Below are positions 1 to 64,000 of a DNA stretch of 64,000 bases, one piece after another. How positions within the stretch are numbered: the first letter of the stretch is position 1; each line of letters begins with the position of its first letter. Position numbers and translations under genes: made by a program. The notes under the pieces are model-generated. The model was not told the DNA's origin. It saw nothing but the letters and a program-made list of their open reading frames with translations, and did no database searches. Origin of the DNA: Cyclobacteriaceae bacterium (GTDB lineage: Bacteria > Bacteroidota > Bacteroidia > Cytophagales > Cyclobacteriaceae); assembly GCA_965215825.1 (NCBI GenBank), contig CBDCEM010000002.1, positions 1,614,504-1,678,503 of the forward strand, read 5' to 3'.

Positions 1-216
1 AGTTATTGTCTAGCTTCGTTACTTCCGTAGATTCAGTAGGAGATTCTACTACGATTCTTGTAACCTTAGCCGTGTCAATGTTAACCAACTCTGTTCTAAA
101 TGACTTGCTTCTTGATTTATCTCCTGTAAAGGTCATGATCAGATACACCACAACCAGTACCCCTAATATACCAAGAAGTTTAACCGTATTGTTTTTCATG
201 ATTACTGATTAATTGA

Positions 217-1731
217 TCAAGCAAAATTTCCATGTGACCACTTCTGCTTTCTCCTGTTTCTTATCTGTTTGCGAATGAATGCATAGATAAGAATGAGCAG
301 GATCGGTGCAAAAACATTACCGTACTTCAACAGGTTCTTAGTACTGTCTTCAATCTTATTCAATTGTCTGGCAGTGATGGCTTTAGTACGTAAAGAAATT
401 AAGCCTGTATCATCCGCCAGCCAATCAATGGCATTGCTGGCAAAGTTTAAATTGTCAGGATTGACCCTTTGGGCTTGCTGCCCTTCTCCATTGATGATGA
501 AATCCCCATTGCCGATCACTACCATAGCGCCATTACCTAATCCTAAACCTTCAATTGAAGAAGCAAGAATCTGTTCCTGTAATGGGAAGTCCGCTTCAGT
601 CCACCGTTTTTGTAGATCATAAAATCCAGGAGTAGCCAGGGTGCCAGATTTCTCAGAAGTGAATGCAAGCGGGTTGATTCGGACTGTTGTGTCAGCGTTG
701 TTGATCGTAAAGGCGTTGACAAACGGAAGAAGAATTTGTTCCAATCCTTCTGTAATCGGATGATCATCGAAATTAGAAATTCTTGGAAAAAGAGGCACAT
801 TCACCTGACTGTTGATGGTGAGAAAGCCCTGGCGCTGTTGAACAGTGACCGGAATGCAATTTTGATCGATCACGAATTCATTACCATACCTCAGTCCTTT
901 GCCGGCTACCCAACTTTTAATTCCAATATCTGGGGCGGGTTGTAGAGAACCTTGCTGCAGATCTCCTGCAACACTGGAGTAGGACAAGAATAGCTTGCCA
1001 CCCTGATTTAAATAACTGTCCAACTTTGAGAATTCAATGGGCGCAATGGTGTCTTTCGGAGCTACCCAGATTAATCCTCGATAATACGTAGGAACACTGA
1101 ATGTATCAGCGATATTGAATTCCTCTACGTCGTATAGGATCGAAAGCTGTTCTACAAGTTGAGGGAAAGCACTGATACCCGGTGCACCATACCCGGAGAT
1201 CATTCCTATCTTAGGTTTATCCTCAATGGCTAACTTTTTAATGGCCATTGTCAAATCGTACTCCAGGCCACCATTAGGTTGAACCACCGGAATTGCCTCA
1301 GAACGATCTCCGGTTTTTAAGACCACCCCTAAGAACGCCTGGATTTGTTGTTGCTGATCATTTTCCACTACACTGATGGATAACGGAGCTACACCACTTT
1401 GAATGGCTTCTTGTTTCAATTCATCACTTTCACTTGGATTAACAAATTCAAAAATGAGATTGCCATCTGCCAGATCTTCGTACTCTATTAATTGATCACG
1501 AAGATCACTTTGAACAAAGGCTAATTGCGCCGGAAGGTTTTCGGTGAAATATGCTTTGACCGTGATGACTTCATCCAGGTCCTCCAAAATTTCTTTGGTT
1601 GCCTTACTAAGTGTGTATCTCTGGTCCTCTGTGAAGTCCAGCCGAAAATATAAATTTCTTGAGATCAGGTTCGCCACGACAATGATGGCGATCACTATCA
1701 ATAATTGGGTAAGTATTGTAGATTTCTTCAT
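217..1731 (-). CDS. gldG: Gliding-motility-associated ABC transporter auxiliary component GldG-like
   Basis: 504-aa ORF with an N-terminal TM helix (ILTQLLIVIAIIVVANLI) and a C-terminal TM helix (APILLILIYAFI). It lies immediately downstream of an ABC-2 permease and an ABC ATPase in the same orientation, which is the canonical gldA-gldF-gldG order. Its size is typical of GldG. Confidence 0.75.
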   Translation of the reverse strand: MKKSTILTQLLIVIAIIVVANLISRNLYFRLDFTEDQRYTLSKATKEILEDLDEVITVKAYFTENLPAQLAFVQSDLRDQLIEYEDLADGNLIFEFVNPSESDELKQEAIQSGVAPLSISVVENDQQQQIQAFLGVVLKTGDRSEAIPVVQPNGGLEYDLTMAIKKLAIEDKPKIGMISGYGAPGISAFPQLVEQLSILYDVEEFNIADTFSVPTYYRGLIWVAPKDTIAPIEFSKLDSYLNQGGKLFLSYSSVAGDLQQGSLQPAPDIGIKSWVAGKGLRYGNEFVIDQNCIPVTVQQRQGFLTINSQVNVPLFPRISNFDDHPITEGLEQILLPFVNAFTINNADTTVRINPLAFTSEKSGTLATPGFYDLQKRWTEADFPLQEQILASSIEGLGLGNGAMVVIGNGDFIINGEGQQAQRVNPDNLNFASNAIDWLADDTGLISLRTKAITARQLNKIEDSTKNLLKYGNVFAPILLILIYAFIRKQIRNRRKQKWSHGNFA

Positions 1732-1741
1732 CGTTGAAGGA

Positions 1742-2467
1742 TTAAGATTGCCAATTTCTTTTCGATAACATGGTCTGTGCCAGTAAAAGCCCCAGCGAAA
1801 TGATCGAGCCGAAGAATATGATATCCCGACTATCGATTACGCCGCGACTCATGGAGTCATAGTGGGCCCGGATGCTGAGATAGTGAAATACCTCTCCGGC
1901 TATTCCGGAAAAAGAAGCACTGATGGCATCGAACAAGAAGTGAAAAAAGACTGAGATCAAAAGTGCCAATAAGAAAGACACGATCTGATTTTGAGTCAGA
2001 CTACTTGCGAAGAGCCCGATACTAATGTATGATGCGGAAAGCAGGATCAGTCCCAGGTATCCTCCAATGACACTGCCATCGTCTATGTTACCCAATTGAC
2101 TGATTGTGATATAGTAGGGTAAAGTACAGACCAAAGCAATGATTACGAGAATCAGGCATGCAAGAAATTTTCCCCAAACGATCTGACTATCCGATACTGC
2201 TTTGGTGATCAGTAATTCAATGGTGCCGGCTCTATTTTCTTCTGCAAGCATTCTCATTGTGATCGCTGGAATAAAGAAAAAGAGTGACCAAAAGGCTACG
2301 CCAAAGAAGGTACTCAGGCTCGCCTGGTTACCAACAAAAATGTTCGTGGTAACAAGCCAGGTGAAAATTCCGCTCAAACCAAGGAACAGGATGATCATCA
2401 CGTATGCGATCAACGAATCGAAAAATGATGCCAGTTCCCTTTTAGTAATTATCCAAGTTTTCTGCAT
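1742..2467 (-). CDS. gldF: ABC-2 type permease, GldF-like
   Basis: 241-aa polytopic membrane protein with about six hydrophobic segments. It sits between the ATPase and GldG-like genes, 7-10 bp from each. Confidence 0.7.
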   Translation of the reverse strand: MQKTWIITKRELASFFDSLIAYVMIILFLGLSGIFTWLVTTNIFVGNQASLSTFFGVAFWSLFFFIPAITMRMLAEENRAGTIELLITKAVSDSQIVWGKFLACLILVIIALVCTLPYYITISQLGNIDDGSVIGGYLGLILLSASYISIGLFASSLTQNQIVSFLLALLISVFFHFLFDAISASFSGIAGEVFHYLSIRAHYDSMSRGVIDSRDIIFFGSIISLGLLLAQTMLSKRNWQS

Positions 2468-2474
2468 CGCTTTT

Positions 2475-3395
2475 TTAATTAGTTAAGTCTCTGAAAACGT
2501 CTTCCAACCGAGTTTCGATCCCGGTCATTTCGGTGAGATACCATTTTTGATTTACGCACATATCAAAAATGGCTTTTCTCGAACTCACTTCCGGTTTGCT
2601 TTGTACGGAATAGAATCCCGGTTTATCTTCGATGGCGCTTGCTTTTTCAACGGAAGCTAGTCCCAACAACGCCTTTGCTTTATCCCCTTCACCCTCAATT
2701 TGTATGGTTAGTAATTCCTGTCCCTGAGCTTGCTGCCTAAGGGTATTGGCAGTACCATCAGCGACAATACGGCCGCGGTTGATGATGAGGATTCTATCAC
2801 AAGTTGCTTCTACTTCAGACAGGATGTGTGAGCTAAGAATTACAGTTTTTTGTTTACCCAGCTCTTTGATCAGTTTTCTGATTTCGACAATTTGATTCGG
2901 ATCCAGCCCTGTGGTAGGCTCATCAAGAATCAGGACCTCCGGGTCATGGATCATGGCTTGTGCCAAACCAACACGCTGACGGTAGCCTTTGGAAAGTTCA
3001 TTGATGTTTTTATGTTTCTCACGATCCAACCCACACTTTTCGATCATTTCGCCGATCCTGCCAGGAATGAGCGATTTTTCAACACCCTGGATTTCTGCGG
3101 TGAACCGCAGGTAATCTATAATAGGCATGTCGACATAGAGTGGATTATTTTCGGGTAGATATCCGATTTTCTTTTTAATAGCTTCCTGGTCCGCATGGAT
3201 TGACAATTCATCAAGACGGATGTCTCCGTTAGTGGGGGCCATGAAGCAGGTGATCATTTTCATGGTGGTACTTTTGCCTGCACCATTTGGCCCCAAAAAA
3301 CCAACTACTTCGCCGGTTTTGATCTCAAATGAAATGTCGTTGACTGCTTTTTGCTCACCATATTTTTTAGTAAGTCCTTCTACAACGATAGACAT
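2475..3395 (-). CDS. gldA: ABC transporter ATP-binding protein, GldA-like
   Basis: Walker A GPNGAGKST, ABC signature LSKGYRQRVGLA, Walker B ILDEPTTGLD and an H-loop. 306 aa, first gene of a three-gene operon. Confidence 0.8.
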   Translation of the reverse strand: MSIVVEGLTKKYGEQKAVNDISFEIKTGEVVGFLGPNGAGKSTTMKMITCFMAPTNGDIRLDELSIHADQEAIKKKIGYLPENNPLYVDMPIIDYLRFTAEIQGVEKSLIPGRIGEMIEKCGLDREKHKNINELSKGYRQRVGLAQAMIHDPEVLILDEPTTGLDPNQIVEIRKLIKELGKQKTVILSSHILSEVEATCDRILIINRGRIVADGTANTLRQQAQGQELLTIQIEGEGDKAKALLGLASVEKASAIEDKPGFYSVQSKPEVSSRKAIFDMCVNQKWYLTEMTGIETRLEDVFRDLTN

Positions 3396-3624
3396 GTTAG
3401 ATCTGTTAGGATTATGCTGTAAATCAATTGGTTAACCTACTAGGTAAACCGAGCGCAATATTATAGTTGACGTGCGGAATTTTCAAGCGCTACCCATTGT
3501 TAAAAAGTGTTAATCAATATCAATGCGATAATTCCTGGCGAGGCTTTTTTGTAAACGGTCGCTGAAACTACGTTTTAAACAGAACTCCTTACACAATATT
3601 GCCGTTGTAAGATCACGTTGGACA

Positions 3625-4440
3625 ATGGCCTCTATGGATTCATACTTTTTAAAGAAAATAGCAGCTTCACATGACCGACCGAAAGCTTTGCCAGGCTCTG
3701 CGGAAATAGATGGATTCCTGGTTCGGTTGTTGCAGTTTTTATTTCCGGAACTCAACAATATTCGGCTGAAGAGGGAGCAGGATTTGGAACTCGAATATTC
3801 GGAGATAAAACGTGCCTTTGAGCAACTCCTGGAAAAGACAAAAGCGTGCAACCAACAGCAGGTTATGAGTACTTGTGAATATTTTTTCAGCGAACTGGAA
3901 GTAGTCTATGACTTTTGTTTAGAAGATGCTCAGGCCATTTATGATGGTGATCCCGCCGCTTACGACCTTAAGGAGGTAATACGAACTTATCCAGGCTTTT
4001 TAGCCATTGCGGTCTATCGGATTGCTCATATCATGACCAATATTGAGGTGCCTTATTTACCAAGATTATTTACGGAATACGCACATTCAAAAACAGGAAT
4101 CGACATTCATCCAAAATCGAGGATTGGACGTTTTTTTTGTATTGACCATGGCACAGGAGTAGTCATTGGTGAAACGACGGAAATTGGCGACCATGTTAAG
4201 ATTTACCAGGGAGTGACCTTAGGGGCGCTTAGTGTAAGTAAAGAGATGGCGCTAACAAAACGTCACCCAACCATTGGAGATCATGTTGTGATCTATGCTG
4301 GTGCTACAATTCTTGGGGGGGATACTGAGATCGGAGAAAATAGCATCATCGGGGGGAATGTCTGGATCACTGAAAGTGTTTTACCCAATTCCAGGGTCTA
4401 TTACCAATCAACCGACCACCAATTCATAAAATCATTGTAA
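3625..4440 (+). CDS. cysE: Serine O-acetyltransferase
   Basis: Left-handed beta-helix hexapeptide repeats (DIHPKSRIGRFFCIDHGTGVVIGETTEIGDHVKIYQGVTLGA) and an N-terminal SATase helical domain. Its stop overlaps the start of the cysteine synthase gene. Confidence 0.85.
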   Translation: MASMDSYFLKKIAASHDRPKALPGSAEIDGFLVRLLQFLFPELNNIRLKREQDLELEYSEIKRAFEQLLEKTKACNQQQVMSTCEYFFSELEVVYDFCLEDAQAIYDGDPAAYDLKEVIRTYPGFLAIAVYRIAHIMTNIEVPYLPRLFTEYAHSKTGIDIHPKSRIGRFFCIDHGTGVVIGETTEIGDHVKIYQGVTLGALSVSKEMALTKRHPTIGDHVVIYAGATILGGDTEIGENSIIGGNVWITESVLPNSRVYYQSTDHQFIKSL

Positions 4441-5351
4441 TGACAAAAACAAACCCAGAACTAGCGGGAAACATTGGAGAACTTATAGGGAATACGCCTT
4501 TGGTAAAAATTGAGCTCCCTGAAATTCCTGCACACGTCAAGGTTTATGGTAAACTGGAGGGAAATAATCCAGGAGGCAGTGTAAAAGATCGACCTGCTTT
4601 TAACATGATCAACCAGGCGTTGGTACGCGGAGACATTAAGTCAGATTCGAAATTGGTGGAGGCAACCAGCGGGAATACAGGAATTGCACTCGCCATGGTT
4701 GCGGCTTCTTTTAAGTTGGACATTACTTTGATCATGCCCGAAAACTCCACCCAGGAGCGTGTAGATACGATGCGGGCGTACGGTGCCAAAGTACTCTTGA
4801 CAAAAGCCGAAGGAACAATCGAATATTCTCGTACTGTGGCAGATCAAATGGTGGCAAATGAGGGATATTTTTCGCTTAATCAGTTTGCCAATCCTGACAA
4901 TTATCTTGCTCATTACAAGACGACCGGACCAGAAATATGGAGGGATACTGCCGGTGAGATCACTCACTTTGTGGCCAGTATGGGAACTACGGGTACCATT
5001 ATGGGAAACTCAATGTTCCTGAAAGAGCAAAATTCAAATATTAGGATTATAGGTGTTCAGCCCGAAGAAGGCTCTCAGATACCAGGTATTCGAAAATGGT
5101 CTCCAGAGTTCCTGCCTGCCATTTTTGACAGTAGCCGTGTCGATGAGATTCTTTATGTCAACCGGGACCAGGCCATTGAGATGACACGACGACTTGCGTC
5201 AGAAACGGGAGTTTTTGCGGGTATGAGCAGCGGCGGTGTGCAGCATGCAGTGGTGCAATTGGCCAAATCATTGAAGGAGCCAGCCACAATTGTCTCTGTT
5301 GTCTGCGATAGAGGAGACCGTTATTTGAGCTCAGATCTGTTCAAAGTTTAA
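4440..5351 (+). CDS. cysK: Cysteine synthase (O-acetylserine sulfhydrylase), PLP-dependent
   Basis: PLP-lysine motif GGSVKDRPA, glycine-rich TSGNTG loop, 303 aa. Translationally coupled to cysE (ATG overlaps the TAA). Confidence 0.9.
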   Translation: MTKTNPELAGNIGELIGNTPLVKIELPEIPAHVKVYGKLEGNNPGGSVKDRPAFNMINQALVRGDIKSDSKLVEATSGNTGIALAMVAASFKLDITLIMPENSTQERVDTMRAYGAKVLLTKAEGTIEYSRTVADQMVANEGYFSLNQFANPDNYLAHYKTTGPEIWRDTAGEITHFVASMGTTGTIMGNSMFLKEQNSNIRIIGVQPEEGSQIPGIRKWSPEFLPAIFDSSRVDEILYVNRDQAIEMTRRLASETGVFAGMSSGGVQHAVVQLAKSLKEPATIVSVVCDRGDRYLSSDLFKV

Positions 5352-5620
5352 TATTCGGAGAATTCCTTCCAGAGCTGTTCCCACTCCTCGCTTATTGACC
5401 CATTGAAACTGGGTTTTCCTGCACGACGATACCAATAGTCAGCATTCCATTGGTCTCCTTCTTTTCGGTGAAGATAAGCATGAATCCAGGCTGCTTCCCG
5501 GGAGTTAAGATGGTCCACCAGGTTATGCGCTCCTTGCCAATCTCCGGAGCGATCAAGTTTAAGCGCTTGTCGACAGGTAGAACAGTCATTCATAAGCTGG
5601 GAAGATAGTCTGAATTTCAT
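5348..5620 (-). CDS. Hypothetical small protein (90 aa)
   Basis: ORF only. No motif recognised. It sits convergent to cysK with a 4-nt overlap. Confidence 0.3.
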   Translation of the reverse strand: MKFRLSSQLMNDCSTCRQALKLDRSGDWQGAHNLVDHLNSREAAWIHAYLHRKEGDQWNADYWYRRAGKPSFNGSISEEWEQLWKEFSEY

Positions 5621-5767
5621 GACTGTTTCAAGGGGGTTACTTTTAATCGGACCAATTATCGATGGTTCTTTCCAAAAATCGATAAATGACCTCCGATTAT
5701 CTATTTCATTACCGTGAAACTCGGCTATCCACTTACCTTCGATAATAGCTACAGACTATAGACAAAA

Positions 5768-6196
5768 ATGAATCAATTCAAAGTAGAGATCGTAACCATT
5801 GGGTTTTCCCCATTCAATGAGGCACTGGAAGCACTAGATGCACAGGTGACTCAATACGAAAATCAGGAAGAAGCTGTTGAGGGCTTGAGGTTTCGCAACA
5901 GAAATGGTTACGATATGCCTACTTTGATTATTTGTTGCGCCGGAATAGAACGACCGCTTTATGACGAATTAGCAATGTATTGCGCATCGTTATCTCTTTT
6001 AGTGCCGTTGATTATTTATGATCAGGCATTTAGCGCACTCAGAAGGAGAGACGCAAAAATATTGGGAGCTGCCTCCTACCTGGCTGAGCCCATCAGTATG
6101 GAAAGGTTGGAGCAAAAATTATTCGTCATGATTGGCGAGCAGCTGGAAAGAAAGCGTGATGCGAGTGCTACGTATCACCATCGTTATGAGTCGTAA
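5768..6196 (+). CDS. Hypothetical protein, possibly a degenerate receiver-like domain
   Basis: 142-aa ORF followed by two tandem intrinsic terminators. There is weak alpha/beta resemblance to CheY-like receivers, but no clear phospho-acceptor Asp. Confidence 0.35.
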   Translation: MNQFKVEIVTIGFSPFNEALEALDAQVTQYENQEEAVEGLRFRNRNGYDMPTLIICCAGIERPLYDELAMYCASLSLLVPLIIYDQAFSALRRRDAKILGAASYLAEPISMERLEQKLFVMIGEQLERKRDASATYHHRYES

Positions 6197-6224
6197 GACC
6201 ACTGTTTAAAATCGAACGCCGCTA

Positions 6225-6263
6225 CAGGGGCTTCATTCATGCAAGAGTGGTGCCCCTTTTTTT
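6225..6263 (+). terminator. Rho-independent terminator
   Basis: AGGGGC...GCCCCT stem followed by TTTTTTT, directly after the 5768..6196 ORF. Confidence 0.6.
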
Positions 6264-6294
6264 GAAATTAATAATAGATTGATAATTGATCAAG

Positions 6295-6324
6295 GCCCGC
6301 CTCGAGCGGGCTTTATCTTTTTGG
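6295..6324 (+). terminator. Second hairpin terminator
   Basis: GCCCGC-CTCGA-GCGGGC perfect 6-bp stem followed by TTTATCTTTTT. Confidence 0.5.
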
Positions 6325-6403
6325 TCTGATCTACTTCCGATCATTTTAGGAACATTGATTTTATGAGCAAGTGCTTTGAATAAACAACTGGCCCAGTAGT
6401 AAG

Positions 6404-7435
6404 TTAAAAATGAACCCAGCCCTGGGCTGTTAATTCCATTACATTTTGATTCCTCGTAACCATTACTTTCCCTTTTTCCTTTTCGTGCATGTACCCGATG
6501 GTATGAAGGTCTTCGTGATTCTTGATTTTCTCAAAATCCTCTTGTTTGAGTGTAAATAGCAATTCATAATCTTCGCCACCATTTAGTGCACATGTATTGG
6601 GATCAATGGAGAATTCAGCCGCGGTTGAAAAGGCCTGCTCGTGAATGGGCAATTTATCTTCATAGATAGATACCCCAAGGTCCGATTGCTTGCATAAGTG
6701 AAAAAGCTCTGAAACCAAGCCATCAGAGATGTCAATCATGGATGTGGGCACGATATTCAACTCCGCCAGTTCATAAATGATGTCCATGCGTGCTTTGGGT
6801 CTAAGTTGCCTGCCTACGACATAATCATATTTTTCTATTGAGGGTTGCATGTCCGGATTGGCCAGGTATTCCTGCTTTTCGCGCTCCAATACCTGTAACC
6901 CAATATAAGCTGCTCCAAGATCTCCGGTGACGCAGACAATGTCTGATTTGGAAGCGTCATTGCGATACGTGATTTTTTCTGCATTCGTTTCGCCCAAAAT
7001 TGATACGGAGATCACCAATCCCGTTTTAGAAGCCGTGGTATCTCCACCTACCAGATCAACTCCATATTCCTGACAGGCAATTTTGATTCCTTCGTAAATT
7101 TTCTCAACGGCCTCTACTGAGAACCGGTTGCTCAAACCCAGATTGACAGTAACTTGTTTGGGAATGCCATTCATAGCAGCGATATCCGAGACATTTACAG
7201 CGATCACTTTATAGCCCAGGTGCTGCAGGGGCACGTAAGCAAGATCGAAATGAACACCCTCCAGCAACATATCCGAGGAGAGCAAGGTAAGTTGACCTTC
7301 GGAAGATGAAATTACCGCTGCATCATCACCAATTCCCTTTACACTTTGATCATTTTGTGCTTCAAATTGGGAACTCAATCGGTCAATAAGTCCGAATTCT
7401 CCCAATTCTCCAATTTCAGTTCTCTTTTCCTCCAT
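6404..7435 (-). CDS. thiL: Thiamine-monophosphate kinase
   Basis: AIR-synthase-related fold with an N-terminal GIGDDAAVI motif, then LLEGVHF and a C-terminal PurM-like domain. 343 aa. Confidence 0.8.
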   Translation of the reverse strand: MEEKRTEIGELGEFGLIDRLSSQFEAQNDQSVKGIGDDAAVISSSEGQLTLLSSDMLLEGVHFDLAYVPLQHLGYKVIAVNVSDIAAMNGIPKQVTVNLGLSNRFSVEAVEKIYEGIKIACQEYGVDLVGGDTTASKTGLVISVSILGETNAEKITYRNDASKSDIVCVTGDLGAAYIGLQVLEREKQEYLANPDMQPSIEKYDYVVGRQLRPKARMDIIYELAELNIVPTSMIDISDGLVSELFHLCKQSDLGVSIYEDKLPIHEQAFSTAAEFSIDPNTCALNGGEDYELLFTLKQEDFEKIKNHEDLHTIGYMHEKEKGKVMVTRNQNVMELTAQGWVHF

Positions 7436-7436
7436 C

Positions 7437-7838
7437 TTATTTGATTTCCTGGCAAAGTTCTACTAATACTCCGTTGGTGGATTTTGGGTGGATAAAGGCC
7501 ACCAGTTTGTTATCAGCGCCCTTTTTGGGAGCTTCATTGATCAGTTGAAAACCTTCTGTTTTCAAGCGGTCCATTTCTTTTTCAATGTCGTCTACTTCAA
7601 AAGCAATGTGATGAATACCCTCTCCTTTTTTATTGATGTATTTGGAGATGGGTCCATCTTCGGTGGTAGATTCTAAAAATTCCATTTTGGTTTCCCCCAT
7701 TTGAAAAAATGATGTGTTTACACCTTCAGAAGCAACCTCTTCTTGTTTGTAAGGAGCTCTGTCGAAGAGCCTCGTATATAGTTCATTGACCTCTGAAAGG
7801 TTTTTTACCGCAATTCCGATATGTTCGACTTTAATCAT
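7437..7838 (-). CDS. VOC-family protein, methylmalonyl-CoA epimerase-like
   Basis: 133 aa with a glyoxalase/VOC beta-alpha-beta-beta-beta pattern (MIKVEHIGIAVKNL...GIHHIAFEVDDI). 1-bp spacing to thiL. Confidence 0.6.
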   Translation of the reverse strand: MIKVEHIGIAVKNLSEVNELYTRLFDRAPYKQEEVASEGVNTSFFQMGETKMEFLESTTEDGPISKYINKKGEGIHHIAFEVDDIEKEMDRLKTEGFQLINEAPKKGADNKLVAFIHPKSTNGVLVELCQEIK

Positions 7839-7848
7839 TTTTCTCTTT

Positions 7849-7856
7849 TGTGATTA
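7849..7856 (+). promoter_or_regulatory. Bacteroidetes-type -7 box (TAACTTTG) upstream of the iscA-like gene
   Basis: Matches the TAnnTTTG consensus of sigma-A(Bacteroidetes) promoters, about 30-70 nt upstream of the candidate starts. Confidence 0.35.
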
Positions 7857-7887
7857 ACTTTGCAAAAATGCGGAAACTTTTCCTGCA

Positions 7888-8250
7888 TTGAATCAATTAG
7901 ATCATAACAAAAAAGGAGACGATATGATAAGCGTGACCGAAAAAGCCAAGGACCAGTTGAGTGTACTCCGTCAGGAAGAAGGACACAGCGCGGAGCATAA
8001 CGTGCGAGTAGCTGTGAAAGGCGGTGGCTGCTCCGGTTTGATGTATGATCTGGAGTTCGATGATAAGATCAGTGATTCTGATGATGTTTTTGAGGACAAT
8101 GGCATCAAAGTGATCGTTGATAAGAAAAGTTTACTTTACCTGTTAGGCACCACACTTGACTTTTCTGATGGTCTTAATGGTAAAGGTTTCCAATTCGTCA
8201 ATCCTAACGCTTCCCGAACATGCGGTTGTGGCGAAAGTTTCGCCGTTTGA
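7888..8250 (+). CDS. Iron-sulfur cluster insertion protein (HesB/IscA/ErpA family)
   Basis: Three conserved Cys, including the C-terminal CGCGESF motif. The real start is probably the ATG at 7924 (MISVTEK), preceded by AAAAGGAGA. Confidence 0.8.
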
Positions 8251-8488
8251 TTTTCTGATAGTTTACCCTTCTTTCACATTTGACTTCTGCAGTCGGTACG
8301 TGACCTATTGGGTCAAGTAAGATGCTGGAGATCAAAAATTTAATTCATAACTTCCCTAAGATCGATTGGAGAAATCAAGTCCGCCGTAGATCGAAGCTTG
8401 ATTCGCCACTGTTCAATCCCATACTATTTTGATTTTGTTTTAAAGTAATTTATTGTTGTTTATCGATAATTAATTATTCTTAAAAGGA

Positions 8489-9214
8489 ATGAGACGTTTG
8501 AATTTCACAGTCCGATTTCTCGGAGCCGCGTCCTGGGCGATATGGATATTACTCATTGCTCAGATTTGGAGTAGTCATAAAGTGTGGAGAATGATCAATG
8601 ATCATGATATGACCTCAACTGAAGGTGTGGTTGATATGTCTTATCGATTTAAAACCATGGCGGCTCATTATGCCTATCACTATCTGGATACCATACCTGC
8701 TACCCAAAATATTCGATACTACTCAAGTCCGGAAATTTTCATGGATTATGACTTTCAACCAGTTGTTTTGGGAGAATTAAGAAAACATAACTCTCCTTTG
8801 CTGTTCGTCGTGAATCCTAGCCTACCTATGAGTATTGCTTCCACGAATAAGGTGTTTTTCTTATCAGAATCTTCCTATTTGATTTTTCTGGTGCTTTTGT
8901 TTCTTGTACTCAGATGGTTAATAGAAATATTTAAAAGGATGAAGCAGGGAGAATATTTTACGAGGAAGCAATATGGACTCGTTAATAGAATTGGCTTTAC
9001 AGTCATAGCCATTCCCATTTCGGATATGATCATTAGGAAAATAGTGATGACAGTCGTGACTCAAAACACGTTGACGGATCTCTCACTCGGAAGTTTGTAT
9101 TCCATTCCAACATTTGATTTTCCTATATTTTTTGTGGGGGTGGCGATTATTATTCTCGCCGAGGCGTTCAAATATGGCTTAGACCTCCAGCATGATCAAA
9201 GTTTAACCATATAA
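8489..9214 (+). CDS. DUF2975-like integral membrane protein
   Basis: 241 aa with four predicted TM helices. It is followed 3 bp later by a small XRE-family HTH protein, an arrangement known for DUF2975/YozG-like pairs. Confidence 0.5.
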   Translation: MRRLNFTVRFLGAASWAIWILLIAQIWSSHKVWRMINDHDMTSTEGVVDMSYRFKTMAAHYAYHYLDTIPATQNIRYYSSPEIFMDYDFQPVVLGELRKHNSPLLFVVNPSLPMSIASTNKVFFLSESSYLIFLVLLFLVLRWLIEIFKRMKQGEYFTRKQYGLVNRIGFTVIAIPISDMIIRKIVMTVVTQNTLTDLSLGSLYSIPTFDFPIFFVGVAIIILAEAFKYGLDLQHDQSLTI

Positions 9215-9217
9215 CAG

Positions 9218-9430
9218 ATGTCGATTGTATTAAACCTTGATGTCATGATGGCGAAACGAAAGGTACGGTCTAAAAAGCTTGCGGAGGCAATCGGTATAAC
9301 TGAAGCCAACCTCTCTGTATTAAAGACCGGTAAAGCCAGGGCCATCCGTTTTTCAACACTGGAGGCCATTTGCCGTGAATTAGATTGTCAACCAGGCGAA
9401 TTACTGGTATATGAGCCTGATGAGCGATGA
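9218..9430 (+). CDS. XRE-family helix-turn-helix transcriptional regulator (YozG-like)
   Basis: KKLAEAIGITEANLSVLKTGKARAIRFSTLEAICRELDCQPGELL is a Cro/C1-type HTH. The real start is probably at MMAKRK, about position 9245. Confidence 0.7.
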   Translation: MSIVLNLDVMMAKRKVRSKKLAEAIGITEANLSVLKTGKARAIRFSTLEAICRELDCQPGELLVYEPDER

Positions 9431-9459
9431 CAAACACTTATAGTTAGTAAACTAGAGAA

Positions 9460-12400
9460 TTACTCCGCTTTTTTTCTGCCACCCGAGCTCTTGCGTACAC
9501 TTACTTGTTTAACAGATTTGATCTGTTCTTCGATGGCTCTTAAACTGTCGGCGATATGGTCCATGCCCTCTGCCAATTGCGCGTTTTGCCCATAACCTTT
9601 TTGCTTTTGTTGTTTGGCAAAACGTTCCAAAATTAATTTCCAACGTTGTTGCTCACTGTCAGTCATGCTGTCAGTTAGTAGTTTAAAGCGAAGTAAGTTC
9701 GCTTCCGCATTGGAAGTTAGGGTCTGAGCTTCATTCTCATAATGCGAGTGGATCAAAGTATCTAACTCTTCTTCATTCATCATTGGGAGCAATTTCTCCA
9801 CAATCTTATTCATGTCGCGGTAAGAACCCTGTAATTTAAAGGAAGGCTCAATTCGGTATTCATCGGCCATAGCTGCAGATTCAATATAGAGCAGGTTCAC
9901 CTTTAGTACCACGTCTCTCACCTTCATCATGTGTTTTAGAACAGCAACATATTCCTGCAGCTCTTCAGCTGTATGATTGACTTCAAATTTCAAACCTTCA
10001 CTTGAGCCAGTTTCCGCCATTTTCAATACAGAATGAACATCGTCAAGGCTTCTTGCTGCCAACTTGCTTAATATTGGATTCGAGGTAAGTGAGTTTTCGA
10101 TGTAGCTCAATTTGAAAACTTCTGCCGAATCACCGATTACATCTCCCAGGTTGTACACATCCGCCCGGTTTGAAAGCATATCCGGAATTTGAAATTTATC
10201 TCCACTTTCTGTGTAAGGGTTGCCAGCCATAACCACACAGACCTTTTTGCCTCTGAAATCGTAAGTCTTGGTTTTCCCTTTGTAGACGCCTTCTATCTTT
10301 CGCTGCGCATCGCACATGGAAATGAATTTTTGTAAGAATTCTGGATTGCAATGCTGTATGTCATCCAGATAGATCATAACATTATTGCCCATTTCGAAGG
10401 ATAGATTGAGTTTTTGTAACTCCTCAGCGGACGCGGCATTGGGGGCGTCGGCCGGATCTACAGAAGTCACTTCATGTCCAATGGCAGGACCATTGATTTT
10501 CATGAAGATGACACCCAGTCGACTTGCGATATACTCCATAAGAGTCGTTTTGCCATAACCGGGTGGAGAAACTAGTAATAGCAATCCCATCAAGTCTGTT
10601 CTTTTACCTTCACCAGCTGTGCCAATTTGTTTGGCCAGGTTCGCGCCTATCAAAGGGAAATAGACCTTGTCAATGAGCTTGTTCCTGACGAAGGAGGACA
10701 GGACCCTTGGTTTGAAGCTCTCCAACTTTAGTTCATCACGATAAGTTCTGGTTAATTCTTTCTTGAGCGATTGAAATTCGGAGAACTTTGGAGCAACTTC
10801 CCGGTCATAAGTACTCAATCGTTCGAGGAATTCGTTCAAGTGAAATTGATACTTCCCCTCAGAAATGAGGGAGTGACTTCCTTTTAGCCCGTCAAGTGAA
10901 GCGACTAATGAAATATTGCTGACATACGAAGCATTATGATCCTGGAAGAGTGCGAGGTTTGCGACTTCATAAATCAGTTCCTTGGAGAAAGACTGGTCTT
11001 CATTGAGAAATGCATGTACCCAATGATGTACCATTCGGAGGGCCAGTAAGGGATTGTTTCTGAGCCCACTCAGCGATTGTTTAAATTTCGTTTCGGCCTT
11101 TTTCGTTTTTAGCGATTTTTGAAAAGCCGTAAAGCATTGATCAGCAGCGGCGCTAATGAGAAAGTGATCCTTAGTTGAAAGTTCTTCAAATAGATATCGA
11201 GAAGCTTCAGAAATTATATTTTCAGAAAGGTCAACCGCTATTTGGCTCGCTCTTATTCCTTTTATGAGGTCTCCGATCAATCCTTCAAATTCCCTGGACC
11301 CTGGAAAAACAGATAAAATTATACCGGCTGATTTGATTTGATTGAGCAATGATTGCTGATCTTTTTCGGATATCAATGTGGTCCAATAGAATTTGGCGAG
11401 AGCTCTTGCCTGTCCACTGTACTTCAAAGTACCTGCCGCCCTTGACCTTTCAGCCAAAACATCTAAAATAAGTAGGGTGTCGAACTCATTAATTCCTTTG
11501 ACATACCCTTCTTCATAACGAGAAGTCATTACGGTTTGGATCAGATCTTTCCTGGCTTCTTCATTAAGATTCATGTAGGAACTCAGGTCGTGATCAGCCA
11601 AATTATCGATCATTGTCTGACCTTCGAGCGCCTGAAAAATCAAGTAAGCCAGATATTCCGATCGGTAGACGGCATCATTTTCTGAGATAAGCGTTTGATT
11701 CCAGAAACTACCAAGGTCGAGCAAACTCTCATGAGTAATAGGCTCGAAAAAGTCCGTACCAATTAAGTGGAAATGTGGCGTTTTTTGCTTGACGACCATG
11801 CTAAGGTCGAGGGCAAGATTGTTTGTGAAAAACTTGTGATTGCCCATGCTAATCACATTGTCGCCATCGGCAAAGAGGTCTTGTTGGTCACGAAGCTTTC
11901 TTTGAATTTCTTCTTTGATGGTCTTGAGTTGGCTCAGTAAATCATCGGATTTCACTGTATCCCCACTTTGGACCAACTGATCAGCTATACTTCGGACTTT
12001 CTCAACCATCAGATCGGCAGCAAAGTAGGCATTGATGGCATCCTTGGTTTTCAATGTCCCGGACTTATTGCGGATGGCTCCCATAACTCGTTCAGCGGCT
12101 TGAAACAATTGGTTGGCTTTCTTATTGCGCTGCTCGGTGAGATATAGCTTTCTCGCTTCAAACGCATTATATATTTCTTCGCGTTTGGCTGTGATCACTT
12201 CCAGAAACTCATCGAATTCAGAAAACTTACCTTCCAGTTCCTCTACCTGTACGATCAATTTGGTAAGGTACTCTTCGCATTTTTCCGGAGTGTCACAGAT
12301 GTCGAGGTAATTGGTGACTGATTGTTCCAGGAGTTTAACAGTGGCTGAAAATTCTGCTTTACCCTCAACTGAAAGTAGGGACTTCCTTTTATTGGCTAAG

Positions 12401-14442
12401 GTGGCCTTCACCTGATTGTAAGTGCTATAAATATCGGATATCAGCTCAATGATCCGGGTGGTTTGGGTCGCATCACTGATTTTTAAGTTACTTACTGTGT
12501 CGATTAGCAGGTCCAGTTCCGAAGCTACTTTTTCACCCTCGAGTTTGAGTTCATCCGCTTCTACAACTTTAGAAATTTTTTCAATCTTTTTTTCGAAATC
12601 GGTGACCTTCTCAACGAAGGGTGCGAGTGCATGGTCTTGCATCAGGAACCTAACACAAGACTGGGAAATGATGTCTGATGCTTCTGATAGCTCCCCGTCA
12701 AAAGTCTCCAACCTGGCGACATCCACATATCGCAGGTCTTTGGCACTAATGACTTCTCCGCGAATTTCCCGAACCTCCGCCAACAGGTCCACATACAAGT
12801 TGATATTGCCAAAAGAAGCTTTTGACTTCTTAATTACATCTGATTGTTTACTGGCAAGTTCTGCAACTCTTTTGAGAGAATTCTCTTTGATTTTACGAAC
12901 CTTCTCATATTCATCCACAGCAGATTCTGCCACTTGCCGGATGTCTTTTAGCGGGGTTGCCAGGTTGTACTGCTTCTCCTTTGCCAACCAATGGTAGCTG
13001 TCAATTACATCGGTTGATTTTTTGATTACATCGATGTACAGGTCCGCATAAATTTCTTCTTTATTGACAAGATTGATGATGTCCTGGCATTCGGCCATGG
13101 CTCTCACGACATCTTTGTTCCCTATTTTTTGAAGAAAGGAATCCGTTTTTTCAGTGACTTGAAAGTTGGGTCCGGTGAATGGTGTTTGCCAAATCTGGAT
13201 GGTATGGTGTTTTTTAGGCTCTTCATCTGCCCTGAAAACACACATTTCTCCATTCTCGAAAATGGTAAATCCATGACAGATGATCGGATTCTCTACCTTT
13301 TGTGCAATGATGTTGTAGTTCAGTAGAAGAAAAACACCTTGTGGACGGTTGTAGAAAACGTAGAGGAAATCTTCTCCATTCAATGAGGTAATTCTTCTTT
13401 CGAACAGCATGTCCTGCAGGTTGTAGTCAAACTGTTTGTGTTCCCCTGATTGCAGGTAGTAGCCATTACTGAAAATCAAACCATGGTCATCCGGTAAAAG
13501 GATACAGGAAGAACTGATGGCGTCAATGCGTTTGACTTCCTTAAGTTTTTCGTTGAAAACCAGGTATCGATCTTCCTCTTGATAGGGTTTGGCCTTGATC
13601 AGGATCAGGCTCCCAATCTCCGAAAATCCAAATTCACCATCGGCCAGTGTCTGTTGCTTGTTTTCAACATCCTCGCTGTAAATGCCTTCGCCATCTGCAG
13701 TATTGTCTTCGATTTTGACAGTGAGATCTCCGCCGACAGTTTCTACAAATACCCTGTCCTTGATAGAAATATGTGGATGTTCTCCTTCACGGAAATCCTC
13801 TCTCCGGGTACGAGTCCATTGAAATTCGTGTTGTACGGGAAACTTGTATTCATGGTCACTTCTATTGTCGACATATACGAGCTCGGAGTTTTTCAACTCC
13901 CATTTAAAGGTTTTGATGTCACTGACGTCTTGCCCAATTCGGAAGACCATGTGAAGGAATGGGCCAACTGTTGCAAAACGAAGGAACTGCGTATGTTTGT
14001 AGTATTTATAGAGTTTTTGAAAGTCGTCAAGAAAAACCTGATCCTTCAGTAGATTTTCAAGTGGTAATTCATGAAAAGTTTGATCCTCTCGAAATTCGAA
14101 GTAGCTAAAAACATCTCCGGGTTTTAGTTCGCTTCGAAGGCCCACCAGCACATTATAACCAAATAAGAAATTGTTCCCAATGGCGTGCATATCCCATGGA
14201 ATGCAATTATTTGCTGTCGTAATCCGGTCGGTTGCTAATACCTTCGTTTCAATGGTTCCGAAGACTCGTTTGCGCTCTTCATTAAGTTGAGCAAGGGTAG
14301 ATTGAAGGGACTTGGAATTATTAAGAATGCGATTACGTAACAACTCGTAAGTGCCACCTTCTAATGCATTTTGTGGGTTTTCATCCGCCATAGATCTCTT
14401 CGTCTTTTTCGATAGTGTTTTGTCGTTTTCAGAATTTTGCAA
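9460..14442 (-). CDS. Giant (1660 aa) soluble protein with a central coiled coil and a C-proximal AAA+ ATPase core (MoxR/AAA_5-like)
   Basis: Walker A LLLVSPPGYGKTTL at nt 10540-10572 (reverse-complement), Walker B-like VMIYLDD, and sensor-1 VVMAGNP...PDMLSNRAD typical of AAA_5/MoxR-type modules. No TM helices. About 300 aa of heptad-like E/K/L-rich sequence precede the ATPase. It lies 99 bp downstream of, and co-directional with, a flotillin gene. Confidence 0.7.
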   Translation of the reverse strand: MQNSENDKTLSKKTKRSMADENPQNALEGGTYELLRNRILNNSKSLQSTLAQLNEERKRVFGTIETKVLATDRITTANNCIPWDMHAIGNNFLFGYNVLVGLRSELKPGDVFSYFEFREDQTFHELPLENLLKDQVFLDDFQKLYKYYKHTQFLRFATVGPFLHMVFRIGQDVSDIKTFKWELKNSELVYVDNRSDHEYKFPVQHEFQWTRTRREDFREGEHPHISIKDRVFVETVGGDLTVKIEDNTADGEGIYSEDVENKQQTLADGEFGFSEIGSLILIKAKPYQEEDRYLVFNEKLKEVKRIDAISSSCILLPDDHGLIFSNGYYLQSGEHKQFDYNLQDMLFERRITSLNGEDFLYVFYNRPQGVFLLLNYNIIAQKVENPIICHGFTIFENGEMCVFRADEEPKKHHTIQIWQTPFTGPNFQVTEKTDSFLQKIGNKDVVRAMAECQDIINLVNKEEIYADLYIDVIKKSTDVIDSYHWLAKEKQYNLATPLKDIRQVAESAVDEYEKVRKIKENSLKRVAELASKQSDVIKKSKASFGNINLYVDLLAEVREIRGEVISAKDLRYVDVARLETFDGELSEASDIISQSCVRFLMQDHALAPFVEKVTDFEKKIEKISKVVEADELKLEGEKVASELDLLIDTVSNLKISDATQTTRIIELISDIYSTYNQVKATLANKRKSLLSVEGKAEFSATVKLLEQSVTNYLDICDTPEKCEEYLTKLIVQVEELEGKFSEFDEFLEVITAKREEIYNAFEARKLYLTEQRNKKANQLFQAAERVMGAIRNKSGTLKTKDAINAYFAADLMVEKVRSIADQLVQSGDTVKSDDLLSQLKTIKEEIQRKLRDQQDLFADGDNVISMGNHKFFTNNLALDLSMVVKQKTPHFHLIGTDFFEPITHESLLDLGSFWNQTLISENDAVYRSEYLAYLIFQALEGQTMIDNLADHDLSSYMNLNEEARKDLIQTVMTSRYEEGYVKGINEFDTLLILDVLAERSRAAGTLKYSGQARALAKFYWTTLISEKDQQSLLNQIKSAGIILSVFPGSREFEGLIGDLIKGIRASQIAVDLSENIISEASRYLFEELSTKDHFLISAAADQCFTAFQKSLKTKKAETKFKQSLSGLRNNPLLALRMVHHWVHAFLNEDQSFSKELIYEVANLALFQDHNASYVSNISLVASLDGLKGSHSLISEGKYQFHLNEFLERLSTYDREVAPKFSEFQSLKKELTRTYRDELKLESFKPRVLSSFVRNKLIDKVYFPLIGANLAKQIGTAGEGKRTDLMGLLLLVSPPGYGKTTLMEYIASRLGVIFMKINGPAIGHEVTSVDPADAPNAASAEELQKLNLSFEMGNNVMIYLDDIQHCNPEFLQKFISMCDAQRKIEGVYKGKTKTYDFRGKKVCVVMAGNPYTESGDKFQIPDMLSNRADVYNLGDVIGDSAEVFKLSYIENSLTSNPILSKLAARSLDDVHSVLKMAETGSSEGLKFEVNHTAEELQEYVAVLKHMMKVRDVVLKVNLLYIESAAMADEYRIEPSFKLQGSYRDMNKIVEKLLPMMNEEELDTLIHSHYENEAQTLTSNAEANLLRFKLLTDSMTDSEQQRWKLILERFAKQQKQKGYGQNAQLAEGMDHIADSLRAIEEQIKSVKQVSVRKSSGGRKKAE

Positions 14443-14541
14443 GCCAGGATTGAATATCCATCCTATGTTGCGCTAGAGCTGCTTTTACCTGCTCAACCAT
14501 GAATTGTTGGTCAACCAAATAAAAGCAGCGGGATCTTAAGA

Positions 14542-16707
14542 TCAAAGACCGAGTGTGCTGGCCTTTTGATCACTTACACCCAACACTTCGGCGATTGTGC
14601 CTAGATGCTTGAGAACCCCTTTGTCCTCGTCACTTCCGGCTTCATTCGCCAGTCTCAATAAGAGTGCTGAAATGCTCAGGTCTTTGATGTCATTCACTGA
14701 TACACCGAATTGACTAATGAATCCCTTTAACTTTTCCTTGAAATTTTGTCCACTACCCGTTTTGAAGAAGGTGTCTTTAACCTGGGTAAGTGTTTCACTG
14801 TTGTCCATCAATTTATCAATGGACTTGCCTTTGGTAATGGACCCAACAATCTGATCAAAGAACATGGTCTCTCCACCAACGATATCGATATTGGCCGCTT
14901 TCAATGCTTCGGCAATTACAGTTGCCTGAGACATGGCAATCTCTTTCTGAATATTGACTTTTGCCAATTCGATCTGACGATCTGTTTCCAATTTCAATTT
15001 GAACTCTTCGTGTGCACGTCCAACTTCATCAAGCACCTGCATGGCTTTAGCTTTTTCTTTAATGCCTTCTGCATCGGCCATTAATTTTTGCTTTAGCACA
15101 TTGGCTTCTGCAAGTCCTTTTTTCTCTTCAGCATCGGCTTTAAGGGAGATTACCTTGGCTTCGGACTGTCCTTGTTCCAGGTTGATCTTCGCTTTCACCT
15201 GCCCCAGCTCTTCATCTGCTTCCGCCTGAGCCAAACCTCTTTCTTTGATGCCCTTAGCTTCTGCCTCGGCCTGAGATTCGATCACTGAAGCCTGAGCCTC
15301 TCCTTCTTTCTCTTTTGCGGCGGCTTTGGCTTCCATTACCTGAGCTTCAGAAAGTCCGATTGCCGCGGCTTCCGCAGCCTGGGCTTCTGATAACGTTTTG
15401 ATGGCCTGGGCCCTGTGGATTGCAGCGCTTTCTTCCGCCTGCGCATCGATCACTGCTTGCTTAGCCAGGTGTTCAGAAGCTTCTTTTTTCGCTTCCGCAT
15501 CCTTGATCTCTCGAACCAGTGCTTCTTCCGCATCTTTCTCCGCCAAAGTAATGGCCACTTTTTTGGTTCGTTCAGCTTGAGCATTAGCCTCTATATCTTT
15601 CATGCGCTCCTTCTCTTCGACTACCGTCTTTTCAATGGTCACGCGTTCACGGATAACATCCTGAATGTTTTTCCGCTCTTCTTCAACCGCCTTCTCTTTT
15701 TCGATTTGTGCGATCTCAACAAATCGTTCTTTCTCTGTTACCTCCAGTTGCCGGGCCCGATCAACCTTTTCCGTTTCTACGGCATTAGTCCGCTCTTTAT
15801 TTTTCGCAGCTACCAGTACTTCACGGAGTTTGTTCTCTTCGGCTACCTGTATTTCTTCTTCAGTGGCGATCCTCGCACGCTCAGCTTTGAGCTTTTCTTC
15901 TTCCTGAATTTTCATGGTTTCGGCCTCTTCCCGCGCCTGAACCACTTCAATTTCTCTCTTTTGTTTAGCCTCCGCTTCTGCTTGTTGTCGCTCGAGTTCG
16001 AGTACGGTTTCTTTTGCTTCTACATCTTGTTTCGTCAGGGTCTTTTCTTTTTCCCGTTCGATGTAGTTGGCTTCCATTTTCTGATCAGCCGTCAACTTGA
16101 TGATCTTCTTGATACCTTCTGCATCTAAAATGTTGCGTTCGTCCAGCTCAGTAATTGGCGTTTGCTCCAGGTAGTCAATGGCACAGTCATCCAGAGCGTA
16201 GCCATTTAGATCGGTACCTATGGCATTTAATATTTCCTTTTTGAAAACATCCCGACTATTATAGAGATCAACGAATTCCATTTGTTTACCCACCGTCTTC
16301 AATGCTTCGGAGAATTTGGCGTCGAATAATAATTCAAGTGATTCTTGATGTGAGGCCCGAGTGCTTCCAATAGATTGAGCCACTTCTTTTACCTCATCTT
16401 CGGTTTGACTGACTCTGACAAAGAAAGTAACTTTGATATCGGCCCGCATGTTGTCCCTGCAGATAAGGCCTTCTTTACCAGTTCGGGAAATTACGATGGT
16501 TTTTAGTGTGATGTCCATCACTTCCAACTTGTGAAGTACAGGGACCACAAACATTCCATTAAATGAAACTTTCGTACCTCCTACGCCTGTTTTGATTAGG
16601 GCTTCCCCTTGAAGGGCTTTGCGATACATTTTGATGATTGCTGATAAAATACCGATAAAAGCAATTGTGATTACCACAGCTATTATCCAAAAAACGGGTC
16701 CTGCCAT
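14542..16707 (-). CDS. Flotillin-like SPFH/band-7 protein (YqiK/FloT-like) with a long E/A/K-rich coiled-coil tail
   Basis: N-terminal TM helix plus an SPFH domain (…GGTKVSFNGMFVVPVLHKLEVMDITLKT…). These are followed by about 350 aa of AEAEAKQKREIEVVQAREEAE-type repeats and a C-terminal flotillin-like region. 721 aa. Confidence 0.8.
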   Translation of the reverse strand: MAGPVFWIIAVVITIAFIGILSAIIKMYRKALQGEALIKTGVGGTKVSFNGMFVVPVLHKLEVMDITLKTIVISRTGKEGLICRDNMRADIKVTFFVRVSQTEDEVKEVAQSIGSTRASHQESLELLFDAKFSEALKTVGKQMEFVDLYNSRDVFKKEILNAIGTDLNGYALDDCAIDYLEQTPITELDERNILDAEGIKKIIKLTADQKMEANYIEREKEKTLTKQDVEAKETVLELERQQAEAEAKQKREIEVVQAREEAETMKIQEEEKLKAERARIATEEEIQVAEENKLREVLVAAKNKERTNAVETEKVDRARQLEVTEKERFVEIAQIEKEKAVEEERKNIQDVIRERVTIEKTVVEEKERMKDIEANAQAERTKKVAITLAEKDAEEALVREIKDAEAKKEASEHLAKQAVIDAQAEESAAIHRAQAIKTLSEAQAAEAAAIGLSEAQVMEAKAAAKEKEGEAQASVIESQAEAEAKGIKERGLAQAEADEELGQVKAKINLEQGQSEAKVISLKADAEEKKGLAEANVLKQKLMADAEGIKEKAKAMQVLDEVGRAHEEFKLKLETDRQIELAKVNIQKEIAMSQATVIAEALKAANIDIVGGETMFFDQIVGSITKGKSIDKLMDNSETLTQVKDTFFKTGSGQNFKEKLKGFISQFGVSVNDIKDLSISALLLRLANEAGSDEDKGVLKHLGTIAEVLGVSDQKASTLGL

Positions 16708-16741
16708 AATGTAGATGTTTAGTTATTTATGTTATAAACTT

Positions 16742-17317
16742 TTAAGGTTGTGTGTTAAGTGTGTCTTTTAATTCTTTCAAGTGATGAATGGCCACATCAT
16801 CAAGGGAAAAACCATTCAAATCGACTCCAATGGTTTCCATAATTTCCATTTTCAGCTCATCTACTTTTGACAATAAATCATCCAGATTACTTCGATAGAC
16901 TAACGTTAGAATTGCCTCTTCGAACTTTTTCCCAAAATTTCTTTCTATAAATTCAGGACTGCTCACATCGCCACCTCCAAATGTTTGCGCGACCTCTTTT
17001 ACGTCATCTTCCGTCTGATTGATCCTAAGGTAGAATAAGACTTCTATTTCCAGTTTTCGACCGTCTTTGGTTAAAATTGCGTCATCGTTTCGTCTGCTTA
17101 CTTCATAGGACTTTATTGTTATGTCCAGTCGCTCCAGGTGATGAATAACTGGTGTCACAAACATTCCACTGAATGAAACCTTAGTACCTCCAATTCCTGA
17201 CCTGACTAGCGCTTCACCTTGTTTGGCCTTTTGATACATTTTGATGATCGCTGACATTAAGCCGATCATGACTGTCATGGCTACGAATACTACGATATAA
17301 TAGATAGGACCTGCCAC
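16742..17317 (-). CDS. Short SPFH-domain protein (paralogue of the flotillin N-terminus)
   Basis: 191 aa. Residues 1-115 align almost position-for-position with the N-terminus of the 721-aa flotillin (MAGPIYYIV…GGTKVSFSGMFVTPVIHHLERLDITIK… against MAGPVFWII…GGTKVSFNGMFVVPVLHKLEVMDITLK…). Confidence 0.7.
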   Translation of the reverse strand: MAGPIYYIVVFVAMTVMIGLMSAIIKMYQKAKQGEALVRSGIGGTKVSFSGMFVTPVIHHLERLDITIKSYEVSRRNDDAILTKDGRKLEIEVLFYLRINQTEDDVKEVAQTFGGGDVSSPEFIERNFGKKFEEAILTLVYRSNLDDLLSKVDELKMEIMETIGVDLNGFSLDDVAIHHLKELKDTLNTQP

Positions 17318-17943
17318 TATGCGTATGGTTCTACGTAATAAAATTTTTCTACCTCATTTTGTTCGATCACCAGGCCTTTTTCTCCTTTAGCAATGGTTAA
17401 TCCGTTTCGGGTTTTGGCATTGATCAATACCGAAGTTCCATTCACTTTAATCTCTGCCTGGCTCAATGAACTGTCGGAAATAGGCAGTTTTGCAATGCAC
17501 AATTGACCTACTATATATTTCACCGCTTCTGTATCTTGACGAATTTTTCTATAAAATTTAGCAATAGGGATAGTTAGAAATTTCGCGACAAACAGGCTTC
17601 CAATAAACAATGGAACAAATGTGATCAATCCGGGCAAAAGACTTTGAATGCCAAAGAAATCGTTGACTAATATGGTGGATACCCACAGGGGCAATGAGAA
17701 GAAAGTGATGAATATCATCAAAGGCATGTGCCCAATATTGAAGAAGGATAATACCGATGCAAGCCCCCCAATTTCAACCTCGACATCCATATCCGCGTCA
17801 ACGTCCAGGTCCAAATCTACGTCCACGGTATCTACATCTATAACTCCCAGAATTACTATTAACCAGTAGATAATGACAAAAATCATGAGAACCGTAGGTA
17901 TTACGTTGATCCCAGTAATTGAAAAATCCAAGAGTTCAAGCAT
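17317..17943 (-). CDS. NfeD/YqiJ-like membrane protein (flotillin-associated)
   Basis: 208 aa. It has an N-terminal TM pair, an unusual acidic DVDTVDVDLDLDVDADMDVEVE tract, two more TM helices and a C-terminal soluble beta-rich domain. Its stop overlaps the start of the next SPFH gene, giving the classic NfeD-SPFH operon logic (compare yqiJ-yqiK). Confidence 0.55.
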   Translation of the reverse strand: MLELLDFSITGINVIPTVLMIFVIIYWLIVILGVIDVDTVDVDLDLDVDADMDVEVEIGGLASVLSFFNIGHMPLMIFITFFSLPLWVSTILVNDFFGIQSLLPGLITFVPLFIGSLFVAKFLTIPIAKFYRKIRQDTEAVKYIVGQLCIAKLPISDSSLSQAEIKVNGTSVLINAKTRNGLTIAKGEKGLVIEQNEVEKFYYVEPYA

Positions 17944-18041
17944 AAGTCGGTCTGTTTAAGTTCAAGGTATTGGTCAATTGCTTTTTTCCAGAGTAAAAAT
18001 CGTTGTTTCGACGATTGTTAAGGGACCCCTAAAATAACGAT

Positions 18042-18058
18042 TTTGCAAAATTTGCAAA
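18042..18058. promoter_or_regulatory. Tandem self-complementary TTTGCAAA boxes upstream of the NfeD-SPFH-ATPase operon
   Basis: TTTGCAAAaTTTGCAAA lies about 100 bp upstream of the start codon at 17943. Each 8-mer is palindromic. Confidence 0.3.
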
Positions 18059-18187
18059 TCGAACCTTAGCTCTTTTTTCTGTGGTCAGGAAAAATCATCT
18101 TCCTATATAGGGAACAATTGATAATATCAACGAAGAGCAAAGACAAAAGTTTCAGCAAACGCTGTAAATATTAGCAGCGCTAATTAA

Positions 18188-20722
18188 TCAGTAAGTGAGC
18201 GACATTTCAACAGGTTCCTGGATTCGAAAATCCATTGGTAGTGAGATAATCATCGTCACACCGTCCTTTTGATTATGCGCCTCAATAGATCCATTGTGTT
18301 GGCTAATGAAGGAGTAAGCCACTGTCAATCCCAGTCCTGCACCTTCACCAGTTTCCTTGGTTGAAAACAAAGGGTCAAAGATCTTTCCCATTGTAGGCTG
18401 ATCAATATTGTCACCATAATTGTGGAATGAAATGACAATGCATTTTAGGTCCTCGTTAATTTCGGTTTTTACTTCAATGACTTTTGGAAGGTTTATTTTT
18501 TCTCGGTGTTTGGTATAATAGATGGCATTATCAAGCAAGTTGATGAACACTTTATGCAATCGGTCTGCGTAAACCTCTATTTCCGTTGTGGCGTTGAGTG
18601 TTGTTTTGATTTCCATTTCCTCATCCAGGCGACCATTGAATAAAGACACGGCACTCTTGAGAATTTCATCAATGGTGGTGGATTTACGAACATCAGCTCC
18701 TTGTTGAGCATAAGACGAAAGACCCTTTACTATTGTGGTGGCGCGTTCTGATCCTTCCTCAATCCATGAGAGGGCTTTATGAAGTTCTTCATTTACATCT
18801 TTGGGTACATTTTCAATGTGATTCAATTCAAGGTCAATCACATTTTTGGCTCCATGTATGAGATTGAGAGAATTGTTCATTTCGTGGGCAACGCCCATCG
18901 TAAAAACTCCTAATGCCGCTGTTTTTTCTGCCTGAATGACCTGATTTTGAGTTGTTCTTAGTTCATCAAGTGTGGCTTCTATTTCTTCTTTTTGAGCCGA
19001 CAATTTGGATATGGAGGCCTCCAGCTCGTGATTGGTTCCCCGAAGTTCATTATTCAATGACTCAATCTCAGAAGTTCTCAATTGGACCAGATCTTCCAGG
19101 TGATCACGGTACTTTGCCAGCTGTCGTTCTACTTGTTTCCGGGCAGATATGTCTCTCACCGAGACTAATATCTTGTCGTTTGATTGGTCTAATGCCGAAA
19201 GGGCAATTTCAGCGTCGAAAACTGTCCCGTCAGACTTTAGACGCTGCGTTTCTCCAAGGTGAACCCGACCCTGACCTTTTATGACACTCAGGGCTTTTTC
19301 TATGGAGGCTGCCAACTCGGCTTTGTCCATATCCGGGGGAATAAGGTCAAAAGGGTTCAGCTTGAAAAATTGTTCTTTTTTGTATCCAAATAATTTGCAC
19401 GCCGACACATTCGCATCCAGATAGCGTTTCTTTGCAGGCTGATATACGAGTTTTGCCTCATAAGCAAATTCGAATAAATTTCTGAATTCCTCTTCATTCT
19501 TGATTAACCCACGTTCTGCTTTTTTCCGGTGACTAATATCCAGGAAAGAGGCTAAGAAATGCTTCTTTTCCCGGTCCAATAAAGAGACGGTGATCTCTGT
19601 TTCGAAAACCGTTCCATCGGCTTTAAGATTGAGGCTTTCTTCTCGTAAATAGCCATGTGTCATGACGTGATCAAGAGACCTTTGAATATTTTCCTTCGCA
19701 GATTCCTGAAAAACCTGAGGAGGTTTAAGATCAATAGGTGTCAATTTCTTTAATTGTTCTATAGAGTAACCAAATAATTCGACTGCAGCATGATTCATGT
19801 GCAGGTATTTGTTGTTGACACTGTCATACACGACCTTGGCTTCAACACTGTACTCGAAAAGGCTTTGATATTTCTCTAGACTCGATTCCAGTTCTTTTTG
19901 TTGGAATTCTCGCTGTAATTCAAGTGAGAGCCGGGAGGAATAGAGCTCCAGTAACGACTGAATTAGTTTCGTGTTTTCAATAGGCTTATTGTCTATAAGG
20001 CAGAAATGGCCAATTACTTTGCCCTCATCATTCTTAAGCCCAATCCCGAGGTAAGATTCGATATCCGGCCCAAAAAGGCTATTGTTGATATTCTTTTTTA
20101 AGTGCTCTTCTTCAGACAAACAGAACACTCCCTTAGTTAGAACCTCACCACAAGGCATTCCTTCAACTTCGTAGGTGAAATTTTCCTGTAACTCTCGATT
20201 GTAGCTAAGTGCCCTGACGGTGATCGTCTTCAAGGACTCGTCTGCTATCCCGATCATGGCATATTTCACATTGAGCAAGTCGCTGATTTTAAGTACGATA
20301 GTTGAAAAAATAGATAGATTGTTATTTGTGAATTCAGCCGTGATACTTCGTATTAAAAGATCTTTGAGTTGACTTTCTGTTACATCCTCTGCCAGATATA
20401 GTTTTAATTCGTTTGGGAAACTGTCGTTGTGTTTATGACTTAATCGGATCCATTTCTCAGTATTTACAACTTTTATTGGGATATCAAATAGATTAGGTGA
20501 GTGCTTAAGTGTGTTTCGATAATGGGCCAGACTGTTCTGATGAATGAGACTCTCGAAAGCTATAGGTTCCTTAGAGGGTTCTATTCCAGTCAATTGCTGG
20601 AAGTTGACATTGTAGTAAGACAAATTGTCCCCTCGAATGTAAACGAGACCAATGGGTAAACCGTCATCGATAGGTTCTTGCATGTCACAGTTTGTTTTTA
20701 CAATTGGACAGGTGACATACAC
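18188..20722 (-). CDS. Multi-sensor hybrid-type histidine kinase (GAF/PAS x2 - HisKA - HATPase_c)
   Basis: 844 aa. It has PAS-like blocks, a coiled-coil linker, an H-box (MGVAHEMNNSLNLIHG) and N/G1/G2 boxes (NLLDNAIYY…, GEGAGLGLTVAYSF). No N-terminal TM region, so it is probably cytoplasmic. Confidence 0.8.
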   Translation of the reverse strand: MYVTCPIVKTNCDMQEPIDDGLPIGLVYIRGDNLSYYNVNFQQLTGIEPSKEPIAFESLIHQNSLAHYRNTLKHSPNLFDIPIKVVNTEKWIRLSHKHNDSFPNELKLYLAEDVTESQLKDLLIRSITAEFTNNNLSIFSTIVLKISDLLNVKYAMIGIADESLKTITVRALSYNRELQENFTYEVEGMPCGEVLTKGVFCLSEEEHLKKNINNSLFGPDIESYLGIGLKNDEGKVIGHFCLIDNKPIENTKLIQSLLELYSSRLSLELQREFQQKELESSLEKYQSLFEYSVEAKVVYDSVNNKYLHMNHAAVELFGYSIEQLKKLTPIDLKPPQVFQESAKENIQRSLDHVMTHGYLREESLNLKADGTVFETEITVSLLDREKKHFLASFLDISHRKKAERGLIKNEEEFRNLFEFAYEAKLVYQPAKKRYLDANVSACKLFGYKKEQFFKLNPFDLIPPDMDKAELAASIEKALSVIKGQGRVHLGETQRLKSDGTVFDAEIALSALDQSNDKILVSVRDISARKQVERQLAKYRDHLEDLVQLRTSEIESLNNELRGTNHELEASISKLSAQKEEIEATLDELRTTQNQVIQAEKTAALGVFTMGVAHEMNNSLNLIHGAKNVIDLELNHIENVPKDVNEELHKALSWIEEGSERATTIVKGLSSYAQQGADVRKSTTIDEILKSAVSLFNGRLDEEMEIKTTLNATTEIEVYADRLHKVFINLLDNAIYYTKHREKINLPKVIEVKTEINEDLKCIVISFHNYGDNIDQPTMGKIFDPLFSTKETGEGAGLGLTVAYSFISQHNGSIEAHNQKDGVTMIISLPMDFRIQEPVEMSLTY

Positions 20723-20905
20723 AAGGAATTCTTGTGCAATTTAAATTCCGAACTGGTTCTATCCGGTTGAAACAGAAGTGTAACTGTTTCACTTATTAAA
20801 ATAATGAAGATATGCGATTTCTCGCATATCTATTTTGTGAGTGTCGTCAATTCAATTTTTAATGGTTTTGGGGAGCTGCTAAGCTCCCTCAAGTGAATTA
20901 AGCTC

Positions 20906-21964
20906 CTATTGGTTTGCAGCTACTTTTGCAGACTGCTCTTGTTGGTCGTATTTGAATTTCACGCCAAGTCGATCACCAATCCTTATTGAAGTCAGAAGGC
21001 TGGCCCAACAAAGTGATGCCAGGATTTGCTCATCTTTTCCATTATAGAACATGTGAAATTCCTTGAAATGATAGTCCTGAATTCTATGAGGAGAAAAAGC
21101 AGTCAGGTAAAGCATACGAGCAAGCGGTTGGTTTTTTGAGGATACCACTGAAACCACCGTGTCAAGATTTTTGGTGTTTTCCATGTCTGAGCCGTCCCAA
21201 TCCATGATTTGATCTTTGATGAAGCTTTGGACTTCCTGCGGGACATGTTGATCCGCCAATTCCGAAACGACATGAAAGAAGTAAGTGAAGACGTATTCAA
21301 CTCTTGGGTTGCCAGAAGCCCAGTAGAGACCTTTGATGTTGGCATAATTGCCTTTGTTTTCACCTTCTTTTCGTTCGGCATGAAGTACACCTGAAAACAT
21401 CTTGGCCGCCATGGCTTTCATCATTCCTTTGAAGAAATTGATATTGAGAGGCAGAATCGTGGGACCCAAAAAGATCGTTACCATCCTGTTCAGGTAGTGG
21501 AAGAAAACAGCAGTTCCGATGATCTCCGCAGATTCTTTTGAGGAGAATGGCGGATTGTTAATTGCCATTGACTTAAAATTTCGGGTGTTGAAGGCCCAAT
21601 TGACGACTTTACGAACTTCATCACTTTCAATAAGATCCAGATCTTTTTTGACTATGGCATCAGCCACGAGTTTGTCTTTCAGACCAATAATCATAATCGT
21701 GTGTGCGTCCACGCAGTACGGACATTCGTTACTGGCGGAGACTGCCGCGCCAACAGCTTCTTTTATTTTGCGACTTACAGCGTCTTCAATGATGACCGTT
21801 TCTCGTAAGATTCCCCAAATCCCTTTTAGTAGATCCGGTATGATGGCGTGAAGTGAAATGGGCTCAACGACATCTCCCATTTCTGTTTTTAGTTGGTGGT
21901 AAATTTCTTTCACCTCACCATCTGCTTGTCTCGGTGAGATGGATTTAATGTGGCTTATCGACAT
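20906..21964 (-). CDS. Carboxymuconolactone decarboxylase/AhpD-like (CMD) domain protein
   Basis: CPYCVDAHT matches the AhpD-family CxxC…H core. At 352 aa it is longer than a single CMD domain, so it is probably a two-domain protein. Confidence 0.45.
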   Translation of the reverse strand: MSISHIKSISPRQADGEVKEIYHQLKTEMGDVVEPISLHAIIPDLLKGIWGILRETVIIEDAVSRKIKEAVGAAVSASNECPYCVDAHTIMIIGLKDKLVADAIVKKDLDLIESDEVRKVVNWAFNTRNFKSMAINNPPFSSKESAEIIGTAVFFHYLNRMVTIFLGPTILPLNINFFKGMMKAMAAKMFSGVLHAERKEGENKGNYANIKGLYWASGNPRVEYVFTYFFHVVSELADQHVPQEVQSFIKDQIMDWDGSDMENTKNLDTVVSVVSSKNQPLARMLYLTAFSPHRIQDYHFKEFHMFYNGKDEQILASLCWASLLTSIRIGDRLGVKFKYDQQEQSAKVAANQ

Positions 21965-22384
21965 GGCTTTGTGCAGTGTTTAATAATACAAAAGTTTGAC
22001 TTCTGTGAGTACTTCTTTCAGTTCTTGAATGTCCAAGCTAGCGATCGTTCCAGAGTTCATATCAATCTTCAGAGTTAACTATTTGGAGAATTTCGTGATT
22101 TTATAGGATGGAAGTGGAAAAAGATGAAGTGAACCTAGAATTGGGAATCAACACTTGAAATAGGTCAATTCCCGCTGCTACCTAAGGTTTGTCTGGTGGC
22201 CGACAGAAAAGGAAGGACATTCCTTTTTGTAATTATTTTCTTTTGATCGGGCAACCTTTTTTCAAAAGCTGCATCTTTCTAACAAAGGTCACTATTCAAA
22301 AATTGATTGAAATGGTCTCAAAAGCGTACAATGGTCACAGTCTTTAGCTTTTGAGCCTGTTTTAATCTCATAAAATCTAGTAGC

Positions 22385-23122
22385 ATGAAATCGATCAACT
22401 CAACTTTACTCTTATGTTTCCTAATCTGTTCTGCATATGTGTCACAGGCCCAGGAAAAGAAGAACTTTCCAGTTCTGCCTTTCAACAAATTGATTGTAAG
22501 CCCCCATATCAATGTTGTATTACAGGAAGGTGCCGAGGAAAAGGTTGAAATCAGCAGTCGCCGGGTAGATGAGCGTGATATACATGTTGATATTGATGGA
22601 CAAACCTTAAGGATTTACCTTGAAGGTGCACGCCTTACACCAAGGAATCATAAAGAAAATGGTATGAGTTGGGATGCTTACAGGGATGTAGAAGTTACTG
22701 CTTACGTCACCTATACTGAACTTAAAAAACTATCGGTAAGAGGCGATCAACGTGTTGTGTGTGAGAGTTCGTTGAAGGGGAAGAAATTTAAACTGAAGAC
22801 CTTTGGAGATAATAGAGTGATCCTTTCTGGAGTGGAGACTGATTTCTTCAAAGCTTCGATGTACGGAGACAACCGGTTGGAAATTGATGGAGGTAAGTCG
22901 GCCAAACAGAAGTACCTGAGTTTCGGCGATAATGAGGTGAATGCACGTCATTATGAAGCGGACTTCACGAAAACCACAAGCTTTGGAGATGGTGAGTTTT
23001 CATTTAACGCAAGTGATGTAATAAAAGTCGTGGCATTCGGTGACGCTGATATTCAATATCGCGGAGGAGCTTACCTGGAAAGGGGCTTGATCCTCGGAGA
23101 TAGCGACATCAGAAGCAGATAG
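22385..23122 (+). CDS. Secreted protein with DUF2807/GIN-like repeats (putative adhesin head)
   Basis: Signal peptide (MKSINSTLLLCFLICSAYVSQA) and repeated …FGDN.V…GD… beta-solenoid-like units. Confidence 0.45.
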   Translation: MKSINSTLLLCFLICSAYVSQAQEKKNFPVLPFNKLIVSPHINVVLQEGAEEKVEISSRRVDERDIHVDIDGQTLRIYLEGARLTPRNHKENGMSWDAYRDVEVTAYVTYTELKKLSVRGDQRVVCESSLKGKKFKLKTFGDNRVILSGVETDFFKASMYGDNRLEIDGGKSAKQKYLSFGDNEVNARHYEADFTKTTSFGDGEFSFNASDVIKVVAFGDADIQYRGGAYLERGLILGDSDIRSR

Positions 23123-23193
23123 CTTCCGTTGAAGTGCGGTTTTTTCATTTTTAATGGTTAGACTAGCAGTTGAAAATCTAACCAACAAAACAA

Positions 23194-23943
23194 ATGAAAC
23201 TTACAACTTGTTTAAGCTGCACCGTTATTTTATTGTCTATTTTCTCCTGTGGTTCTGGTTCGGAACAATCTGATTCTGAAGCCAAAACATCAGAAACTGA
23301 AGCGATTGAAACGCCGGAAGTTACTGCTGTAAAAGCAGTTTGTATCTGGAATGAGGTTTCTGTTCGTGCTACACCTGATGCAAAAGGAAAATGGTTGACC
23401 AGTATGAGCATTGGAGAGGTGGTGGAATATCTGGGTGAAGATGCTCCAGATGCTCAGGATGCTAAGAATACTTATGCTAAGGTTAAATTGACTGATGGTG
23501 CGGAAGGGTGGTCTAGAAAAGATTTCATTATTGAAAATGGTGAAGTGGCAGTATTTCTTGAAAACAACACCATCTATAAACGTCCGGATTTATTGACTAA
23601 AACCGATGACCAGTTCTCTCAAATGGACATTGTTGCGATCAAGTCTACACAAGGAGATTGGGCAGAAGTAACGGGTAAGAGAAAGGAAGGCACATGGATC
23701 AGCACAGGATGGGTCAAAGGAAATAAGTTATCCAAAGATGGTGCTGACGTGGCAGTTGCCAAATTCGGGAGAGTGGCACTTGACGAAGAAGATCCTGAAG
23801 TTCAGATAGAAGAGTTTAAAGAAATACTGGATAATTCAGATTTACGTTCTTCCAAGTTTATTCCCTTTATTCAGGCCAGCTTCAATGCTTTGCAGGCTTC
23901 TGAAATGGTGGAAGATACGGTTGAAGCTGATTCAATTCAATGA
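23194..23943 (+). CDS. Lipoprotein, hypothetical
   Basis: Lipobox LLSIFSCGSG, 249 aa, acidic and Ser/Thr-rich N-terminal linker. Confidence 0.45.
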   Translation: MKLTTCLSCTVILLSIFSCGSGSEQSDSEAKTSETEAIETPEVTAVKAVCIWNEVSVRATPDAKGKWLTSMSIGEVVEYLGEDAPDAQDAKNTYAKVKLTDGAEGWSRKDFIIENGEVAVFLENNTIYKRPDLLTKTDDQFSQMDIVAIKSTQGDWAEVTGKRKEGTWISTGWVKGNKLSKDGADVAVAKFGRVALDEEDPEVQIEEFKEILDNSDLRSSKFIPFIQASFNALQASEMVEDTVEADSIQ

Positions 23944-23960
23944 TTTAATATCACATTAAA

Positions 23961-24013
23961 CAGGTTGTCTCGAAAACTCAACCTGAAGAGCTTTTAACTT
24001 TTGAGACAACCTA
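23961..24013. terminator. Candidate bidirectional terminator between convergent genes
   Basis: GGTTGTCTCGAAAA / TTTTGAGACAACC 13-bp inverted repeat with a 22-nt loop. It sits between the stops at 23943 (+) and 24032 (-). Confidence 0.4.
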
Positions 24014-24031
24014 TACCCTTTACTACAATTG

Positions 24032-26227
24032 TTACTTTAAAAGTGCGATGATTTGATCCAGGTGCTGTTCAAAACCAGCAAGTGTTTCAGTTAATATGCC
24101 AATTTGTTCTTGAGCTTCCTTCCAGTTTTCCTGTTCGATGGCTTCCCGAACACCCGGCAAAGTCTTTACACCATAACCTGTGTAGAAACCCGGAGCATAG
24201 AGTTGGTGTTTGAACCATGATCTTCGAGGCAGTCCCTCTTCACGTGTAAGTTTTCTCTCAGACTTATATAAAAGTCCATTAACCTGATTCAGTTCTGCCG
24301 AGGACAACTCTGTAAGGTTGGCGCTCGAAATAGCAGCGACTTTTATCTTGATTGAGGCCAATTGGTTTTGGAGAGGGGAGAAGTCCAGGAAAGGTACAGG
24401 CGATTTCGGTTCCGGGTTTTTAAAAGCTTTTTGCGGATCTGCAGCTAACTTAAAAGCATCATTAGCTAGCAGTTTATTGTGTTTTTCAACCTGTCCACGC
24501 TTGTTTTCAAGTAAGGTCATGATTTCGCTGAGGTATTGATCAACAGTAGCGTGCCATTCTCCAAATTGAAAAGGGAGTACATCCGCATTGGCGAGCCTTA
24601 AAACCAATCTCCCAGCAGTTTGTGCAAGCGCAATGCCGTATTGGAACTCTGGATCTTTGAAACGTTTGTAATGTGGATATGTATCGTAAATCGTATGGTA
24701 TTCACCACCTGCATTTTCACCTCCAAAACCGAGGTTGAGGGATGCAATTCCAGCGTGCTGAATGAACGGTGTGTAATCCGATCCGGAACCAAGCGCATAT
24801 AAAGACATTTGGCCATTACCCCCTCGAATCATATCCAGTGCACCTACTCGCTCATAAATAGAAACATCTTTCTGGGGGTCGGTCACAGCTTTTGCCGTTT
24901 CTTTCACATAGGCTTGCAATGAATGACTACCACCAACTCGGAGGAACCCCCGACCATTGCCATCTGTATTGATGTAGGCGACTGTCTTTTCCCGTAATTC
25001 GTCCCTATGGTCTTCTACCCATTCGGTAGAACCGATCAGTCCGGGTTCTTCGGCATCCCAGCCACAGTAAATAAGCGTTCTTCTGGGCTTATTTCCTTGT
25101 TTTGCTAACTCTGCAATTGCTCTGGCTTCTTCCATCAAGGCAACCATTCCACTGACCGGATCATTGGCACCGTGTACCCAGGCATCGTGGTGATTGCCTC
25201 GAATGATATATTGATCGGGGAAGGCACTGCCTTCCATTTTCGCAATCACATTATACGCTGGCTTGATATCCCAATTGAATTCAAGTTTTAAGTGAACTTT
25301 TGCAGGCCCGGGTCCAATATGGTAAGTGATGGGCAATGCTCCTTTCCAGGAGTTGGGGGCAACAGGTCCTTCTAAAGCGGAGAGTAAGGGAAGTGCGTCC
25401 TCATACGAAATAGGTAGTACAGGAATTTTTGTAATTGTTGGTGCCTCTTTTCGGTCAAGCCTCTTGGCTTTTTTAGTAGCACCATAGCCGGGAGTGAGAA
25501 CATCTCCGGGATAAGTGGGCATATCCATGACCGAGCCACGTTGCACTCCTGTTTTGTTCTTAAAGGCACCCTTTGGATAAACATCTCCCCTATAATAGCC
25601 ATCATCTCGGGGGTCTGAATAAATGATACAGCCGATGGCGCCCTTTTCAGCGGCTAATTTTGGTTTGATGCCTCTCCATGATCCAAAATATTTTGCAATG
25701 ACAATTTTGCCTTTCACATCAATACCCAGGCGATCTAATTCTTCATAATCTGCCGGTACACCATAATTCACAAAAACCAGTTCTGCTTCCACGTCTCCAT
25801 CAGTGGAGAACGCATTGTAGGAAGGAAGTAATTCTTCTCCCTGTGCGGTGTATTCGTCACCTTCAACAGCCACAGCGGAAAGTTTCGCAGTGTAAGGTGT
25901 TGGGCCAGTCATTTCCAATAGCCGAACCTTTGGAGTGGGAAATAGGACGTGATAGGTTTCTATGTTGGCATCATATCCCCAGGAGGCAAATTGATCACGC
26001 ATCCATTCTGCATTGGCCTTCCCATGTTCCGTGCCAACGAAGTGGGGTTTGGCCGCCATACGTTTCATCCATTGGTCCAGGTTGTCTGCTTGAAGTGTGG
26101 CATCCAGTTGTTTTTCGAGTTGTACCTGTTCGGAAATGCGCTCACTCTTGAAACCAATAATGGATTCTTGAGCCCATGTACATGTAACGAACAATAAAAG
26201 AAGTAGTGATAGGCAAGGTCGATTCAT
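24032..26227 (-). CDS. M28-family peptidase with PA and transferrin-receptor-like dimerisation domains (glutamate-carboxypeptidase-II-like)
   Basis: 731 aa, signal peptide, Zn-ligand blocks (…HHDAWVHGANDPVSG…, …GWDAEEPGLIGSTEW…) and a C-terminal TfR-like dimerisation region. Confidence 0.75.
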   Translation of the reverse strand: MNRPCLSLLLLLFVTCTWAQESIIGFKSERISEQVQLEKQLDATLQADNLDQWMKRMAAKPHFVGTEHGKANAEWMRDQFASWGYDANIETYHVLFPTPKVRLLEMTGPTPYTAKLSAVAVEGDEYTAQGEELLPSYNAFSTDGDVEAELVFVNYGVPADYEELDRLGIDVKGKIVIAKYFGSWRGIKPKLAAEKGAIGCIIYSDPRDDGYYRGDVYPKGAFKNKTGVQRGSVMDMPTYPGDVLTPGYGATKKAKRLDRKEAPTITKIPVLPISYEDALPLLSALEGPVAPNSWKGALPITYHIGPGPAKVHLKLEFNWDIKPAYNVIAKMEGSAFPDQYIIRGNHHDAWVHGANDPVSGMVALMEEARAIAELAKQGNKPRRTLIYCGWDAEEPGLIGSTEWVEDHRDELREKTVAYINTDGNGRGFLRVGGSHSLQAYVKETAKAVTDPQKDVSIYERVGALDMIRGGNGQMSLYALGSGSDYTPFIQHAGIASLNLGFGGENAGGEYHTIYDTYPHYKRFKDPEFQYGIALAQTAGRLVLRLANADVLPFQFGEWHATVDQYLSEIMTLLENKRGQVEKHNKLLANDAFKLAADPQKAFKNPEPKSPVPFLDFSPLQNQLASIKIKVAAISSANLTELSSAELNQVNGLLYKSERKLTREEGLPRRSWFKHQLYAPGFYTGYGVKTLPGVREAIEQENWKEAQEQIGILTETLAGFEQHLDQIIALLK

Positions 26228-26277
26228 GAAATGAAGTATTTAGACCTTGAAGATAAGAAGAGCCGCCGAATTAAATA

Positions 26278-28821
26278 CTAGCGAGAGATGATCAACCTTT
26301 TTGTTTCTGAGCCTTCTGATGTGTCAACAACAAGTAGAAAGACACCTTCCATTGTTTCGTCTCTCAGGAAAATACGCATGCGATCTTCTGCATACTCCTG
26401 TGTAAAATTGATAGGAATGACTTTGCCTTGCAAGTCCACCAAAGTCATAGAATTAATTGAGGACCGGGACTGGATGACAAAAGACTCAGTTGTTATCGGA
26501 TTTGGGAATACGGTAACGATATTGTTTGTCAACAGGGGGTGATTGTTTAAAGCGCTTAGTTCATTGATCCAATCTTTGAGTGTATTTAGGTAGGTTGTAT
26601 CCAATACTTCACGGGCAATCGGAGGCATTTGATTGTTATCCAGGCTTTCGTCTCTAATGAGTAATTCTGAGCGGCCTTCATTTCCTGGTGCTACGATTTT
26701 ATTTCCTTCTATGGAGTTGGAACTAAAGACATCTGCATTGATGATTTTTGAGTCGATAAGAGCTGTTGTGTAACGTGCATCGAATTGCGTAAAACCTGGA
26801 CGTCCATCATGGCAATGGCTGCAATTCGCATCCAGATAAGAACGAACACGATTTTCAAGTGAAGCATTGGTGTCTTCAATAGCGTACATTTTTAGAAGTG
26901 TATCAATACTAAAGTTTTGGTCGAATAGTCCCGTAGCTTGCCAAAGGTCAAGTTGATTCCAGTTTTCACCTTCGTGGACTACCTGAAGATTCATTTGCCC
27001 GGTTTTTACACCCAGGACAAAGTTCGCGGTTGGGTTGTGGCACCTCATACATTGGCCGCGAGTAGGGTAGTTCCAAACTCTTTCTTGTTCTCCCAATACA
27101 TTTTGAACAACCAACGTGTCGGAAATTTGCTCATCAATATCGATCAAAACAGCATCAGAATCATCCTCATTCCAGCGGTAAGTCAATCCATATCCTTGAT
27201 TTTCTTCATCGATAACAAAAAGCCGGGTTTCAAGTTTTTTGGTACTTTCGGCATCAGTCGATTGCTCAAAATGTTTGATAAACACTGTGCCTTTCGGGAA
27301 ACTCCATGGTCTCTCAGCATCGAAGTTTATTGTTGAATCTTTTGGGAGTACCATCCAACGCCTCTTTTTAGCTCCATCAGACCACAAGGGGGAGTTGATT
27401 TCGTATGGGACAATCCCTGCTGCCACTTCAAGTGCCGCCAGGTCTTCAAAAATGCCTAATTCGGATAGACGATCCGGCGCATCTTCGATGAGGTTATTTT
27501 TTTCCAATTCATAGATGTTGCCAAACATATTGAGCACGCAAATGCTTCCATCATGGCCGATAAAAAAGTCGATGATCCGGGGGAGACTTCTGAACAATAG
27601 TGTGGCACTGTTTTCTTGATCTCGATTCAGGGCCCAAACATTTCCGGTTTCCCAGTCTCCAAAAATGTATTGACCGTTCAGGTCGGGATATTGATCCCCA
27701 TGATAGACTAAACCGCCCATGGATGCACCACCCACAGATCGTCCATAATCGTAAATTGGAGGTTGTTCTTCACCGAAAATAACCGGCGGAAAGTCTTTGG
27801 GCTCATTCCTGACACTTCCTTCAAAGTAAGGCCATTGGTAATTGCCTCCTTTAACAATAAGGTTGATTTCTTCCCGAGTTTGTCCACCTACATCCGCGAC
27901 CCAGATTTCTTCATTTACCTCATCATAATGAGCACTATATGGATTTCTAAGTCCGATTGCATAATATTCCTCCAGGTATCTACCTGATTCGTCGACCCAG
28001 GGATTGTCGTTGGGAATGAAATAATTCTCATTGATATTGCCAGGATAGCCTTCTGGTATTTCATCGCCAATTGGATGCCTTCTAATAGGATGACTTCTCG
28101 TTTCATCCATATCCGGGTCTATGCGAAGCATCCCAGAGAAAAGTGCCTTGTCAAGTTTTTGAGCGTTGCCGAACCAGTCACTCCATTTACCACCGTCTCC
28201 AAGTGAAACATAGAGGTATCCTTCTTTGTCAAAGAATAACTCTCCGGCGTTGTGATTATGATCAGGATCAACTTGTTGGATAAGAATTGCTTCCGATGAG
28301 ACAGGAATAGAAGACATGTCCTCCGACATGCGGAACTTAGACAGTCGATCATAAATAGGAAGTGCTCCTTCTTCATGTAGGAAAGTGTAATAGAGGAATA
28401 GTTCTCGAAAGTGAGTACTCGACGCATTGTTAAAATCTGGATGAAAGGCCACTCCAGTCAGTCCTGATTCGTGCTCAATGGACAATATATCTCCAATATC
28501 CATGAGTAACTGTACATCACTGCCTATTGGACTTTCTTCGAAAGAGAAAACTTTTCCATGTTTTGTAATTGCAACGTAGCGAGTAGTGCCAGGAATTTTC
28601 CTTATGCGTGTATAAAAATCATCACTTAGAGGAATGTTGCCCACTTCGTTGAATCGCCAGGTAGCAGGGGCTAGTTTGGGGAGTTGGTTGTTTAGGAAAG
28701 GTTCCCAGCGCTCTGTTTGTAGAAAAGCATCTCTGGAGCCGAGTTGTAAACCTAAAGAGGCAATGGCCACGATCCCAACCAAGAGTAATGAGCTAAAAAT
28801 AGTAGTTGCATTGTACTTCAT
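26278..28821 (-). CDS. PQQ-dependent soluble sugar (aldose/sorbosone) dehydrogenase-like protein fused to di-haem cytochrome c motifs and a T9SS C-terminal sorting domain
   Basis: An HNAGELFFDKEGYLYVSLGDGG motif typical of the YliI/GSDH beta-propeller. Two CxxCH sites (CMRCHNP, CSHCHDG). The C-terminal …TVFPNPITTESFVIQ… is a Por-secretion CTD. Signal peptide present. Confidence 0.7.
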   Translation of the reverse strand: MKYNATTIFSSLLLVGIVAIASLGLQLGSRDAFLQTERWEPFLNNQLPKLAPATWRFNEVGNIPLSDDFYTRIRKIPGTTRYVAITKHGKVFSFEESPIGSDVQLLMDIGDILSIEHESGLTGVAFHPDFNNASSTHFRELFLYYTFLHEEGALPIYDRLSKFRMSEDMSSIPVSSEAILIQQVDPDHNHNAGELFFDKEGYLYVSLGDGGKWSDWFGNAQKLDKALFSGMLRIDPDMDETRSHPIRRHPIGDEIPEGYPGNINENYFIPNDNPWVDESGRYLEEYYAIGLRNPYSAHYDEVNEEIWVADVGGQTREEINLIVKGGNYQWPYFEGSVRNEPKDFPPVIFGEEQPPIYDYGRSVGGASMGGLVYHGDQYPDLNGQYIFGDWETGNVWALNRDQENSATLLFRSLPRIIDFFIGHDGSICVLNMFGNIYELEKNNLIEDAPDRLSELGIFEDLAALEVAAGIVPYEINSPLWSDGAKKRRWMVLPKDSTINFDAERPWSFPKGTVFIKHFEQSTDAESTKKLETRLFVIDEENQGYGLTYRWNEDDSDAVLIDIDEQISDTLVVQNVLGEQERVWNYPTRGQCMRCHNPTANFVLGVKTGQMNLQVVHEGENWNQLDLWQATGLFDQNFSIDTLLKMYAIEDTNASLENRVRSYLDANCSHCHDGRPGFTQFDARYTTALIDSKIINADVFSSNSIEGNKIVAPGNEGRSELLIRDESLDNNQMPPIAREVLDTTYLNTLKDWINELSALNNHPLLTNNIVTVFPNPITTESFVIQSRSSINSMTLVDLQGKVIPINFTQEYAEDRMRIFLRDETMEGVFLLVVDTSEGSETKRLIISR

Positions 28822-28943
28822 CTCTGCCTTCTCAATGGAGCAAAATTAATGCCGATGGTTCTAAAGAATTCGATTCTCTGCTAATAACAAATGAATCTTC
28901 ACAATATTATCAATACAAAGACACGGGAATCGATGTAAAAGTT

Positions 28944-28996
28944 AGGGTCGATCATAAAAGAAACCCTGAGCACATGCAGCTCATGAGCCCAGGGTT
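28944..28996 (-). terminator. Rho-independent terminator downstream of rtcB
   Basis: In minus sense, AACCCTGGGCTCATGAGCTGCATGTGCTCAGGGTT followed by TCTTTTAT. Confidence 0.5.
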
Positions 28997-29000
28997 AATT

Positions 29001-30455
29001 TTAGTCTACCTCTCCAAAATTTTTGTTACCGCACATCCTTACCACTTTCGGAGTAAAGGTGCCGACGACTTCAACAAGGCTTTCTTGTCTTGACATCACT
29101 TCATGGATATTTTTATACACCATGGGAGCTTCGTCTAGTCCGGAACCGATTAGTTCGATTCCAGCTTTTTTCAGATGTTGATCCACTTCCCACTTAGATA
29201 GAGTTTCCTTCGCGCGTCTTCGTGACATCAACCTGCCTGCGCCATGAGAGGCGGAATTGATAGATGCCATTTCTCCTTTTCCACGGACGATGAACCCCGG
29301 AGAAGTCATGGATCCCGGAATAACTCCTAGTACACCTTTCCCTGCCGGAGTAGCGCCTTTTCGATGAACAATGATCTCATCACCTTCTTCATCTTTCTCT
29401 TTCCACGCGAAATTGTGATGGTTTTCGATCATTGCCAGAGCCCTGCTTCCCAGAGATTTCGCCATTCTGTTATGAATATCATGATGACAAGCTGAGGCAT
29501 AATCTCCTGCCAGATTCATAGCTGCCCAATATTCCTGTCCATTTTCAGCATCCAGGCTCAGCCAGGCGAGGTGTTTTGCGGCTGGGGGAAGAGACCGTGA
29601 ATCCATGGCCAATTTGGTGTAATGCCGGGCGATGTTAGCACCCAATCCTCGAGAACCCGAATGAGTTAAAACAGATAAATACCTGCCTTTCGGTAGGCTC
29701 CATTCATTGTTTTCCTCCAGAATTTCAGCAGTCCCAAATTCCACAAAGTGATTGCCACCTCCTGAAGACCCGATTTGCTTTTGCGCTCGATCTTTCAATC
29801 CTTTTAAGATGTTGATTTCGCCAAAGAGGTCCCGATGCAGTACTTCATGATCCATAGTTCGTTCGAAAGCGGCATTCCCGAAACGCGTATTATCGATCAG
29901 CATTTTCTTCATGCGATCTGTATGAGTTCGTTCGAATACGGCCGGTATATCATAGAGCGTCATACACATCCTGCACCCGATATCCACTCCTACTCCGTAG
30001 GGGATAACAGCATTTTTAGTGGCCAAAACTCCGCCTATGGGCAATCCGTAACCTTGATGTGCGTCAGGCATTAAAGCACCTGCTTCTGCAATAGGAAGTT
30101 TCATCGCGATTTCCATTTGATTGATAGCACCAGGCTCTATGCCATCAGCTCCATAAATGGCATAAGGGATTCTTTTTTTTCGTAGTTCCAGTTCATTTTT
30201 TGCTTCTTCCCTGATGAGCAAGCCTTTAGCAATAGTACCTAATGTTGTATGTTTCACGTAAAAGGCAGGTGTTTCTACCACTTTTTGCAGCAAAGACATT
30301 TTGAAGACCTTGCTTTTTCCTTTGTAATGCTCTCCCATCACCGACATGGCCACAGCTATGATCTTGCCTTCCGGATACCCCATGTTGCGCAATTGCTTGC
30401 CGGTTATTTTGTTCGATGACATGATTCTAAAGTTTATAAGTTCATTTCGTACCAC
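29001..30455 (-). CDS. rtcB: RNA 3'-phosphate/2',3'-cyclic-phosphate–5'-OH ligase RtcB
   Basis: 484 aa. It carries the RtcB hallmark metal and GMP-His blocks (…DIGCRMC…, …HSGSRGLG…, …NHHNFAW…, …SHGAGR…). Confidence 0.9.
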   Translation of the reverse strand: MVRNELINFRIMSSNKITGKQLRNMGYPEGKIIAVAMSVMGEHYKGKSKVFKMSLLQKVVETPAFYVKHTTLGTIAKGLLIREEAKNELELRKKRIPYAIYGADGIEPGAINQMEIAMKLPIAEAGALMPDAHQGYGLPIGGVLATKNAVIPYGVGVDIGCRMCMTLYDIPAVFERTHTDRMKKMLIDNTRFGNAAFERTMDHEVLHRDLFGEINILKGLKDRAQKQIGSSGGGNHFVEFGTAEILEENNEWSLPKGRYLSVLTHSGSRGLGANIARHYTKLAMDSRSLPPAAKHLAWLSLDAENGQEYWAAMNLAGDYASACHHDIHNRMAKSLGSRALAMIENHHNFAWKEKDEEGDEIIVHRKGATPAGKGVLGVIPGSMTSPGFIVRGKGEMASINSASHGAGRLMSRRRAKETLSKWEVDQHLKKAGIELIGSGLDEAPMVYKNIHEVMSRQESLVEVVGTFTPKVVRMCGNKNFGEVD

Positions 30456-31390
30456 CTCAAAGTTTTATTTCTAAGGCGTTTTTTCAAGAGCTTCTCTTTT
30501 CTGAGAAAGTAGGGAGCTTCATCAGTTTCCTGAAATCCAAATTTCTTTGGAAGCTTTTTATAGAGAGATTTTGGAGGTCTGCTAAATGCCTTGTCAAGCC
30601 CTTTCAAAAGGCAACCCGTATCATAGGTATGATAGTAGATCCTGTTGCAGCCCAATTCATTGATCAGAAACATCAAACTGGCGTCCAGCACAGCTTCATC
30701 CCAGAGTTTGAAATACGCTGAAAGACATTCTTCAAAATAGATGAGAAAGTTTCGTAAGCTCCCATTTCCCCACCATACTTCTTCTTGCTTCTTTTTACTG
30801 ATTTTGATTTCTTTATGAGCTTCTTCGGCTTCATCATTGGCCTCCCTCAGCCAGTCTGTCTGAATTTCCTCAATCAGTGCTTCTCCTGTATCCAGGTCCA
30901 AATCAATTCGAGCCCAAGCCATCGTAAACCCTCCGCCTATTTTTATAGGGTGATCTTCATAGATAAATGGATGATAACCTTTGTCTGGCTTCAGGTATTG
31001 GAAGTACGCATTATTATGCGCGAAATCGAAATTTAGCTGCAATACCAGATTGATGCCTGATCGTGATGTCTGATACCAATTGTCGTTGCGATGTTTCATG
31101 TACTTACCCCACGTATCGATGGTATAATTGAAGAATTTACTGCTTTTAGTTACCTGATTTGAAAACAGGCTTGAAACCAGTTTGCTGCTGCCATGTTTTG
31201 CCATTACTTCTTTAATCATAGGTTTTTGAAGTAAATGACCGAATGGCGATTTCCTGACGGTTGTTACATCTTTCTCTTGATTAGTATAAAGTGAGAGTAA
31301 GTCAAAAGCATATTGGTCTTTGTGATAAGCAAATCCCTTTCCTTCTGTTTCTATGGTTTTTAGAATAAAGTCTACTTCTATAGGTGTCAT
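30434..31390 (-). CDS. Hypothetical protein, likely co-transcribed with rtcB
   Basis: 318-aa ORF whose end overlaps the rtcB start by 22 nt. No motif recognised by eye. A K-rich C-terminus. Confidence 0.5.
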   Translation of the reverse strand: MTPIEVDFILKTIETEGKGFAYHKDQYAFDLLSLYTNQEKDVTTVRKSPFGHLLQKPMIKEVMAKHGSSKLVSSLFSNQVTKSSKFFNYTIDTWGKYMKHRNDNWYQTSRSGINLVLQLNFDFAHNNAYFQYLKPDKGYHPFIYEDHPIKIGGGFTMAWARIDLDLDTGEALIEEIQTDWLREANDEAEEAHKEIKISKKKQEEVWWGNGSLRNFLIYFEECLSAYFKLWDEAVLDASLMFLINELGCNRIYYHTYDTGCLLKGLDKAFSRPPKSLYKKLPKKFGFQETDEAPYFLRKEKLLKKRLRNKTLRWYEMNL

Positions 31391-31442
31391 GATTTCTCAT
31401 GGAAATAGAGATGGGTAGACCAACCATCTATATCAGATTGGT

Positions 31443-32558
31443 CTACCTGTTGATGAAAATCTCTCGAAGCTGATCGATCATCTGGCCGTTTCCAGCGACG
31501 GTGATTTCTCCTACCTTGTCGGCGATTTTCTCAACATATTCCATCTCTTTCAGTTTGAACAACATCTCGTTCTCCTCCATCAATTTGGCGGTGTTGAGCA
31601 AGCTTCTGGTAGAAGCCGTTTCTTCACGTCTCATGATGACATTGGCTTGTGCCTGTTTCTGGGCCATCAATACCTGGTTCATGATTTCCTTCATGTCTCC
31701 GGGTAAAATGATGTCCTTCACACCACAATCAATGATTCTTACGCCAAGTGCCGCTGCTTTTTTGCTCACCCTATCCAGAACAGATTCGCCCAGCTCCTCT
31801 TTTTTCTCAAGGAGCTCATCCAAAGTATGAGTGCCTGCAAATTCACGAAGTGCGATTTGCATTGTTGTATACAATTGGAGTGCGTAATTCTTGTTCTCGA
31901 CCAGAGCTTTCTGCACATCGACAACCTGGTAGTTTCCCAGGAAGTTGACCCGAATAGCCGCTTTGTCTTTAGTAAGAATCTCCTGACCCAGTACCTCAGC
32001 CTGGGTTTGCCTCATATCCACTGTATCCAGGGTTATGGTCTGTGTGTTTTTCCAGAAGTGATAGGTGCCGCTACCAAGCATTTTCTCAAAGCGACCATTG
32101 ACATACAATACACCACGCTCGTAGGGTTGTACGGCAAAGGTTCGCACATAAGGAATTAATGCCTGACGGTTAAGAATGCTGACATCAATAGGCTCCGTTA
32201 TCTCAATTTTCCTGAGATCTACGGCCAGAAATGCATATTCCTTAACACCTTTCCAGTATGCATATTGTCCCGGAGGTAAGACCTTGGTAAAACGTCCATC
32301 TTCATATTTCAGGACGATTTCATGATCTTTTACATCCGCGACGACCAGTTCCTGTTTCAATTGCGTGTCTCGCAATAAGATGTTCAGGTCCTGATTGGTC
32401 TTGCCGTCAGCCTTCGGTTGGAAAGGCAGGTCCCGGTCGTAAATGACCACACTTTCGAAGGGAGTCACCCAATGGACCCCTTCCATGATCAAGCGATTGT
32501 AATCTCCTCTCCTGAAGACGAGACCGACTTTTCCGACATTGATTCTGACTCTTTTCAT
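31443..32558 (-). CDS. SPFH/slipin-family protein lacking an N-terminal TM anchor, with an extra N-terminal beta domain
   Basis: The C-terminal 200 aa are stomatin/SPFH-like (…AIRVNFLGNYQVVDVQKALVENKNYALQLYTTMQIALREFAGTHTLDELLEKKEELG…RIIDCGVKDIILPGDMKEIMNQVLMAQKQAQANVIMRREETAS…). No hydrophobic anchor is visible. Confidence 0.6.
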   Translation of the reverse strand: MKRVRINVGKVGLVFRRGDYNRLIMEGVHWVTPFESVVIYDRDLPFQPKADGKTNQDLNILLRDTQLKQELVVADVKDHEIVLKYEDGRFTKVLPPGQYAYWKGVKEYAFLAVDLRKIEITEPIDVSILNRQALIPYVRTFAVQPYERGVLYVNGRFEKMLGSGTYHFWKNTQTITLDTVDMRQTQAEVLGQEILTKDKAAIRVNFLGNYQVVDVQKALVENKNYALQLYTTMQIALREFAGTHTLDELLEKKEELGESVLDRVSKKAAALGVRIIDCGVKDIILPGDMKEIMNQVLMAQKQAQANVIMRREETASTRSLLNTAKLMEENEMLFKLKEMEYVEKIADKVGEITVAGNGQMIDQLREIFINR

Positions 32559-32966
32559 TGTTCTAAATATTTACGATCACTAAAAAATTCTTTTTCGATA
32601 AAGCAAGGCCGCTCATAACCACGCCGGGTCTGCGGAGCATTGATTGAGTAAATCCACCTCCCCAGAGTTTGCCACTGGATCAACATGTTTTGTCCGGACC
32701 AACGTCTGAACATACCATGTATCTTTAAATGGCAAAGCCTGAGAATTGAGCTTTACGGTATCCTCAACACCCGGCCTATCTGACGCTCTCCTGTTCAGGA
32801 TCGAAATCCGGAACTTTGGGTCATGACAGGCCCTGCTTTTGTTAATAAATGGCACCCATTTTTATAGAAGGTTGGATGACTTCTACTCTAATGCATAGAG
32901 TTTCCCTTTTTCAAAGAGAGAGCAGGTTATTAGCCTGCGAGACCGTTGCCTTATCCAATTAGGCGA

Positions 32967-33004
32967 CTGATGCATACATCAGGAGGGACTCGAACCCCCA
33001 ATCC
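32967..33004 (-). other. tRNA 3'-half-like element (canonical T-arm GGGGG-TTCGAGT-CCCTC plus an acceptor-like 3' strand) with an adjacent CTGATG/CATCAG hairpin. No anticodon or D arm.
   Basis: Read directly from the sequence. The T-loop consensus T54T55C56R57A58 is present. No complementary 5' acceptor strand was found within 120 nt. Confidence 0.4.
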
Positions 33005-33112
33005 ACAGTTAAAGTGATCTATCGTCCGATCTGTCAGCATATCCTAACTCTACTGGTCGGACACTATGGTGCTATACAGAAACACACATGTTGTCATCAC
33101 TTCCGAATAAAT

Positions 33113-33139
33113 CGCCTCTCTCCCCAGATTCGAACTGGG
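33113..33139 (-). other. Second tRNA 3'-half-like element (T-arm CCCAG-TTCGAAT-CTGGG plus GAGAGAG)
   Basis: Canonical T-arm. No anticodon arm or 5' acceptor partner could be built. Confidence 0.35.
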
Positions 33140-33335
33140 ACCTCCTTTGGTAAGGGTTAGCCTGGCTCTAAATGCGCTTCCCTACTAAACTTCATTCGAG
33201 TGGTTTTTCGGTGCTTCTGCAAATTCTATTCATCAATGCGCGAAGCTTTGACAACTTCATCCAGGCAGTACACGGTTACGTTCAAAAGACTTTTACCGCA
33301 GCACTTCCTTTTGTGCTAGAGAGAGTTATAAATCG

Positions 33336-33409
33336 TATGTCTGAAAGGATTCGAACCTTCAACTCCCGTGTTAAAAGCACGGTACTCAGCCAATTTGAGC
33401 TACAGACAT
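33336..33409 (-). tRNA. tRNA-Lys (anticodon UUU), CCA not encoded, with an unusual A1:U72 first acceptor pair
   Basis: Minus-sense fold: ATGTCTG-TA-GCTC-AAATTGGCT-GAGT-A-CCGTG-CTTTTAA-CACGG-GAGTT-GAAGG-TTCGAAT-CCTTT-CAGACAT-A. All arms pair. U8, G18G19, U33, A37 and T54-C56 are present. Confidence 0.65.
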
Positions 33410-33456
33410 AATTATCGAGAGGCCTCTCGATGACTTTCATTTGGTTTGGAAGGTGC

Positions 33457-33482
33457 CTGCCCGGTGGCTGTGCACCGGGCAG
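33457..33482. other. Perfect 10-bp stem / 6-nt loop hairpin (CTGCCCGGTG-GCTGTG-CACCGGGCAG)
   Basis: Seen directly. In minus sense it lies about 45 nt upstream of tRNA-Lys. Confidence 0.5.
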
Positions 33483-33710
33483 ATTCATGAGCTATACGTT
33501 CATGCCCTTCCCAAAAGGCTAGGTTTAGGTCGATAGTTGTTTTGTTTTGGTTTATAAACCAGCCTTTACCCCTCTCGAATGGAGCTTTATCAAACATCAC
33601 CAGGCAAACGGAACCTGACTTGTGGTCTCTAACCACTCTCCAAACTCAGAGGAAGCACCCGTTCTGCACTTCCTGCCGGGTATGTACTTATTAATAAAAC
33701 AAGTACATCG

Positions 33711-33758
33711 TCAACTTGCCAGGAGTCGAACCTGGTTTTGCACCTTAAGCACAAGTCG
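33711..33758 (-). ncRNA. 48-nt tRNA-like minihelix: a 7-bp acceptor stem (one G-U) directly joined to a canonical T-arm, with a 16-nt connector and no D or anticodon arms
   Basis: Minus sense: CGACTTG-TGCTTAAGGTGCAAAA-CCAGG-TTCGACT-CCTGG-CAAGTTG-A. The acceptor strands are complementary (G-U at position 2). The discriminator is A. Confidence 0.4.
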
Positions 33759-33773
33759 AAAAAAATATGGATC

Positions 33774-33806
33774 AAAAAAAGCCCCGTTCACAGGAATGAA
33801 CGGGGC
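33774..33806 (-). terminator. Rho-independent terminator (GCCCCGTTCA-TTCCTG-TGAACGGGGC then T7) on the minus strand
   Basis: Perfect 10-bp stem followed by TTTTTTTGAT in minus sense. In minus sense it sits between the dipeptidase gene and the tRNA-like cluster. Confidence 0.6.
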
Positions 33807-34233
33807 TCAAATGCTTTAGCAATTGACCGAAATCATTCCTTGTGTATCCAATAAGATCCCATTGCCGGAAGGGCATAACTCTCCTGAGTTGAAAATTCTC
33901 CCAACAGAATATTATTTGGCTTCACATTTATTTTGTCCAATTTCATTGAAAACAAAAAACCCAGGCTTTTGACCTGGGTTTCATCTATCTACAGTTCGTA
34001 AATTCAACTATTACCAGGCCAGTACCTCCATAAATCACAACCAAACCCTACTTCTCCGAGGGGGTTGCTTAGCGATATGTGTGTGTACTTTCTCAATTCA
34101 TTTTTCTTTTGTTGTTGCAAGTATCGAACAATCAATTCTAAAAACCAAATAATATTCTATTTTTTGCGAGAAAATCGAATTCTTAAGTTCTGCCGTACTA
34201 GCTGATTCCATGTAAAGAATAATGCTTAATCCG

Positions 34234-35319
34234 TTAATTCCAAGACCGACGGAAAAAGTTGATCCAGTTTTCTGAGCAGATATTTGAGATGTCTGTGTCG
34301 TTATAGCCTCTTTCTTTTAAAAGCGCGGGTATTTTTTGTAAGTCTGCGATGGTATCCAGATCGGAGGGGCTTTGTTCAGTGCCAAATGCGCCATCCAAAT
34401 CTGAGCCTATACCAGCATGAAGAGAATTGCCGGCCAATTGGCAAACGTGATCAATGTGATCCACTACACTACTCAGATTCACATTTTCACTTTGAGGAGT
34501 AGATTGGCCCCGTATCCAGTTTGGGGTAAGCATCCATGCATCCATAGCAGCACCTATCACCGAACCTCTCGAAATTAGCTCTTTCAATTGCTCATCGGAA
34601 AATTGCCTATGATGAGGAACTAGTGCTCTACAATTGTTGTGACTGGCACAAACGGGTCCATTGTAGCAATCCATCGCTTCCCAGAAGCTGTCATCACACA
34701 AATGCGTCGCGTCAAGTATAATCCCGAGACGGGCCATTTCGGTGAGTAGCGCTTTTCCTTTTTGTCCGATGCCTCCTGTAGCATCAGTGCCTTGTGCATA
34801 GGTACCTGGGCCGTAGTGGGCCGGTCCAATTAATCTAAGTCCACCGTCATATGCTTTTTCAAGATGTCCGAAGCTAACAATGGAATCAGCACCTTCTAAA
34901 CTCCTGATGAGTCCAATAGGCGTGGCAGACGGATCTGTATTCCAATTGATCAGGTGCTCTTCCAGGCTTTTGCTATCTGTGATCAGGTGAAAATGTCCCT
35001 CATCGATCATGACCTCATACCAGGCTTTCTGTCCCTGGGTCTGAGCCCAGGCTTGTTCGGGTGAATTCCAACTGGCACCGGGTAGTGTATTACTTCTTTT
35101 GGTGTAACGAGCAATTTGGGTACCAATTACGATACCAATATTGCCTTGACGCAAACTCGGTAAGGTAACCGTGCCTTTCTCCCGGTCAGGCTTGTCAGTC
35201 ATGCCTTTTTCCGAGTCGCGAATTTCCTGAACGGTCCATCTCAAATCACGATTCCACTCCAGGGCGTTCATGGAGAGGTCCAGATGAGCATCGAAAATAA
35301 AGGGTGGTTGAGCTTTCAT
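34234..35319 (-). CDS. Membrane dipeptidase (peptidase family M19, renal-dipeptidase-like)
   Basis: N-terminal FDAHLDLSMN metal-binding motif plus further His/Asp/Glu ligand blocks typical of M19. 361 aa. Confidence 0.75.
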   Translation of the reverse strand: MKAQPPFIFDAHLDLSMNALEWNRDLRWTVQEIRDSEKGMTDKPDREKGTVTLPSLRQGNIGIVIGTQIARYTKRSNTLPGASWNSPEQAWAQTQGQKAWYEVMIDEGHFHLITDSKSLEEHLINWNTDPSATPIGLIRSLEGADSIVSFGHLEKAYDGGLRLIGPAHYGPGTYAQGTDATGGIGQKGKALLTEMARLGIILDATHLCDDSFWEAMDCYNGPVCASHNNCRALVPHHRQFSDEQLKELISRGSVIGAAMDAWMLTPNWIRGQSTPQSENVNLSSVVDHIDHVCQLAGNSLHAGIGSDLDGAFGTEQSPSDLDTIADLQKIPALLKERGYNDTDISNICSENWINFFRRSWN

Positions 35320-36402
35320 TTAGAAATGTAAGTAAAATCGATCACGGGCATCAATGACCCAAAATTCTTTGAAGGTTTGGTGTTCCACTGCTATTGCCTT
35401 GTTGTGCAAAGCCATACTGGGGCAAATGTGATAGGGGATGGCAAAGACACGATCTCCGATATTCCAATGCTGCGCTGCGGAGGTAGAAATCACCATATGT
35501 TCTTCGCTGTGGACTTCTATTACCGCATCAGGTATTTCAGGGAATGTAGCCACCGGGGCCTTCATTTCCGCTGCAATAGCCTTATGTCCTAAGTCGATGC
35601 AAATTTTATTGGCGCCAGGTTTACTCACTACGCGGGCCATCAGTATCGCAGCTATTTCGAATGGAAGGTCCGGAAAACTACTGGCATAGCCATAATCCCA
35701 GAGCAATGTAGTACCTGGAGAAAGTTGCCGATTTTCGTAGGTGGCGTGAATCGGGAAAGTAATGCTCCCTCCGCAAATCAACTCTTTGTTTTGCGTTCCG
35801 GTTTTTTCTACCAGCTCAACTATAGGTTCGAAGGTTTTTTCAACTGTGTTTTTCCTGAGCTCTGGATCTTCGTCGTGAATGTGGCCATCGTAAGCATGCC
35901 ACCCTCTGAAATTCAAGGCATTTTCATGGATTAATTTCAAGAGCCGCGCTGCTTTTTTGATGGAGCATCCGGTTCGGTTCATACCGACATTTAAATCGAT
36001 ATACACGTTTACATATTGTTCTTGTGATGCCCAGGGTTTTAATTGATCCGCATGATCAATTAGAAAGGAAAATTGTGTATTAGGGAAATGACTATTTAAG
36101 GAAAGGAATTGATCAATAGCAGGTCCTATCAAAGGATAAGCGATTAATACATCACTCGCGCCACTGGCACCTAACATGAAAGCTTCTGAAAGGGTAGCAC
36201 ATTTGAACTTGTGTATACCTCTTTCGATTTGCAATTTGACAATGTCGGCACATTTGTGCGTTTTAACGTGTGGCCGTAACCTGGAAGGCTCCCCCGCAAT
36301 TTTGATCATAGCCTCAATATTGCTTTTGATTCGCTGAGGGTATACCATCACTGCTGGTGTCAAAACCTCTCCGTGATTTTCGAATTCAAACCACGCTGAC
36401 AT
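35320..36402 (-). CDS. D-TA-family PLP enzyme (alanine-racemase-like N-domain; D-threonine aldolase/D-serine deaminase-like)
   Basis: PLP-Lys context (RPHVKTHKC) near the N-terminus of a TIM-barrel-like domain, with a C-terminal beta domain. 360 aa. 0-bp spacing to the dipeptidase gene. Confidence 0.65.
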   Translation of the reverse strand: MSAWFEFENHGEVLTPAVMVYPQRIKSNIEAMIKIAGEPSRLRPHVKTHKCADIVKLQIERGIHKFKCATLSEAFMLGASGASDVLIAYPLIGPAIDQFLSLNSHFPNTQFSFLIDHADQLKPWASQEQYVNVYIDLNVGMNRTGCSIKKAARLLKLIHENALNFRGWHAYDGHIHDEDPELRKNTVEKTFEPIVELVEKTGTQNKELICGGSITFPIHATYENRQLSPGTTLLWDYGYASSFPDLPFEIAAILMARVVSKPGANKICIDLGHKAIAAEMKAPVATFPEIPDAVIEVHSEEHMVISTSAAQHWNIGDRVFAIPYHICPSMALHNKAIAVEHQTFKEFWVIDARDRFYLHF

Positions 36403-36403
36403 A

Positions 36404-36865
36404 TTATTTCAATTGAAAGATTGCCTCAATTTCAACTGCAATACCCCCGGGGAGCATCATCCCAACTGCACTTCTGGCTCCTATTCCCAGATCATCTCCC
36501 AGGAGTTCTCCTATCAATTCACTAAAACCATTTATTACTTTGGGATGATTTGGAAAGTCTGGAGTTGAGTTCACCATCCCTAATGTTTTTACAATGCGAT
36601 GGATGCTGTCAAAATTACCCAGTTGACTTTTGATAGTGGACAACATAGTAAGAGCGACTTGCTTTGCAGCATCATACCCTTCTTCGACACTCAGATTGTC
36701 CCCTAATCTTCCGATGATCAGGCTCCCATCCGTTCTTGAAGGACCCTGGCCCGAAACATAGAGCATGTTATCAATGACAATGGCAGGTTTGTAAACTCCG
36801 GCTGGGGACGGGGGTGGAGGTAATTCCAGACCAAGTTTTTGTAATTTTTCTTCTATTGGGTTCAT
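36404..36865 (-). CDS. RidA/YjgF-family reactive-intermediate deaminase
   Basis: Chorismate-mutase-like fold blocks (…YVSGQGP…, …VKTLGMVNS…, …ARSAVGMMLPGGIAVEIEA). The ORF track extends it to 36940, but the in-frame ATG at 36865 removes the overlap with the GntP gene. Confidence 0.7.
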   Translation of the reverse strand: MNPIEEKLQKLGLELPPPPSPAGVYKPAIVIDNMLYVSGQGPSRTDGSLIIGRLGDNLSVEEGYDAAKQVALTMLSTIKSQLGNFDSIHRIVKTLGMVNSTPDFPNHPKVINGFSELIGELLGDDLGIGARSAVGMMLPGGIAVEIEAIFQLK

Positions 36866-36867
36866 TG

Positions 36868-38175
36868 TTATACGAAAAGATCGAGGATTAAAACTGTGAT
36901 TAAACCAACAATGGAAACAGTAGTTTCCATCAGCGTCCATGAGAGCAAAGTTTCTTTGATGCTCACATTGAAATATTCTTTGAAAAGCCAGAAGCCACCA
37001 TCATTGACATGCGAGAATGTGATACTTCCTGCACCGGTGGCTAACACTAATAACTCGGGCGAAACAATGCCCGCGGCGGCAGTTGGGACCATAATACCTG
37101 CAGCAGTTAATGCAGAGACTGTAGCTGAGCCCACACTTACCCGAATGACAGCCGCAATTAGCCAGGCCATTATTAGCGGAGACATACCTAAGCTCCCCAT
37201 TAGGGCGCCAATGGCTTCACTAACCTCTGTGGCTATCATAATTTCTTTAAAGGCTCCCGCTCCGGCAATGATCAGCAACACGCCAGCAACACCGGAAACG
37301 GCGGATGAGATTACCTTCATTACTTCTTTAATATTTCTGCCTGTTTTGACACCCAGGAAATAGATGGCGCTTAATACCGCCAGAAGCATGGCTAATGCTG
37401 GGTTGCCAAGGGCTTCCAAAAGACTATTTGGTCCAACGACAGATTTAAGTATAGATGCACCTCCAATCAGAACAACTGGCAAGAGAGCAATCACCAGACT
37501 GGTTCCCAGGGAAGGAACCTTGTATTCTTGAGTGGGCTCTACGACGTACTCTTCTAAAGGAATGGGCTTGATGCGTTGCATGGTGCCTCGCAAGAAGAAT
37601 TTTGCTGCGAAGATGGCTGGAATACCAGCAATTATTCCGTAGATCAAAGTCAGACCCAGGTCTGCCGAATACATTTCGGCAATAGCAGTGGGGGCAGGGT
37701 GAGGAGGTAAAAAACCATGCGTTACAGAAAGAGAAGCCAACATAGGTAAACCGACATAAAGCAGCGGCAACCCGGTATTGGCGGCAATTGCGATTACCAA
37801 AGGGACAAGTATCACAAATCCCACGGTGTAGAACATCGGAATGCCGACAATGAAGCCCGTAACAATCAAGGCGATTTGTATGTTTTTTCGGCCAAATTTT
37901 GCCACCAGACTATTGGTGATGTTATTGGCAGCTCCACTCTCAGCAACCAGTTTACCTAACATGGCCCCAAACCCCAATACCATTACCAGGGACCCCAGGG
38001 TTTTCCCAATGCCGCTTTGAATGGCACTTATTGTTTCCGGAACGGATAGGCCGCCTAAAACCCCGACAAACAGGCAAACAAGCATGAAAGAGATGAATGC
38101 ATCTAATTTGACAACTGTCACGAGAAGAATCAGCGTAAGAATACCGAGGATGATAGGAAGAAAAGTCATAGTCAA
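36868..38175 (-). CDS. GntP-family permease (gluconate/sugar-acid:H+ symporter)
   Basis: 435 aa with about 12 TM helices. Both the N-terminal and C-terminal signature regions are typical of GntP. Confidence 0.75.
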   Translation of the reverse strand: MTMTFLPIILGILTLILLVTVVKLDAFISFMLVCLFVGVLGGLSVPETISAIQSGIGKTLGSLVMVLGFGAMLGKLVAESGAANNITNSLVAKFGRKNIQIALIVTGFIVGIPMFYTVGFVILVPLVIAIAANTGLPLLYVGLPMLASLSVTHGFLPPHPAPTAIAEMYSADLGLTLIYGIIAGIPAIFAAKFFLRGTMQRIKPIPLEEYVVEPTQEYKVPSLGTSLVIALLPVVLIGGASILKSVVGPNSLLEALGNPALAMLLAVLSAIYFLGVKTGRNIKEVMKVISSAVSGVAGVLLIIAGAGAFKEIMIATEVSEAIGALMGSLGMSPLIMAWLIAAVIRVSVGSATVSALTAAGIMVPTAAAGIVSPELLVLATGAGSITFSHVNDGGFWLFKEYFNVSIKETLLSWTLMETTVSIVGLITVLILDLFV

Positions 38176-38187
38176 ATTAGTATTGAT

Positions 38188-39855
38188 TTAATCTTGCTTC
38201 TGTTCGAAAATATGGGTGGCGTAATTGATGTTCCAGGCATCTAGAAGTGGGCGTATGTTCGTAGCACGCTCAATAAATTTTTCATAATTCTGATTGTCCT
38301 TTTGGGACCAGAGTACCTCAGACATGGCCAACGCTCTTGGGTATACCATGTATTCCGCATGTTCTGACGAGGTGATATATTCTGACCATAAGTTGCATTG
38401 TGCACCTAGCACTAATGCTTCCTGTTCTGGCGAGAGGCCATTTGGAACGGGCTCATACTGATAGACTTTTTCAACGGTAGTTAATCGTTTTATGGCCAAA
38501 GGTTCTGTTTCCATATCCGCCTGATAGTAATCGAAATAACACCATTCTCCAGGGGTCATGATTACCTGATGATCCAATTGGGCCGCTGCAATACCTCCTT
38601 CTTCACCACGCCAGCTCATCACAATGGCATTGGGAGCCAAACCACCTTCCAGGATTTCATCCCATCCAATGATGGATTTTCCTCGACTATTGAGAAACTT
38701 TTCCATGCGCTGAACAAAGTAGCTTTGCAACTCTCCTTCATCGGAAAGCCCCTCTGCGGCGATTCTTTTCTTACAGTGAGGGCAGGCTTCCCATCTGGAT
38801 TTAGGAGCTTCATCACCGCCAATATGAACGTATGGCCCGGGAAATAACGGCAGTACCTCATCAAATACATTTTCAAGAAATTTGAATGTAGATTCCTGGC
38901 CGGCACAATAGATATCCTGAAAAACACCCCAGGTTGTGGCCGTTTCGTATGGGCCACTGGTACAACCCAGGTGTGGATAGGCGGCTAGTGCCGCTCGGGC
39001 ATGTCCCGGAAGTTCAATTTCTGGAATGACCATGACATACCTTTCTTTCGCATAGGCCACAATTTCTTTCACCTCTTCCTGCGTATAGTAACCACCGTAA
39101 GGCTTTCCGTCATAAGTGGCCTGTGCGCGAGTGCGAGTTGTCGTGTATCCAATTGCGGTTTCTGCACGATAGGCGCCCTTGGTTTGTAGTTCCGGATACT
39201 GTTTGATTTCTATTCTCCAGCCTTGATCTTCTGTCAAATGCCAATGGAACCGATTGAATTTGAACCGGGACATCATATCGATGTATTTCTTGATGAAATC
39301 TACAGGAAACATGTGGCGTCCCACGTCCAAATGCATGCCGCGGTAACCGAACCTAGGAGCATCAGAAACTTTGAGGAAAGGAACATTCGGGCCTGAGGTA
39401 GATAAGATCTGGATTAAACTTTGCGTCCCATAAAACAGTCCGGAACCTGAGGAGGCCTTGATCACGATCCCAACTTCATTGATTGTCATGTCATAAGCCT
39501 CAGCTGCCAGGTCTGGGTTTTTAGAAGAGGTGAGCCGTATGGTTGTTTGATTTTTGCTTCCCTTGCCGATAGATGCTTCCTTTCCGGAATTGGAAAAGTG
39601 CTCTAACAGCAACGTTGCTATCGCTATTTCTTCCTGGGATTCAGCAACAATACTGAAGGAGTTCTTCAAGGGTAGCTGACCCGCTTGAGTTGTGAAGAGT
39701 TTTGGTGCAGGTACAATTGAGGGTATAGCATTTGTAAGACCTTGATCAGGAGAAGAACAGGAGCATACCGATATGATCCCCAATAAAAATACAAAGCCCC
39801 GGAACAAATAGGAAGACATATAACGCCTGGTTTTATTCCAGTGGAAATTACTCAA
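38188..39855 (-). CDS. Beta-N-acetylhexosaminidase (GH20)
   Basis: Catalytic block …HIGGDEAPK… with the D-E pair, an N-terminal GH20b-like domain, and a signal peptide. Confidence 0.8.
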   Translation of the reverse strand: MSNFHWNKTRRYMSSYLFRGFVFLLGIISVCSCSSPDQGLTNAIPSIVPAPKLFTTQAGQLPLKNSFSIVAESQEEIAIATLLLEHFSNSGKEASIGKGSKNQTTIRLTSSKNPDLAAEAYDMTINEVGIVIKASSGSGLFYGTQSLIQILSTSGPNVPFLKVSDAPRFGYRGMHLDVGRHMFPVDFIKKYIDMMSRFKFNRFHWHLTEDQGWRIEIKQYPELQTKGAYRAETAIGYTTTRTRAQATYDGKPYGGYYTQEEVKEIVAYAKERYVMVIPEIELPGHARAALAAYPHLGCTSGPYETATTWGVFQDIYCAGQESTFKFLENVFDEVLPLFPGPYVHIGGDEAPKSRWEACPHCKKRIAAEGLSDEGELQSYFVQRMEKFLNSRGKSIIGWDEILEGGLAPNAIVMSWRGEEGGIAAAQLDHQVIMTPGEWCYFDYYQADMETEPLAIKRLTTVEKVYQYEPVPNGLSPEQEALVLGAQCNLWSEYITSSEHAEYMVYPRALAMSEVLWSQKDNQNYEKFIERATNIRPLLDAWNINYATHIFEQKQD

Positions 39856-39928
39856 ATAACCATAGGATTCAGGGGAATGAAATGGATACCCACCCTGAAT
39901 GAGCCGATGACCCGTTTTGTTTGGTCAA

Positions 39929-41461
39929 TTAGTCGAACCAATCAAAGCCTCCACCACCCTCATCACTTCCGCTCTCTCGGACAACCATAGAGGCATAAGC
40001 CGAGCGTAGCCTAACATTGAACGCTCTTAGAGAAAAGTCGGGATGAAACAGGAAACCAATCGGTAATGCCATTGCCTGATCCAGGAATCCCGTGTCAACC
40101 AAAGCATTGTAGAAGTTGGTGAGTCGCTTTTCGAAATCTGGGATTAATAGAACATGAGGAGTGAGTTTTGGTAAAACCTTTGGAATATCGGAGGGGTCAT
40201 AGATTCCTTGCCCTATGAAATCAGCTTGTTCTTGTTCGACATCTTTTAGTCTTTTCTGAAGCTCTTTTCCTTTTGGGGTCAATCTAAATGTATTTGTGAG
40301 ATAACCTAATTTGGTTAAGTGACCTGATCTGAACAGACCTTTTATAACATAGTCTTTTCGATATACCAAGAATTTACTAAACCCATTATAAATCTGGTGT
40401 AGGTAAGGCTTCAATGGTTCTGGAGTGGTATTTAATTCCAGGAAAAAAGGAGCTTCATCTATTTTGAACGAGGCACTGGAATCAAATTTTTCTCCTGGCG
40501 AAACATAAAACTCAACCACTCTTCTGCGATCGTAATCCGTATTATCAATTTTCAGGTTGATCTTTTTTTTGATGATTTGTTCATAGAAGGTCAACTCCAT
40601 CAAATGTTCCGTGTTTGATGAAGATCGAACTAGCCATAGCATTTGACCTAGCGTGGGTTTAACGTCTTCTGTGTTGAATTCTCTTAGCGAGAAGGCGTCC
40701 AAAATGACTGTGATCAAAAAGGATATCAATACCAGAATAGGGTAGAAGGTCACCCAGAATGTGATAAAAACTAACCATCCACCTGTCGCAATGTGTTGAA
40801 GTATAAGGTAACTACCTCCAAAGAGCAGAAGGGCTCCCGTTAACATGATCACCCAGGTTGGTAATCGGGAAACCCCATAAAAAGAGCGAGCCTCGTATTT
40901 ATTTTGGATTCTTTCCTTCTTTATCCTGTACGTGATGGCGGAAATGATAAATACCCCCAGGAATATCCACAGGATTGTGACAGCCCTGGGATCAAATCTC
41001 TCAAGTTGTTCTCTTTCCCTTTGTTGTTGTTCCCTTACCTGCTTTTGTTGATTAAGTGTTGATCTCACTTCTGCAAGTGTTGTGATTAGGTTTGAGACAA
41101 TAGGTGATCCTTCTTTTATTGGAACGTTTAGAAACTGAAAGAAAACTTGTTCAAAGAACGTTTTTCTAAGAGCACTGACGTCTGCTGTTTTTACTACTAC
41201 AGAAGAGTCCGAACGATTGATCAATACCTGTACAATTCCAGAAACATTACCTGTTACTTGTTTAGGTTCCGCAATCTCCTGGTATTCGCTAAAGAAATAG
41301 ATTTGAAAATTGATGCCGTGCGTTTGTTGAATTTCGTCACATTGGGACTGTAATTGCTGAATTTCCTGGTCAGTTAGAATTCCATCTAAATCAGAAAGAA
41401 TTGTACTGTTAGCTTTTACTAATACTAAAAAGACCAATAATGCCGTAAATAGTGTTTTCAT
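39929..41461 (-). CDS. Membrane protein with a putative N-terminal TPM-like domain
   Basis: The ATG at 41461 gives a clean signal peptide (MKTLFTALLVFLVLVKA). The longer ORF-track start would overlap the next gene. Five predicted TM helices in the middle, then a C-terminal soluble domain. Confidence 0.4.
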   Translation of the reverse strand: MKTLFTALLVFLVLVKANSTILSDLDGILTDQEIQQLQSQCDEIQQTHGINFQIYFFSEYQEIAEPKQVTGNVSGIVQVLINRSDSSVVVKTADVSALRKTFFEQVFFQFLNVPIKEGSPIVSNLITTLAEVRSTLNQQKQVREQQQREREQLERFDPRAVTILWIFLGVFIISAITYRIKKERIQNKYEARSFYGVSRLPTWVIMLTGALLLFGGSYLILQHIATGGWLVFITFWVTFYPILVLISFLITVILDAFSLREFNTEDVKPTLGQMLWLVRSSSNTEHLMELTFYEQIIKKKINLKIDNTDYDRRRVVEFYVSPGEKFDSSASFKIDEAPFFLELNTTPEPLKPYLHQIYNGFSKFLVYRKDYVIKGLFRSGHLTKLGYLTNTFRLTPKGKELQKRLKDVEQEQADFIGQGIYDPSDIPKVLPKLTPHVLLIPDFEKRLTNFYNALVDTGFLDQAMALPIGFLFHPDFSLRAFNVRLRSAYASMVVRESGSDEGGGGFDWFD

Positions 41462-41486
41462 AAATAGTTGTCTTTGATTAGTTGCT

Positions 41487-42593
41487 TTAAAACGCCTCTG
41501 CAACACTAATATAGAAGCCCGAGGTGTTTTCGCCAAAACCGATATCAAATCGTAGATTGAGTCGTTCTTTTTCGTCTACTTTCATACGAAGACCTCCTCC
41601 GAAAGAAGGTTTTAGATCTCGGATCCGAAAATCATTAAGCCGATTGAGGACGTTTCCATAACCCACGAAACCAGCTGCTCCCAATCTCCAGAAAAGGGGT
41701 ACCCGATATTCGATCTGAGTCGCTATCAGGTGTTGGTCCCTGAACCGTCCAAAATAATAGCCTCGCATAATTGAATTTCCACCTAATAGAGAGAGTTGCC
41801 GGAAGGGTGCGGTTCCTTCGATAAAGTTGCCAAGAAATTGAACGGCGATGATATCGTCGCGTGATTTGAAAGGACGGAAATAGTCCCGGATATCGATCCT
41901 GTAATTCGAATACTGAAACTCACCGCCAAGTACTTTCCCATGAAAAAATGCCGAGAAAAGGAAATAATACCCCTGAAAGCAATTGTTGATGTTATCCCTT
42001 TTATCCAGGACAAAAACGGGACCAATACCTGCGACTTTTGATCCATTAAATCCTGCAACCCGGCTAGTTTCCAATATTCCTCCATCAGTCAATTCCAGAT
42101 CATACCGATGAAAATATCTGAATTCAGCACCGGCAAAAAAGCCGGGCACCACCTGCTTTAAAACCCGTTGGGTGAATCGGAAGAATTGATACGAGATCCG
42201 CTCTTCATTGGAATCAGGAGCGTCCTGACCAACACCATAGTACAACTCAGGAAATTTGACATACCTCACCTGGCCTGAAAAAGAAAACTGCTCAGCATAC
42301 GTGAAAAACTGATACCTGGTCGAGAAAATTGCCTGATTCTTAGTGGTGTAGAGACCCAGTCCCCCAATTTGAGATGATCTTGAAATGGTGTCTTTCCTGT
42401 TGAACTTAAATACACGGAAAGTCGCACCTCCGAATCCTAATCCATTCTCTGGAGAGTAATTTATGGCAGGGATGGCGATCCAGGTGCCGTTTTTCATGCG
42501 TTTTTCCTTGATCTGGCCAAAGCCCACAAGGCATGTCATCAAGCACCAAAGAGTTAATAAGACTTTCACGAAAGCGTTTGGATCAATCGACAA
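41487..42593 (-). CDS. Outer-membrane beta-barrel protein (Omp85/BamA-like fold suspected)
   Basis: 368 aa with alternating hydrophobic beta-strand periodicity, aromatic girdle residues and a C-terminal F. The N-terminus is signal-like. Confidence 0.45.
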   Translation of the reverse strand: MSIDPNAFVKVLLTLWCLMTCLVGFGQIKEKRMKNGTWIAIPAINYSPENGLGFGGATFRVFKFNRKDTISRSSQIGGLGLYTTKNQAIFSTRYQFFTYAEQFSFSGQVRYVKFPELYYGVGQDAPDSNEERISYQFFRFTQRVLKQVVPGFFAGAEFRYFHRYDLELTDGGILETSRVAGFNGSKVAGIGPVFVLDKRDNINNCFQGYYFLFSAFFHGKVLGGEFQYSNYRIDIRDYFRPFKSRDDIIAVQFLGNFIEGTAPFRQLSLLGGNSIMRGYYFGRFRDQHLIATQIEYRVPLFWRLGAAGFVGYGNVLNRLNDFRIRDLKPSFGGGLRMKVDEKERLNLRFDIGFGENTSGFYISVAEAF

Positions 42594-42610
42594 GATAAGT
42601 CCAAAAGATT

Positions 42611-43318
42611 GTGTTGTGCAAAAATGTATGTCTCGTCGGTGATCAATACGGTATTAAATGGGGGAAACCTTTTCTGAAGTTGTATGGTATTGAGAACATA
42701 CCTTGTAGATTTTCGCCTGGAGGCATTAATTTTAACCTTATGAGAGCCTTTCTCCCTTTCGTGGTATTTGTTTTGGTATTGGCTGCCTGTGTAGATCCGG
42801 TAGAGAATCGTGTTGATAAGGAAAGTGCCCGTGCTGACTTGCTGGCATTGGAAGCTTTGGGAAATGACCAATACATTACGACTTCTACCAATAAAGGACA
42901 GGTAAGCGCTTCGAAAGAGGGCAACGTAGTAACACTAACCATCGAACTGGATGGATTTTCTGCTAATACTTCTCACGCCATCCATTTGCACAATGGTTCC
43001 TGCGAAGATCCCGGAGCTCATTGGAATCAAAATTCAAGTCGGAGTTTCTGTGCAGAGGAAAGCTTGGGTGTACAATGGCGAAAATCATATGCCGGAGATA
43101 TAGGTAATATCTCAACGGATAGTAAAGGAAATGGCTTCTTGAGATTGAGTACTGACCTTTGGACTTTAAATACTGGCCTGGATTCTGATATATTAAATAA
43201 AGTATTGGTGATTCACGAGCGAGCGGAGGATTTTGGCCCGGAATGTTTCATTCTTACGGCCCATGATCACGATGGGAATTCCAAAATTGCCTGTGGACGA
43301 ATCCAGCTGCTGGATTGA
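42611..43318 (+). CDS. Cu/Zn superoxide-dismutase-like lipoprotein
   Basis: His clusters AIHLHNGSCEDPGAHWN and VIHERAEDFG resemble the SodC metal sites. A lipobox (LVLAACVD) appears if translation starts at the ATG near 42740. Confidence 0.55.
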   Translation: MLCKNVCLVGDQYGIKWGKPFLKLYGIENIPCRFSPGGINFNLMRAFLPFVVFVLVLAACVDPVENRVDKESARADLLALEALGNDQYITTSTNKGQVSASKEGNVVTLTIELDGFSANTSHAIHLHNGSCEDPGAHWNQNSSRSFCAEESLGVQWRKSYAGDIGNISTDSKGNGFLRLSTDLWTLNTGLDSDILNKVLVIHERAEDFGPECFILTAHDHDGNSKIACGRIQLLD

Positions 43319-43718
43319 TTTCCGATTTCGATCAGTACGCGGTGTTTTTAAAAAGTCTTTAAAACCCGGTTTCAAGCTTGTTTGACTTAATTTCACCCAA
43401 ACACATCACTGTGGTGTAAGCGCCTAAAACGGCAATTAGCGTTCATTGCTGAAGATTCCCCGTTCACCTCCAATCCTTCCTGTTCAACGCAATTAGTAAA
43501 TAAGAGACATTTGTTATGGCGTAATTTGGATTACCAAGTTATGACACAGAAGATGAAAAAATTCAGTTTAGAATCCATGGTTAGAGATGTAGCGTTTGAA
43601 TTCGGCGAAAGCCTGTGGAGATATTTCCACATGCGAGAAAGACGATTCCGTACATTCTAAAAATTGGATTTAGATGCCATGGGTCTCAACCAGTGACCCG
43701 TAGACATTTTTCGAGCCC

Positions 43719-44987
43719 TTACTTCTCTCGAAGTAAAAGCTCCATGAGCCTAATTGCTGCCACTTCCCCCTTTCTTTTAAGAAAAGCCCGATCTGTATTA
43801 TCTCCTAATTCGAAAACCAGGGCTGCCATATCATAATTCCTGAAAAAGAAGTTTCTAGATACTAAAGTAGGATCCATCCTTTGTGAAGGTTTGATATTTG
43901 GTGTGTAATTCGGAAGATCGTTATCAATCTGTTGTAACCACTCGTACATAATTCCTCCTCTGTTAGCGGTGAAACTAGAATCTACTGTGTAATAGATGTC
44001 GTCCCACGTAGAATGGAAGTCGACGCCAAAGACGAATGATTCTCCATCTGCGGCTTTCCTGGCCAGAAAGTTTTTGACATTGGTCGTTTCAGGCTGATTG
44101 AAATCGTACCAGTCTCTGTTTAAGTCGATACCTCCCATGTTGTGCCGCCAATGACCATTGTCAACACCATCGGGATTCATTAAGGGCACGACGTGTGTGG
44201 AGAATTTCTTTCTGAATTTTTTTGCTGTTGAATTGTCAGACAGTAAAGTCTCGACGAAAGATTTCATGGCTAAATACCCTGTAACCTCTGGCGGGTGCTG
44301 TCTGGAAATGACCATTAAGCTTTTGTTGGATTTACCTTTTCCGATAGTCACCACGTGCATATCTCTGCCTTCTTTGGACTTTCCAAGTACTTGTTGACTG
44401 ACATCTTCGTGACGGCTAATGCCATCGATCCAGGCTTTCACATGAGTGGAATTTGTGATTTCCTGTGCGGCAATCCAGGTTGGGTTTTCATCAATGTCCA
44501 AAGTGATGCGGATACTCTCTGGTTGAGCACCCATGCCAAAAGCACCTTCTCCCATATTAAAGGGTTCGTACCTTGTAGTGTCCAGTGGTTGCCAGGAAAG
44601 CCCATTTGGGTCTCTGCTAATTTTAGGATAATAACGGCTCCTAGAATTTTCATAAGTGATATGAACCTTGATGGTTCTTGATGTTTTGGACCAAACCTTG
44701 AAGGCATACCAGGGACTAGGATTGATGGGTATATTTTCCGCTGAAATAACGATCGTAAACAGGTCTTCTGCATTTTGAGAAACACCATTCAAACGAGCGC
44801 CATCAAAGTCATTGCTAAAAAAGACCTGACCGGAATCCAATTCCCAGGTCCCTTTCCATTGTTTGATGATTGGTCTTGATTCAGTGGGAACTACCTGGGC
44901 TGGTGCCTGTCCTTGAAAAGTTGGGGTTTGAGCAGAAACACTACTAAGGACGAGGATGCTTAACAAAAGGAAATAAGGAATTCTCAT
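43719..44987 (-). CDS. M14-family zinc carboxypeptidase-like secreted protein
   Basis: Signal peptide, plus a …SRQHPPEVTGY… block similar to the carboxypeptidase HxxE zinc site. 422 aa. Confidence 0.5.
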   Translation of the reverse strand: MRIPYFLLLSILVLSSVSAQTPTFQGQAPAQVVPTESRPIIKQWKGTWELDSGQVFFSNDFDGARLNGVSQNAEDLFTIVISAENIPINPSPWYAFKVWSKTSRTIKVHITYENSRSRYYPKISRDPNGLSWQPLDTTRYEPFNMGEGAFGMGAQPESIRITLDIDENPTWIAAQEITNSTHVKAWIDGISRHEDVSQQVLGKSKEGRDMHVVTIGKGKSNKSLMVISRQHPPEVTGYLAMKSFVETLLSDNSTAKKFRKKFSTHVVPLMNPDGVDNGHWRHNMGGIDLNRDWYDFNQPETTNVKNFLARKAADGESFVFGVDFHSTWDDIYYTVDSSFTANRGGIMYEWLQQIDNDLPNYTPNIKPSQRMDPTLVSRNFFFRNYDMAALVFELGDNTDRAFLKRKGEVAAIRLMELLLREK

Positions 44988-45018
44988 ACCCCTAAGTTAA
45001 GCACCAGTCGATTAACCC

Positions 45019-48000
45019 TTAACCCTGGGCCATAATTCTCTTAGGGTTGGTGAACCATTTGTAGAGTACCGGGATCACTAAAAGTGTGAGTAAAGTAGAA
45101 GAAATCATGCCACCAATAATCGTCCACCCCAAAGGCGACCATAGACCGGACGATGAGAAGGTCAATGGAGCTAACCCTAAAATCGTTGTAGTTGTGGTCA
45201 ATAGAATGGGTGTGAATCGGGTTTGACAAGCCAGGTTGATGGCTGCTGATAAATCCTTTCCCGACCGGATCTGTTGATTAGCGAAATCTACGAGGATAAT
45301 GGAATTATTTACGACGATGCCTACCAGGCTGATGAATCCTACAAATGCAAAGAAGGAGAAGGACCAGCCTGTGAGGAACAGGGCCACAAAGGACCCAGTA
45401 ATGGCCAGAGGAACAGCGGCAAAAACGATCATCGGTTGCTGAAAGGACCGGAATTGTAAGACGAGCACTGCAAAAATTCCAATCATTGCGATGATCAGTA
45501 GGGTTCCCAGGTCACCGAATGAATCCTGTTGCCCTTCGTATTCCCCTCCGACATAGTAAGAATAGCCTTCAGGAAACTCCATTTTTTCAATTTCTGCAAT
45601 GATTGATTCTGAGATTTGAGTGATTTCTTCAGCCACTTTGACATTGGCAGTCACGGAAGTGCTTCGATCTGTATTGAAATGTAGGATTTCTGAAATGGCC
45701 GGTTTAAACTCAATATTGGCTACTTGTCGGATGGGTAACTGATCTCCAAATTGATTGGACAAATACAACTTATTGAGGCTACTCAGATTGGCTTCCGCCG
45801 CATCCGTTTGAACCCGGAGGTCATACTCCTCATTGTTCATGGAGATCTCATCGATGGTCAGGCCATCTACTCCAACACGAGCGGCCCGGTCAATTGAAGC
45901 CAAAGAAACTGCTGCCAGTCCTGCCTTATCACGGTTAATTGCGATTTGGATGTCCGTTTTATTGACACTAAGTGGGTTGTCTATGTCCAGCGTACCGGGT
46001 GTTTTTTCAATAATCTCCTCCACTTGGAAAGAGAGTGTTCTCAATACCTCCAGGTCATCTCCAATAATTCGAATCTCAACAGGAGCTTCAAAAGGAGGGC
46101 CATTCTTCAACTCAGCGAACGTGATACGGGTATCCGGATATTGCGAAAAAGCAAGCCTTAAATTCTCCAGGGTTGGGTAAAATTTCACAGGATCCCAACT
46201 TTCAAAGTTGACCAAAATCTGTCCGTGATATTTCTTAAATCGTTCATTGGGTCGATTGTAGTAGATCATAGGATTACCATGGCCTGTGTTGGAAACGTAC
46301 TTGCTTACGAATTGTGTGGTATCCAATATTTGTTCAACATAGCTGACACCTTTTGCAGTTCGGGCCAGACTACTGCCCCGGGGAGCATCTACCTCAATGA
46401 GCAACATGGGTTTGTCCGCATTAGGGAAGAAGCTGACCCCAACTTTTGGGAACAACATAAAAGAGCCAAAAAGACTAAGAAATCCGATCAAGATGACCAG
46501 CCACCCTCTTTTCAATGCTCCTCCCAACACAGGCATGTAAGCTTGCTCAATGAATCGATCCAGTTGTTGTTTGAACCAGGAACCTTTTTGTGCTTGCTTT
46601 TGACGGAGCAATTTGCCGCCCATAAGGGGTGTTAATGTCAAGGCAAGTACCAGTGAAACAATCAATGTGAAAATGACTGTGAGAGGCAAGGTTCGTAAGA
46701 ATTCTCCAGGGCCACTTTCCATCAACGCCAATGGATAAAAAGCAAGGAGAGTCGTCGCTGTTGAACTAACCACCGCCCAGCCTACCTCGCCGGTTCCTTT
46801 GATGGCAGCATCCTTTAGTGAATGTCCCATTTGAAGGTATCGTTGAATATTTTCAACCACTACGATGCCATTGTCCACCAGTAACCCCAAAGCCAGGACC
46901 AATGCTGCAATTGAAATTTGTTGTAAAGCATATCCAGATAAATCCAGCATACCAATCGCCATGATGATTGCCAGTGGAATTACCGTCATGATGATGACCG
47001 AAGGCCGGAAACCAAGAAAGATAAAAATCACCACCCCTACCAGAAAGACTCCTTGCAAGAGGTTGCCAAAAAACTCATTGATCCGACTCTGAACGGCAGG
47101 AGCTTGCTCGAAAACGGTTTCCAGAAAGACGTCTTCAGGTAATTTCGACTGAAAATCAGTAAGTGTGCTGTTGATGTTTTGACCCACCTGGACCAGATTA
47201 TTACCTGATTTTTGTGTGATCGTTAATAGGATGGCCCTACGACCCTCATATTTAGCGATCCAATTGTCCTCGGCGTAATCAAACTTCACTTCGGCAACGT
47301 CCCCCAGATGTACCAAATGATCGGAGGTAGTTGCCAACACGGTACTTCGAATCTGTTCCAGACTTTTAAAGCTTCCGGAAGATTGAATGCTGAATGACCG
47401 CTGACCAGCTGAGACATCTCCAGCAGGTATATTCAGGTTTTCCGTTTGCAGTATCTGAAGTAGCTGGTCTAGGGAGATATTGAAAGCTGAAAGCCGTTGA
47501 AAATCGAGTGTTACTTTGATGATTTCATCGGGATAAGCCAGTGTTTCTACATCATCCACACCCTGTACTTTTTCAATTTCACGCTCAAGGTCTTCGGCCC
47601 AATTCACCAATTCTTTGAAACTTCGGTCTGCGGAGCCCATTGCAATTTCCTGAATCTTGACCCGCGTATTAGGCTCATATTTGGTGATGTCCAGTGAAAA
47701 CAGATCTGGCAGATCCGGTTCTACACTTTTCACTACCCGTACAATTTCGTCGAGCTTTTCTTCCACATCCATGCCGAATTCGCCCTCCATTGATATCACA
47801 ACTACTCCTTCCTCTATTTGTGTTTCGATTTTCACGATATCATCGACTTGATCCAAAACCTCTTCCAGCGGATCGGCGATTAACTCCTCCATGTCCTCCG
47901 GACTGGTGCCGGGGTAGATGGCGGCTATGTTGAAGAAAGGGAAAGAAGGGTTAGGGTCTTCACTCCTTGGCATCGTTCGTAGCGAGGAAATGCCAAGGAA

Positions 48001-48066
48001 GATTCCAAGCATGATCACGATGATCACAAACTGGTAATTCTTAAGTGCTAATCCTGGTAATTTCAT
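45019..48066 (-). CDS. RND efflux permease (AcrB/HAE1-like)
   Basis: 1015 aa, 12 TM helices, two large periplasmic loops. Confidence 0.9.
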   Translation of the reverse strand: MKLPGLALKNYQFVIIVIMLGIFLGISSLRTMPRSEDPNPSFPFFNIAAIYPGTSPEDMEELIADPLEEVLDQVDDIVKIETQIEEGVVVISMEGEFGMDVEEKLDEIVRVVKSVEPDLPDLFSLDITKYEPNTRVKIQEIAMGSADRSFKELVNWAEDLEREIEKVQGVDDVETLAYPDEIIKVTLDFQRLSAFNISLDQLLQILQTENLNIPAGDVSAGQRSFSIQSSGSFKSLEQIRSTVLATTSDHLVHLGDVAEVKFDYAEDNWIAKYEGRRAILLTITQKSGNNLVQVGQNINSTLTDFQSKLPEDVFLETVFEQAPAVQSRINEFFGNLLQGVFLVGVVIFIFLGFRPSVIIMTVIPLAIIMAIGMLDLSGYALQQISIAALVLALGLLVDNGIVVVENIQRYLQMGHSLKDAAIKGTGEVGWAVVSSTATTLLAFYPLALMESGPGEFLRTLPLTVIFTLIVSLVLALTLTPLMGGKLLRQKQAQKGSWFKQQLDRFIEQAYMPVLGGALKRGWLVILIGFLSLFGSFMLFPKVGVSFFPNADKPMLLIEVDAPRGSSLARTAKGVSYVEQILDTTQFVSKYVSNTGHGNPMIYYNRPNERFKKYHGQILVNFESWDPVKFYPTLENLRLAFSQYPDTRITFAELKNGPPFEAPVEIRIIGDDLEVLRTLSFQVEEIIEKTPGTLDIDNPLSVNKTDIQIAINRDKAGLAAVSLASIDRAARVGVDGLTIDEISMNNEEYDLRVQTDAAEANLSSLNKLYLSNQFGDQLPIRQVANIEFKPAISEILHFNTDRSTSVTANVKVAEEITQISESIIAEIEKMEFPEGYSYYVGGEYEGQQDSFGDLGTLLIIAMIGIFAVLVLQFRSFQQPMIVFAAVPLAITGSFVALFLTGWSFSFFAFVGFISLVGIVVNNSIILVDFANQQIRSGKDLSAAINLACQTRFTPILLTTTTTILGLAPLTFSSSGLWSPLGWTIIGGMISSTLLTLLVIPVLYKWFTNPKRIMAQG

Positions 48067-48091
48067 GATTTCTGGAATCTAAGGTTAAGGA

Positions 48092-49153
48092 TCAATCGAG
48101 CGTTTCAAATACTTCACCTTCTCTTAGGAAAGAGGCGCCTTCAGTAAGAATGCTTGGCTGAGATTGAGAAAATGCTGAAACAGCGGTCGTGAAATAGTCT
48201 TCGCCTATATAGTCCGGGGTGATCAGTAACCGTTGGGTGGTTTTCCCATTGGGAACATAGATGGCTACCTGTTCTTCCAGTCCTTCGATAATGGCATGCA
48301 TGGGTATTTTATAATATGCCTGTTGCAGGGAGGGATAGATGGTTGCTTTAGAAAAGAAACCACTTTTCAATTCATAAGGAAAATTTTCAACTGTCAATTC
48401 CACTTCGAATGTTCCCGTCCTGGGGTGTCCTTCGGCTGCAATTTCAGTAACCCGCGCTTGTGCTTCTATCCCTTGATAAGCGTCAATAGCGAGCGTAGCT
48501 CGGTCACCTAGTCTTAATTTTACTACATCCCGATCCGCCAGACTGATGGTAAGACTCATGCCAGCTTGTTGTGAAGCAATTGTGAAAATGGGTTGGCCAG
48601 GATTTACAAGTTCCCCCTCCTCGGCCATTTTTTGCTGGATCACACCGGGAACAGGAGCAATAATTTGACTGTAGGATTGATTGAAGGCGGCAATCTTTAG
48701 CTGTGATTGGGCAACCTCAAGCCCTGTTTCTATGTCCTGGACGCTTTGCAAAGTGGCTGCCGAATCCGCATACAATCGGCGAAACCTTCCCAGGTCGCGT
48801 TCCAATTTATCAACATTGGCCTGCGCCTGACGCACCTGTGCGTCGATCTCGGACAAATCCAATGTAGCAAGGACTTGTCCCTTTTTCACATACACACCCT
48901 CCCGTATACTCATTGAGTTAATGATGCCACCTGTTTTGAAGGACAACCTGATACGTTCAAGGGATTTGATTTTGCCGGAGGCAAAGACAGGTAGCGGATC
49001 CGTACTCTGTTTCAATTGCACCACCTTCGCCTTTTTGGTAGTGGGGATAACAATGGGGTTCTTCACGTACTCTTGCTTGCATGCGACTAGCACAACAACG
49101 AAAGAGAGGATGAGTAACTTTTTCATATAGAGGAAATTGAAGGTCTTAATCAC
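48092..49153 (-). CDS. RND periplasmic adaptor (membrane fusion protein)
   Basis: Lipoprotein-type N-terminus (…VLVACKQ), a coiled-coil hairpin, and lipoyl and beta-barrel domains. Confidence 0.85.
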   Translation of the reverse strand: MIKTFNFLYMKKLLILSFVVVLVACKQEYVKNPIVIPTTKKAKVVQLKQSTDPLPVFASGKIKSLERIRLSFKTGGIINSMSIREGVYVKKGQVLATLDLSEIDAQVRQAQANVDKLERDLGRFRRLYADSAATLQSVQDIETGLEVAQSQLKIAAFNQSYSQIIAPVPGVIQQKMAEEGELVNPGQPIFTIASQQAGMSLTISLADRDVVKLRLGDRATLAIDAYQGIEAQARVTEIAAEGHPRTGTFEVELTVENFPYELKSGFFSKATIYPSLQQAYYKIPMHAIIEGLEEQVAIYVPNGKTTQRLLITPDYIGEDYFTTAVSAFSQSQPSILTEGASFLREGEVFETLD

Positions 49154-49156
49154 GGT

Positions 49157-50506
49157 TTAATAGGCCAACGCCCGGTCTAATTGAGCTTTGCTGGCCAGGA
49201 GACGGTATTTTGAAAGGTTGAGTTGTAGCCTGGAAGTCAATGCAACGGAACGCGCATCCAGGTACTGAACGAGCAGGGCCTGGGACTCGCGGTATTTGCT
49301 GGACATGATGTCGAAGCTTTTGTCTGCACTTCTTTGTGCAAGTTCTTGCGAGCGGTATCGTTTTTTTGCCGCGATATAAGAACTATTGGCACGAGTTATT
49401 TCAAGGGCAATTTGTCTCTTCAGTTGTTGCTCCTGACTTTCGATGATATCAAGAGATACCCTGGCTTGCTCTATTTGACGCCTGGTTCGAAAACCCTTGA
49501 AAATACTCCATGAAAAGCCAAGGTTCAGCAACCAGTAATTTTCTTCCGATCCGAAGTTGTAGTCGTCACCCTGATAGCCCATGTCAAAAACAGCATTGAC
49601 TTGAGGTAAGCGTGTACCTTGTGCCAAACGGATGGCCTGAAATTGTGCTTCCTGTGCAAATCGTATTTGATTCAGTTCCTGACGTCTGGTGAATGCCTCT
49701 TCATAAGAAACCTGGGCATCTGTTGCAATCAATGACCCGATGCTCAACTCTTTATCTTCGTTGATTGCTATTTGATAGTCTCTGTTAAGGAGAAAATTAA
49801 AATATGCCCTTGCAGTTTCTTCATCTGCCTGTGCGGAAGATAGGTCCGCTTGCAATTGAGCTAACTCAAATTGAGCGCGATACACCTCATCCAACGTTAT
49901 CTGATTTTCACGGTGCCTTTTTTGGTTGAAGTCAACCAATGCTTCGAGTAATTCCATATTGGACTCGTAGATTCGAATGGCTTCTACCGCTTGCCAATAA
50001 TTGAAATAAGCTACTTTGATCTCCATCTTCAGTTCTTCCTCATAGGCAGAGCGCTTCGCCTCTGAAGCTTTTAGCAATTGTTCTTGCGCTTTTTGATTGT
50101 AGTAGATATCGGAATTGAAGAGCGGCTGAATGACTCTGATCTTTGTGTCATGAAAATTATTCGGTAAGAATTGTTCATTAACATTTTCAATGGTGGGAAA
50201 CTGATTCGTTCCGGTCAGTTGATTGAGTGTACCGTAAACTGGGTTAAGTAGGTCTCCGATGGGGAAATTGATAGCTCGACCACCGCTGGCCAGTGTATAA
50301 TCCGATTGTAAGTTCACAGTAGGTAAGTACAATCCCTTCGATTCCGATAGGGCTAATTGGTTTGAAGTCACAGTAAGTGACTCCTGCAAGAGTTGCTGAT
50401 TGTTTTGAAGACCTTCAGCAACATATTTTTCCAATACGGATTGGGCTACTGATGCAAAACTGAATAGCCAGGCGGCAAACAACCCGAAGTATTTTAAAAC
50501 ACTCAT
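49157..50506 (-). CDS. TolC-family outer-membrane efflux channel
   Basis: 449 aa, signal peptide, two coiled-coil/beta repeats. Confidence 0.85.
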   Translation of the reverse strand: MSVLKYFGLFAAWLFSFASVAQSVLEKYVAEGLQNNQQLLQESLTVTSNQLALSESKGLYLPTVNLQSDYTLASGGRAINFPIGDLLNPVYGTLNQLTGTNQFPTIENVNEQFLPNNFHDTKIRVIQPLFNSDIYYNQKAQEQLLKASEAKRSAYEEELKMEIKVAYFNYWQAVEAIRIYESNMELLEALVDFNQKRHRENQITLDEVYRAQFELAQLQADLSSAQADEETARAYFNFLLNRDYQIAINEDKELSIGSLIATDAQVSYEEAFTRRQELNQIRFAQEAQFQAIRLAQGTRLPQVNAVFDMGYQGDDYNFGSEENYWLLNLGFSWSIFKGFRTRRQIEQARVSLDIIESQEQQLKRQIALEITRANSSYIAAKKRYRSQELAQRSADKSFDIMSSKYRESQALLVQYLDARSVALTSRLQLNLSKYRLLASKAQLDRALAY

Positions 50507-50696
50507 TTTAATCTTGAGTTTAGGTTCTTGGTTAGAAAAACAAACGGAAGAGGCACCTGGATTGGAACCACAACCCGAGTGAAGCCTGAAAATTCACCCT
50601 TCAATCGTGGGTAAGGCCTGGTGAGTCGTGTCAATGAAAATTTATAAGTGTACATCGGTCGTTTACTTAACAGTGTTTAGTAATGGATAAAATTTT

Positions 50697-51299
50697 TTAA
50701 TCAGGGTCGAGCATACGGGTGATTGCGCCTAAGGTACTTTCCATAAGCACTTCTACGTTTTCCTCTTCATACATGCTTAAACGTTTCCGCAGTTTTAAGG
50801 AAGCTAAACCATGCACCGCTGACCAGATGGCCAAGGATAAGGGATGCAATTCATGGCCTTTGAAATGCCCGTCATCCATGCATTCCTGAACAGTATTCAT
50901 CAAAATATCGTGACTTCTTTCTCCTGACCATTTTTGATCTTCATGCTCCACTGGAGCGCGATTAACAAACATCAAGTCATAGTATGCAGGATGATCCGCG
51001 GCAAATTTCAAATACTGCTGCCCCAGGTTTTTGAGTCGTTCCATGGGGTCGCTAATCGGTATTACAGCCGAGAAGTATTCGAAGAACACGGAAAATGCAC
51101 GTTCGCTGACCGTGGCAAAAAGTTCATTCTTGTCTTTGAAATGGAGGTAAATCGTTGCCGGACTGTATTCTATCTTGTCAGCAATCATGCGAATACTGGC
51201 CCTTTCAAACCCTTGCTCTAAAAAGAGATCTGTAGCCGCAGATACAATCTTCTCTTTTAGCTCCAGCTTTTCCCGCTCTTTGCGTTCAGATATTCCCAT
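50697..51299 (-). CDS. TetR/AcrR-family transcriptional regulator
   Basis: N-terminal HTH (…ASIRMIADKIEYSPATIYLHFKDKNELF…). Confidence 0.85.
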   Translation of the reverse strand: MGISERKEREKLELKEKIVSAATDLFLEQGFERASIRMIADKIEYSPATIYLHFKDKNELFATVSERAFSVFFEYFSAVIPISDPMERLKNLGQQYLKFAADHPAYYDLMFVNRAPVEHEDQKWSGERSHDILMNTVQECMDDGHFKGHELHPLSLAIWSAVHGLASLKLRKRLSMYEEENVEVLMESTLGAITRMLDPD

Positions 51300-51649
51300 T
51301 TAATAAACGATTTTCATTTACTAAACAGTGTTTAGCGGAAAAGGTTTCAAATCATTAGGCATTTTTTTATGCTTTTTGGTAAATCGAGTAAGCAGTAAAA
51401 ATCAGTTGCTTCAGTTTGAGAATGATTGAAGGCTGTGAGGGTTAAAACATGAACTCTTTGTAAAGAAAATCCCAAAATCTATACATAAGAAAGATCGTTT
51501 GTAAAGAAGATGGAGATTCCTTCACATAAGTCAGGTAGGTATTTTATGCATTACCTCAATGAGTTGACTAAAGGGGGTTATTTAGAGAGACGTAAGTTTG
51601 GCCCAGCCAATTACTATATCAATACGCGGCTTTTTGATTTGCTACTTAC

Positions 51650-52915
51650 CTATTGATCTCCAATCTTTCGCTGAATTGCTTGCGATATGACAAGGCTCAA
51701 CACAACAAAAGAAGAGAATAAGAAAAAGCCGGTGTTCAAGGTGGATCCATTTGTCGTGAGCATCTCGTAAGCTCCGGAATTTTCAAGTTGCTTCAACTGA
51801 TCGGTGAGGATACTGGCGAACCCAATGTACGCCATGAAAATGGCTACTACCATTACATCGGCCATGGACCATTTTCCTGATTTGAATACAAAAAAGCCAA
51901 TGATCTTATTAGACTGTAGTTTTTTGGCATTCAGCATGAGAAACGAGCAAATGACCTTAGTCAGCGGAAACAACACACTGAAAGCCAACACCAGAAATCC
52001 TACTGCTGCAATGTCCCAGTTGCCTTGTGTGATCATGAGCCGTACCACTTCCAGAATACTTTTGCTTTTGAAATAGAGGACCTGATCATCAAAAGCAACC
52101 ATTTCCCCAAGGATGACAAACTTGAATGCCGCAATTCTTGCATCAATATCAATCATTGGTAGCAGCACGCCGGCCAACAATAGAAAGACACTACTTCCTA
52201 ATACCACCATCAATTCGACAGATGAGATCTGCTTGTAGAACAGCATGAAAAGTGCAAACACCACAATCAGGAAATAAAGAAGGCCCCTGTACGGAGAGGA
52301 AGTCGAGTAATTGGCTAATAGCTTGCTTCTCAATTCCTCTTTGGCTGAATCTACGTCAGACTGGTCATACTTTGCAAGGATCGCATCCCTATCAGAGTAA
52401 TCAACCTGCGAAAAGCTATCCTCCGAGTACTTATCAATGACGTCACGGATATAGGTTTGAAGGTTTTTTCTGTTTTCGGGACGTTCGAGAAACTTTAAGA
52501 TCTCATCTGCAAATTCAGGAACCCGGGCCCTAACTTGTCCGAAAACGTTGAAAGCCGAAAGTGCAGAGCTTTGTAGCATCCCCAGGAAATTTTTCGGCTT
52601 TTTCGGAGCATATTGTTTCTCCATGGTATCGATTGCTTCATGAAGAAACCCTTCGATTTCCTGCTTCATGGCTTCCTTGTTGTCCCCGGTAAAGTCAATT
52701 TCTTCGACTTTCTTAGAAAGCACTTTGGTAAGAATCTCTTTCCACTGATCTACATTGAACAATTCATATTTTGAATTAGAAAGCTCAATCAGATCTTCTT
52801 TTATTGTTCGACGTTCCTGCTCCAGGTAGAACAGCTGCAACAAGCTGAAGAGTAAAATGAATGCTAGAATGGAAAGGACTGCTATTCTGATTTGGATATT
52901 CCTGGGCTGTTGCAT
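51650..52915 (-). CDS. Membrane protein with a C-terminal PqiA-like (paraquat-inducible protein A) module
   Basis: One TM helix, then a roughly 170-aa soluble acidic region, then a four-TM PqiA-like block (…PMIDIDARIAAF…LGEMVAFDDQ…KWSMADVMVVAI…). Confidence 0.45.
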   Translation of the reverse strand: MQQPRNIQIRIAVLSILAFILLFSLLQLFYLEQERRTIKEDLIELSNSKYELFNVDQWKEILTKVLSKKVEEIDFTGDNKEAMKQEIEGFLHEAIDTMEKQYAPKKPKNFLGMLQSSALSAFNVFGQVRARVPEFADEILKFLERPENRKNLQTYIRDVIDKYSEDSFSQVDYSDRDAILAKYDQSDVDSAKEELRSKLLANYSTSSPYRGLLYFLIVVFALFMLFYKQISSVELMVVLGSSVFLLLAGVLLPMIDIDARIAAFKFVILGEMVAFDDQVLYFKSKSILEVVRLMITQGNWDIAAVGFLVLAFSVLFPLTKVICSFLMLNAKKLQSNKIIGFFVFKSGKWSMADVMVVAIFMAYIGFASILTDQLKQLENSGAYEMLTTNGSTLNTGFFLFSSFVVLSLVISQAIQRKIGDQ

Positions 52916-53242
52916 GACTTAGTTTAATCGTCTAAAATACCGGAAGGTGGGGTGCCTGCCAAAAGAAGCAGTGTTTTGGGTTGACGAAATTATGACGGAT
53001 TTGTTACATCAATCGTGGTATGCAGTAATGTATGGCCAGTTTTTAACAAACTTTTAGATTCACCCTATGCGAAGCAAGAAATGCCAATCGTTGTAGGTAC
53101 TAGCTATGGTTTCTTATAAATATTTAGTCTTGGCGGTCCTGGCGCTAATGCTCGTGGGCTGTGTTCAACCCAAATTATGCATTAAGCATAATTTGCCCAA
53201 AAAGGGCAGATGAAAGCGCTGCTTTGTCTGGGTTACGCTGAC

Positions 53243-53324
53243 AAAAATTCTTTCATTAAGAATTTTTCGTCATTATTCAGTAGAATATTTTGACTAGTAA
53301 TTATTAAATATTCTACTGAATAAT
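53243..53324. promoter_or_regulatory. Two adjacent perfect palindromes (10-bp arms with a 5-nt spacer; 19-bp arms with a 15-nt spacer)
   Basis: AAAAATTCTT-tcatt-AAGAATTTTT at 53243-53267. ATTATTCAGTAGAATATTT-(15 nt)-AAATATTCTACTGAATAAT at 53272-53324. Confidence 0.55.
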
Positions 53325-53379
53325 CCGGGTTCAACAGCAGAAAAGGGTCAAAGGCAAGGAACGCCCGGACGATTCCATA

Positions 53380-53685
53380 TTGATTTCAGAAGTAGATACA
53401 AGCCGGGATTTTACTTCTGCCAACTTTCGACTGACGAACAACGCTACTCATACTTATTATTCTACCGTTATTGTAACCGCTGAATTCAGGAACAAGGGAG
53501 TGAAAATAGGATCTGAGCGGATGGTGATTTATCCATTGCCTTTGTTTGGACCCGATAGTTCTTACGTGCATGGACAACCTCTTCATCCGGCAACAAACAC
53601 AGATGAAATTCATTTGAATATTGAGAGAGCTTCCTTTTATCCGGAAAATGAGTTGAAAGCACTCTTGGAAAATAAGAATCGGTAG
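53380..53685 (+). CDS. Hypothetical protein (101 aa)
   Basis: ORF only, about 55 bp downstream of the palindromes. Confidence 0.25.
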   Translation: MISEVDTSRDFTSANFRLTNNATHTYYSTVIVTAEFRNKGVKIGSERMVIYPLPLFGPDSSYVHGQPLHPATNTDEIHLNIERASFYPENELKALLENKNR

Positions 53686-53719
53686 CAAGTATCCGGTTAT
53701 ATTTAGGAAAACCTTCAAG

Positions 53720-54601
53720 ATGGCGTTCAGATACTTACTAACCACTTCCCTTTTTATCCTCGGATCTTCATTGCTGGCCCAGTCAGATCAAAAATATCTT
53801 GGTCAAAAACCACCGGGAGTGATCCCAGAGAAATTTGCTCCGGATCTCATCTCCATGCCTTTTGAATATGAGTTTGGATCTACTTTTTCCAGAGACGGAA
53901 AAGAGTTTTTCTATGGCGTAAATGTGGCAGGAAAGGCGGAAACCCGATATTCCCAATGGGTTGACGGGAAGTGGACCAAACCTGAAGTCATTCTCTCACA
54001 CGAAACCTTTGGTTATAATGATCCCATGCTTTCAAGAGATGAGATGAAACTATACTTTATTTCCGATCAGGCCATCACCGGTGATTTGCAAAAAGACTAT
54101 GACATTTGGTACGTCGATCGTTCAGGAGGTTCATGGTCCGAACCCATCAACGCCGGCCCGATGATAAATACGGAAAGCAATGAGTATTACATTTCTTTTA
54201 CTGCTTCTGGCACCATGTATTTTGCTTCGAATACAGATGCGCCGCCCGGGAAAGGGAATAATTTTGATATCTATAAATCCGCTTTTGAAGGCGGTCAATT
54301 TCAAAAGGCTGTGAAGTTGCCGTTCAACTCGGAATACTATGAGGCGGATGTTTTCGTCGCTCCGGACGAGTCTTATGTCATTTTCGCCGCCGAAAAACCC
54401 GAGGGTCTGGGACGAGGAGATCTATACATCAGTTTTCAGGTAAACGGCAATTGGAGCACTCCCCAAAACATGGGTGAACCCATTAACGATTTAGGGCACC
54501 AACTCTGCCCCTTCGTAACCGGTGATGGGAAGTATTTTTTCTTCACCAGCAACCAGGATATTTATTGGGTAGGCAGTGAAATCCTGGAGCAGTATCGGTA
54601 A
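53720..54601 (+). CDS. Secreted WD40-like/PD40 (TolB-like) beta-propeller repeat protein
   Basis: Signal peptide plus repeated …Y.D..P..S.DGK..YF.S……G..DIY… units. Confidence 0.55.
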   Translation: MAFRYLLTTSLFILGSSLLAQSDQKYLGQKPPGVIPEKFAPDLISMPFEYEFGSTFSRDGKEFFYGVNVAGKAETRYSQWVDGKWTKPEVILSHETFGYNDPMLSRDEMKLYFISDQAITGDLQKDYDIWYVDRSGGSWSEPINAGPMINTESNEYYISFTASGTMYFASNTDAPPGKGNNFDIYKSAFEGGQFQKAVKLPFNSEYYEADVFVAPDESYVIFAAEKPEGLGRGDLYISFQVNGNWSTPQNMGEPINDLGHQLCPFVTGDGKYFFFTSNQDIYWVGSEILEQYR

Positions 54602-54683
54602 ACAACTGTCTTCTTGCTTGTCAAAGTGTCAGTTTTTCGATTTGGATTAAAGGTGCTTCCTCATTTACTAGCCGTTCTAACAT

Positions 54684-55755
54684 AGCACCTCAGTGCTGAG
54701 TGGGAGTGATGAAGAAGAGCAGGTAGCTATTCGCTATTTACTTTTCGCTTGAAATTAAAATCACAAGCATCAGCCATCAAGTTGATGAAACCTGAAATTC
54801 TAAGCAGTTAATGAAGCACGTCAATAGGAAGGTATGAAATAGCACCTCGGTGCTGAGTACAAGTACCAAGAAGGGCAGAAAAGCTATTCGCTATTTACTT
54901 TTCGCTTGAAATTAAAATCACAAGCATCAGCTATCAAATTGATGAAACCTGAAATTCTAAGCAGTTAATGAAGCACGTCAATAGGAAGGTATGAAATAGC
55001 ACCTCGGTGCTGAGTACAAGTACCAAGAAGGGCAGAAAAGCTATTCGCTATTTACTTTTCGCTTGAAATTAAAATCACAAGCATCAGCTATCAAATTGAT
55101 GAAACCTGAAATTCTAAGCAGTTAATGAAGCACGTCAATAGGAAGGTATGAAATAGCACCTCGGTGCTGAGTACAAGTACCAAGAAGGGCAGAAAGCTAC
55201 TCGCTATTTACTTTTCGCTTGAAATTAAAATCACAAGCATCAGCCATCAAGTTGATGAAACCTGAAATTCTAAGCAGTTAATGAAGCACGTCAATAGGAA
55301 GGTATGAAATAGCACCTCGGTGCTGAGTACAAGTACCAAGAAGGGCAGAAAAGCTATTCGCTATTTACTTTTCGCTTGAAATTAAAATCACAAGCATCAG
55401 CTATCAAATTGATGAAACCTGAAATTCTAAGCAGTTAATGAAGCACGTCAATAGGAAGGTATGAAATAGCACCTCGGTGCTGAGTACAAGTACCAAGAAG
55501 GGCAGAAAAGCTATTCGCTATTTACTTTTCGCTTGAAATTAAAATCACAAGCATCAGCTATCAAATTGATGAAACCTGAAATTCTAAGCAGTTAATGAAG
55601 CACGTCAATAGGAAGGTATGAAATAGCACCTCGGTGCTGAGTACAAGTACCAAGAAGGGCAGAAAGCTATTCGCTATTTACTTTTCGCTTGAAAGTAAAA
55701 TCACAAGCATCAGCTATCAAATTGATGAAACCTGAAATTCTAAGCAGTTAATGAA
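54684..55755. repeat. Tandem array of about 6.8 copies of a 157-bp non-coding unit
   Basis: Unit starts at 54684, 54841, 54998, 55155, 55311, 55468 and 55625. Copies 2-7 are more than 98% identical and copy 1 is diverged. Each unit contains the AGCACC-TCG-GTGCT hairpin. Confidence 0.9.
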
Positions 55756-56830
55756 AGCTACTATAACTCTCCGACCCCTTCGCCAGCTTTCCTCGATAGA
55801 TCCAGTGAATAATGATGGTATAACCGGTGATCAGGAAAATGCCAATGATCCACCACCCAATGGCAATATTCAATCCATATGCTGACGCGGAGGCTGAGTA
55901 GACTGTGATGTCAGGATTAACCTGATTGGTACTTGGGAGCAACGCGGGAAATAGACCTATAACCGCTGCGGTAAACATGCCGGCAATGAACAAACTGCTA
56001 CAGATAAAGGCGGCAAATGGCTTGTCCTTCTTCAGGAATTGGGTGTTGGCGATCAATGCGATCAAACTTATCAATGGAATGATAAGTAAGGCAAGGTTTT
56101 CTGTCAGTCGAGTAGTAATTCTTGGTTGAATGTCCGGCATCATGTGGAAAGAAACGATCATCATCGCAAGAATTGCTACCGAAAGAACAACATTCACTTT
56201 TTTGATCCGATCGGACAATTCTTTGTCCTCAATTTTTAGGAGCACCCAGTTCCCACCATGTATGGTAAATGTCAAAGTAGCAATCAATCCGACCAGTAGC
56301 GTGAATATATCAATAACACCCACATCCTCGCCGGGAAAGAAGGTAGTCCACAAAGGCGCAAAGAAATAGTGCGCTTCGTAAGCAGAAATGCCTTCTGAAA
56401 CACCGCCAAGGTTGACTCCTCTTAGGATGTTCCCAAAGGCAATTCCGAAGATCAGAGCGAGTAACAAACTGGAAAAGCCAAACAATCTATCCCAAAAAGA
56501 TTTCCACATGGGATGATCGATTTGATTCCTCAATTCCAGGCTGATGGCCCGACCCATGATCAGCCAAAGTACCATCATGAGCGGCAAATAGAAACCGCTA
56601 AAGAACGACGCATACAAGGTAGGAAATGCCATGAACAGCAAGCCGCCTCCGGCTACCAGCCATACTTCATTACCGTCCCAGAAAGGTCCGATGCTACGTC
56701 GAATCAAGATGCCTTCTTTTTCATCTCTGGCCACAAACAACGTCAAAATTCCAGCACCAAAATCAAAGCCATCCAGGATGGCATACATGATAAACATGAA
56801 GGTGAGAATACTAAGCCAGGTGATCTCCAT
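55748..56830 (-). CDS. cydB: Cytochrome bd ubiquinol oxidase subunit II
   Basis: MEITWLSILTFMFIMYAILDGFDFGAGIL is the canonical CydB N-terminus. This is the ATG at 56830 rather than the longer ORF-track start. Confidence 0.85.
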   Translation of the reverse strand: MEITWLSILTFMFIMYAILDGFDFGAGILTLFVARDEKEGILIRRSIGPFWDGNEVWLVAGGGLLFMAFPTLYASFFSGFYLPLMMVLWLIMGRAISLELRNQIDHPMWKSFWDRLFGFSSLLLALIFGIAFGNILRGVNLGGVSEGISAYEAHYFFAPLWTTFFPGEDVGVIDIFTLLVGLIATLTFTIHGGNWVLLKIEDKELSDRIKKVNVVLSVAILAMMIVSFHMMPDIQPRITTRLTENLALLIIPLISLIALIANTQFLKKDKPFAAFICSSLFIAGMFTAAVIGLFPALLPSTNQVNPDITVYSASASAYGLNIAIGWWIIGIFLITGYTIIIHWIYRGKLAKGSESYSSFH

Positions 56831-58181
56831 CGTCTTGAATTTTAGGTTGTGTAACAGGTGTGGGACCCAGGTTGATAATTCGTCCGACCAATAAAATGAA
56901 TAGCAGGCCCAGCAAAAAGTAAAGCCCAATAAACCCAAGGAAAGTAAATAAGGTATTACCAGCCGATACGGTAGGAGAAGCCCCCTCCGCAGTGCGCAGC
57001 AATTTGTAAACCAGGTAAGGTTGTCGTCCCAGTTCGGCCGTCATCCATCCGGCGGTATTAGCGATATAAGGGAGCGGTAGAAAGGCCATGATGAGCCAAA
57101 GTAACCATCGCATTTGAAATAGCTTCTTGCGATAAAGGAAGAGAGCTGCCGCTGACATCAGGCCAATGAATAAGGTGCCCAACCCCACCATGACGTGAAA
57201 GGAATAATAAAGCAGTGGAACATTCGTAGGCAATTCTTCTTCCGGATAGTCATTCATGCCTTTCACTTCTGCCTGGAAGCGCGTGTAAGTGATCAGACTC
57301 AGGACATAGGGGATGTGGATCGGATTGTCGATGCGTTTCATTTCCATGTTTGGTTGTCCGATCAGGACGATCCCGGCACCCTCTTCACTTTCAAAGAGTC
57401 CCTCCATGGCCGCAAGTGTCGATGGTTGAAACTCAGCTACATTTTTAGCTTGTTGGTCACCGGTGGGAAAGACAACAAGAAACGAAGCAATAAGCCCGCT
57501 GATCACACCGATTTTTATGAACATTTTGCCAAATTCTTCGTGCCTTTTCATCAACAAGTAAAAGGCACCCACTCCAGCAACCACAAACGAAGCAGTCACC
57601 AATGAGGCAATCATGTTGTGGGCATATTCCCAGTACAGCCATGGATTTTTGAAAAGGGCTGAAAAGCTGGTGAGCATGATCTTACCACTTTCATCAATGA
57701 TATAGCCGACCGGGTTTTGCATCCATGCATGTGTCGCAATGATAAAGAACCCACTCAACCACGAGCCGAGAAACACACAGCAACAAGCCGTCCAATGTAA
57801 CCATTGTGGCACTTTCTTTTCTCCGAAAAGCATCAGACCAATGAAGGCACTTTCCAGAAAGAAGGAAAACATGCCTTCCATGGCAAGCGTTTGGCCCACC
57901 ACACTGCCGGTTAATTCCGAGAACTTGGCCCAGTTAGTCCCAAACTGAAACTCCATGGGAATCCCGGTTACCACCCCCATGACGAAGTTGATGGCAAATA
58001 TTTTGATCCAAAACCTACTTGCCTGGTGGTAGCGCTCATCGTCCCTTTTCATGGCAATGGTCTTCATGATGAGGATCAACAAAGACAATCCCATCGTGAG
58101 TTGTGGGAAGAGGTAATGAAACGTGATCGTGAAGGCAAATTGCAAGCGATCGTACAAGATCATGTCTTCCATAGACAGCAA
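56811..58181 (-). CDS. cydA: Cytochrome bd ubiquinol oxidase subunit I
   Basis: Conserved N-terminus (…RLQFAFTITFHYLFPQLTMG…), Q-loop, nine TM helices. Confidence 0.85.
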   Translation of the reverse strand: MLSMEDMILYDRLQFAFTITFHYLFPQLTMGLSLLILIMKTIAMKRDDERYHQASRFWIKIFAINFVMGVVTGIPMEFQFGTNWAKFSELTGSVVGQTLAMEGMFSFFLESAFIGLMLFGEKKVPQWLHWTACCCVFLGSWLSGFFIIATHAWMQNPVGYIIDESGKIMLTSFSALFKNPWLYWEYAHNMIASLVTASFVVAGVGAFYLLMKRHEEFGKMFIKIGVISGLIASFLVVFPTGDQQAKNVAEFQPSTLAAMEGLFESEEGAGIVLIGQPNMEMKRIDNPIHIPYVLSLITYTRFQAEVKGMNDYPEEELPTNVPLLYYSFHVMVGLGTLFIGLMSAAALFLYRKKLFQMRWLLWLIMAFLPLPYIANTAGWMTAELGRQPYLVYKLLRTAEGASPTVSAGNTLFTFLGFIGLYFLLGLLFILLVGRIINLGPTPVTQPKIQDDGDHLA

Positions 58182-58487
58182 GTTTTGTAGTGAGCGATGT
58201 TGCTATTGGCAAAGGTCGCTCAGGATGTTGAATCGTTACGGAATTCTACGAAAAATAAGCGCGGTGGTCTAAGATTTATGGATGATTTTTTGAGGTGATG
58301 AATGGGGTTGGGAGTGTGAGGTTGGAGAAAGTTTTTTTTGAAAGCAGAAAATGAAGTGCTAATATTGAGTTTACAAAACCATTGAGCAACTTGAGGGGAC
58401 ATGTGACAGCTAATTGATCCTTTCCTTTTGTGTATCTTATTTGAATCCAGGTGGTTTTGTGACATGATAACTGAATAAAAACACAAA

Positions 58488-61400
58488 ATGATGCATCGAC
58501 TTCTCAAAACGACGATTTGCCTACTATTTGTAGGTCTAAGCATAAAAAGTGTAGCTCAAGATAATCAAGACGTCTTAGGCCTTGATGATCCTGATGTGCC
58601 TGAAGTTGTACCTCCATCACCAACTGCAGCTGCTTTGGGTCAGTACGGCGAAATTCCTGTCGATCTCTACCACGGATTACCAAATATTTCTGTGCCACTC
58701 TACGAGATTGTTGTCGATGACGTAAAAGTTCCGATCAGCCTGTCGTTTCATGCATCAGGCCATAAAGTGGGTACTATAGCAAGTTGGGTTGGGCTAGGTT
58801 GGAGTTTAAATGCTGGTGGAGTAGTCACCAGATCTATGAGAGGTCGCCCTGATCAGGATGACAATTATGGATATTTCAACAATATGGCCGAAATACAGGA
58901 CTGGGAAGACAATGACCTGTTGTATCATTTATTACCACCTCACGATGCTACATCGATTTCCATGAAGACCTATATGCAGTTGATGAATGACAACAACTGG
59001 GATTCACAAGCTGACGTGTTTTTATACAATTTTCCAGGAGGTACAGGGAAATTCATGTTTAAACCTGATCGCAGCATCATTCAATTCCCTTATCAGGACA
59101 TGAGAATCGGCCTCGCCGAATCTGGATCTTATGAGAATGGATTTCGAATAAGAACACCAGATGGAATGGTTGCTTCATTCATCCACGCAGAATGGAATCA
59201 GGTCGATTATGAACATAATAACAATGACCCGGACCCTATATACAATACAGCCTGGTATCTGGGTAATTACGCCTCAAGTATTTCTGATAAAAGTGTTCAG
59301 TTCTTTTATGATGAAGGTGTTCTGCTTCCAGGAGACAACATTCCCAGAGACCGGGTTTTTGAGAGGCTTGTAGAATTTAGCTCCGATTATTCTGCAGACA
59401 ATAGCTCTCTTGTCAATTACACTTCAAATTATACACGCCACCTTGATACAATTCAATGGGAGTTAGGGGGAATTAAATTTTATAGTTCTGCCACCAGGGG
59501 TGACAAAGTAGGTGCGAAAAAGTTGGACTCACTGGCGATCTTCAATGCGTTTGGTGAAAGAGAAAAAAGTTTTCATTTCGAATATTTTCCGTTCATCTCA
59601 GGGGCTCGCGAACTGGATCAATACCTGATATTAAGATCTGTTACAGAGGTTGGGAAAAAAGGTGGTACCAATCCTCCTCACGTTTTTGAGTACTACGACC
59701 TTTTGAGATTACCTCCGAGAGATTCGAAAGACGTGGATCATTATGGTTTTTACAATGAAAAGAATAATACAAGACTAACGCCTCCTTTACGTAATTTGGC
59801 TTATGGCGCTCCCATTGCCGGAGGCAACCGGTCCGTAGGCCACAATAAGGCAAGAGTTGGTATGCTGCAAAAGTTACATTATCCAACGGGCGGTTTCTCA
59901 GAATTCTTCTACGAGTCAAATGAATATTATTCACTGTCACCGGGTAATAGTGCAAATACAGAAATCGCAGGTACTGTGGCTCTGGCCGAATCTTGCCTGG
60001 CGGACGGAGAACTTTACTATCAGGAAGATGGTAGTGTTGTTATTGGTTTGACTTGTCAGGAAGATACTGAGTCGATACCGATAACGATAGGAGATGATGC
60101 GTTTGATATCGAATTGATCCTCTCCTATAAAAGTGATCCTACAACTACAATTGAGCATGATGGATCCAATGATTTCTTCCTGGTACAATTATTTCAGATT
60201 GAGGAAGCCACTGAAACACTGATTAACTCCTATACGGGATTGATGAATGATCAAACCATCACGGGGCTGCTCTCCGTGGGTAATACTTATAAAGTAAGAG
60301 CATACACCAACAACCCGGGGACACAGTTGAAAGCAGAGATTAAATACAAATTCATAGATGTGCCCCCTGGAGGGAATGTCAATAATTATATTGGGCCAGG
60401 GATCAGAATTGCCCGTGTAGATCATTACAATGAATCAGGAAGAGCTAAGTCTAAAGTTTATGAGTACAATTTGAAAGAGGATCCAACCAAGTCCAGTGGG
60501 ACTTTATTTGCCCGGCATCCGGAGTATTCTACACAAATTAATAAACTTGAATTGTATAATCCTCCAGGTAATTATGTAGATCCAGGTCCCGTTATTAGCG
60601 TGGTTAAATATAGAACGACCGTCGCTCACCCTAGCGGTGTACTAGGAGCCCTGGAAAGTGATTTACTCGCTTATTCGGAAGTAGTTGAAAGAGAGGTCGG
60701 AAATGGACATACTCGTTATTTCTATTCCAATGATATGGATACCGATTATAGTGGACTTGACCCTTTTAGTGCTGGAAATGATCATTATGCTCCTTCCAAT
60801 CTGTTTGAAAAACAAAGGACAACAGGCTACTGGAAGCGAGGTAAAGTGGAACAAGTTGAAGTGGTTAATGAAACAGGAGAACTTAAAACTCAAACTGAAA
60901 ATTTTTATAGTCATCTTGAGACTGACTCATCAAAGACTTTCCATTATCAAATGGCGCTAGACCGTTCAGGCGCTGATTATTATCCCTACGATAATGGGTA
61001 TCATCATGCCTTTGAAGAACAAGTCACTGGATGGTCAAGACTTGATTCGACATATCAGAAAGTAATTGAAGGTGGTATAGAATCATTGACAAAGACCATC
61101 TACCAATATGAGAATAGCACTCCTGTTCAACTAATTGCCCCCAAAGTAACGCAAGCTATTTTAGATGGTGTTAACGATATTAAAGTCGAAACGGACTACT
61201 TAAATGATAGAATAAATCATGTGATTTTACCTCCCGAAACCACCAGACTCTATAGTGCCACAGGAGAATTGTTGAAAGAACATCGATATCAGTACGTCAG
61301 TCATCGCCCTTCGACTATTGAGACTTATTTTGGCAATAATGACGATCCTGATTACACTATCAATCTTTCGCACTACAATGGCACAAGGCCTTCATACGTA

Positions 61401-61871
61401 CAAGACAATTCAGGTGTGGATATGGTTTATCTATGGGGCTATGCTAATACGCTTCCGGTGGCTCAGATTACCAATATGTCTTATTCTGAGGTAGAGACGC
61501 TCTTAGGTGCCAATTTGACAAATATCCAAAATTCCGACGATGAAAACTTTATAAAATCTCAACTGGCCTCTCTGCGATCGGTATTGTCAAATACACAATC
61601 CATGATTACTTATATCTACGATATAAGTGGATTGATTACTGAAATGATCGACATAAACGGTCAGTCTTCATATTACACCTATGATGAATTTGATCGCCTT
61701 TTATATGTAAAAGATTTTGAGGGGAATTATCTACAATACTACGAATACAACCTGGGACTAAGTGATTTTGAATCTGGATCACAGGAAGGATCTGGATCAT
61801 CAGGTTCTGGAGGTGGTGAGAATGACGAGGATAATCCAAATTTCCCACAAGAGACAGGCGGAGGCAACTAA
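58488..61871 (+). CDS. Secreted SpvB/TcdB-N-terminal-domain protein with C-terminal YD/RHS-type repeats and a Gly/Ser-rich tail
   Basis: Signal peptide. An N-terminal block (…AALGQYGEIPVDLYHGLPNISVPLYEI……GLGWSLNAGG…) resembles the SpvB/Tc-toxin TcB N-domain. The C-terminus (YTYDEFDRLLYVKDFEGNYLQYYEY) is a YD repeat. No RHS core or toxin tip is visible. Confidence 0.6.
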   Translation: MMHRLLKTTICLLFVGLSIKSVAQDNQDVLGLDDPDVPEVVPPSPTAAALGQYGEIPVDLYHGLPNISVPLYEIVVDDVKVPISLSFHASGHKVGTIASWVGLGWSLNAGGVVTRSMRGRPDQDDNYGYFNNMAEIQDWEDNDLLYHLLPPHDATSISMKTYMQLMNDNNWDSQADVFLYNFPGGTGKFMFKPDRSIIQFPYQDMRIGLAESGSYENGFRIRTPDGMVASFIHAEWNQVDYEHNNNDPDPIYNTAWYLGNYASSISDKSVQFFYDEGVLLPGDNIPRDRVFERLVEFSSDYSADNSSLVNYTSNYTRHLDTIQWELGGIKFYSSATRGDKVGAKKLDSLAIFNAFGEREKSFHFEYFPFISGARELDQYLILRSVTEVGKKGGTNPPHVFEYYDLLRLPPRDSKDVDHYGFYNEKNNTRLTPPLRNLAYGAPIAGGNRSVGHNKARVGMLQKLHYPTGGFSEFFYESNEYYSLSPGNSANTEIAGTVALAESCLADGELYYQEDGSVVIGLTCQEDTESIPITIGDDAFDIELILSYKSDPTTTIEHDGSNDFFLVQLFQIEEATETLINSYTGLMNDQTITGLLSVGNTYKVRAYTNNPGTQLKAEIKYKFIDVPPGGNVNNYIGPGIRIARVDHYNESGRAKSKVYEYNLKEDPTKSSGTLFARHPEYSTQINKLELYNPPGNYVDPGPVISVVKYRTTVAHPSGVLGALESDLLAYSEVVEREVGNGHTRYFYSNDMDTDYSGLDPFSAGNDHYAPSNLFEKQRTTGYWKRGKVEQVEVVNETGELKTQTENFYSHLETDSSKTFHYQMALDRSGADYYPYDNGYHHAFEEQVTGWSRLDSTYQKVIEGGIESLTKTIYQYENSTPVQLIAPKVTQAILDGVNDIKVETDYLNDRINHVILPPETTRLYSATGELLKEHRYQYVSHRPSTIETYFGNNDDPDYTINLSHYNGTRPSYVQDNSGVDMVYLWGYANTLPVAQITNMSYSEVETLLGANLTNIQNSDDENFIKSQLASLRSVLSNTQSMITYIYDISGLITEMIDINGQSSYYTYDEFDRLLYVKDFEGNYLQYYEYNLGLSDFESGSQEGSGSSGSGGGENDEDNPNFPQETGGGN

Positions 61872-61896
61872 AAACAACTCAAAGAACACTACAATC

Positions 61897-64000
61897 ATGA
61901 AGAATCTAAAAGGACTTTTTCTGGTCATTCTATTTTCAGTTTCATTGCTCAATGAGGCTTTTGCTCAAATTCCCCCACCTACCGGAGGCGGGGGTGGAGG
62001 TACAGTTTATTACCTTGATTCTGATGGGGATGGTTATGGGGACACTTTCACCGCTGGTGTAACGACTCAAACTACCGGGTATTCTGTCACCAATAATGAC
62101 GATTGCGATGATTCGGACATAGATATCAATCCGGATACTCGCTGGTACCTTGATGACGATGACGATGGTTATGGAACTAATTCTACTTCAGTCGTACAGT
62201 GTTTTCAACCTACTGGATATGTCTTAAACAATACGGATTGTAATGACAGTGATGGAGCCGTACATGTGAATCAGACCTGGTATCGAGATACGGACGGAGA
62301 TGGATACTATGGTACAAGTCAAACCGCTTGCTCAAGTCCGGGTACTCATTGGTCAACAAGTTCGGGGAGTGGCACGGATTGCAATGATAACGATGCTGCC
62401 GTCCATGTTAATCAGACCTGGTATCAGGATGCAGATGGAGATGGATATTATGGTACTAGCCAGACGGCCTGTTCCAGCCCTGGCTCCAATTGGTCAACAA
62501 GTTCGGGGAGCGGCACAGATTGTAATGATGCTGATGCTGCTGTCCATGTTAATCAGACCTGGTATCAGGATGCAGACGGAGATGGATATTATGGTACTAG
62601 CCAGACGGCCTGTTCCAGTCCTGGCTCCAATTGGTCAACAAGTTCAGGGAGCGGCACCGACTGTAACGATGCTGATGCTGCTGTTCATGTTAATCAAACA
62701 TGGTATAAGGATTCTGATGGAGATGGCTACTATGGAGACACTCAAACATCTTGCTCGAGTCCCGGATCCAACTGGTCAACAAGTTCTGGTAGTGGTTCCG
62801 ATTGTGATGACACCAGTACTAGTTTAACGACTACTTGTACTTTTTCTTCGGGAATCGCCGGAGATGACAAGGTGGCAAAATCGCTCACATATACTTATAC
62901 AGCTAACACTTCTGTAACCAATGGTTCGTGGAGTCTAAGTGGAGGTGGAACCATTCAAAGTCAGAGTTCGTCCAGTGTCAGTATAAATTGGACGTCTTCC
63001 AGCGGGACCTATACACTACAATACGGTTTTAACATTGCTGATAATGCACCCGGATCAAACCCAGGGGACCTGAGGTTTTTAAGTATGGGGAGTATGCAAG
63101 TGACGATTTACAACATCAACACACCAACAATTACGGTCACGGAAGGTTGTAATCAAAGCACTATAACTCATAATGGAAGTCAAAGTAGTGTGACCTTCTA
63201 TTGGCGATCGCCTGGATCCAGCGCTTACAACGTGAGCACAGTTACAAGAACTGTTACAGCGGAGGGTACTTATTATATAAGAGGATACCACAGCGCGGGT
63301 GTTTGGGGTCCTATTAGAACAGCCACGGTCACCCACAATGACCCACCTACCTGGTATGAAGATTTTGATGGAGATGGTTATTACGGTGACACGAGGGTAC
63401 AATGTTCCAGTCCCGGGGCAAACTGGTCAACAAGTGCGGGTAGTGGTGTTGATTGCAATGATCAGGACGAGGACCAGTTTACTTCAGCCCATTGTAATCC
63501 CCAGACAATGGCTCCTCTCGGATCGAACAAGTATTTGGAAAGAGGTGCCGCTCATACATTTACATGGTTAGACCCATCGAATGGGTCTACCAATTATAAA
63601 ATATGGATTGGTGGAGAACCGATGAATAATGGTAATTGGGTGACCGGAAATAGTTTTGCCTGGACGCCAAATTCAACCTATTCCAATATCAGAATCCGGG
63701 TAGAATCACAAGACGGCAACACGGTATTCCAAAGTGACGCTTTCGACGTAGTACCGCCTATCGCTGCCTCAAGCGACAAATCAAAATACTATCCTTCTCA
63801 AACTATTAATGCCTCTTGGACGGGTGGTAAGTCAAACGAGACCTATACAATAGAGTTGATAAAAGGATCAACGGTGATCTCGACCAAAACGTCATCGGGA
63901 TCCTCTACCACTTTTGCACTTGGTACCAATCCTTCTTTAGGGACTAATTATAAAGTCCGGGTACGACAAACCACGTCAAACCGTTTGAGTGGCTCGGGTT
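61897..64000 (+). CDS. Secreted protein with at least six MopE-like putative metal-binding repeats (D.DGDGYYG…CSSPG.NWSTSSGSG.DCND.D), partial at the window end
   Basis: Open frame from the ATG at 61897 to the window edge. I read it codon by codon and found no stop. Signal peptide MKNLKGLFLVILFSVSLLNEAFAQ. Nearly identical 40-aa modules between 62280 and 62800. Confidence 0.6.
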   Translation, partial: MKNLKGLFLVILFSVSLLNEAFAQIPPPTGGGGGGTVYYLDSDGDGYGDTFTAGVTTQTTGYSVTNNDDCDDSDIDINPDTRWYLDDDDDGYGTNSTSVVQCFQPTGYVLNNTDCNDSDGAVHVNQTWYRDTDGDGYYGTSQTACSSPGTHWSTSSGSGTDCNDNDAAVHVNQTWYQDADGDGYYGTSQTACSSPGSNWSTSSGSGTDCNDADAAVHVNQTWYQDADGDGYYGTSQTACSSPGSNWSTSSGSGTDCNDADAAVHVNQTWYKDSDGDGYYGDTQTSCSSPGSNWSTSSGSGSDCDDTSTSLTTTCTFSSGIAGDDKVAKSLTYTYTANTSVTNGSWSLSGGGTIQSQSSSSVSINWTSSSGTYTLQYGFNIADNAPGSNPGDLRFLSMGSMQVTIYNINTPTITVTEGCNQSTITHNGSQSSVTFYWRSPGSSAYNVSTVTRTVTAEGTYYIRGYHSAGVWGPIRTATVTHNDPPTWYEDFDGDGYYGDTRVQCSSPGANWSTSAGSGVDCNDQDEDQFTSAHCNPQTMAPLGSNKYLERGAAHTFTWLDPSNGSTNYKIWIGGEPMNNGNWVTGNSFAWTPNSTYSNIRIRVESQDGNTVFQSDAFDVVPPIAASSDKSKYYPSQTINASWTGGKSNETYTIELIKGSTVISTKTSSGSSTTFALGTNPSLGTNYKVRVRQTTSNRLSGSG

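Follow-up and report, generated by a model that had tools for sequence, protein, structure and literature searches.

A widely conserved flotillin–AAA+ ATPase gene cluster in abbreviated form, with an accessory SPFH paralogue and an intergenic RNA hairpin

Introduction

The function, build-up and turnover of bacterial flotillin assemblies are still unsettled. The closest described relatives of the locus analysed here are the gene pairs encoding YqiJ–YqiK in Escherichia coli and YuaF (NfeD2)–FloT in Bacillus subtilis, together with an operon reported by comparative genomics (Ravi et al., mSystems 2024, PMC11237479; preprint bioRxiv 2020.09.24.301986) in which a YqiJ/YuaF gene is followed by a Band-7/flotillin gene and by a gene for a β-propeller/coiled-coil/AAA+ protein, with or without a CesT–PspA dyad. 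That study lists the CesT–PspA arrangement in Dokdonia (Table S3; for example, the neighbourhood of ANH61663.1 in Dokdonia donghaensis) and explicitly notes abbreviated operons that lack the dyad; it rests on computation throughout and proposes no mechanism for the ATPase. Our searches for literature on flotillin together with a propeller, AAA+, PspA or CesT returned only two Psp comparative-genomics papers, and a P. aeruginosa SPFH paper holds nothing on the giant ATPase.

In this work, we analyse such a locus within a stretch of DNA of 64 kb, hereafter the window. The locus is very probably the module of PMC11237479: it combines the YqiJ-like, flotillin and propeller–AAA+ proteins that define it, and the same family is found in Flavobacteriia loci. 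In the window, the operon is of the abbreviated type without PspA: CesT, PspA and HTH-S24 are absent (tblastn with queries for these three gave no match in the 64 kb), and an extra SPFH-only paralogue is present. Both forms were reproduced in the loci that we surveyed, the long one in 24. The first and third genes of the locus are homologous to those of E. coli YqiJ and YqiK and have the same order and orientation, whereas in E. coli K-12 yqiK is followed by sibD/ibsD and not by an ATPase gene. An earlier note on this DNA had placed a giant AAA+ partner outside the described NfeD–SPFH pair; because the operon had already been reported by comparative genomics, in 2020 as a preprint and in 2024, the flotillin–ATPase pairing is not a discovery, and we present the locus as a real, widely conserved cluster that makes a good experimental target.

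Results

Organization of the locus and its upstream region

The four co-directional ORFs described in the earlier note are all present on the minus strand. From the upstream end, they encode a YqiJ/NfeD-like protein of 208 aa (17317..17943), a short flotillin paralogue of 191 aa with only a transmembrane (TM) segment and an SPFH domain (16742..17317), a YqiK-type flotillin of 721 aa (14542..16707) and a giant ATPase of 1660 aa when read from a TTG codon (9460..14442). Whereas the first three proteins have one or three membrane segments, the ATPase has no hydrophobic segment (maximum KD19 1.0) and is soluble. The stop codon of the 208-aa gene overlaps the GTG start of the 191-aa gene by 1 nt (TAGTG), 34 nt separate the latter from the flotillin gene, and the flotillin gene is followed after 99 nt by the TTG of the long ORF, or after 150 nt by an ATG at 14391.

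Between flotillin and ATPase lies a strong RNA hairpin (14478..14529, minus strand) that begins 12 nt past the flotillin stop and lacks a U-tract. Its minimum free energy of −29.8 kcal/mol corresponds to a z-score of −4.5, and none of 200 shuffles was as stable. Three related loci (L083, L084 and L081) have equivalent hairpins whose stems differ in sequence, and this structurally conserved element between the two genes is a new detail. Rfam holds no match to it, nor to any part of 9000–18400 at E ≤ 1. We regard it as a candidate attenuator or 3′ stabiliser, which could set the flotillin:ATPase expression ratio. That the ATPase and flotillin genes belong to one transcription unit is plausible, a view qualified by the conserved strong hairpin between them; a terminator scan found no terminator on the minus strand.

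Upstream of the 208-aa gene, conserved non-coding blocks (17998..18059, minus strand) are near-invariant across five related genomes, whereas their flanks are variable. At 18029–18059, two TTTGCAAA palindromes and one TTATTTTAG box form, by their sequence, a candidate promoter/operator of the Bacteroidota type. An inverted repeat, AATCGT-N7-ACGATT, occupies 17998–18016; its RNA fold is not better than that of shuffles, so a DNA operator is the likelier interpretation. A scan for sigma-70 promoters gave no information (17 sites, with 16.7 expected), and this promoter type is the wrong one for Bacteroidota. The histidine kinase gene further upstream (18188–20722) was considered as a member of the module and rejected, as it is syntenic in the four closest genomes only; L082 has PadR and MacB genes instead.

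Three membrane proteins

By hydrophobicity, the 208-aa protein has three TM segments, with an acidic DxDxD loop between the first two and a C-terminal β-rich soluble domain. Taken alone it matches Pfam YqiJ_N weakly (E 1.1e-3, 19.5 bits, cut-off 23), and 20 of 60 orthologues match that family, at best with 3.6e-8. In hhalign, a profile built from the 60 can be aligned with the whole of E. coli YqiJ (probability 96%, E 4e-9, 186 columns), including the C-terminal β-rich region, and Pfam NfeD is matched by only two of the orthologues (E ~5e-3). Judged by these profiles, this is a predicted inner-membrane protein of the YqiJ/NfeD-like type.

The 721-aa flotillin consists of an N-terminal TM segment (residues 7–25), the SPFH domain, a long E/A/K-rich coiled coil (57% E+A+K+Q over residues 191–600), a conserved ‘IDIVGGE’ C-terminal element and a variable tail. 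A Pfam scan of the full-length protein gave no match, probably because the coiled coil triggers HMMER's composition-bias filter; when residues 1–200 are scanned alone, Band_7 is matched at 3.3e-12. The protein is 29% identical to E. coli YqiK over 442 aa (E 8e-44) and 168 aa longer, and it is not a FloT orthologue, since it scores 16.9 bits against the NCBIfam FloT equivalog, whose cut-off is 700. It shares 92% identity with its L081 orthologue. Across 50 homologues the tail past residue ~640 is poorly conserved, so that no docking motif is obvious.

The 191-aa protein has one N-terminal TM segment, matches Band_7 at 2e-14 and is 48% identical to residues 1–182 of the adjacent flotillin. Its gene, a clean insertion relative to L081, is present in three of five close relatives (found in L083 and L085, missing from L081 and L084). 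A recent tandem duplication was rejected as its origin: identity to flotillins of its own lineage is 48–52%, against 65–82% among orthologous flotillin N-termini. The short SPFH gene of L008 is only 27% identical to that of the window and is therefore probably of separate origin.

Could the 191-aa gene be a decaying, functionless fragment left by a partial duplication of the flotillin gene? Its product has neither coiled coil nor flotillin C-terminus, its 3′ end runs into the ancestral intergenic spacer, two of the five close relatives do without it, and it evolves about eight times faster than flotillin (dN 0.19 versus 0.025). Such decay is unlikely, however, as the ORF is intact in three genomes at near-saturated dS, with a dN/dS of ~0.075 (comparison with L083), the TM segment and SPFH core are kept, and the start codon that overlaps the upstream stop is compatible with translational coupling. 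It is an accessory gene of this lineage that evolves under purifying selection, a further new detail that is absent from the account in PMC11237479. The identities that the earlier note had assigned, namely a polytopic YqiJ/NfeD-like protein, a duplicate of the flotillin N-terminus and a flotillin with a long EAK-rich coiled coil, are thus borne out for all three genes.

The giant ATPase

Residue M18 of the long ORF, the ATG at 14391, is invariant and the four closest relatives are called at 1643 aa; this ATG is therefore the most likely start, giving a protein of 1643 aa. Residues 46–484 (12991..14307, minus strand) match PF12458 (DUF3686; E 2.4e-184), which corresponds to a long N-terminal helix followed by a β-propeller, and an AF2 model of the N-terminal part (pLDDT 85.5) has a β-rich block at model residues 50–402. 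Foldseek searches with this model returned generic propellers only, at low TM-scores (WD40, paraoxonase, prolyl-oligopeptidase propeller and clathrin terminal domain), and gave no functional lead. A DUF3686 search found 714 cluster representatives in 1.84 billion, with full-length matches of 1500–2036 aa; to judge by these, the propeller is essentially confined to the giant-ATPase architecture. The middle of the protein is a helical-bundle region of ~800 aa, with long helices in the model, within which residues 604–688 (12379..12633, minus strand) match PF25472 (DUF7902; E 9e-26). Residues ~860–1180 (~300 aa, with conserved positions) matched no family, and Pfam scans of the whole protein and of the middle region found no peptidase family.

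A single AAA/AAA_5 core follows at residues 1288–1411 (10210..10581, minus strand). The earlier note had described a 1660-aa soluble protein with one AAA+ core near its C-terminus: solubility and the single core stand, whereas the DUF3686 propeller had been missed and the length is probably that from the ATG. The Walker A (GYGKT, K1298) and Walker B (LDD, D1360 and D1361) motifs, the probable sensor-1 asparagine (N1408) and the probable arginine finger (R1426) are invariant, and the set of residues for ATP binding and hydrolysis is intact. Hydrolysis may be slow or regulatory, since Walker B reads DD and not DE. With a β-hairpin between helix 3 and strand 4, and with the MoxR-class proteins NorQ and CbbQ as its closest structural neighbours, the core has the fold, motifs and nearest neighbours of the MoxR/AAA_5 class.

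Public records (PGAP) name relatives of this protein, which belong to a family exceeding 4,000 sequences, ‘DNA repair ATPase’. Taken at face value, this name, like the Pfam description of PF12458, would make the protein a DNA-repair enzyme whose adjacency to flotillin genes is coincidental, and weak RuvB P-loop matches and the LexA-like HTH-S24 regulator divergent from long-form operons in Bacteroidota are compatible with it. We find this hardly credible. The protein attains 23 and 20 bits with the RuvB equivalogs (cut-offs 282 and 299), over ~45 residues round the P-loop; domain searches revealed neither a DNA-binding or nuclease domain nor an SMC/ABC head; structurally, it comes closest to MoxR chaperone-like ATPases; and the conserved neighbouring genes encode membrane proteins, not repair proteins. 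Full-text literature searches found no paper that mentions DUF3686, PF12458 or ‘DNA repair ATPase’ with flotillin, and the name is unsupported by anything that we found. Literature and structure searches returned no experiment and no solved structure for the family, and PDB sequence and profile searches gave matches to ~40 residues of the P-loop only, so the ATPase has no relative with a solved structure.

Gene order across phyla

Far from being rarely adjacent to SPFH genes, ATPase homologues come directly after a flotillin gene of the same orientation (median gap ~120 nt) in 69 of the 72 informative loci, which represent at least eight phyla; this upholds the conserved functional module that the earlier note had proposed. 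These loci cover Bacteroidota, Planctomycetota, Verrucomicrobiota, Kiritimatiellota, Lentisphaerota, Omnitrophota, Desulfobacterota and Bacillota, and the same order is found on Pseudomonas pQBR103 and on Streptomyces, Deinococcus, Proteus and Vibrio replicons (Pseudomonadota, Actinomycetota, Deinococcota). A YqiJ-like gene is also present in 59 of the 69, upstream of the flotillin gene and co-directional with it (median gap ~13 nt); in the five additional replicons other than Streptomyces, one was detected or looks plausible on inspection by eye. In the remaining three of the 72 loci the ATPase is an orphan, and the 7–10 kb upstream of it contain no flotillin gene. Among the best-scoring relatives, from which these loci were sampled, same-strand adjacency of ATPase and flotillin genes is near-obligatory across many phyla.

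Many genomes carry unrelated genes between the two (DMP19, IS200-like, esterase, AbiEii). A missing fourth component at this position was considered and rejected, as the intervening genes are variable insertions. Given these genes and the strong hairpin, tight translational or transcriptional coupling of flotillin and ATPase is not required. No VWA gene or other conserved neighbour besides the flotillin module was found at the loci.

In 24 Bacteroidota loci, CesT_Tir_1 and PspA genes lie directly upstream in the same orientation, accompanied by a divergent HTH-S24 regulator. This arrangement suggests another substrate: the ATPase could act on PspA/IM30, an ESCRT-III-type polymer, as an analogue of Vps4, with flotillin and YqiJ serving only as the membrane platform that joins both. 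PMC11237479 frames the module so, pQBR103 has a PspA operon upstream, and PMC8581546 describes the recruitment of PspA to the membrane by the flotillin-like YdjI of B. subtilis. Against these points, PspA was detected in only 24 of 80 loci, each of the 24 bearing the name of Bacteroidota or of one of its orders, compared to flotillin in 69 of the 72 informative ones; neither the window nor its five closest relatives have a PspA gene adjacent to the locus; and the ATPase is MoxR-like rather than Vps4-like, with no MIT-like domain detected. We consider PspA an improbable primary target.

A role in defence, suggested by the earlier note, fared worse. Under it, flotillin and NfeD would form a membrane sensor that triggers an ATP-dependent effector in an anti-phage or abortive-infection system, which would suit a large NTPase of several domains, one of them of a repeat type, the occasional location of the module on megaplasmids, the AbiEii gene between flotillin and ATPase in one locus and the link to a ‘phage shock’ protein. 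Yet the only match of the four proteins in PADLOC-DB 2.0 is a marginal one, mad8 (E 0.008), to the P-loop region of the ATPase, no effector domain (nuclease, protease, TIR or pore-former) was detected, and tblastn found no copies in 50,697 phage records. The neighbouring genes in the window and its close relatives are housekeeping genes, and protein conservation is very high (flotillin dN/dS ~0.02), unlike that of fast-turnover defence genes. A defence system is, in our judgement, very unlikely.

Discussion

On balance, we lean towards reading the locus as a membrane-associated module of a YqiJ-like protein, a flotillin and a MoxR-like AAA+ ATPase, joined in this lineage by a short SPFH paralogue. 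More tentative, with odds that we put somewhat below even, is the specific mechanism of flotillin remodelling. Aided by its YqiJ-like partner, flotillin would build a large SPFH oligomer on the cytoplasmic side of the inner membrane. The soluble ATPase would oligomerise through its MoxR-like AAA+ ring and use its long helical arms and N-terminal propellers to contact this assembly or clients inside it. ATP would then drive remodelling, that is, assembly and disassembly or the loading and release of clients (such as PspA where it is encoded), perhaps in response to envelope or membrane stress. As the core lacks a canonical aromatic pore loop, the ATPase probably works in the manner of MoxR proteins, by pulling on a specific element of a partner, without general unfolding. 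The short SPFH paralogue may be a modulator that joins the membrane-proximal SPFH ring or caps it, and the hairpin after the flotillin gene may keep the ATPase sub-stoichiometric.

The poorly conserved flotillin tail, the hairpin and the variable genes between flotillin and ATPase, the orphan ATPases in three of the 72 loci, the DD Walker B, the ~300 unassigned residues of the ATPase, the lack of a VWA partner and that of PspA, CesT and HTH-S24 in the window sit less well with flotillin remodelling.

In its strongest form, the proposal makes the ATPase a dedicated assembly/disassembly factor of flotillin cages, the SPFH-only paralogue a modulator or cap, and the hairpin the element that sets the stoichiometry of scaffold and enzyme. 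We hold this to be rather unlikely as a whole; if true, the giant ATPase would be the first enzyme known to act on the SPFH scaffold itself, in a role comparable to that of Vps4 for ESCRT-III. The widespread, near-obligatory ATPase partner offers an experimental handle on flotillins, and tractable carriers of the module include Flavobacteriia, Proteus mirabilis, Vibrio campbellii and P. fluorescens pQBR103.

Several known systems bear comparison with the module. As in Vps4/ESCRT-III, long-form operons encode an AAA+ ATPase together with a polymer of the ESCRT-III superfamily (PspA), but Vps4 belongs to another AAA+ clade, its MIT domain is absent from the giant ATPase, and the gene association does not depend on PspA. 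MoxR-class proteins such as NorQ, CbbQ and RavA have ~250–500 aa and are paired with a VWA-domain partner, whereas the core in the window makes up the C-terminal fifth of 1643 aa, has DD in Walker B and has no conserved VWA gene nearby. HflK/C–FtsH, prohibitin/m-AAA and SLP2–YME1L are the precedent for functional coupling between an SPFH scaffold and a hexameric AAA+ enzyme at the membrane; published work, PMC8581546 and PMC13220708 included, describes SPFH proteins as forming cages able to enclose an AAA+ protease (HflK/C–FtsH). FtsH, a member of the classical AAA clade, is anchored in the membrane and has an M41 protease domain, whereas the ATPase of the window is soluble and MoxR-like, has no protease domain and is encoded beside an SPFH gene.

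Gene layout and module borders

The module consists of four co-directional open reading frames (ORFs) on the minus strand, as the earlier note had claimed: a YqiJ-like gene (17943-17317, 208 aa), a short SPFH gene with a GTG start (17317-16742, 191 aa), a flotillin gene (16707-14542, 721 aa) and a giant ATPase gene (14442-9460, 1660 aa counted from a TTG). The first two overlap by one base (TAGTG), and spacers of 34 nt and 99 nt separate the short SPFH gene from the flotillin gene and the flotillin gene from the TTG of the long ORF. As M18 of this ORF is invariant across 16 homologues and the protein is called at 1643 aa in all four closest relatives of the locus (L081, L083, L084 and L085), the true ATPase start is probably the ATG at 14391, which would make the flotillin–ATPase gap 150 nt.

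The module ends at 9460, where it is adjoined by a plus-strand pair encoding a DUF2975 membrane protein (8489-9214, 241 aa) and an XRE/HTH_26-like ORF (9218-9430, 70 aa) that begins 3 nt past the DUF2975 stop codon. Convergent with the ATPase gene, this pair ends 30 nt short of the ATPase stop codon and also occurs in L081 and L085. On the other side, an 844-aa GAF-PAS-PAS-HisKA-HATPase sensor kinase gene (18188-20722, minus strand) probably lies outside the module. The kinase gene shares the strand of the module, has no response regulator gene adjacent and is syntenic only in the four closest genomes; L082, a further close relative, has PadR and MacB genes there instead.

Conservation of the flotillin–ATPase association

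From contigs representing one genome per species, we collected 80 genomic loci with relatives of the ATPase (44-57% identity) and searched their ORFs with the four window proteins; usable upstream sequence was present in 72. A flotillin orthologue lies directly upstream of the ATPase gene, on the same strand, in 69 of these 72 loci, and 59 of the 69 also carry the YqiJ-like gene, at a median gap of roughly 13 nt to the flotillin gene. The loci come from Bacteroidota, Planctomycetota, Verrucomicrobiota, Kiritimatiellota, Lentisphaerota, Omnitrophota, Desulfobacterota and Clostridia, and more distant ATPase copies (34-41% identity) occur in the same flotillin–ATPase order on Pseudomonas fluorescens pQBR103 and on Streptomyces, Deinococcus, Proteus and Vibrio replicons. 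Thus, the module is real and the association of the two genes is near-obligatory. The earlier note had read the genes as one system, unless ATPase homologues were almost never found beside SPFH genes; the opposite is clearly the case, and the conserved synteny supports its reading.

The ATPase is an orphan in three loci (L021, L031 and L045), with no flotillin gene within 7-10 kb upstream; its neighbours there encode a 7TMR-DISM/SpoIIE protein, a TPR protein, and Uma2 and TonB_C proteins. Elsewhere, the stretch from the flotillin to the ATPase gene often harbours insertions of unrelated genes (L004, L010, L029, L035 and L040), which encode DMP19, DUF3997, an IS200-like transposase, an esterase, AbiEii, and DUF3592 or ion-channel-like proteins. 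Gaps reach 2.7 kb, the maximum (L059) reflecting a split ATPase ORF and not an insertion.

A YqiJK-type pair and an accessory SPFH paralogue

The 208-aa protein has three hydrophobic segments. Its own match to Pfam YqiJ_N is sub-threshold, 20 of 60 orthologues match that family (best 3.6e-8), and the alignment of the family profile with E. coli YqiJ spans its whole length (hhalign 96%, E 4e-9), in agreement with the YqiJ-like assignment of the earlier note. An acidic DxDxD repeat loop between TM1 and TM2 (residues 36-57) is kept in the family consensus and may be a cation-binding or electrostatic element. The 721-aa flotillin combines a single N-terminal TM segment and a Band_7 domain with a coiled coil made up of 57% E/A/K/Q. 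The domain (3e-12) emerges only from a scan restricted to the first 200 aa; the full-length protein has no Pfam match at E <= 0.01, probably because of the HMMER composition-bias filter, with the coiled coil as the apparent trigger. Precomputed Pfam columns for the flotillins of related loci read '-', and the family may be missed by automated annotation. As the flotillin is 29% identical to E. coli YqiK (E 8e-44), the first and third genes constitute a YqiJK-type pair; unlike the present locus, E. coli K-12 has nothing comparable to the giant ATPase gene after yqiK.

The 191-aa protein comprises only a TM segment and an SPFH domain (Band_7 2e-14), and its sequence matches residues 1-182 of the adjacent flotillin at 48% identity. 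The window, L081, L083, L084 and L085 encode ATPases 84-90% identical and have the same flanking genes, but only the window, L083 (192 aa) and L085 (179 aa) carry the short SPFH gene; L081 and L084 lack it, which makes it an accessory gene. Comparison with L081 shows the gene cleanly inserted behind the YqiJ-like stop codon and ahead of the old spacer, into which its last codons run. The short SPFH protein has its closest matches among flotillins from its own lineage (48-52% identity), against 65-82% identity among orthologous flotillin N-termini. When the window is compared with L083, dN is 0.19 for the short SPFH gene and 0.025 for the flotillin gene, and yet the short SPFH dN/dS is about 0.075, a rough value with dS near saturation. 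We read the gene as a functional, fast-evolving paralogue rather than a pseudogene. The 183-aa SPFH gene of L008 probably represents an independent event, as its product is only 27% identical to the short SPFH of the window.

Conserved non-coding elements

A strong hairpin (14478-14529, minus strand) starts 12 nt past the flotillin stop codon (MFE -29.8 kcal/mol, z -4.5, no U-tract). It has no match in Rfam, and L083, L084 and L081 keep its structure on stems of different sequence. Located between the flotillin and ATPase genes, it may act as an attenuator of read-through or protect the transcript upstream of it; this would fit a scaffold made in large amounts and an enzyme made in small amounts. 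Several minus-strand blocks ahead of the first gene are nearly invariant across the five related genomes, namely a pair of TTTGCAAA palindromes with a TTATTTTAG box (18029-18059) and an inverted repeat, AATCGT-CGAAACA-ACGATT (17998-18016). As the RNA fold of the repeat is not significant, the blocks at 17998-18059 may correspond to a candidate Bacteroidota-type promoter and operator. A further minus-strand block, 'GCTAATATTT..AGC...TGCTGAAACTTTTGTC' (18145-18176), lies just past the histidine-kinase stop; all five related genomes have kept it, and it shows no significant fold.

The giant ATPase and its possible role

The domain and structure searches resolved the giant protein, in which no hydrophobic segment was found, into a DUF3686 propeller, helical bundles and one AAA+ core. 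DUF3686 (PF12458) covers residues 46-484 (E 2e-184), and a Pfam scan places DUF7902 at residues 604-688 and a single AAA/AAA_5 core at 1288-1411. The AF2 model of residues 18-720 (pLDDT 85.5) opens with a long helix, followed by a beta-propeller and helical bundles; Foldseek returned generic propellers only for this model. The model of residues 1180-1660 (pLDDT 76) adopts an AAA+ fold with a beta-hairpin ahead of sensor 1. In the stretch that separates the two models, conserved residues occur from about 860 to 1050. PDB sequence and profile searches found no solved structure of any relative. Among 1.84 billion proteins, 714 cluster representatives carry the propeller domain, and full-length matches measure 1500-2036 aa, so that the domain is essentially confined to this architecture. 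ATPases of Planctomycetota, Desulfobacterota and Opitutales reach 1750-1978 aa, 100-300 aa longer than those of Bacteroidota (L009, L011, L012, L018, L020, L022, L031, L035, L058 and others); the extra length is apparently C-terminal, as tblastn matches to the window protein stop roughly 0.3-1.1 kb before the ORF ends.

The core is MoxR-like, with invariant Walker A K1298, Walker B D1360/D1361, N1408 and R1426. Its Walker B is DD rather than DE, and it has no canonical aromatic pore loop, GPAIGHEVTSVDP following strand 2. The module thus combines three membrane-anchored proteins with one soluble ATPase carrying an intact catalytic set. Other SPFH proteins have been described as forming rings or cages by which partners, AAA+ machines among them, are organised (HflK/C-FtsH). 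By analogy, the flotillin would build an assembly on the cytoplasmic face; the ATPase would oligomerise via its MoxR-like ring, use its propellers and long helical arms to contact this assembly or its clients, and remodel the assembly at the expense of ATP. Being MoxR-like and devoid of a canonical aromatic pore loop, it would more probably tug on a defined partner element than unfold substrates. Weak points for this remodelling mechanism are the poorly conserved flotillin tail, the genes often inserted between flotillin and ATPase, the absence of a VWA partner and the DD Walker B.

The earlier note had also suggested a defence effector, which we consider unlikely: PADLOC and phage searches were negative, no effector domain was detected and the neighbours are housekeeping genes. 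DNA repair is similarly disfavoured, with RuvB similarity at the P-loop level only, no DNA-related domain and no supporting literature.

PspA contexts and relation to the described operons

PspA (PF04012, 2e-41) is encoded directly upstream in 24 loci, all named as Bacteroidota or its orders, and 22 of these also encode CesT_Tir_1 (8e-54) together with a divergent HTH-S24 regulator. In loci that have both PspA and CesT, PspA would be a plausible client of the ATPase, and the main rival to flotillin remodelling is a Vps4-like role with PspA as its client, which we keep as the less probable reading. Searches for PspA, CesT and HTH-S24 homologues across all 64 kb of the window found none; therefore, the locus has the abbreviated operon form, and operons without the CesT-PspA dyad are the more widely distributed (PMC11237479).

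The giant AAA+ partner is not the novelty that the earlier note took it for, as the operon already appears in PMC11237479; the module is described computationally and experimentally untouched. Our literature search found no paper naming DUF3686 or PF12458, or reporting an experiment on the ATPase. Specialists who know the 2024 paper would not be surprised by the module, but it is well suited to experiments on flotillin biology and to putting right a misleading annotation. Our neighbour clustering independently recovered the CesT-PspA long form of PMC11237479. On pQBR103 (L086, 85.4-97.6 kb), the triad follows genes for PspA, a rhomboid protease, DUF2491, DUF350, DUF1190 and a glutathionylspermidine-synthase-like protein, a locus that corresponds to the second, polyamine-linked PspA context of that study. 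The locus analysed here is a further member of the described module, with minor variation in gene content.

Follow-up and report, generated by a model that had tools for sequence, protein, structure and literature searches.

A repair system that pairs the RNA ligase RtcB with a Band-7 protein and a tRNA-like RNA has reportedly been predicted computationally by Burroughs and Aravind, in work said to have appeared in Nucleic Acids Res in 2016 (volume 44, 8525). According to Wang et al. (bioRxiv 10.1101/312249), the 2016 prediction places RtcB beside a Band-7 protein and a tRNA-like RNA termed 'b7a-tRNA', with YrlA occasionally found beside Band-7. YrlA is a tRNA mimic that is acted on by tRNA-modifying enzymes, and that of M. 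smegmatis is in addition an in vitro substrate of RNase P and has CCA added in vivo (PMC4201824). The locus described here lies within a 64,000-nt stretch of Cyclobacteriaceae DNA, the whole of which is hereafter called the window, and it matches the predicted SPFH/Band-7–RtcB–tRNA-like RNA repair system so far as that system is outlined by Wang et al. We consider it probable that the locus represents a chromosomal RtcB RNA-repair module of the SPFH/Band-7 type, equipped with non-coding RNAs of its own; the idea of an RNA-repair/tRNA-mimic module, raised in an earlier sequence-only reading of this DNA, is supported by synteny, by a match to the YrlA model, by covariation in two of the RNAs (B and C), and by retrieval of similar loci from metagenomes.

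Three protein genes follow one another on the minus strand in the order SPFH, U318, RtcB, with the structured-RNA cassette upstream on the same strand. RtcB (29001–30455, minus strand, with the open reading frame listed from GTG 30455) was identified by Pfam RtcB (E 5.7e-78) and by the PHROG tRNA splicing ligase family (E 2.6e-93), and its translation contains the motifs DAHQGYG, DIGC, GGGNHF, HSGSRG, NHHNF, and SASHGAGR. Judging from the start-codon context, its start is most likely ATG 30422, giving a protein of 473 aa that matches 473-aa relatives; as this codon begins 11 nt past the U318 stop, the two genes would not overlap. Neither RtcA nor RtcR is adjacent to RtcB in the window, as had been noted. 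The SPFH/Band-7 protein (31443–32558, minus strand; 371 aa; Pfam Band_7, E 1.9e-34) had been described as a slipin free of transmembrane segments; it indeed contains no hydrophobic segment (best 19-residue Kyte-Doolittle mean of 1.27), and it bears an N-terminal extension of about 140 aa. Its orthologues, at 59–67% identity, occupy the same position in metagenome loci and in eight of the related loci used in our comparisons, which are labeled by L-numbers (L002, L003, L005, L009, L038, and L081–L083).

The middle gene, U318 (30434–31390, minus strand), encodes 318 aa and had been called unannotatable, and indeed no Pfam or NCBIfam family matched it. Its structure was modeled confidently, and the model is that of a divergent GNAT-like fold rather than the TROVE/Ro60-like or nuclease fold for which a structure search had been suggested; the Foldseek matches of the model were not significant. 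GNAT enzymes that act on tRNA include the TacT/AtaT toxins, TmcA, Elp3, Fem, and the L/F transferases, from which U318 differs in having no sequence similarity to them, no Pfam GNAT match, an added helical domain at the N terminus, and a basic tail at the C terminus; its acetyl-CoA pyrophosphate-binding loop is unrecognizable, the canonical form being absent and QTDWLR standing at the position expected for Q/RxxGxG/A. Of 80 related loci belonging to several phyla, 41 have RtcB next to U318, in some cases together with Ro60, Hen1, and Pnkp.

Upstream of the three genes is a 1.7-kb non-coding region containing a tRNA-Lys(UUU) and three orphan T-arms, each with a 5-bp stem and a UUCGANU loop (33735–33719, 33139–33123, and 32999–32983, all minus strand) and each with matching acceptor-like strands. 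The cassette comprises a mini-tRNA (A) fused to RNA R3, the tRNA-Lys(UUU), RNA B, and the YrlA-like RNA C, all of which keep the 'top half' of tRNA, that is, the acceptor stem, T-arm, and D-arm. The three T-arm elements had been read as being without an anticodon arm, which holds for A, where the arm is missing; in B it is replaced by a large conserved domain, and C is circularly permuted and uses the arm as its entry and exit helix. Of the strong hairpins also reported, two are intrinsic terminators (33982–33956 and 33808–33779) that form the 3' ends of two conserved small RNA candidates. Candidate 1 (33950–34160, minus strand; 5' boundary provisional) scored 135–148 bits against L081–L083, with invariant blocks in the alignment, and travels with the cassette, lying upstream of the RNAs in L009, L004, L008, and L038 as well. 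Candidate 2 (33775–33945, minus strand; 95–103 bits) is conserved in L081–L083 only, and its membership in the module is uncertain. The terminator map showed no strong terminator between 33779 and the end of rtcB.

RNA R3 (33436–33760, minus strand) is headed by element A (33759–33711), which folds into an 8-bp acceptor stem, a D-like hairpin, and a T-arm, and which can be aligned with the tRNA-Asp of L003 and L038 once the anticodon arm is left out. After A come a hairpin, a conserved three-way core (33681–33570), and a 3' hairpin domain. The segment 33830–33560 has a folding z of −5.1, and R3 is nearly identical in L081–L083 (264–270 bits); its core is further present in L002–L006, L008, L009, L038, L099, L108, and L109, with compensatory change in 11 of 23 pairs predicted by RNAalifold. 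The tRNA-Lys(UUU) (33409–33335, minus strand), with its atypical A1:U72 pair, was recovered both by ARAGORN and in the suggested Infernal/Rfam check (Rfam tRNA, 59.3 bits); its discriminator is A, CCA is not encoded, and it could instead be an ordinary decoding tRNA. Its orthologues in L081 and L083 lie 9–10 nt upstream of B.

RNA B (33114–33325, minus strand; 212 nt), found by ARAGORN in intron mode, is closed by a 7-bp acceptor stem (CUCUCUC/GAGAGAG) and carries a D-arm, a short variable hairpin, and the T-arm at 33139–33123, with a conserved multi-helix domain of ~130 nt in place of the anticodon arm. It is conserved in L081, L083, L038, L007, and 15 metagenome loci, and no family of Rfam 15 reaches threshold for it. 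In an alignment of 17 sequences, 96.6% of cells were paired, compensatory change was seen in all seven acceptor pairs and all four T-stem pairs, and the covariation score was 0.513 against 0.239 in shuffled alignments (0/500). Like tmRNA and other tRNA-bodied RNAs, B keeps the acceptor stem, in which its 5' and 3' ends meet, a D-like element, and the T-arm, and carries a large structured domain at the site of the anticodon arm; it differs from tmRNA in its smaller size, in having no tag reading frame and no match to a tmRNA model, in its own conserved motifs (GCGGUAAAA, GCACCGAA, and AGUAGGGAAGCG), and in its linkage to Band-7 and RtcB instead of smpB.

RNA C begins with a conserved structured 5' domain (33021–33110, minus strand) that contains GGAUAUGCUGAC and that nhmmer also detected in L003, L005, L002, L038, and metagenome loci. 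Unit 1 (32942–33009, minus strand) is a circularly permuted YrlA-like tRNA domain, in which a closing helix (ACUGU/ACGGU) encloses the T-arm (32999–32983), a closed acceptor hairpin (32982–32967), and the D-arm (32964–32948). It matched the Rfam YrlA model at positions 24–84 with 34.2 bits (E 3.6e-5), below the threshold of 69, and the model matched the equivalent element in nine of nine close loci. The MFE fold reproduces all four helices, and in the nine-locus alignment 97.7% of cells were paired, 17 of 19 pairs showed compensatory change, and covariation was 0.851 against 0.344 when shuffled (0/500). That RNA C might be a full YrlA was ruled out by the sub-threshold Rfam score, by the absence of a Ro60 gene from the window, and by the absence from RNA C of the Ro60-binding motif GNCGAA(N)G, as well as of a long Ro60-binding stem. 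Unit 2 (32865–32938, minus strand), aligned with L081–L083, is a decayed second permuted tRNA-like unit. In those relatives the T-arm is canonical, and a D-arm and an anticodon arm are present, the latter with the loop CUGUUAA in L082 and L083; the unit in the window retains a T-like hairpin (32938–32922, loop CUAAUAA), a closed acceptor-like hairpin, a D-like hairpin, and a hairpin at 32885–32865, having lost the T-loop consensus and, through a deletion of ~21 nt, the anticodon arm. Between RNA C and the SPFH gene is a conserved leader (32559–32854, minus strand; nhmmer, 128–141 bits against L081–L083), none of whose reading frames stays open across all four loci compared.

The RNAs and genes are inherited together. 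The synteny comparison suggested earlier found the cassette with the Band-7, 318-aa, and RtcB genes in three other Cytophagales genomes, two of which (L082 and L083) have both flanking contexts in common with the window, while L081 has the operon in common. Across the window and L081–L083, the upstream 830 nt has a mean column identity of 75% with long invariant stretches, and the non-coding region shows stronger conservation than the neighboring proteins do (U318 identity in relatives is 67–73%). Among 84 sequences (83 related loci and the window), 66 tRNAs within 4.5 kb upstream of the U318 homologue were on the same strand and none on the opposite strand, and upstream tRNAs were present in 15 of 19 loci with Band-7 versus 10 of 65 without it. 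In genomes and metagenomes alike, RNAs B and C are found again upstream of Band-7–RtcB, with B before C. A metagenome scan seeded with one 19-nt RNA B motif alone yielded 15 full-length B RNAs, and in the loci with downstream sequence Band-7 (seven loci, of which four have RtcB as well) or U318 follows on the same strand, with a YrlA-like unit between B and Band-7; in one locus Ro60 lies upstream of B. Because RNA content varies, B being missing from some relatives (L082, L003, and L005) and C unit 2 being decayed in the window, not every RNA can be essential.

The ends that RtcB joins are a 5'-OH and a 3'-phosphate or cyclic phosphate. In the module as we propose it, transcription would start at a promoter directly after the terminator at 33779 (the promoter scan used a sigma-70-type model, which is not applicable to Bacteroidota), and stable RNAs would be released when RNase P and RNase Z cut the transcript at the termini of its tRNA and tRNA-like elements. 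These may load onto an oligomeric, soluble SPFH scaffold, a role proposed by analogy with Ro60 and Y RNA; we know of no SPFH domain with a known RNA-binding surface. The tRNA-like elbows and acceptor ends would recruit broken tRNAs or tRNA-handling enzymes, RtcB would reseal breaks bounded by a 2',3'-cyclic phosphate or 3'-phosphate on one side and a 5'-OH on the other, as left by anticodon nucleases, for example, and U318 might act as an accessory enzyme or RNA-binding subunit at the acceptor end or the repair junction.

Were the cassette an array of spare or decoy tRNAs, its tRNAs and mimics would replace or shield cellular tRNAs under attack from anticodon nucleases while RtcB repaired the cuts, and the RNAs would be substrates or decoys, not SPFH cofactors. 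Genuine-looking tRNAs, up to 13–17 per locus (L040 and L048), do lie upstream of Band-7 and U318 in relatives, most commonly Tyr(GUA), Lys(UUU), Phe(GAA), Asp, Leu, Asn, and Gln, and tRNA-Lys is a known target of PrrC, as are tRNA-Tyr, -Asn, and -Asp of colicin E5. We nevertheless regard this as unlikely, given that an anticodon loop of 7 nt is present in only one element of the window and in none of A, B, and C unit 1, which therefore could not decoy an anticodon nuclease at its cleavage site. The tRNA-Lys orthologue of L082 likewise has lost this loop while keeping its acceptor, D, and T arms, and the conserved 130-nt domain of B would be needless in a spare tRNA. It is quite improbable that the RNAs are split, permuted, or intron-bearing tRNA genes matured by RtcB ligation, as with red-algal permuted tRNAs or archaeal splicing, even though RtcB is the tRNA-splicing ligase of archaea and animals, ARAGORN reads B as a tRNA with a 107–132-nt insert, and C unit 2 in relatives runs from T-arm through closed acceptor and D-arm to a complete anticodon arm (loops CUGUUAA or CUUUUAA), the order expected of a permuted tRNA. 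The 'intron' is the most conserved part of B and its excision leaves an inconsistent anticodon (Val, Leu, or Gly by genome in ARAGORN); a splicing endonuclease is absent, no bulge-helix-bulge motif was seen, C unit 1 is without any anticodon arm, and unit 2 in the window has lost its own.

We give similarly little credence to a cis-regulatory leader, in which the tRNA-like structures would sense tRNA status or damage and control the operon in place of the proteobacterial RtcR. The 300 nt directly before the start codon are conserved and non-coding, no strong terminator was found in the leader between the RNAs and the SPFH gene, and no RtcR is adjacent; yet B and tRNA-Lys have complete acceptor stems and the 9–10-nt spacing of tandem tRNA genes whose products are cut from one another, the RNAs lie at variable distances with other genes (such as TPR or Ro60) intervening before RtcB, and the YrlA RNAs studied experimentally are trans-acting (PMC4201824). 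A chance juxtaposition of an ordinary tRNA-Lys, decaying tRNA pseudogenes, and integration scars beside rtcB would accord with the visible decay of C unit 2 and with the differing RNA content of relatives, but it is highly improbable and already contradicted by the compensatory changes that maintain all helices of B and C unit 1, by a non-coding region that outconserves the neighboring proteins, by the strand bias of the tRNAs, by the recurrence of B and C beside Band-7 and RtcB in unrelated metagenomes, and by the absence of U318 relatives from IMG/VR viral contigs. The related proposal of a scar left by elements that integrated at tRNA 3' ends is disfavored because of the synteny, the flat GC content, and the absence of att-like direct repeats, and both acceptor strands are present and covarying.

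As a probable SPFH/Band-7-type RtcB module, the locus can be set beside other described systems. The Pnkp–Hen1 repair system is likewise a dedicated operon for healing and sealing broken RNA, and U318 and RtcB share one operon with Hen1 and Pnkp in L045 and L072; Pnkp and Hen1 are absent from the window, and the ligation chemistry of RtcB is different. In Salmonella and other bacteria, the Rsr(Ro60)–YrlA/YrlB–RtcB/RtcA operon (Chen et al. 2013, 2014; Hughes et al. 2020) also has a tRNA mimic beside RtcB, with the same order of T-arm, closed acceptor stem-loop, D-arm, and a closing helix at the position of the anticodon stem, and U318 homologues occur in such loci, within Ro60/YrlA-like/RtcB/Hen1/Pnkp operons in L045 and L072 and beside Ro60 in L007; in the window, by contrast, an SPFH protein takes the scaffold position. 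With the Burroughs–Aravind system, as far as it is described by Wang et al., the locus shares the placement of RtcB by a Band-7 protein and by a tRNA or tRNA-like RNA of the same orientation, the occasional presence of a YrlA-type RNA by Band-7, and a cellular distribution over several phyla; it differs from that outline in that its cassette holds at least four different tRNA-derived RNAs instead of one tRNA-like gene and in that a protein of predicted GNAT-like fold stands between Band-7 and RtcB.

Three genes on the (−) strand make up the operon, and they are those that the sequence-only reading had named: rtcB, an unannotated 318-aa ORF, and a slipin without a transmembrane segment. RtcB (29001-30455; Pfam RtcB, E 5.7e-78) appears to be an intact ligase, given that its metal-binding and His-GMP catalytic motifs are readable in the translation. 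Its start is probably the ATG at 30422, which lies 11 nt past the stop of the preceding gene and gives a protein of 473 aa, a length as in relatives. Residues 1-105 are taken up by a ~100-residue N-terminal extension, the Pfam RtcB domain starting at residue 117, and this extension is common to the PHROG RtcB family phrog_1075 (match from residue 17). The SPFH/Band-7 gene (31443-32558, (−); 371 aa; Pfam Band_7, E 1.9e-34) lies on the same strand 1 kb upstream of rtcB, and its product has no hydrophobic segment (19-residue Kyte-Doolittle mean, maximum 1.27). Between the two is the 318-aa ORF, here called U318 (30434-31390, (−)), which had no match in Pfam, NCBIfam, PADLOC, or PHROG. As had also been remarked, this is not an rtcR-rtcA-rtcB operon, since neither an RtcA cyclase nor an RtcR regulator adjoins RtcB. 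Downstream of the operon lie genes for a GSDH-like protein and a peptidase of family M28, and upstream those for an M19 dipeptidase and a D-Ser-dehydratase-like protein; these identities were taken from the ORFs of the window and the Pfam annotation of two syntenic loci of close relatives, L082 and L083. Searches of the 64-kb window with tblastn found no TROVE (two query proteins), Hen1, Pnkp, or TPR genes, and a check for defence systems with PADLOC returned no match.

From the SPFH start (32558) to the next gene (34234) stretch 1.7 kb without conserved ORFs. The strong hairpins that had been noticed near the tRNA-like cluster include two strong intrinsic terminators (33982-33956 and 33808-33779), and no further one occurs until past rtcB. 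Each ends a candidate small RNA on the (−) strand (~34160-33950 and 33945-33775, respectively); neither RNA reached an Rfam family threshold, the alignments being weak and sub-threshold only. The one at 33950-34160 is likewise found ahead of the cassette in L004, L008, L009, and L038, some of these being loci without Band-7, and carries an invariant promoter-like block, AAAATTAGAATATTATTTGG; the promoter scan used is not applicable to Bacteroidota. Next comes R3 (33760-33436, (−)), which opens with element A (33759-33711, (−)), a mini-tRNA that has an acceptor stem of 8 bp, a T-arm, and a hairpin resembling a D-arm but no anticodon arm, alignable to the tRNA-Asp of L003 and L038 minus the anticodon arm. 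R3 also contains a three-way core (33681-33570, (−)) that is present in at least 11 other loci, has compensatory changes at 11/23 pairs, and matched nothing in Rfam 15 even at E <= 10; structural support for R3 concerns this core, the four closest genomes being too alike outside it.

The tRNA-Lys(UUU) with A1:U72 (33409-33335, (−)) is the only tRNA that ARAGORN and Rfam recovered in the 1.7-kb region (Rfam 59.3 bits vs a threshold of 29), and has a cloverleaf with a 7-nt anticodon loop. Other canonical T-arms on its strand lie at 33735, 33139, and 32999, where three elements with perfect T-arms had been reported; the T-arms stand, but RNA B does not simply lack an anticodon arm, this being replaced by a domain of ~130 nt. 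The tRNA-Lys orthologue in L082 (3153-3251) keeps its acceptor, D, and T arms and has a 27-nt insertion that makes a long branched helix with no 7-nt anticodon loop; the genome of L082 is without RNA B. This loss of the anticodon loop hints that decoding may not be the conserved role of the tRNA-Lys element.

RNA B (33325-33114, (−)) is a 212-nt RNA beginning 9 nt after tRNA-Lys. Besides an acceptor stem of 7 bp (CUCUCUC/GAGAGAG) it has D- and T-arms and a short variable hairpin, and the ~130-nt domain stands in the place of the anticodon arm; within that domain the motifs GCGGUAAAA, AAUAG, GCACCGAA, and AGUAGGGAAGCG show little or no variation. In intron mode ARAGORN made only seven "intron" calls in ~1 Mb of the 83 loci, 7/7 on the operon strand inside these arrays. 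A metagenome scan seeded with a 19-nt RNA B motif returned 55 stretches, 15 of which contain a full-length RNA B (70-160 bits). In a 17-sequence alignment 96.6% of cells pair, and compensatory change was seen at 7/7 pairs of the acceptor stem, which closes across ~200 nt, and at 4/4 of the T-stem. The covariation score was 0.513 vs 0.239 for shuffled alignments (0/500 reach it), slid controls scoring 0.06-0.14; the D-arm was left out of the scoring because MAFFT shifts it by one column in some subgroups. Single-sequence folding z-scores of B and C were unremarkable, so the support for both structures rests on covariation and not on folding energy. Rfam 15 contains no family that matches B at threshold, its sole overlap being a 16-bit YrlA alignment at chance level (E = 6.4), and no group I or II intron match. 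A tRNA with a true intron was rejected, as the insert is the best-conserved part and the implied anticodons vary between genomes. Extra hairpins are inserted in some homologues (L123 2518-2758, L099 8175-8462), in one case in the region of the T-arm and in another within the large domain, and the scaffold seems to tolerate expansion.

The metagenome loci were retrieved by RNA sequence alone, and where downstream sequence was available a Band-7 gene followed RNA B on the same strand in seven of them (L084, L089, L091, L092, L093, L109, and L123), with RtcB in 4/7. U318 lies downstream of RNA B on the same strand in L112, and Ro60 upstream on the same strand in L099. A YrlA-like unit occurs ~200 nt after RNA B in the metagenome loci. 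Matches to the RNA B motif in viral contigs were confined to the seed.

RNA C (33110-32855, (−)) comprises a conserved 5' domain followed by two permuted tRNA-like units, of which the first is YrlA-like. Unit 1 (33009-32942, (−)) is ordered as closing helix, T-arm, closed acceptor hairpin, and D-arm, and the Rfam YrlA model (RF02553) aligns to it over model positions 24-84 (34.2 bits, E 3.6e-5), with sub-threshold matches at the equivalent spot in 9/9 close loci. In a nine-sequence MAFFT alignment of unit 1, 97.7% of cells pair, 17/19 pairs show compensatory change, and the covariation score is 0.851 vs 0.344 shuffled (0/500 reach it; slid partners 0.12-0.24). Chen et al. warned that tandem tRNAs can mimic YrlA matches, a caveat that does not apply here because covariation extends to the closed acceptor hairpin and to the closing helix. 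In the closest relatives, L081-L083, unit 2 is canonical, down to an anticodon arm whose loop reads CUGUUAA in L082 and L083; in the window it is decayed. The suggestion of a YrlA-like mimic thus holds for the tRNA-like domain, in which T, acceptor-like (AS), and D stem-loops are closed by a helix, and fails for the remainder: model positions 1-23 and 85-114 are left unaligned, neither form of the Ro60-binding motif GNCGAAN0-1G was found in 32559-34233, the score stays below the Rfam gathering score of 69 bits (relatives 28-46 bits), and TROVE is absent from the window. With three of four distinguishing features of YrlA proper missing (motif, Ro60 neighbour, and score), element C, as its sequence and pairing indicate, is like the tRNA-like half of YrlA and should not be filed as YrlA.

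Homologues of U318 number 999 at E <= 0.001, and among the 120 of them listed none carries a Pfam domain and every one named by its source is a "hypothetical protein". Their hosts are Bacteroidota, Balneolaceae, and Gamma- and Alphaproteobacteria, to which the genome loci add Verrucomicrobiota and others. Some 34 positions are invariant in the family alignment, including R110, N120, H125, H147, R161, E174, E175, Q177, D179, and K263. A confident AlphaFold2 model (pLDDT 89.6, pTM 0.91; 32 sequences) has the GNAT core fold, and its 50 Foldseek matches in the PDB are almost all GNAT acetyltransferases (one is another GNAT-fold protein), none of them significant. The TROVE/Ro60-like or nuclease fold that had been envisaged for this protein was not what the model indicated. 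U318 is, on the model, a divergent GNAT-like protein, divergent because no Foldseek match is significant, the family profile matched no PDB sequence, and the acetyl-CoA loop Q/RxxGxG/A is absent, the beta4-alpha3 loop reading QTDWLR; no GNAT family of Pfam or NCBIfam matched it either. A Pol-beta-type nucleotidyltransferase was rejected, since the alignment has no conserved DxD and no fold of that type was matched.

Searching the genome collection with the single U318 sequence gave nothing, and a scan seeded with an alignment, in which each species was represented by one genome, gave 80 loci. RtcB adjoins U318 in 41 of these and Band-7 in ~17. L045 and L072 have an operon of Ro60, U318, RtcB, Hen1, and Pnkp, an order that places two separate ligase systems in one operon; it is preceded by a tandem series of four to five YrlA-like RNAs (L045 3313-3912, L072 320-912), which align at full length but score below threshold (28-46 bits). 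L007 has the order Ro60, tRNAs, U318, RtcB. A small TPR protein is inserted in the Cyclobacteriaceae loci, and the extra genes seen between Band-7 and U318 in relatives are a PcfJ-like gene (L040 4521-5963) and, in Cyclobacteriaceae, genes for a 183-aa protein of no family and a 166-aa TPR protein (L003 4684-5235 and 5287-5787); the window is without all three. The U318 family is also found in a housekeeping-looking context, as two alphaproteobacterial loci (L021 and L035, at ~6000) place the homologue between guaB, an RsmB/F-like methyltransferase gene, and guaA, with RtcB, Band-7, and tRNA absent nearby. Four metagenome loci (L084, L089, L091, and L093) have RNA B, the YrlA-like unit, Band-7, and RtcB without U318 between the latter two, so the core of RNA, Band-7, and RtcB does not require U318.

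Counted over 84 sequences (the window and 83 related loci), the 4.5 kb upstream of U318 contain 66 tRNA genes, all of which share its strand, with Tyr(GUA), Lys(UUU), and Phe(GAA) the most frequent types; same-strand upstream tRNAs occur in 15/19 loci with Band-7 vs 10/65 without. Large same-strand arrays precede Band-7 and U318 in L040 (71-2954, 13 tRNAs; a gammaproteobacterial MAG), L048 (866-3463, 17; Cerasicoccus frondis), and L077 (3207-5906, 10; a Pseudomonadota MAG), and include such odd members as a 97-nt tRNA-Pro, a tRNA with a 2-nt "anticodon", and a Phe(AAA). Three close relatives have the window's operon, with U318 67-73% identical. The comparison of synteny that had been proposed showed the cassette beside the operon in relatives, L082 and L083 matching the window on both flanks (M19 dipeptidase upstream, GSDH-like gene downstream), and the covariation shows that the elements are not random. 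The 830 nt upstream of tRNA-Lys have a mean column identity of 75% with long invariant blocks, and conservation of the non-coding region exceeds that of the proteins.

We consider it likely that the locus encodes an RtcB repair module of the SPFH type whose cognate tRNA-mimic RNAs act in trans as its partners; each mechanistic step by itself, derived as it is from sequence, deserves much less confidence than the module as a whole. RNAs and genes are co-oriented within the putative unit, which has no terminators inside it. What selection preserves of the tRNA shape in A, B, C, and the Lys-like RNA of L082 is the acceptor/T/D half alone, which suggests which part of the tRNA the proteins recognise. 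A single transcript would start after the terminator at 33779, and RNase P and RNase Z would release the RNAs from it; YrlA of M. smegmatis is cut by RNase P in vitro and has CCA added in vivo (PMC4201824). By analogy with Ro60 in Rsr/Y-RNA particles, a soluble SPFH oligomer may act as scaffold, with the tRNA mimics as adaptors. RtcB would seal breaks between a 2',3'-cyclic phosphate or 3'-phosphate and a 5'-OH, and U318 could work on the acceptor end or the repaired junction.

The other explanation offered at the outset, the scar of mobile elements integrated at tRNA 3' ends, or an island, was rejected: no direct repeats of tRNA 3' segments or other att-like repeats were found, GC is 0.40-0.48 throughout without a shift, and in relatives the cassette occupies the same position. 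From this, together with the lack of a PADLOC match and of any U318 relative in the viral contigs of IMG/VR, the module is, by its sequence features, chromosomal and cellular. That the RNAs form a spare or decoy tRNA array is improbable. We give still less weight to permuted or interrupted tRNA genes, that is, RNAs that mature only via RtcB. A cis-regulatory leader is a similarly slim prospect; a conserved non-coding leader of ~300 nt does run from after RNA C to the SPFH start on the (−) strand, and small ORFs in 32559-32860 were rejected, as no frame is conserved. Coincidence or decay is hardly credible.

A further possibility, a speculative one for which we hold out little expectation, is that the cassette encodes an undescribed class of tRNA-derived ribonucleoprotein cofactors made up of B, C, U318, an SPFH cage, and RtcB. 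RNase P and RNase Z would then excise B, to which CCA and perhaps an amino acid would be added; the GNAT-like U318 might handle B's acceptor end, by analogy with aminoacyl-tRNA-dependent GNAT-fold transferases or tRNA acetyltransferases; and SPFH would bring B together with C, which is Y-like and Ro60-independent, in a soluble cage presenting broken tRNAs to RtcB. If true, this would amount to a second "Y-RNA-like" repair particle, one that does without Ro60 and has RNA families of its own.

Under the favoured reading, that of an SPFH-type repair module, the locus bears on the substrates that RtcB repairs in bacteria and on the reason for the tRNA mimics beside it, a question dating from the discovery of Ro60/Y-RNA/RtcB operons, and on the SPFH branch of RtcB/tRNA-mimic systems, which so far consists of predictions only. 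It offers a compact test case of three proteins and four to six RNAs, conserved in Cytophagales and with parts across phyla, and it adds the widespread unannotated U318 family to the candidate parts of repair systems of the RtcB, Ro60, Band-7, and Pnkp/Hen1 kinds. RNA B and the Ro60-independent C, whose covariation is strong and which miss the Rfam thresholds, are suited to covariance models for wide searches.

No annotated family was found for RNA B or the R3 core (Rfam 15, above chance) or for U318 (Pfam, NCBIfam, PADLOC, PHROG), and we found no prior description of any of the three; newness is not claimed, the 2016 prediction being cited here through a later preprint. According to that preprint (Wang et al., bioRxiv 10.1101/312249), Burroughs and Aravind (2016) predicted that some bacteria encode RtcB beside Band-7 and a tRNA-like RNA, b7a-tRNA, which "strongly resembles an authentic tRNA", and that YrlA occasionally lies beside Band-7. 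The rtc locus of P. aeruginosa likewise includes an SPFH gene (PMC13086221). Measured against the predicted system as cited there, the window has an intact RtcB, a Band-7 gene in the cluster, and co-oriented, adjacent tRNA, A, B, and C elements with conserved linkage. The RNA-repair/tRNA-mimic module proposed from the sequence has been upheld in this form: with every defining feature that was examined present, we rate the locus a member of the already predicted SPFH/Band-7-RtcB system.

What the first reader, a model, noticed from the sequence alone, without database searches (positions are those of the whole stretch)
54684..55755. Non-coding 157-bp tandem array of about 6.8 copies between convergent genes
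Near-identical 157-bp units repeat head-to-tail. Copy 1 is diverged, and one copy has a 1-nt deletion giving 156 bp. The array fills the whole 1.15-kb gap between the PD40 gene (+) and cydB (-). The unit is not a multiple of 3 and no frame stays open, so it is not a protein repeat. It is not a CRISPR either, because there are no unique spacers. Each unit carries an AGCACC-TCG-GTGCT hairpin and an A/T-rich segment. Large-unit satellites like this are rare in bacterial chromosomes. It could be a multi-copy sRNA array, a protein-binding/partition-like array or a recombination hotspot.
Basis: seen in the sequence. Interest (0 to 1): 0.55.

Follow-up and report, generated by a model that had tools for sequence, protein, structure and literature searches.

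The report
Lineage-specific 157-bp intergenic minisatellite
The 157-bp repeat is real, but it looks like an ordinary bacterial minisatellite: the short spacer between two convergent genes was copied head-to-tail about seven times in this one lineage, and no test pointed to an RNA gene, a protein-binding array or a mobile element.

Summary
A non-coding tandem array lies at 54682-55755: period 157 bp, 6.9 copies, 97% identity. It sits between a PD40 gene (+) and cydB (-) in a Cyclobacteriaceae-like (Bacteroidota) genome.

Five syntenic relatives have no array here. In four of them the same gap is only 15-149 bp, and the fifth has a gene inserted there. The 149-bp gap of the closest relative is homologous, as a single copy, to the left edge of the array. 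So the unit is the ancestral 3'-3' spacer, from a small hairpin to the cydB stop codon, amplified in place.

The leftmost copy is old and diverged. The interior copies are homogenised, and four of them are identical. A 470-bp, three-unit period also shows.

No functional reading got support:
- No Rfam match and no stable fold for the unit.
- The sigma-70-like promoter on the minus strand turns up in 6.5% of random units and is the wrong type for Bacteroidota.
- The palindromes are at chance level.
- There are no DnaA boxes, gene remnants, peptide families or dispersed copies.

The closest precedent is the Wolbachia VNTR-141/VNTR-105 loci: periods of 141 and 105 bp, a hairpin per period, about 7 copies, and a single period in relatives.

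Verdict: a new member of a known kind, of low interest. A promoter-bearing sRNA array remains possible at about 10%.

The parts
53720..54601 (+). PD40 (WD40-like beta-propeller) gene, left flank. It converges on the array.
   Evidence: Pfam PD40, E 2.7e-17. Orthologues at 72-79% identity keep the same neighbourhood.
54602..54681 (.). Unique 80-bp spacer between the PD40 stop codon and the array
   Evidence: Not part of the TRF array. Its 3' part, read on into copy 1, aligns with the single-copy gap of relative L001 (local score 23, 0 of 1000 shuffles reach it; alignment A1).
54682..55755 (.). The whole tandem array: 157-bp period, 6.9 copies, 38% G+C against 43% for the window
   Evidence: No Rfam family matches. 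The longest ORF is 33 aa.
54682..54838 (.). Copy 1, the edge copy, 157 bp. Its first 44 nt are diverged and the rest is near-identical to the interior copies. Its hairpin at 54684-54697 has one mismatch (AGCACCTCAGTGCT).
54839..54995 (.). Copy 2, 157 bp, identical to copies 3, 5 and 6. Palindrome at 54841-54854. Second palindrome TATCAAATTGATG at 54932-54944.
54996..55152 (.). Copy 3, 157 bp, identical to copy 2. Palindrome at 54998-55011.
55153..55308 (.). Copy 4, 156 bp. It has the 1-nt deletion in the A-run and one T>C change, and it shares the C/G variants with copy 1 (CATCAAGTTGATG at 55245-55257). Palindrome at 55155-55168.
55309..55465 (.). Copy 5, 157 bp, identical to copy 2. Palindrome at 55311-55324.
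55466..55622 (.). Copy 6, 157 bp, identical to copy 2. Palindrome at 55468-55481.
55623..55755 (.). Copy 7, truncated to 133 bp. It has the same 1-nt deletion as copy 4 and one T>G change. It lacks the 23-nt junction piece and ends in the cydB stop codon. Palindrome at 55625-55638.
54988..55024 (+). Representative two-tier hairpin across a unit junction, read on the + strand: outer stem GGUAU/GUACC, inner stem UAGCAC-CUCG-GUGCUG. It recurs at every interior junction.
   Evidence: The + strand folds at -13.2 kcal/mol, z -3.2 (1 of 200 shuffles does as well). The - strand folds at -9.5, z -1.9. L001 has the same architecture with a different outer stem, GGUCCU/AGGACU. No run of U follows on either strand.
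54954..54981 (-). Representative sigma-70-like site, TTGACG-16-TAGAAT, on the minus strand. The other five are at 54797-54824, 55111-55138, 55267-55294, 55424-55451 and 55581-55608. The -35 hexamer lies in the 23-nt junction piece, so the truncated copy 7 has only the -10 hexamer.
   Evidence: A match of 10 of 12 or better occurs in 6.5% of composition-matched random units. Probably not functional.
55748..56830 (-). cydB (cytochrome bd subunit II), right flank. The likely true start is the ATG at 56830, giving 360 aa as in the relatives. Its last 8 nt belong to the repeat.
   Evidence: Pfam Cyt_bd_oxida_II, E 4.8e-80. Translation ends ...YSSFH*. Relatives have 360-aa cydB.
56811..58172 (-). 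cydA (cytochrome bd subunit I), upstream of cydB in the same operon. The start is probably ATG GAA GAC at 58172, giving 453 aa as in the relatives.
   Evidence: Pfam Cyt_bd_oxida_I, E 5.1e-151. Alignment of the upstream regions.

Best explanation
This is a lineage-specific intergenic minisatellite (a VNTR-type locus). It formed when the short 3'-3' spacer between PD40 and cydB was duplicated in tandem.

The unit is the ancestral spacer segment that runs from a small conserved hairpin to the cydB stop codon (about 133 bp), plus a 23-nt junction piece.

Inferred history:
1. An old first duplication, whose edge copy has since diverged.
2. Expansion and homogenisation of the interior copies by unequal homologous recombination or replication slippage, possibly helped by the hairpin.
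3. At least one step that copied a three-unit (470-bp) block.

The array most likely has no dedicated function. Its probable effects are incidental. It is a roughly 1-kb recombination-prone spacer whose copy number can vary, and it places seven small stem-loops between two convergent transcription units.

What is shown: the array, its absence in relatives, its homology to the single-copy spacer, the pattern of divergence between copies, and the negative results for function. What is inferred: the mechanism of expansion and the near-neutrality.
For: 1. The array is real and highly regular.
2. Five syntenic relatives (PD40 72-79% identical) keep the same gene order. Their PD40-cydB gaps are 149, 80, 15 and 16 bp, and one relative has a deacetylase gene there. 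None has an array.
3. The 149-bp gap of L001 is homologous, in the same position and orientation, to the window's spacer plus copy 1: nhmmer E 0.038 as the best hit outside the array and local alignment score 23, reached by 0 of 1000 shuffles. A1 shows the shared hairpin core and the CTATTC..ACTT.TCGCT block.
4. The last copy ends in the cydB stop codon and cydB is intact, ending ...SSFH* as in L002. So the amplification used local DNA and broke no gene.
5. There is an edge effect. Copy 1 is diverged only in its outer 44 nt, four interior copies are identical, and the 470-bp period scores best. This is what unequal exchange and concerted evolution produce.
6. This spacer is the least conserved of six intergenic regions compared with L001: z 8.7 against 11-70.
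7. All tests for function were negative:
- no Rfam hit;
- unit folds at z -0.9 and -0.6;
- promoter-like match and palindromes at chance level;
- no DnaA boxes;
- no gene remnants;
- no family for the small ORFs;
- no outlier antisense target among the 39 gene starts of the window.
8. The unit was not found elsewhere: not in the window, in the representative genomes, metagenome contigs or viral contigs, or in plasmid and phage records.
9. There is a direct precedent. Wolbachia VNTR-141 is intergenic, has a 141-bp period with a hairpin in each, 7.3 copies in wMel, periods 99% identical, and a single period in related strains. Its authors attribute it to slippage plus concerted evolution (PMC3287509).
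Against: - The diverged edge copy implies that at least two copies have persisted for a long time. That could hint at selection.
- The 19-nt hairpin core is better conserved (15-18 of 19) than its flanks (27-63%) across L001, copy 1 and the interior copies. So at least that element may be functional.
- Each full unit does carry a 10-of-12 sigma-70-like site.
- 157 bp is close to 15 helical turns, which would put the palindromes on one face of the DNA.
- Copy-number variation, the defining behaviour of a VNTR, could not be tested. Neither could transcription.
- The rest of the source genome could not be searched.
Confidence: 0.62

Rival explanations
1. Tandem array of small-RNA genes on the minus strand, like NsiR1. 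Each full unit would have its own promoter (TTGACG-16-TAGAAT) and make an RNA of about 115 nt ending at the AGCAC-CGAG-GUGCU hairpin. The first copy after cydB would be made as the cydAB 3'UTR. The -35 box would have arisen at the duplication junction.
For: Six identical promoter-like sites sit on the minus strand, one per full unit, with none on the plus strand. On the minus strand the hairpin is followed by AUUUCAU. The unit starts at the cydB stop codon, so it is 3'UTR DNA. [quoted passage not shown]
Against: - The six sites are copies of one event, and a match this good occurs in 6.5% of random units.
- The main sigma factor of Bacteroidota recognises TAnnTTTG at -7, not TTGACA/TATAAT (PMC9723704). 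The best Bacteroidota-type match in the unit is 8 of 10, which 89% of random units reach.
- The terminator scan finds nothing in the array.
- The unit fold is z -0.9.
- There is no Rfam hit.
- No target stands out in the window.
- The element is missing or unalignable in four of five relatives.
- The G-U pairs in the hairpin favour the plus strand.
Confidence: 0.1
2. A selected stack of stem-loops on the plus strand. The conserved two-tier hairpin would be the 3'-end structure of the PD40 mRNA (a terminator or stabiliser). Its seven-fold repetition would be kept because it stops PD40 read-through from running antisense into cydB.
For: The plus-strand hairpin is the only locally significant structure: -13.2 kcal/mol, z -3.2. 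Its core is conserved in L001 and in both diverged paralogues. The differences (U-G in the L001 inner stem, G-U pairs in the outer stems, and one A-U to C-G double change in the outer stem) keep pairing on the plus strand but give C-A mismatches on the minus strand. I read this directly from A1 and.
Against: No U-tract follows the hairpin. Relatives manage with gaps of 15-16 bp and no such hairpin. There are only three sequences, so the covariation is anecdotal. This spacer is conserved less than the other intergenic regions. One hairpin would do the job, so the model does not explain seven.
Confidence: 0.1
3. Protein-binding array. A dimeric DNA-binding protein would recognise the 14-bp palindrome AGCACC-TC-GGTGCT and/or ATCAA-N-TTGAT in each unit. 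With a 157-bp spacing (about 15 helical turns) the sites would face the same side, as in centromere-like or iteron arrays.
For: Seven palindrome copies occur, and none elsewhere in the window even with 2 mismatches allowed. The second palindrome keeps its symmetry in the variant copies, where only the centre and one flanking base change. The arithmetic is 157 / 10.5 = 14.95 turns.
Against: A palindrome with 6-bp arms occurs in 26% of random units, and the count of 5-bp-arm palindromes in 21%. The seven copies are one event. There are no partition or replication genes next to the array. The neighbourhood is a conserved chromosomal block. There is no match to plasmids or phages. In L001 the palindrome is less symmetrical (AGTACC-TC-AGTGCT). 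There are no DnaA boxes.
Confidence: 0.06
4. Assembly artefact. The true genome has one or a few units, and the assembler inflated the array.
For: The source appears to be a metagenome-assembled genome (closest records are MAGs). I could not inspect any reads.
Against: The copies are not all identical. There are a diverged edge copy, shared and private substitutions, and two copies with a 1-nt deletion arranged in a three-unit pattern. Artificial inflation would not produce this. The contig is reported as 2.09 Mb, which suggests long reads.
Confidence: 0.05

Closest known systems
Wolbachia intergenic VNTR-141 and VNTR-105 loci (Riegler et al. 2012, PMC3287509)
   Same: Both are intergenic, non-coding and head-to-tail, with a long period (141 and 105 bp against 157 bp here). 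Each period has one or two short hairpins. wMel has about 7.3 copies of VNTR-141. Periods are 98-99% identical to each other. Related strains carry a single period. The authors explain them by slipped-strand mispairing plus concerted evolution.
   Different: There is no sequence similarity, and the phylum differs (Bacteroidota against Alphaproteobacteria). Copy-number polymorphism is documented for Wolbachia and untested here. The local origin from a gene's 3' flank, stop codon included, can be traced here.
Mycobacterial interspersed repetitive units (MIRU-VNTR; Supply et al. 1997, cited from my own knowledge)
   Same: Tandem repeats of tens of bp up to about 100 bp lie in intergenic regions of operons, and the repeat ends overlap the stop or start codons of flanking genes. 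Here too the repeat overlaps the cydB stop codon.
   Different: MIRUs are a dispersed family found at about 40 loci per genome. This unit was found at one locus only, in the sequence I could search. MIRU units are shorter.
NsiR1 tandem sRNA array of heterocystous cyanobacteria (Ionescu et al. 2010, as described in PMC6596454)
   Same: Direct repeats in tandem in an intergenic region, and a promoter-like site can be read in each unit.
   Different: [quoted passage not shown] Here the promoter match is at chance level and of the wrong type for the phylum, there is no terminator, and the element is not conserved in relatives.
Plasmid centromere arrays such as sopC of the F plasmid (12 x 43-bp units, each with an inverted repeat; cited from my own knowledge)
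   Same: Tandem units that each carry a short inverted repeat.
   Different: There are no partition genes, the setting is a conserved chromosomal block, the unit is far longer, and the palindromes are not statistically notable.

Membership tests
Bacterial intergenic minisatellite / VNTR | Head-to-tail direct repeats of a unit longer than about 10 bp, with high identity between units | tested here: met
   Period 157, 6.9 copies, 97% identity. Four copies are identical.
Bacterial intergenic minisatellite / VNTR | Non-coding, lying between genes | tested here: met
   The longest ORF is 33 aa. The ORFs match no protein family. There are no gene remnants. The flanks are PD40 and cydB.
Bacterial intergenic minisatellite / VNTR | Single-copy or absent state at the orthologous locus in relatives, which indicates local expansion | tested here: met
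   L001 has one homologous copy in a 149-bp gap. The other relatives have gaps of 80, 15 and 16 bp or an inserted gene.
Bacterial intergenic minisatellite / VNTR | Copy number varies between strains or within populations | not testable with these tools
   No second genome of this species and no reads are available. Exact look-ups of the window's own proteins returned no contig.
NsiR1-like tandem sRNA gene array | A functional promoter in each repeat | tested here: inconclusive
   TTGACG-16-TAGAAT occurs in six units, but 6.5% of random units match as well. The Bacteroidota-type match is at random level.
NsiR1-like tandem sRNA gene array | A terminator in each repeat | tested here: not met
   The terminator scan finds no site in the array. 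The 5-bp hairpin lacks a U-tract.
NsiR1-like tandem sRNA gene array | The RNA is conserved in related genomes | tested here: not met
   Only L001 keeps partial homology, as a single copy. L002, L003, L024 and L026 do not.
NsiR1-like tandem sRNA gene array | Discrete unit-length transcripts | not testable with these tools
   No expression data are available.
CRISPR array | Short repeats separated by unique spacers | tested here: not met
   The whole 157-bp unit repeats and no unique spacers exist.
REP / BIME / MITE-type dispersed element | Many dispersed copies in the genome | tested here: inconclusive
   No copy lies outside the array in the 64-kb window, and none was found in public genome, metagenome, viral, plasmid or phage collections. 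The rest of the source genome could not be searched.
REP / BIME / MITE-type dispersed element | Foreign insertion rather than local sequence | tested here: not met
   The unit is homologous to the orthologous spacer of L001 and includes the cydB stop codon.
Partition-centromere or iteron array | Adjacent partition or replication genes, or a plasmid or mobile-element setting | tested here: not met
   The neighbours are PD40, cydAB, PqiA, TetR and an RND efflux system, in a block syntenic across relatives. There is no match to plasmids or phages.
Replication origin (oriC) | A cluster of DnaA boxes | tested here: not met
   No TTATCCACA-like box (1 mismatch allowed) lies in the array, and the count for the whole window is at chance: 19 against 18.3 expected.
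Any Rfam RNA family | Score at or above the family's gathering threshold | tested here: not met
   Only a tRNA elsewhere in the window passes. The best hits in the array are wcaG at 19 bits against 42 and RAGATH-8 at 15 against 87.

The most novel reading that the evidence does not exclude
The array is a young family of sRNA genes born from the cydB 3'UTR. Tandem duplication would have created a -35 box at each junction, next to a -10-like hexamer that was already there. Six units would then each make a minus-strand RNA of about 115 nt, and the copy nearest cydB would be made by read-through of cydAB. This would be a traceable case of new sRNA genes arising by amplification of a 3'UTR, in a phylum with few known sRNAs.
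Probability: 0.1. Interest if true: 0.55.

Novelty: new member of a known kind. Interest (0 to 1): 0.2.

Why it matters
As it stands it matters little. It is one more long-period intergenic minisatellite.

Its practical value would be as a strain-typing marker for this Cyclobacteriaceae lineage, and as a warning that short-read assemblies will collapse or break at this locus.

Its modest scientific value is that the origin can be traced. The single-copy ancestral spacer survives in a relative, and the array shows both an old diverged edge copy and a freshly homogenised interior. That makes it a tidy example of how such arrays arise and evolve in bacteria.

It would become more interesting only if the units turn out to be transcribed from their own promoters.

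Tried and rejected
- **Rfam.** A scan at gathering thresholds and a permissive scan of the array gave only chance-level hits.
- **Folding.** Whole units on both strands gave insignificant z-scores. Only the junction hairpin stands out locally.
- **Dispersed copies in the window and related loci.** Pattern searches, blastn with 7-nt words and nhmmer found none. The best outside hit was the orthologous L001 gap.
- **The unit in public collections.** Exact 23- and 28-mers found nothing in the representative genomes, metagenome contigs or viral contigs. blastn against plasmids and phages found nothing. The degenerate 18-mer hairpin core gave 3 viral hits, fewer than my rough estimate of the chance number, and I dropped them.
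- **Retrieving the source genome.** Exact-protein look-ups found no record. The cluster look-up gave no accession.
- **oriC idea.** It was prompted by the change in gene orientation and skew near 53-58 kb. I rejected it: there are no DnaA boxes and the region is absent in relatives.
- **Decayed gene.** I asked whether the array is a remnant of the deacetylase gene that sits here in L024, or of PD40 or cydAB. tblastn found nothing.
- **Small-peptide idea** (cydX-like or other): the 30-, 33- and 20-aa ORFs have no Pfam or NCBIfam match.
- **sRNA target search.** Tested against the 39 gene starts of the window. The best duplex energies equal those of shuffled units.
- **Promoter type used by this organism.** My count of TAnnTTTG showed no clear enrichment in intergenic DNA, so this was uninformative. 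The argument from phylum-level promoter type rests on the literature only.
Full report
**Observation.** Tandem Repeats Finder reports one array at 54682-55755 with period 157, 6.9 copies, 97% matches and score 2013. The same array scores 2048 at period 470, which is three units. The units start at 54682, 54839, 54996, 55153, 55309, 55466 and 55623.

- Copies 2, 3, 5 and 6 are identical.
- Copy 4 is 156 bp. It has lost one A from an A-run, carries one T>C change, and shares two variants (C and G in CATCAAGTTGATG) with copy 1.
- Copy 7 is cut to 133 bp, has the same 1-nt deletion and one private T>G change.
- Copy 1 differs at about 15 positions in its first 44 nt, but at only 2 positions in the other 113 nt.

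The array is 38% G+C against 43% for the window. No ORF exceeds 33 aa.

**Setting.** The left neighbour is a PD40 beta-propeller gene (53720-54601, +). The right neighbours are cydB and cydA on the minus strand. By comparison with relatives, cydB runs 55748-56830 and cydA 56811-58172. The two transcription units converge on the array.

An 80-bp unique spacer (54602-54681) separates the PD40 stop codon from copy 1. At the other end, the last 8 bp of the array (TTAATGAA) are the cydB stop codon, its His codon and part of its Phe codon. cydB is intact and ends ...YSSFH*.

The best matches of the PD40 protein are from Cytophagales and Cyclobacteriaceae MAGs. So the organism is a member of Bacteroidota.

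**Comparison with relatives.** I fetched the orthologous locus from five relatives whose PD40 proteins are 72-79% identical. Gene order is the same in all: M14 peptidase, RND efflux system, TetR, PqiA, a small ORF, PD40, then cydB and cydA convergent.

| Relative | PD40-cydB gap |
|---|---|
| L001 | 149 bp |
| L002 | 80 bp |
| L003 | 15 bp |
| L026 | 16 bp |
| L024 | holds a polysaccharide deacetylase gene |

None has an array. TRF on all 270 kb of fetched loci found no tandem repeat with a period of 30 bp or more, apart from one 48-bp repeat of 2.2 copies. The 1146-bp gap in the window is therefore a novelty of this lineage.

**Origin of the unit.** A profile built from the units has its best hit outside the array at L001 10941-11000. 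That is inside the orthologous gap and in the same orientation (E 0.038). A local alignment of the L001 gap against the window's spacer plus copy 1 scores 23, and 0 of 1000 shuffles reach that.

The three-way alignment A1 shows two shared blocks: the hairpin core A.AG.ACCTC.GTGCT.AGT, and CTATTC..ACTT.TCGCT. Both sequences then run on to the cydB stop codon.

So the unit is the ancestral 3'-3' spacer, from the hairpin to the cydB stop (133 bp, the length of the truncated last copy), plus a 23-nt piece, GCACGTCAATAGGAAGGTATGAA, that joins successive units. I could not show where those 23 nt came from. They may be a diverged copy of the sequence just left of the first hairpin, but that alignment is not significant.

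The array contains no remnant of PD40, cydA, cydB or the L024 deacetylase.

**History read from the copies.** The outer 44 nt of copy 1 and the spacer to its left are only about 30-65% identical to the matching parts of the interior copies. The rest of copy 1 is 98% identical.

Such a sharp break is what one expects when the interior copies are kept alike by unequal exchange or gene conversion and the outermost flank cannot take part. It also implies that the first duplication is old and the homogenisation recent. The 470-bp period, with the shared deletion in copies 4 and 7, points to at least one step that copied three units together. These steps are inferred.

**Tests for function: RNA.** Rfam at gathering thresholds finds only a tRNA elsewhere in the window. 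A permissive scan of the array gives wcaG at 19 bits (threshold 42) and RAGATH-8 at 15 bits (threshold 86.7), which is noise.

A whole unit folds no better than shuffled sequence on either strand, at z -0.86 and -0.55.

The one locally significant structure is a two-tier hairpin across each unit junction on the plus strand. Its outer stem is GGUAU/GUACC and its inner stem UAGCAC-CUCG-GUGCUG. It folds at -13.2 kcal/mol, z -3.2. The minus strand gives -9.5, z -1.9.

L001 has the same two-tier shape with a different outer stem, GGUCCU/AGGACU. Reading A1 by eye, the changes between L001, copy 1 and the interior copies (several G-U pairs and one A-U to C-G double change) keep pairing on the plus strand and would give C-A mismatches on the minus strand.

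That makes the plus strand, the 3' end of the PD40 transcript, the more likely place for any RNA role of the hairpin. With three sequences this is only an indication. No U-tract follows the hairpin on either strand, and the terminator scan finds nothing in the array.

**Tests for function: promoters.** The scan finds TTGACG-16-TAGAAT on the minus strand of each of the six full units and nothing on the plus strand. The -35 hexamer lies in the 23-nt junction piece, so the truncated copy next to cydB has only the -10 hexamer.

These six sites are copies of a single event. In 2000 random units of the same dinucleotide make-up, 6.5% contain a match at least as good.

In Bacteroidota, transcription-start mapping shows that the main sigma factor uses a TAnnTTTG box at -7 (PMC9723704; see also the papers listed). 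The unit's best match to TTTG-N17-23-TAnnTTTG is 8 of 10, which 89% of random units reach.

My own count of TAnnTTTG in the window did not show clear enrichment upstream of genes. So I did not establish here which promoter type this organism uses, and that part of the argument rests on the literature.

A duplex-energy scan of unit RNAs from both strands against the 39 gene starts of the window gave no target better than shuffled units do.

**Tests for function: DNA.**
- The 14-bp palindrome AGCACC-TC-GGTGCT occurs only in the seven units. The second palindrome, (C)ATCAA-N-TTGAT(G), occurs in the seven units and at one unrelated site.
- Palindromes of this size are expected in such a unit: P 0.26 for 6-bp arms and P 0.21 for the count of 5-bp arms.
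- There are no DnaA boxes in the array, and the count for the window is at chance. This, with the absence of the region in relatives, removes the origin-of-replication idea that the change in gene orientation and skew had suggested.
- The unit has no match in plasmid or phage records. Exact 23- and 28-mers have no match in the representative genomes, metagenome contigs or viral contigs.
- The small ORFs match no Pfam or NCBIfam family.

**Calibration.** Is the conserved hairpin core meaningful? I aligned five other intergenic regions of the window with L001. All are better conserved (z 11-70) than the PD40-cydB spacer (z 8.7). One of them, the PqiA-PD40 region, contains a small ORF in the relatives, so it is not purely intergenic. 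The spacer is thus among the least constrained non-coding DNA in the neighbourhood. This fits a 3'-3' gap without promoters and gives no reason to assume a special element.

**Best explanation.** This is a lineage-specific intergenic minisatellite, made by tandem amplification of the local 3'-3' spacer and kept uniform by unequal recombination or slippage. It probably has no dedicated function (confidence 0.62).

Its likely effects are incidental. It is a roughly 1-kb spacer with seven small stem-loops between convergent genes, and its copy number can probably change.

Rivals:
- minus-strand sRNA gene array, 0.10;
- selected plus-strand stack of hairpins that insulates cydB from PD40 read-through, 0.10;
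- protein-binding array, 0.06;
- assembly artefact, 0.05. The ordered variants among the copies argue against this one.

[quoted passage not shown] They have periods of 141 and 105 bp, each with one or two 23-bp hairpins. wMel has 7.3 copies of VNTR-141, periods are 98-99% identical, and related strains have a single period. The authors explain them by slipped-strand mispairing helped by the hairpins, plus concerted evolution (PMC3287509). The present array matches this description feature by feature, except that copy-number polymorphism could not be tested.

MIRU loci of mycobacteria, cited from my own knowledge, share the overlap of repeat ends with stop codons but form a dispersed family.

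NsiR1 shows that tandem repeats can encode sRNAs (PMC6596454). But the features that define that case are not met, inconclusive or untestable here.

**Verdict.** This is a new member of a known kind, and I score its interest at 0.2.

Noticed in passing
window 62233-62786, inside a long open frame from about 61951 to the window end at 64000 (+): A second tandem repeat: period 141 bp (47 aa), 3.9 copies, 84% identity. It is coding. The frame starting at 61951 stays open to the end of the window and repeats a Cys/Asp-rich motif (DCND.DAAVHVNQTWYQDADGDGYYGTSQTACSSPGSNW). The ORF listing misses the ORF because it runs off the window. The 175-aa ORF listed at 62300-62827 is in the wrong frame and is spurious.
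   Followed up: partly
window about 58173-58260 (-), just upstream of cydA. Same region in L001, L002, L003 and L024.: The roughly 85 nt before the cydA start codon are strongly conserved in all five genomes, far more than the sequence further upstream. They contain a hairpin or palindrome, UGAGCGA-cc-UUUGC-(variable 5-nt loop)-GCAAA-a-UCGCUCA. The loop varies and one pair shows an A-U to U-A double change. This could be a structured leader or an operator for the cytochrome bd operon. No Rfam family matches it.
   Followed up: partly
window 56811-58181 and 55748-56938 (-): The longest ORFs overstate both cyd genes. Comparison with relatives puts the cydA start at the ATG at 58172 (453 aa) and the cydB start at the ATG at 56830 (360 aa). 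The two genes then overlap by 20 nt, as in the relatives.
   Followed up: yes
L024 4940-5821, L002 13685-14230 and L025 820-1905: The neighbourhood varies around the cyd operon in relatives. L024 has a polysaccharide deacetylase gene between PD40 and cydB. L002 has an IS200-like Y1 transposase gene (weak Pfam hit) upstream of cydA. L025 has a Fic-domain gene next to PqiA.
   Followed up: no
window 58488-61871 (+): A 1127-aa protein with no Pfam match. It has a signal-peptide-like N-terminus and a Gly/Ser-rich tail, and it is followed directly by the Cys/Asp-rich repeat protein. The relatives have different genes at this position (MacB/FtsX and Sortilin-Vps10/BNR proteins).
   Followed up: no
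window 54651-54661 and 54684-54697: The unique spacer left of the array contains GGTGCTTCC. This can pair with the AGCACC arm of the copy-1 hairpin, and the predicted fold of the PD40 3' region uses that alternative pairing. It may be a relic of an older hairpin arm or a coincidence.
   Followed up: no
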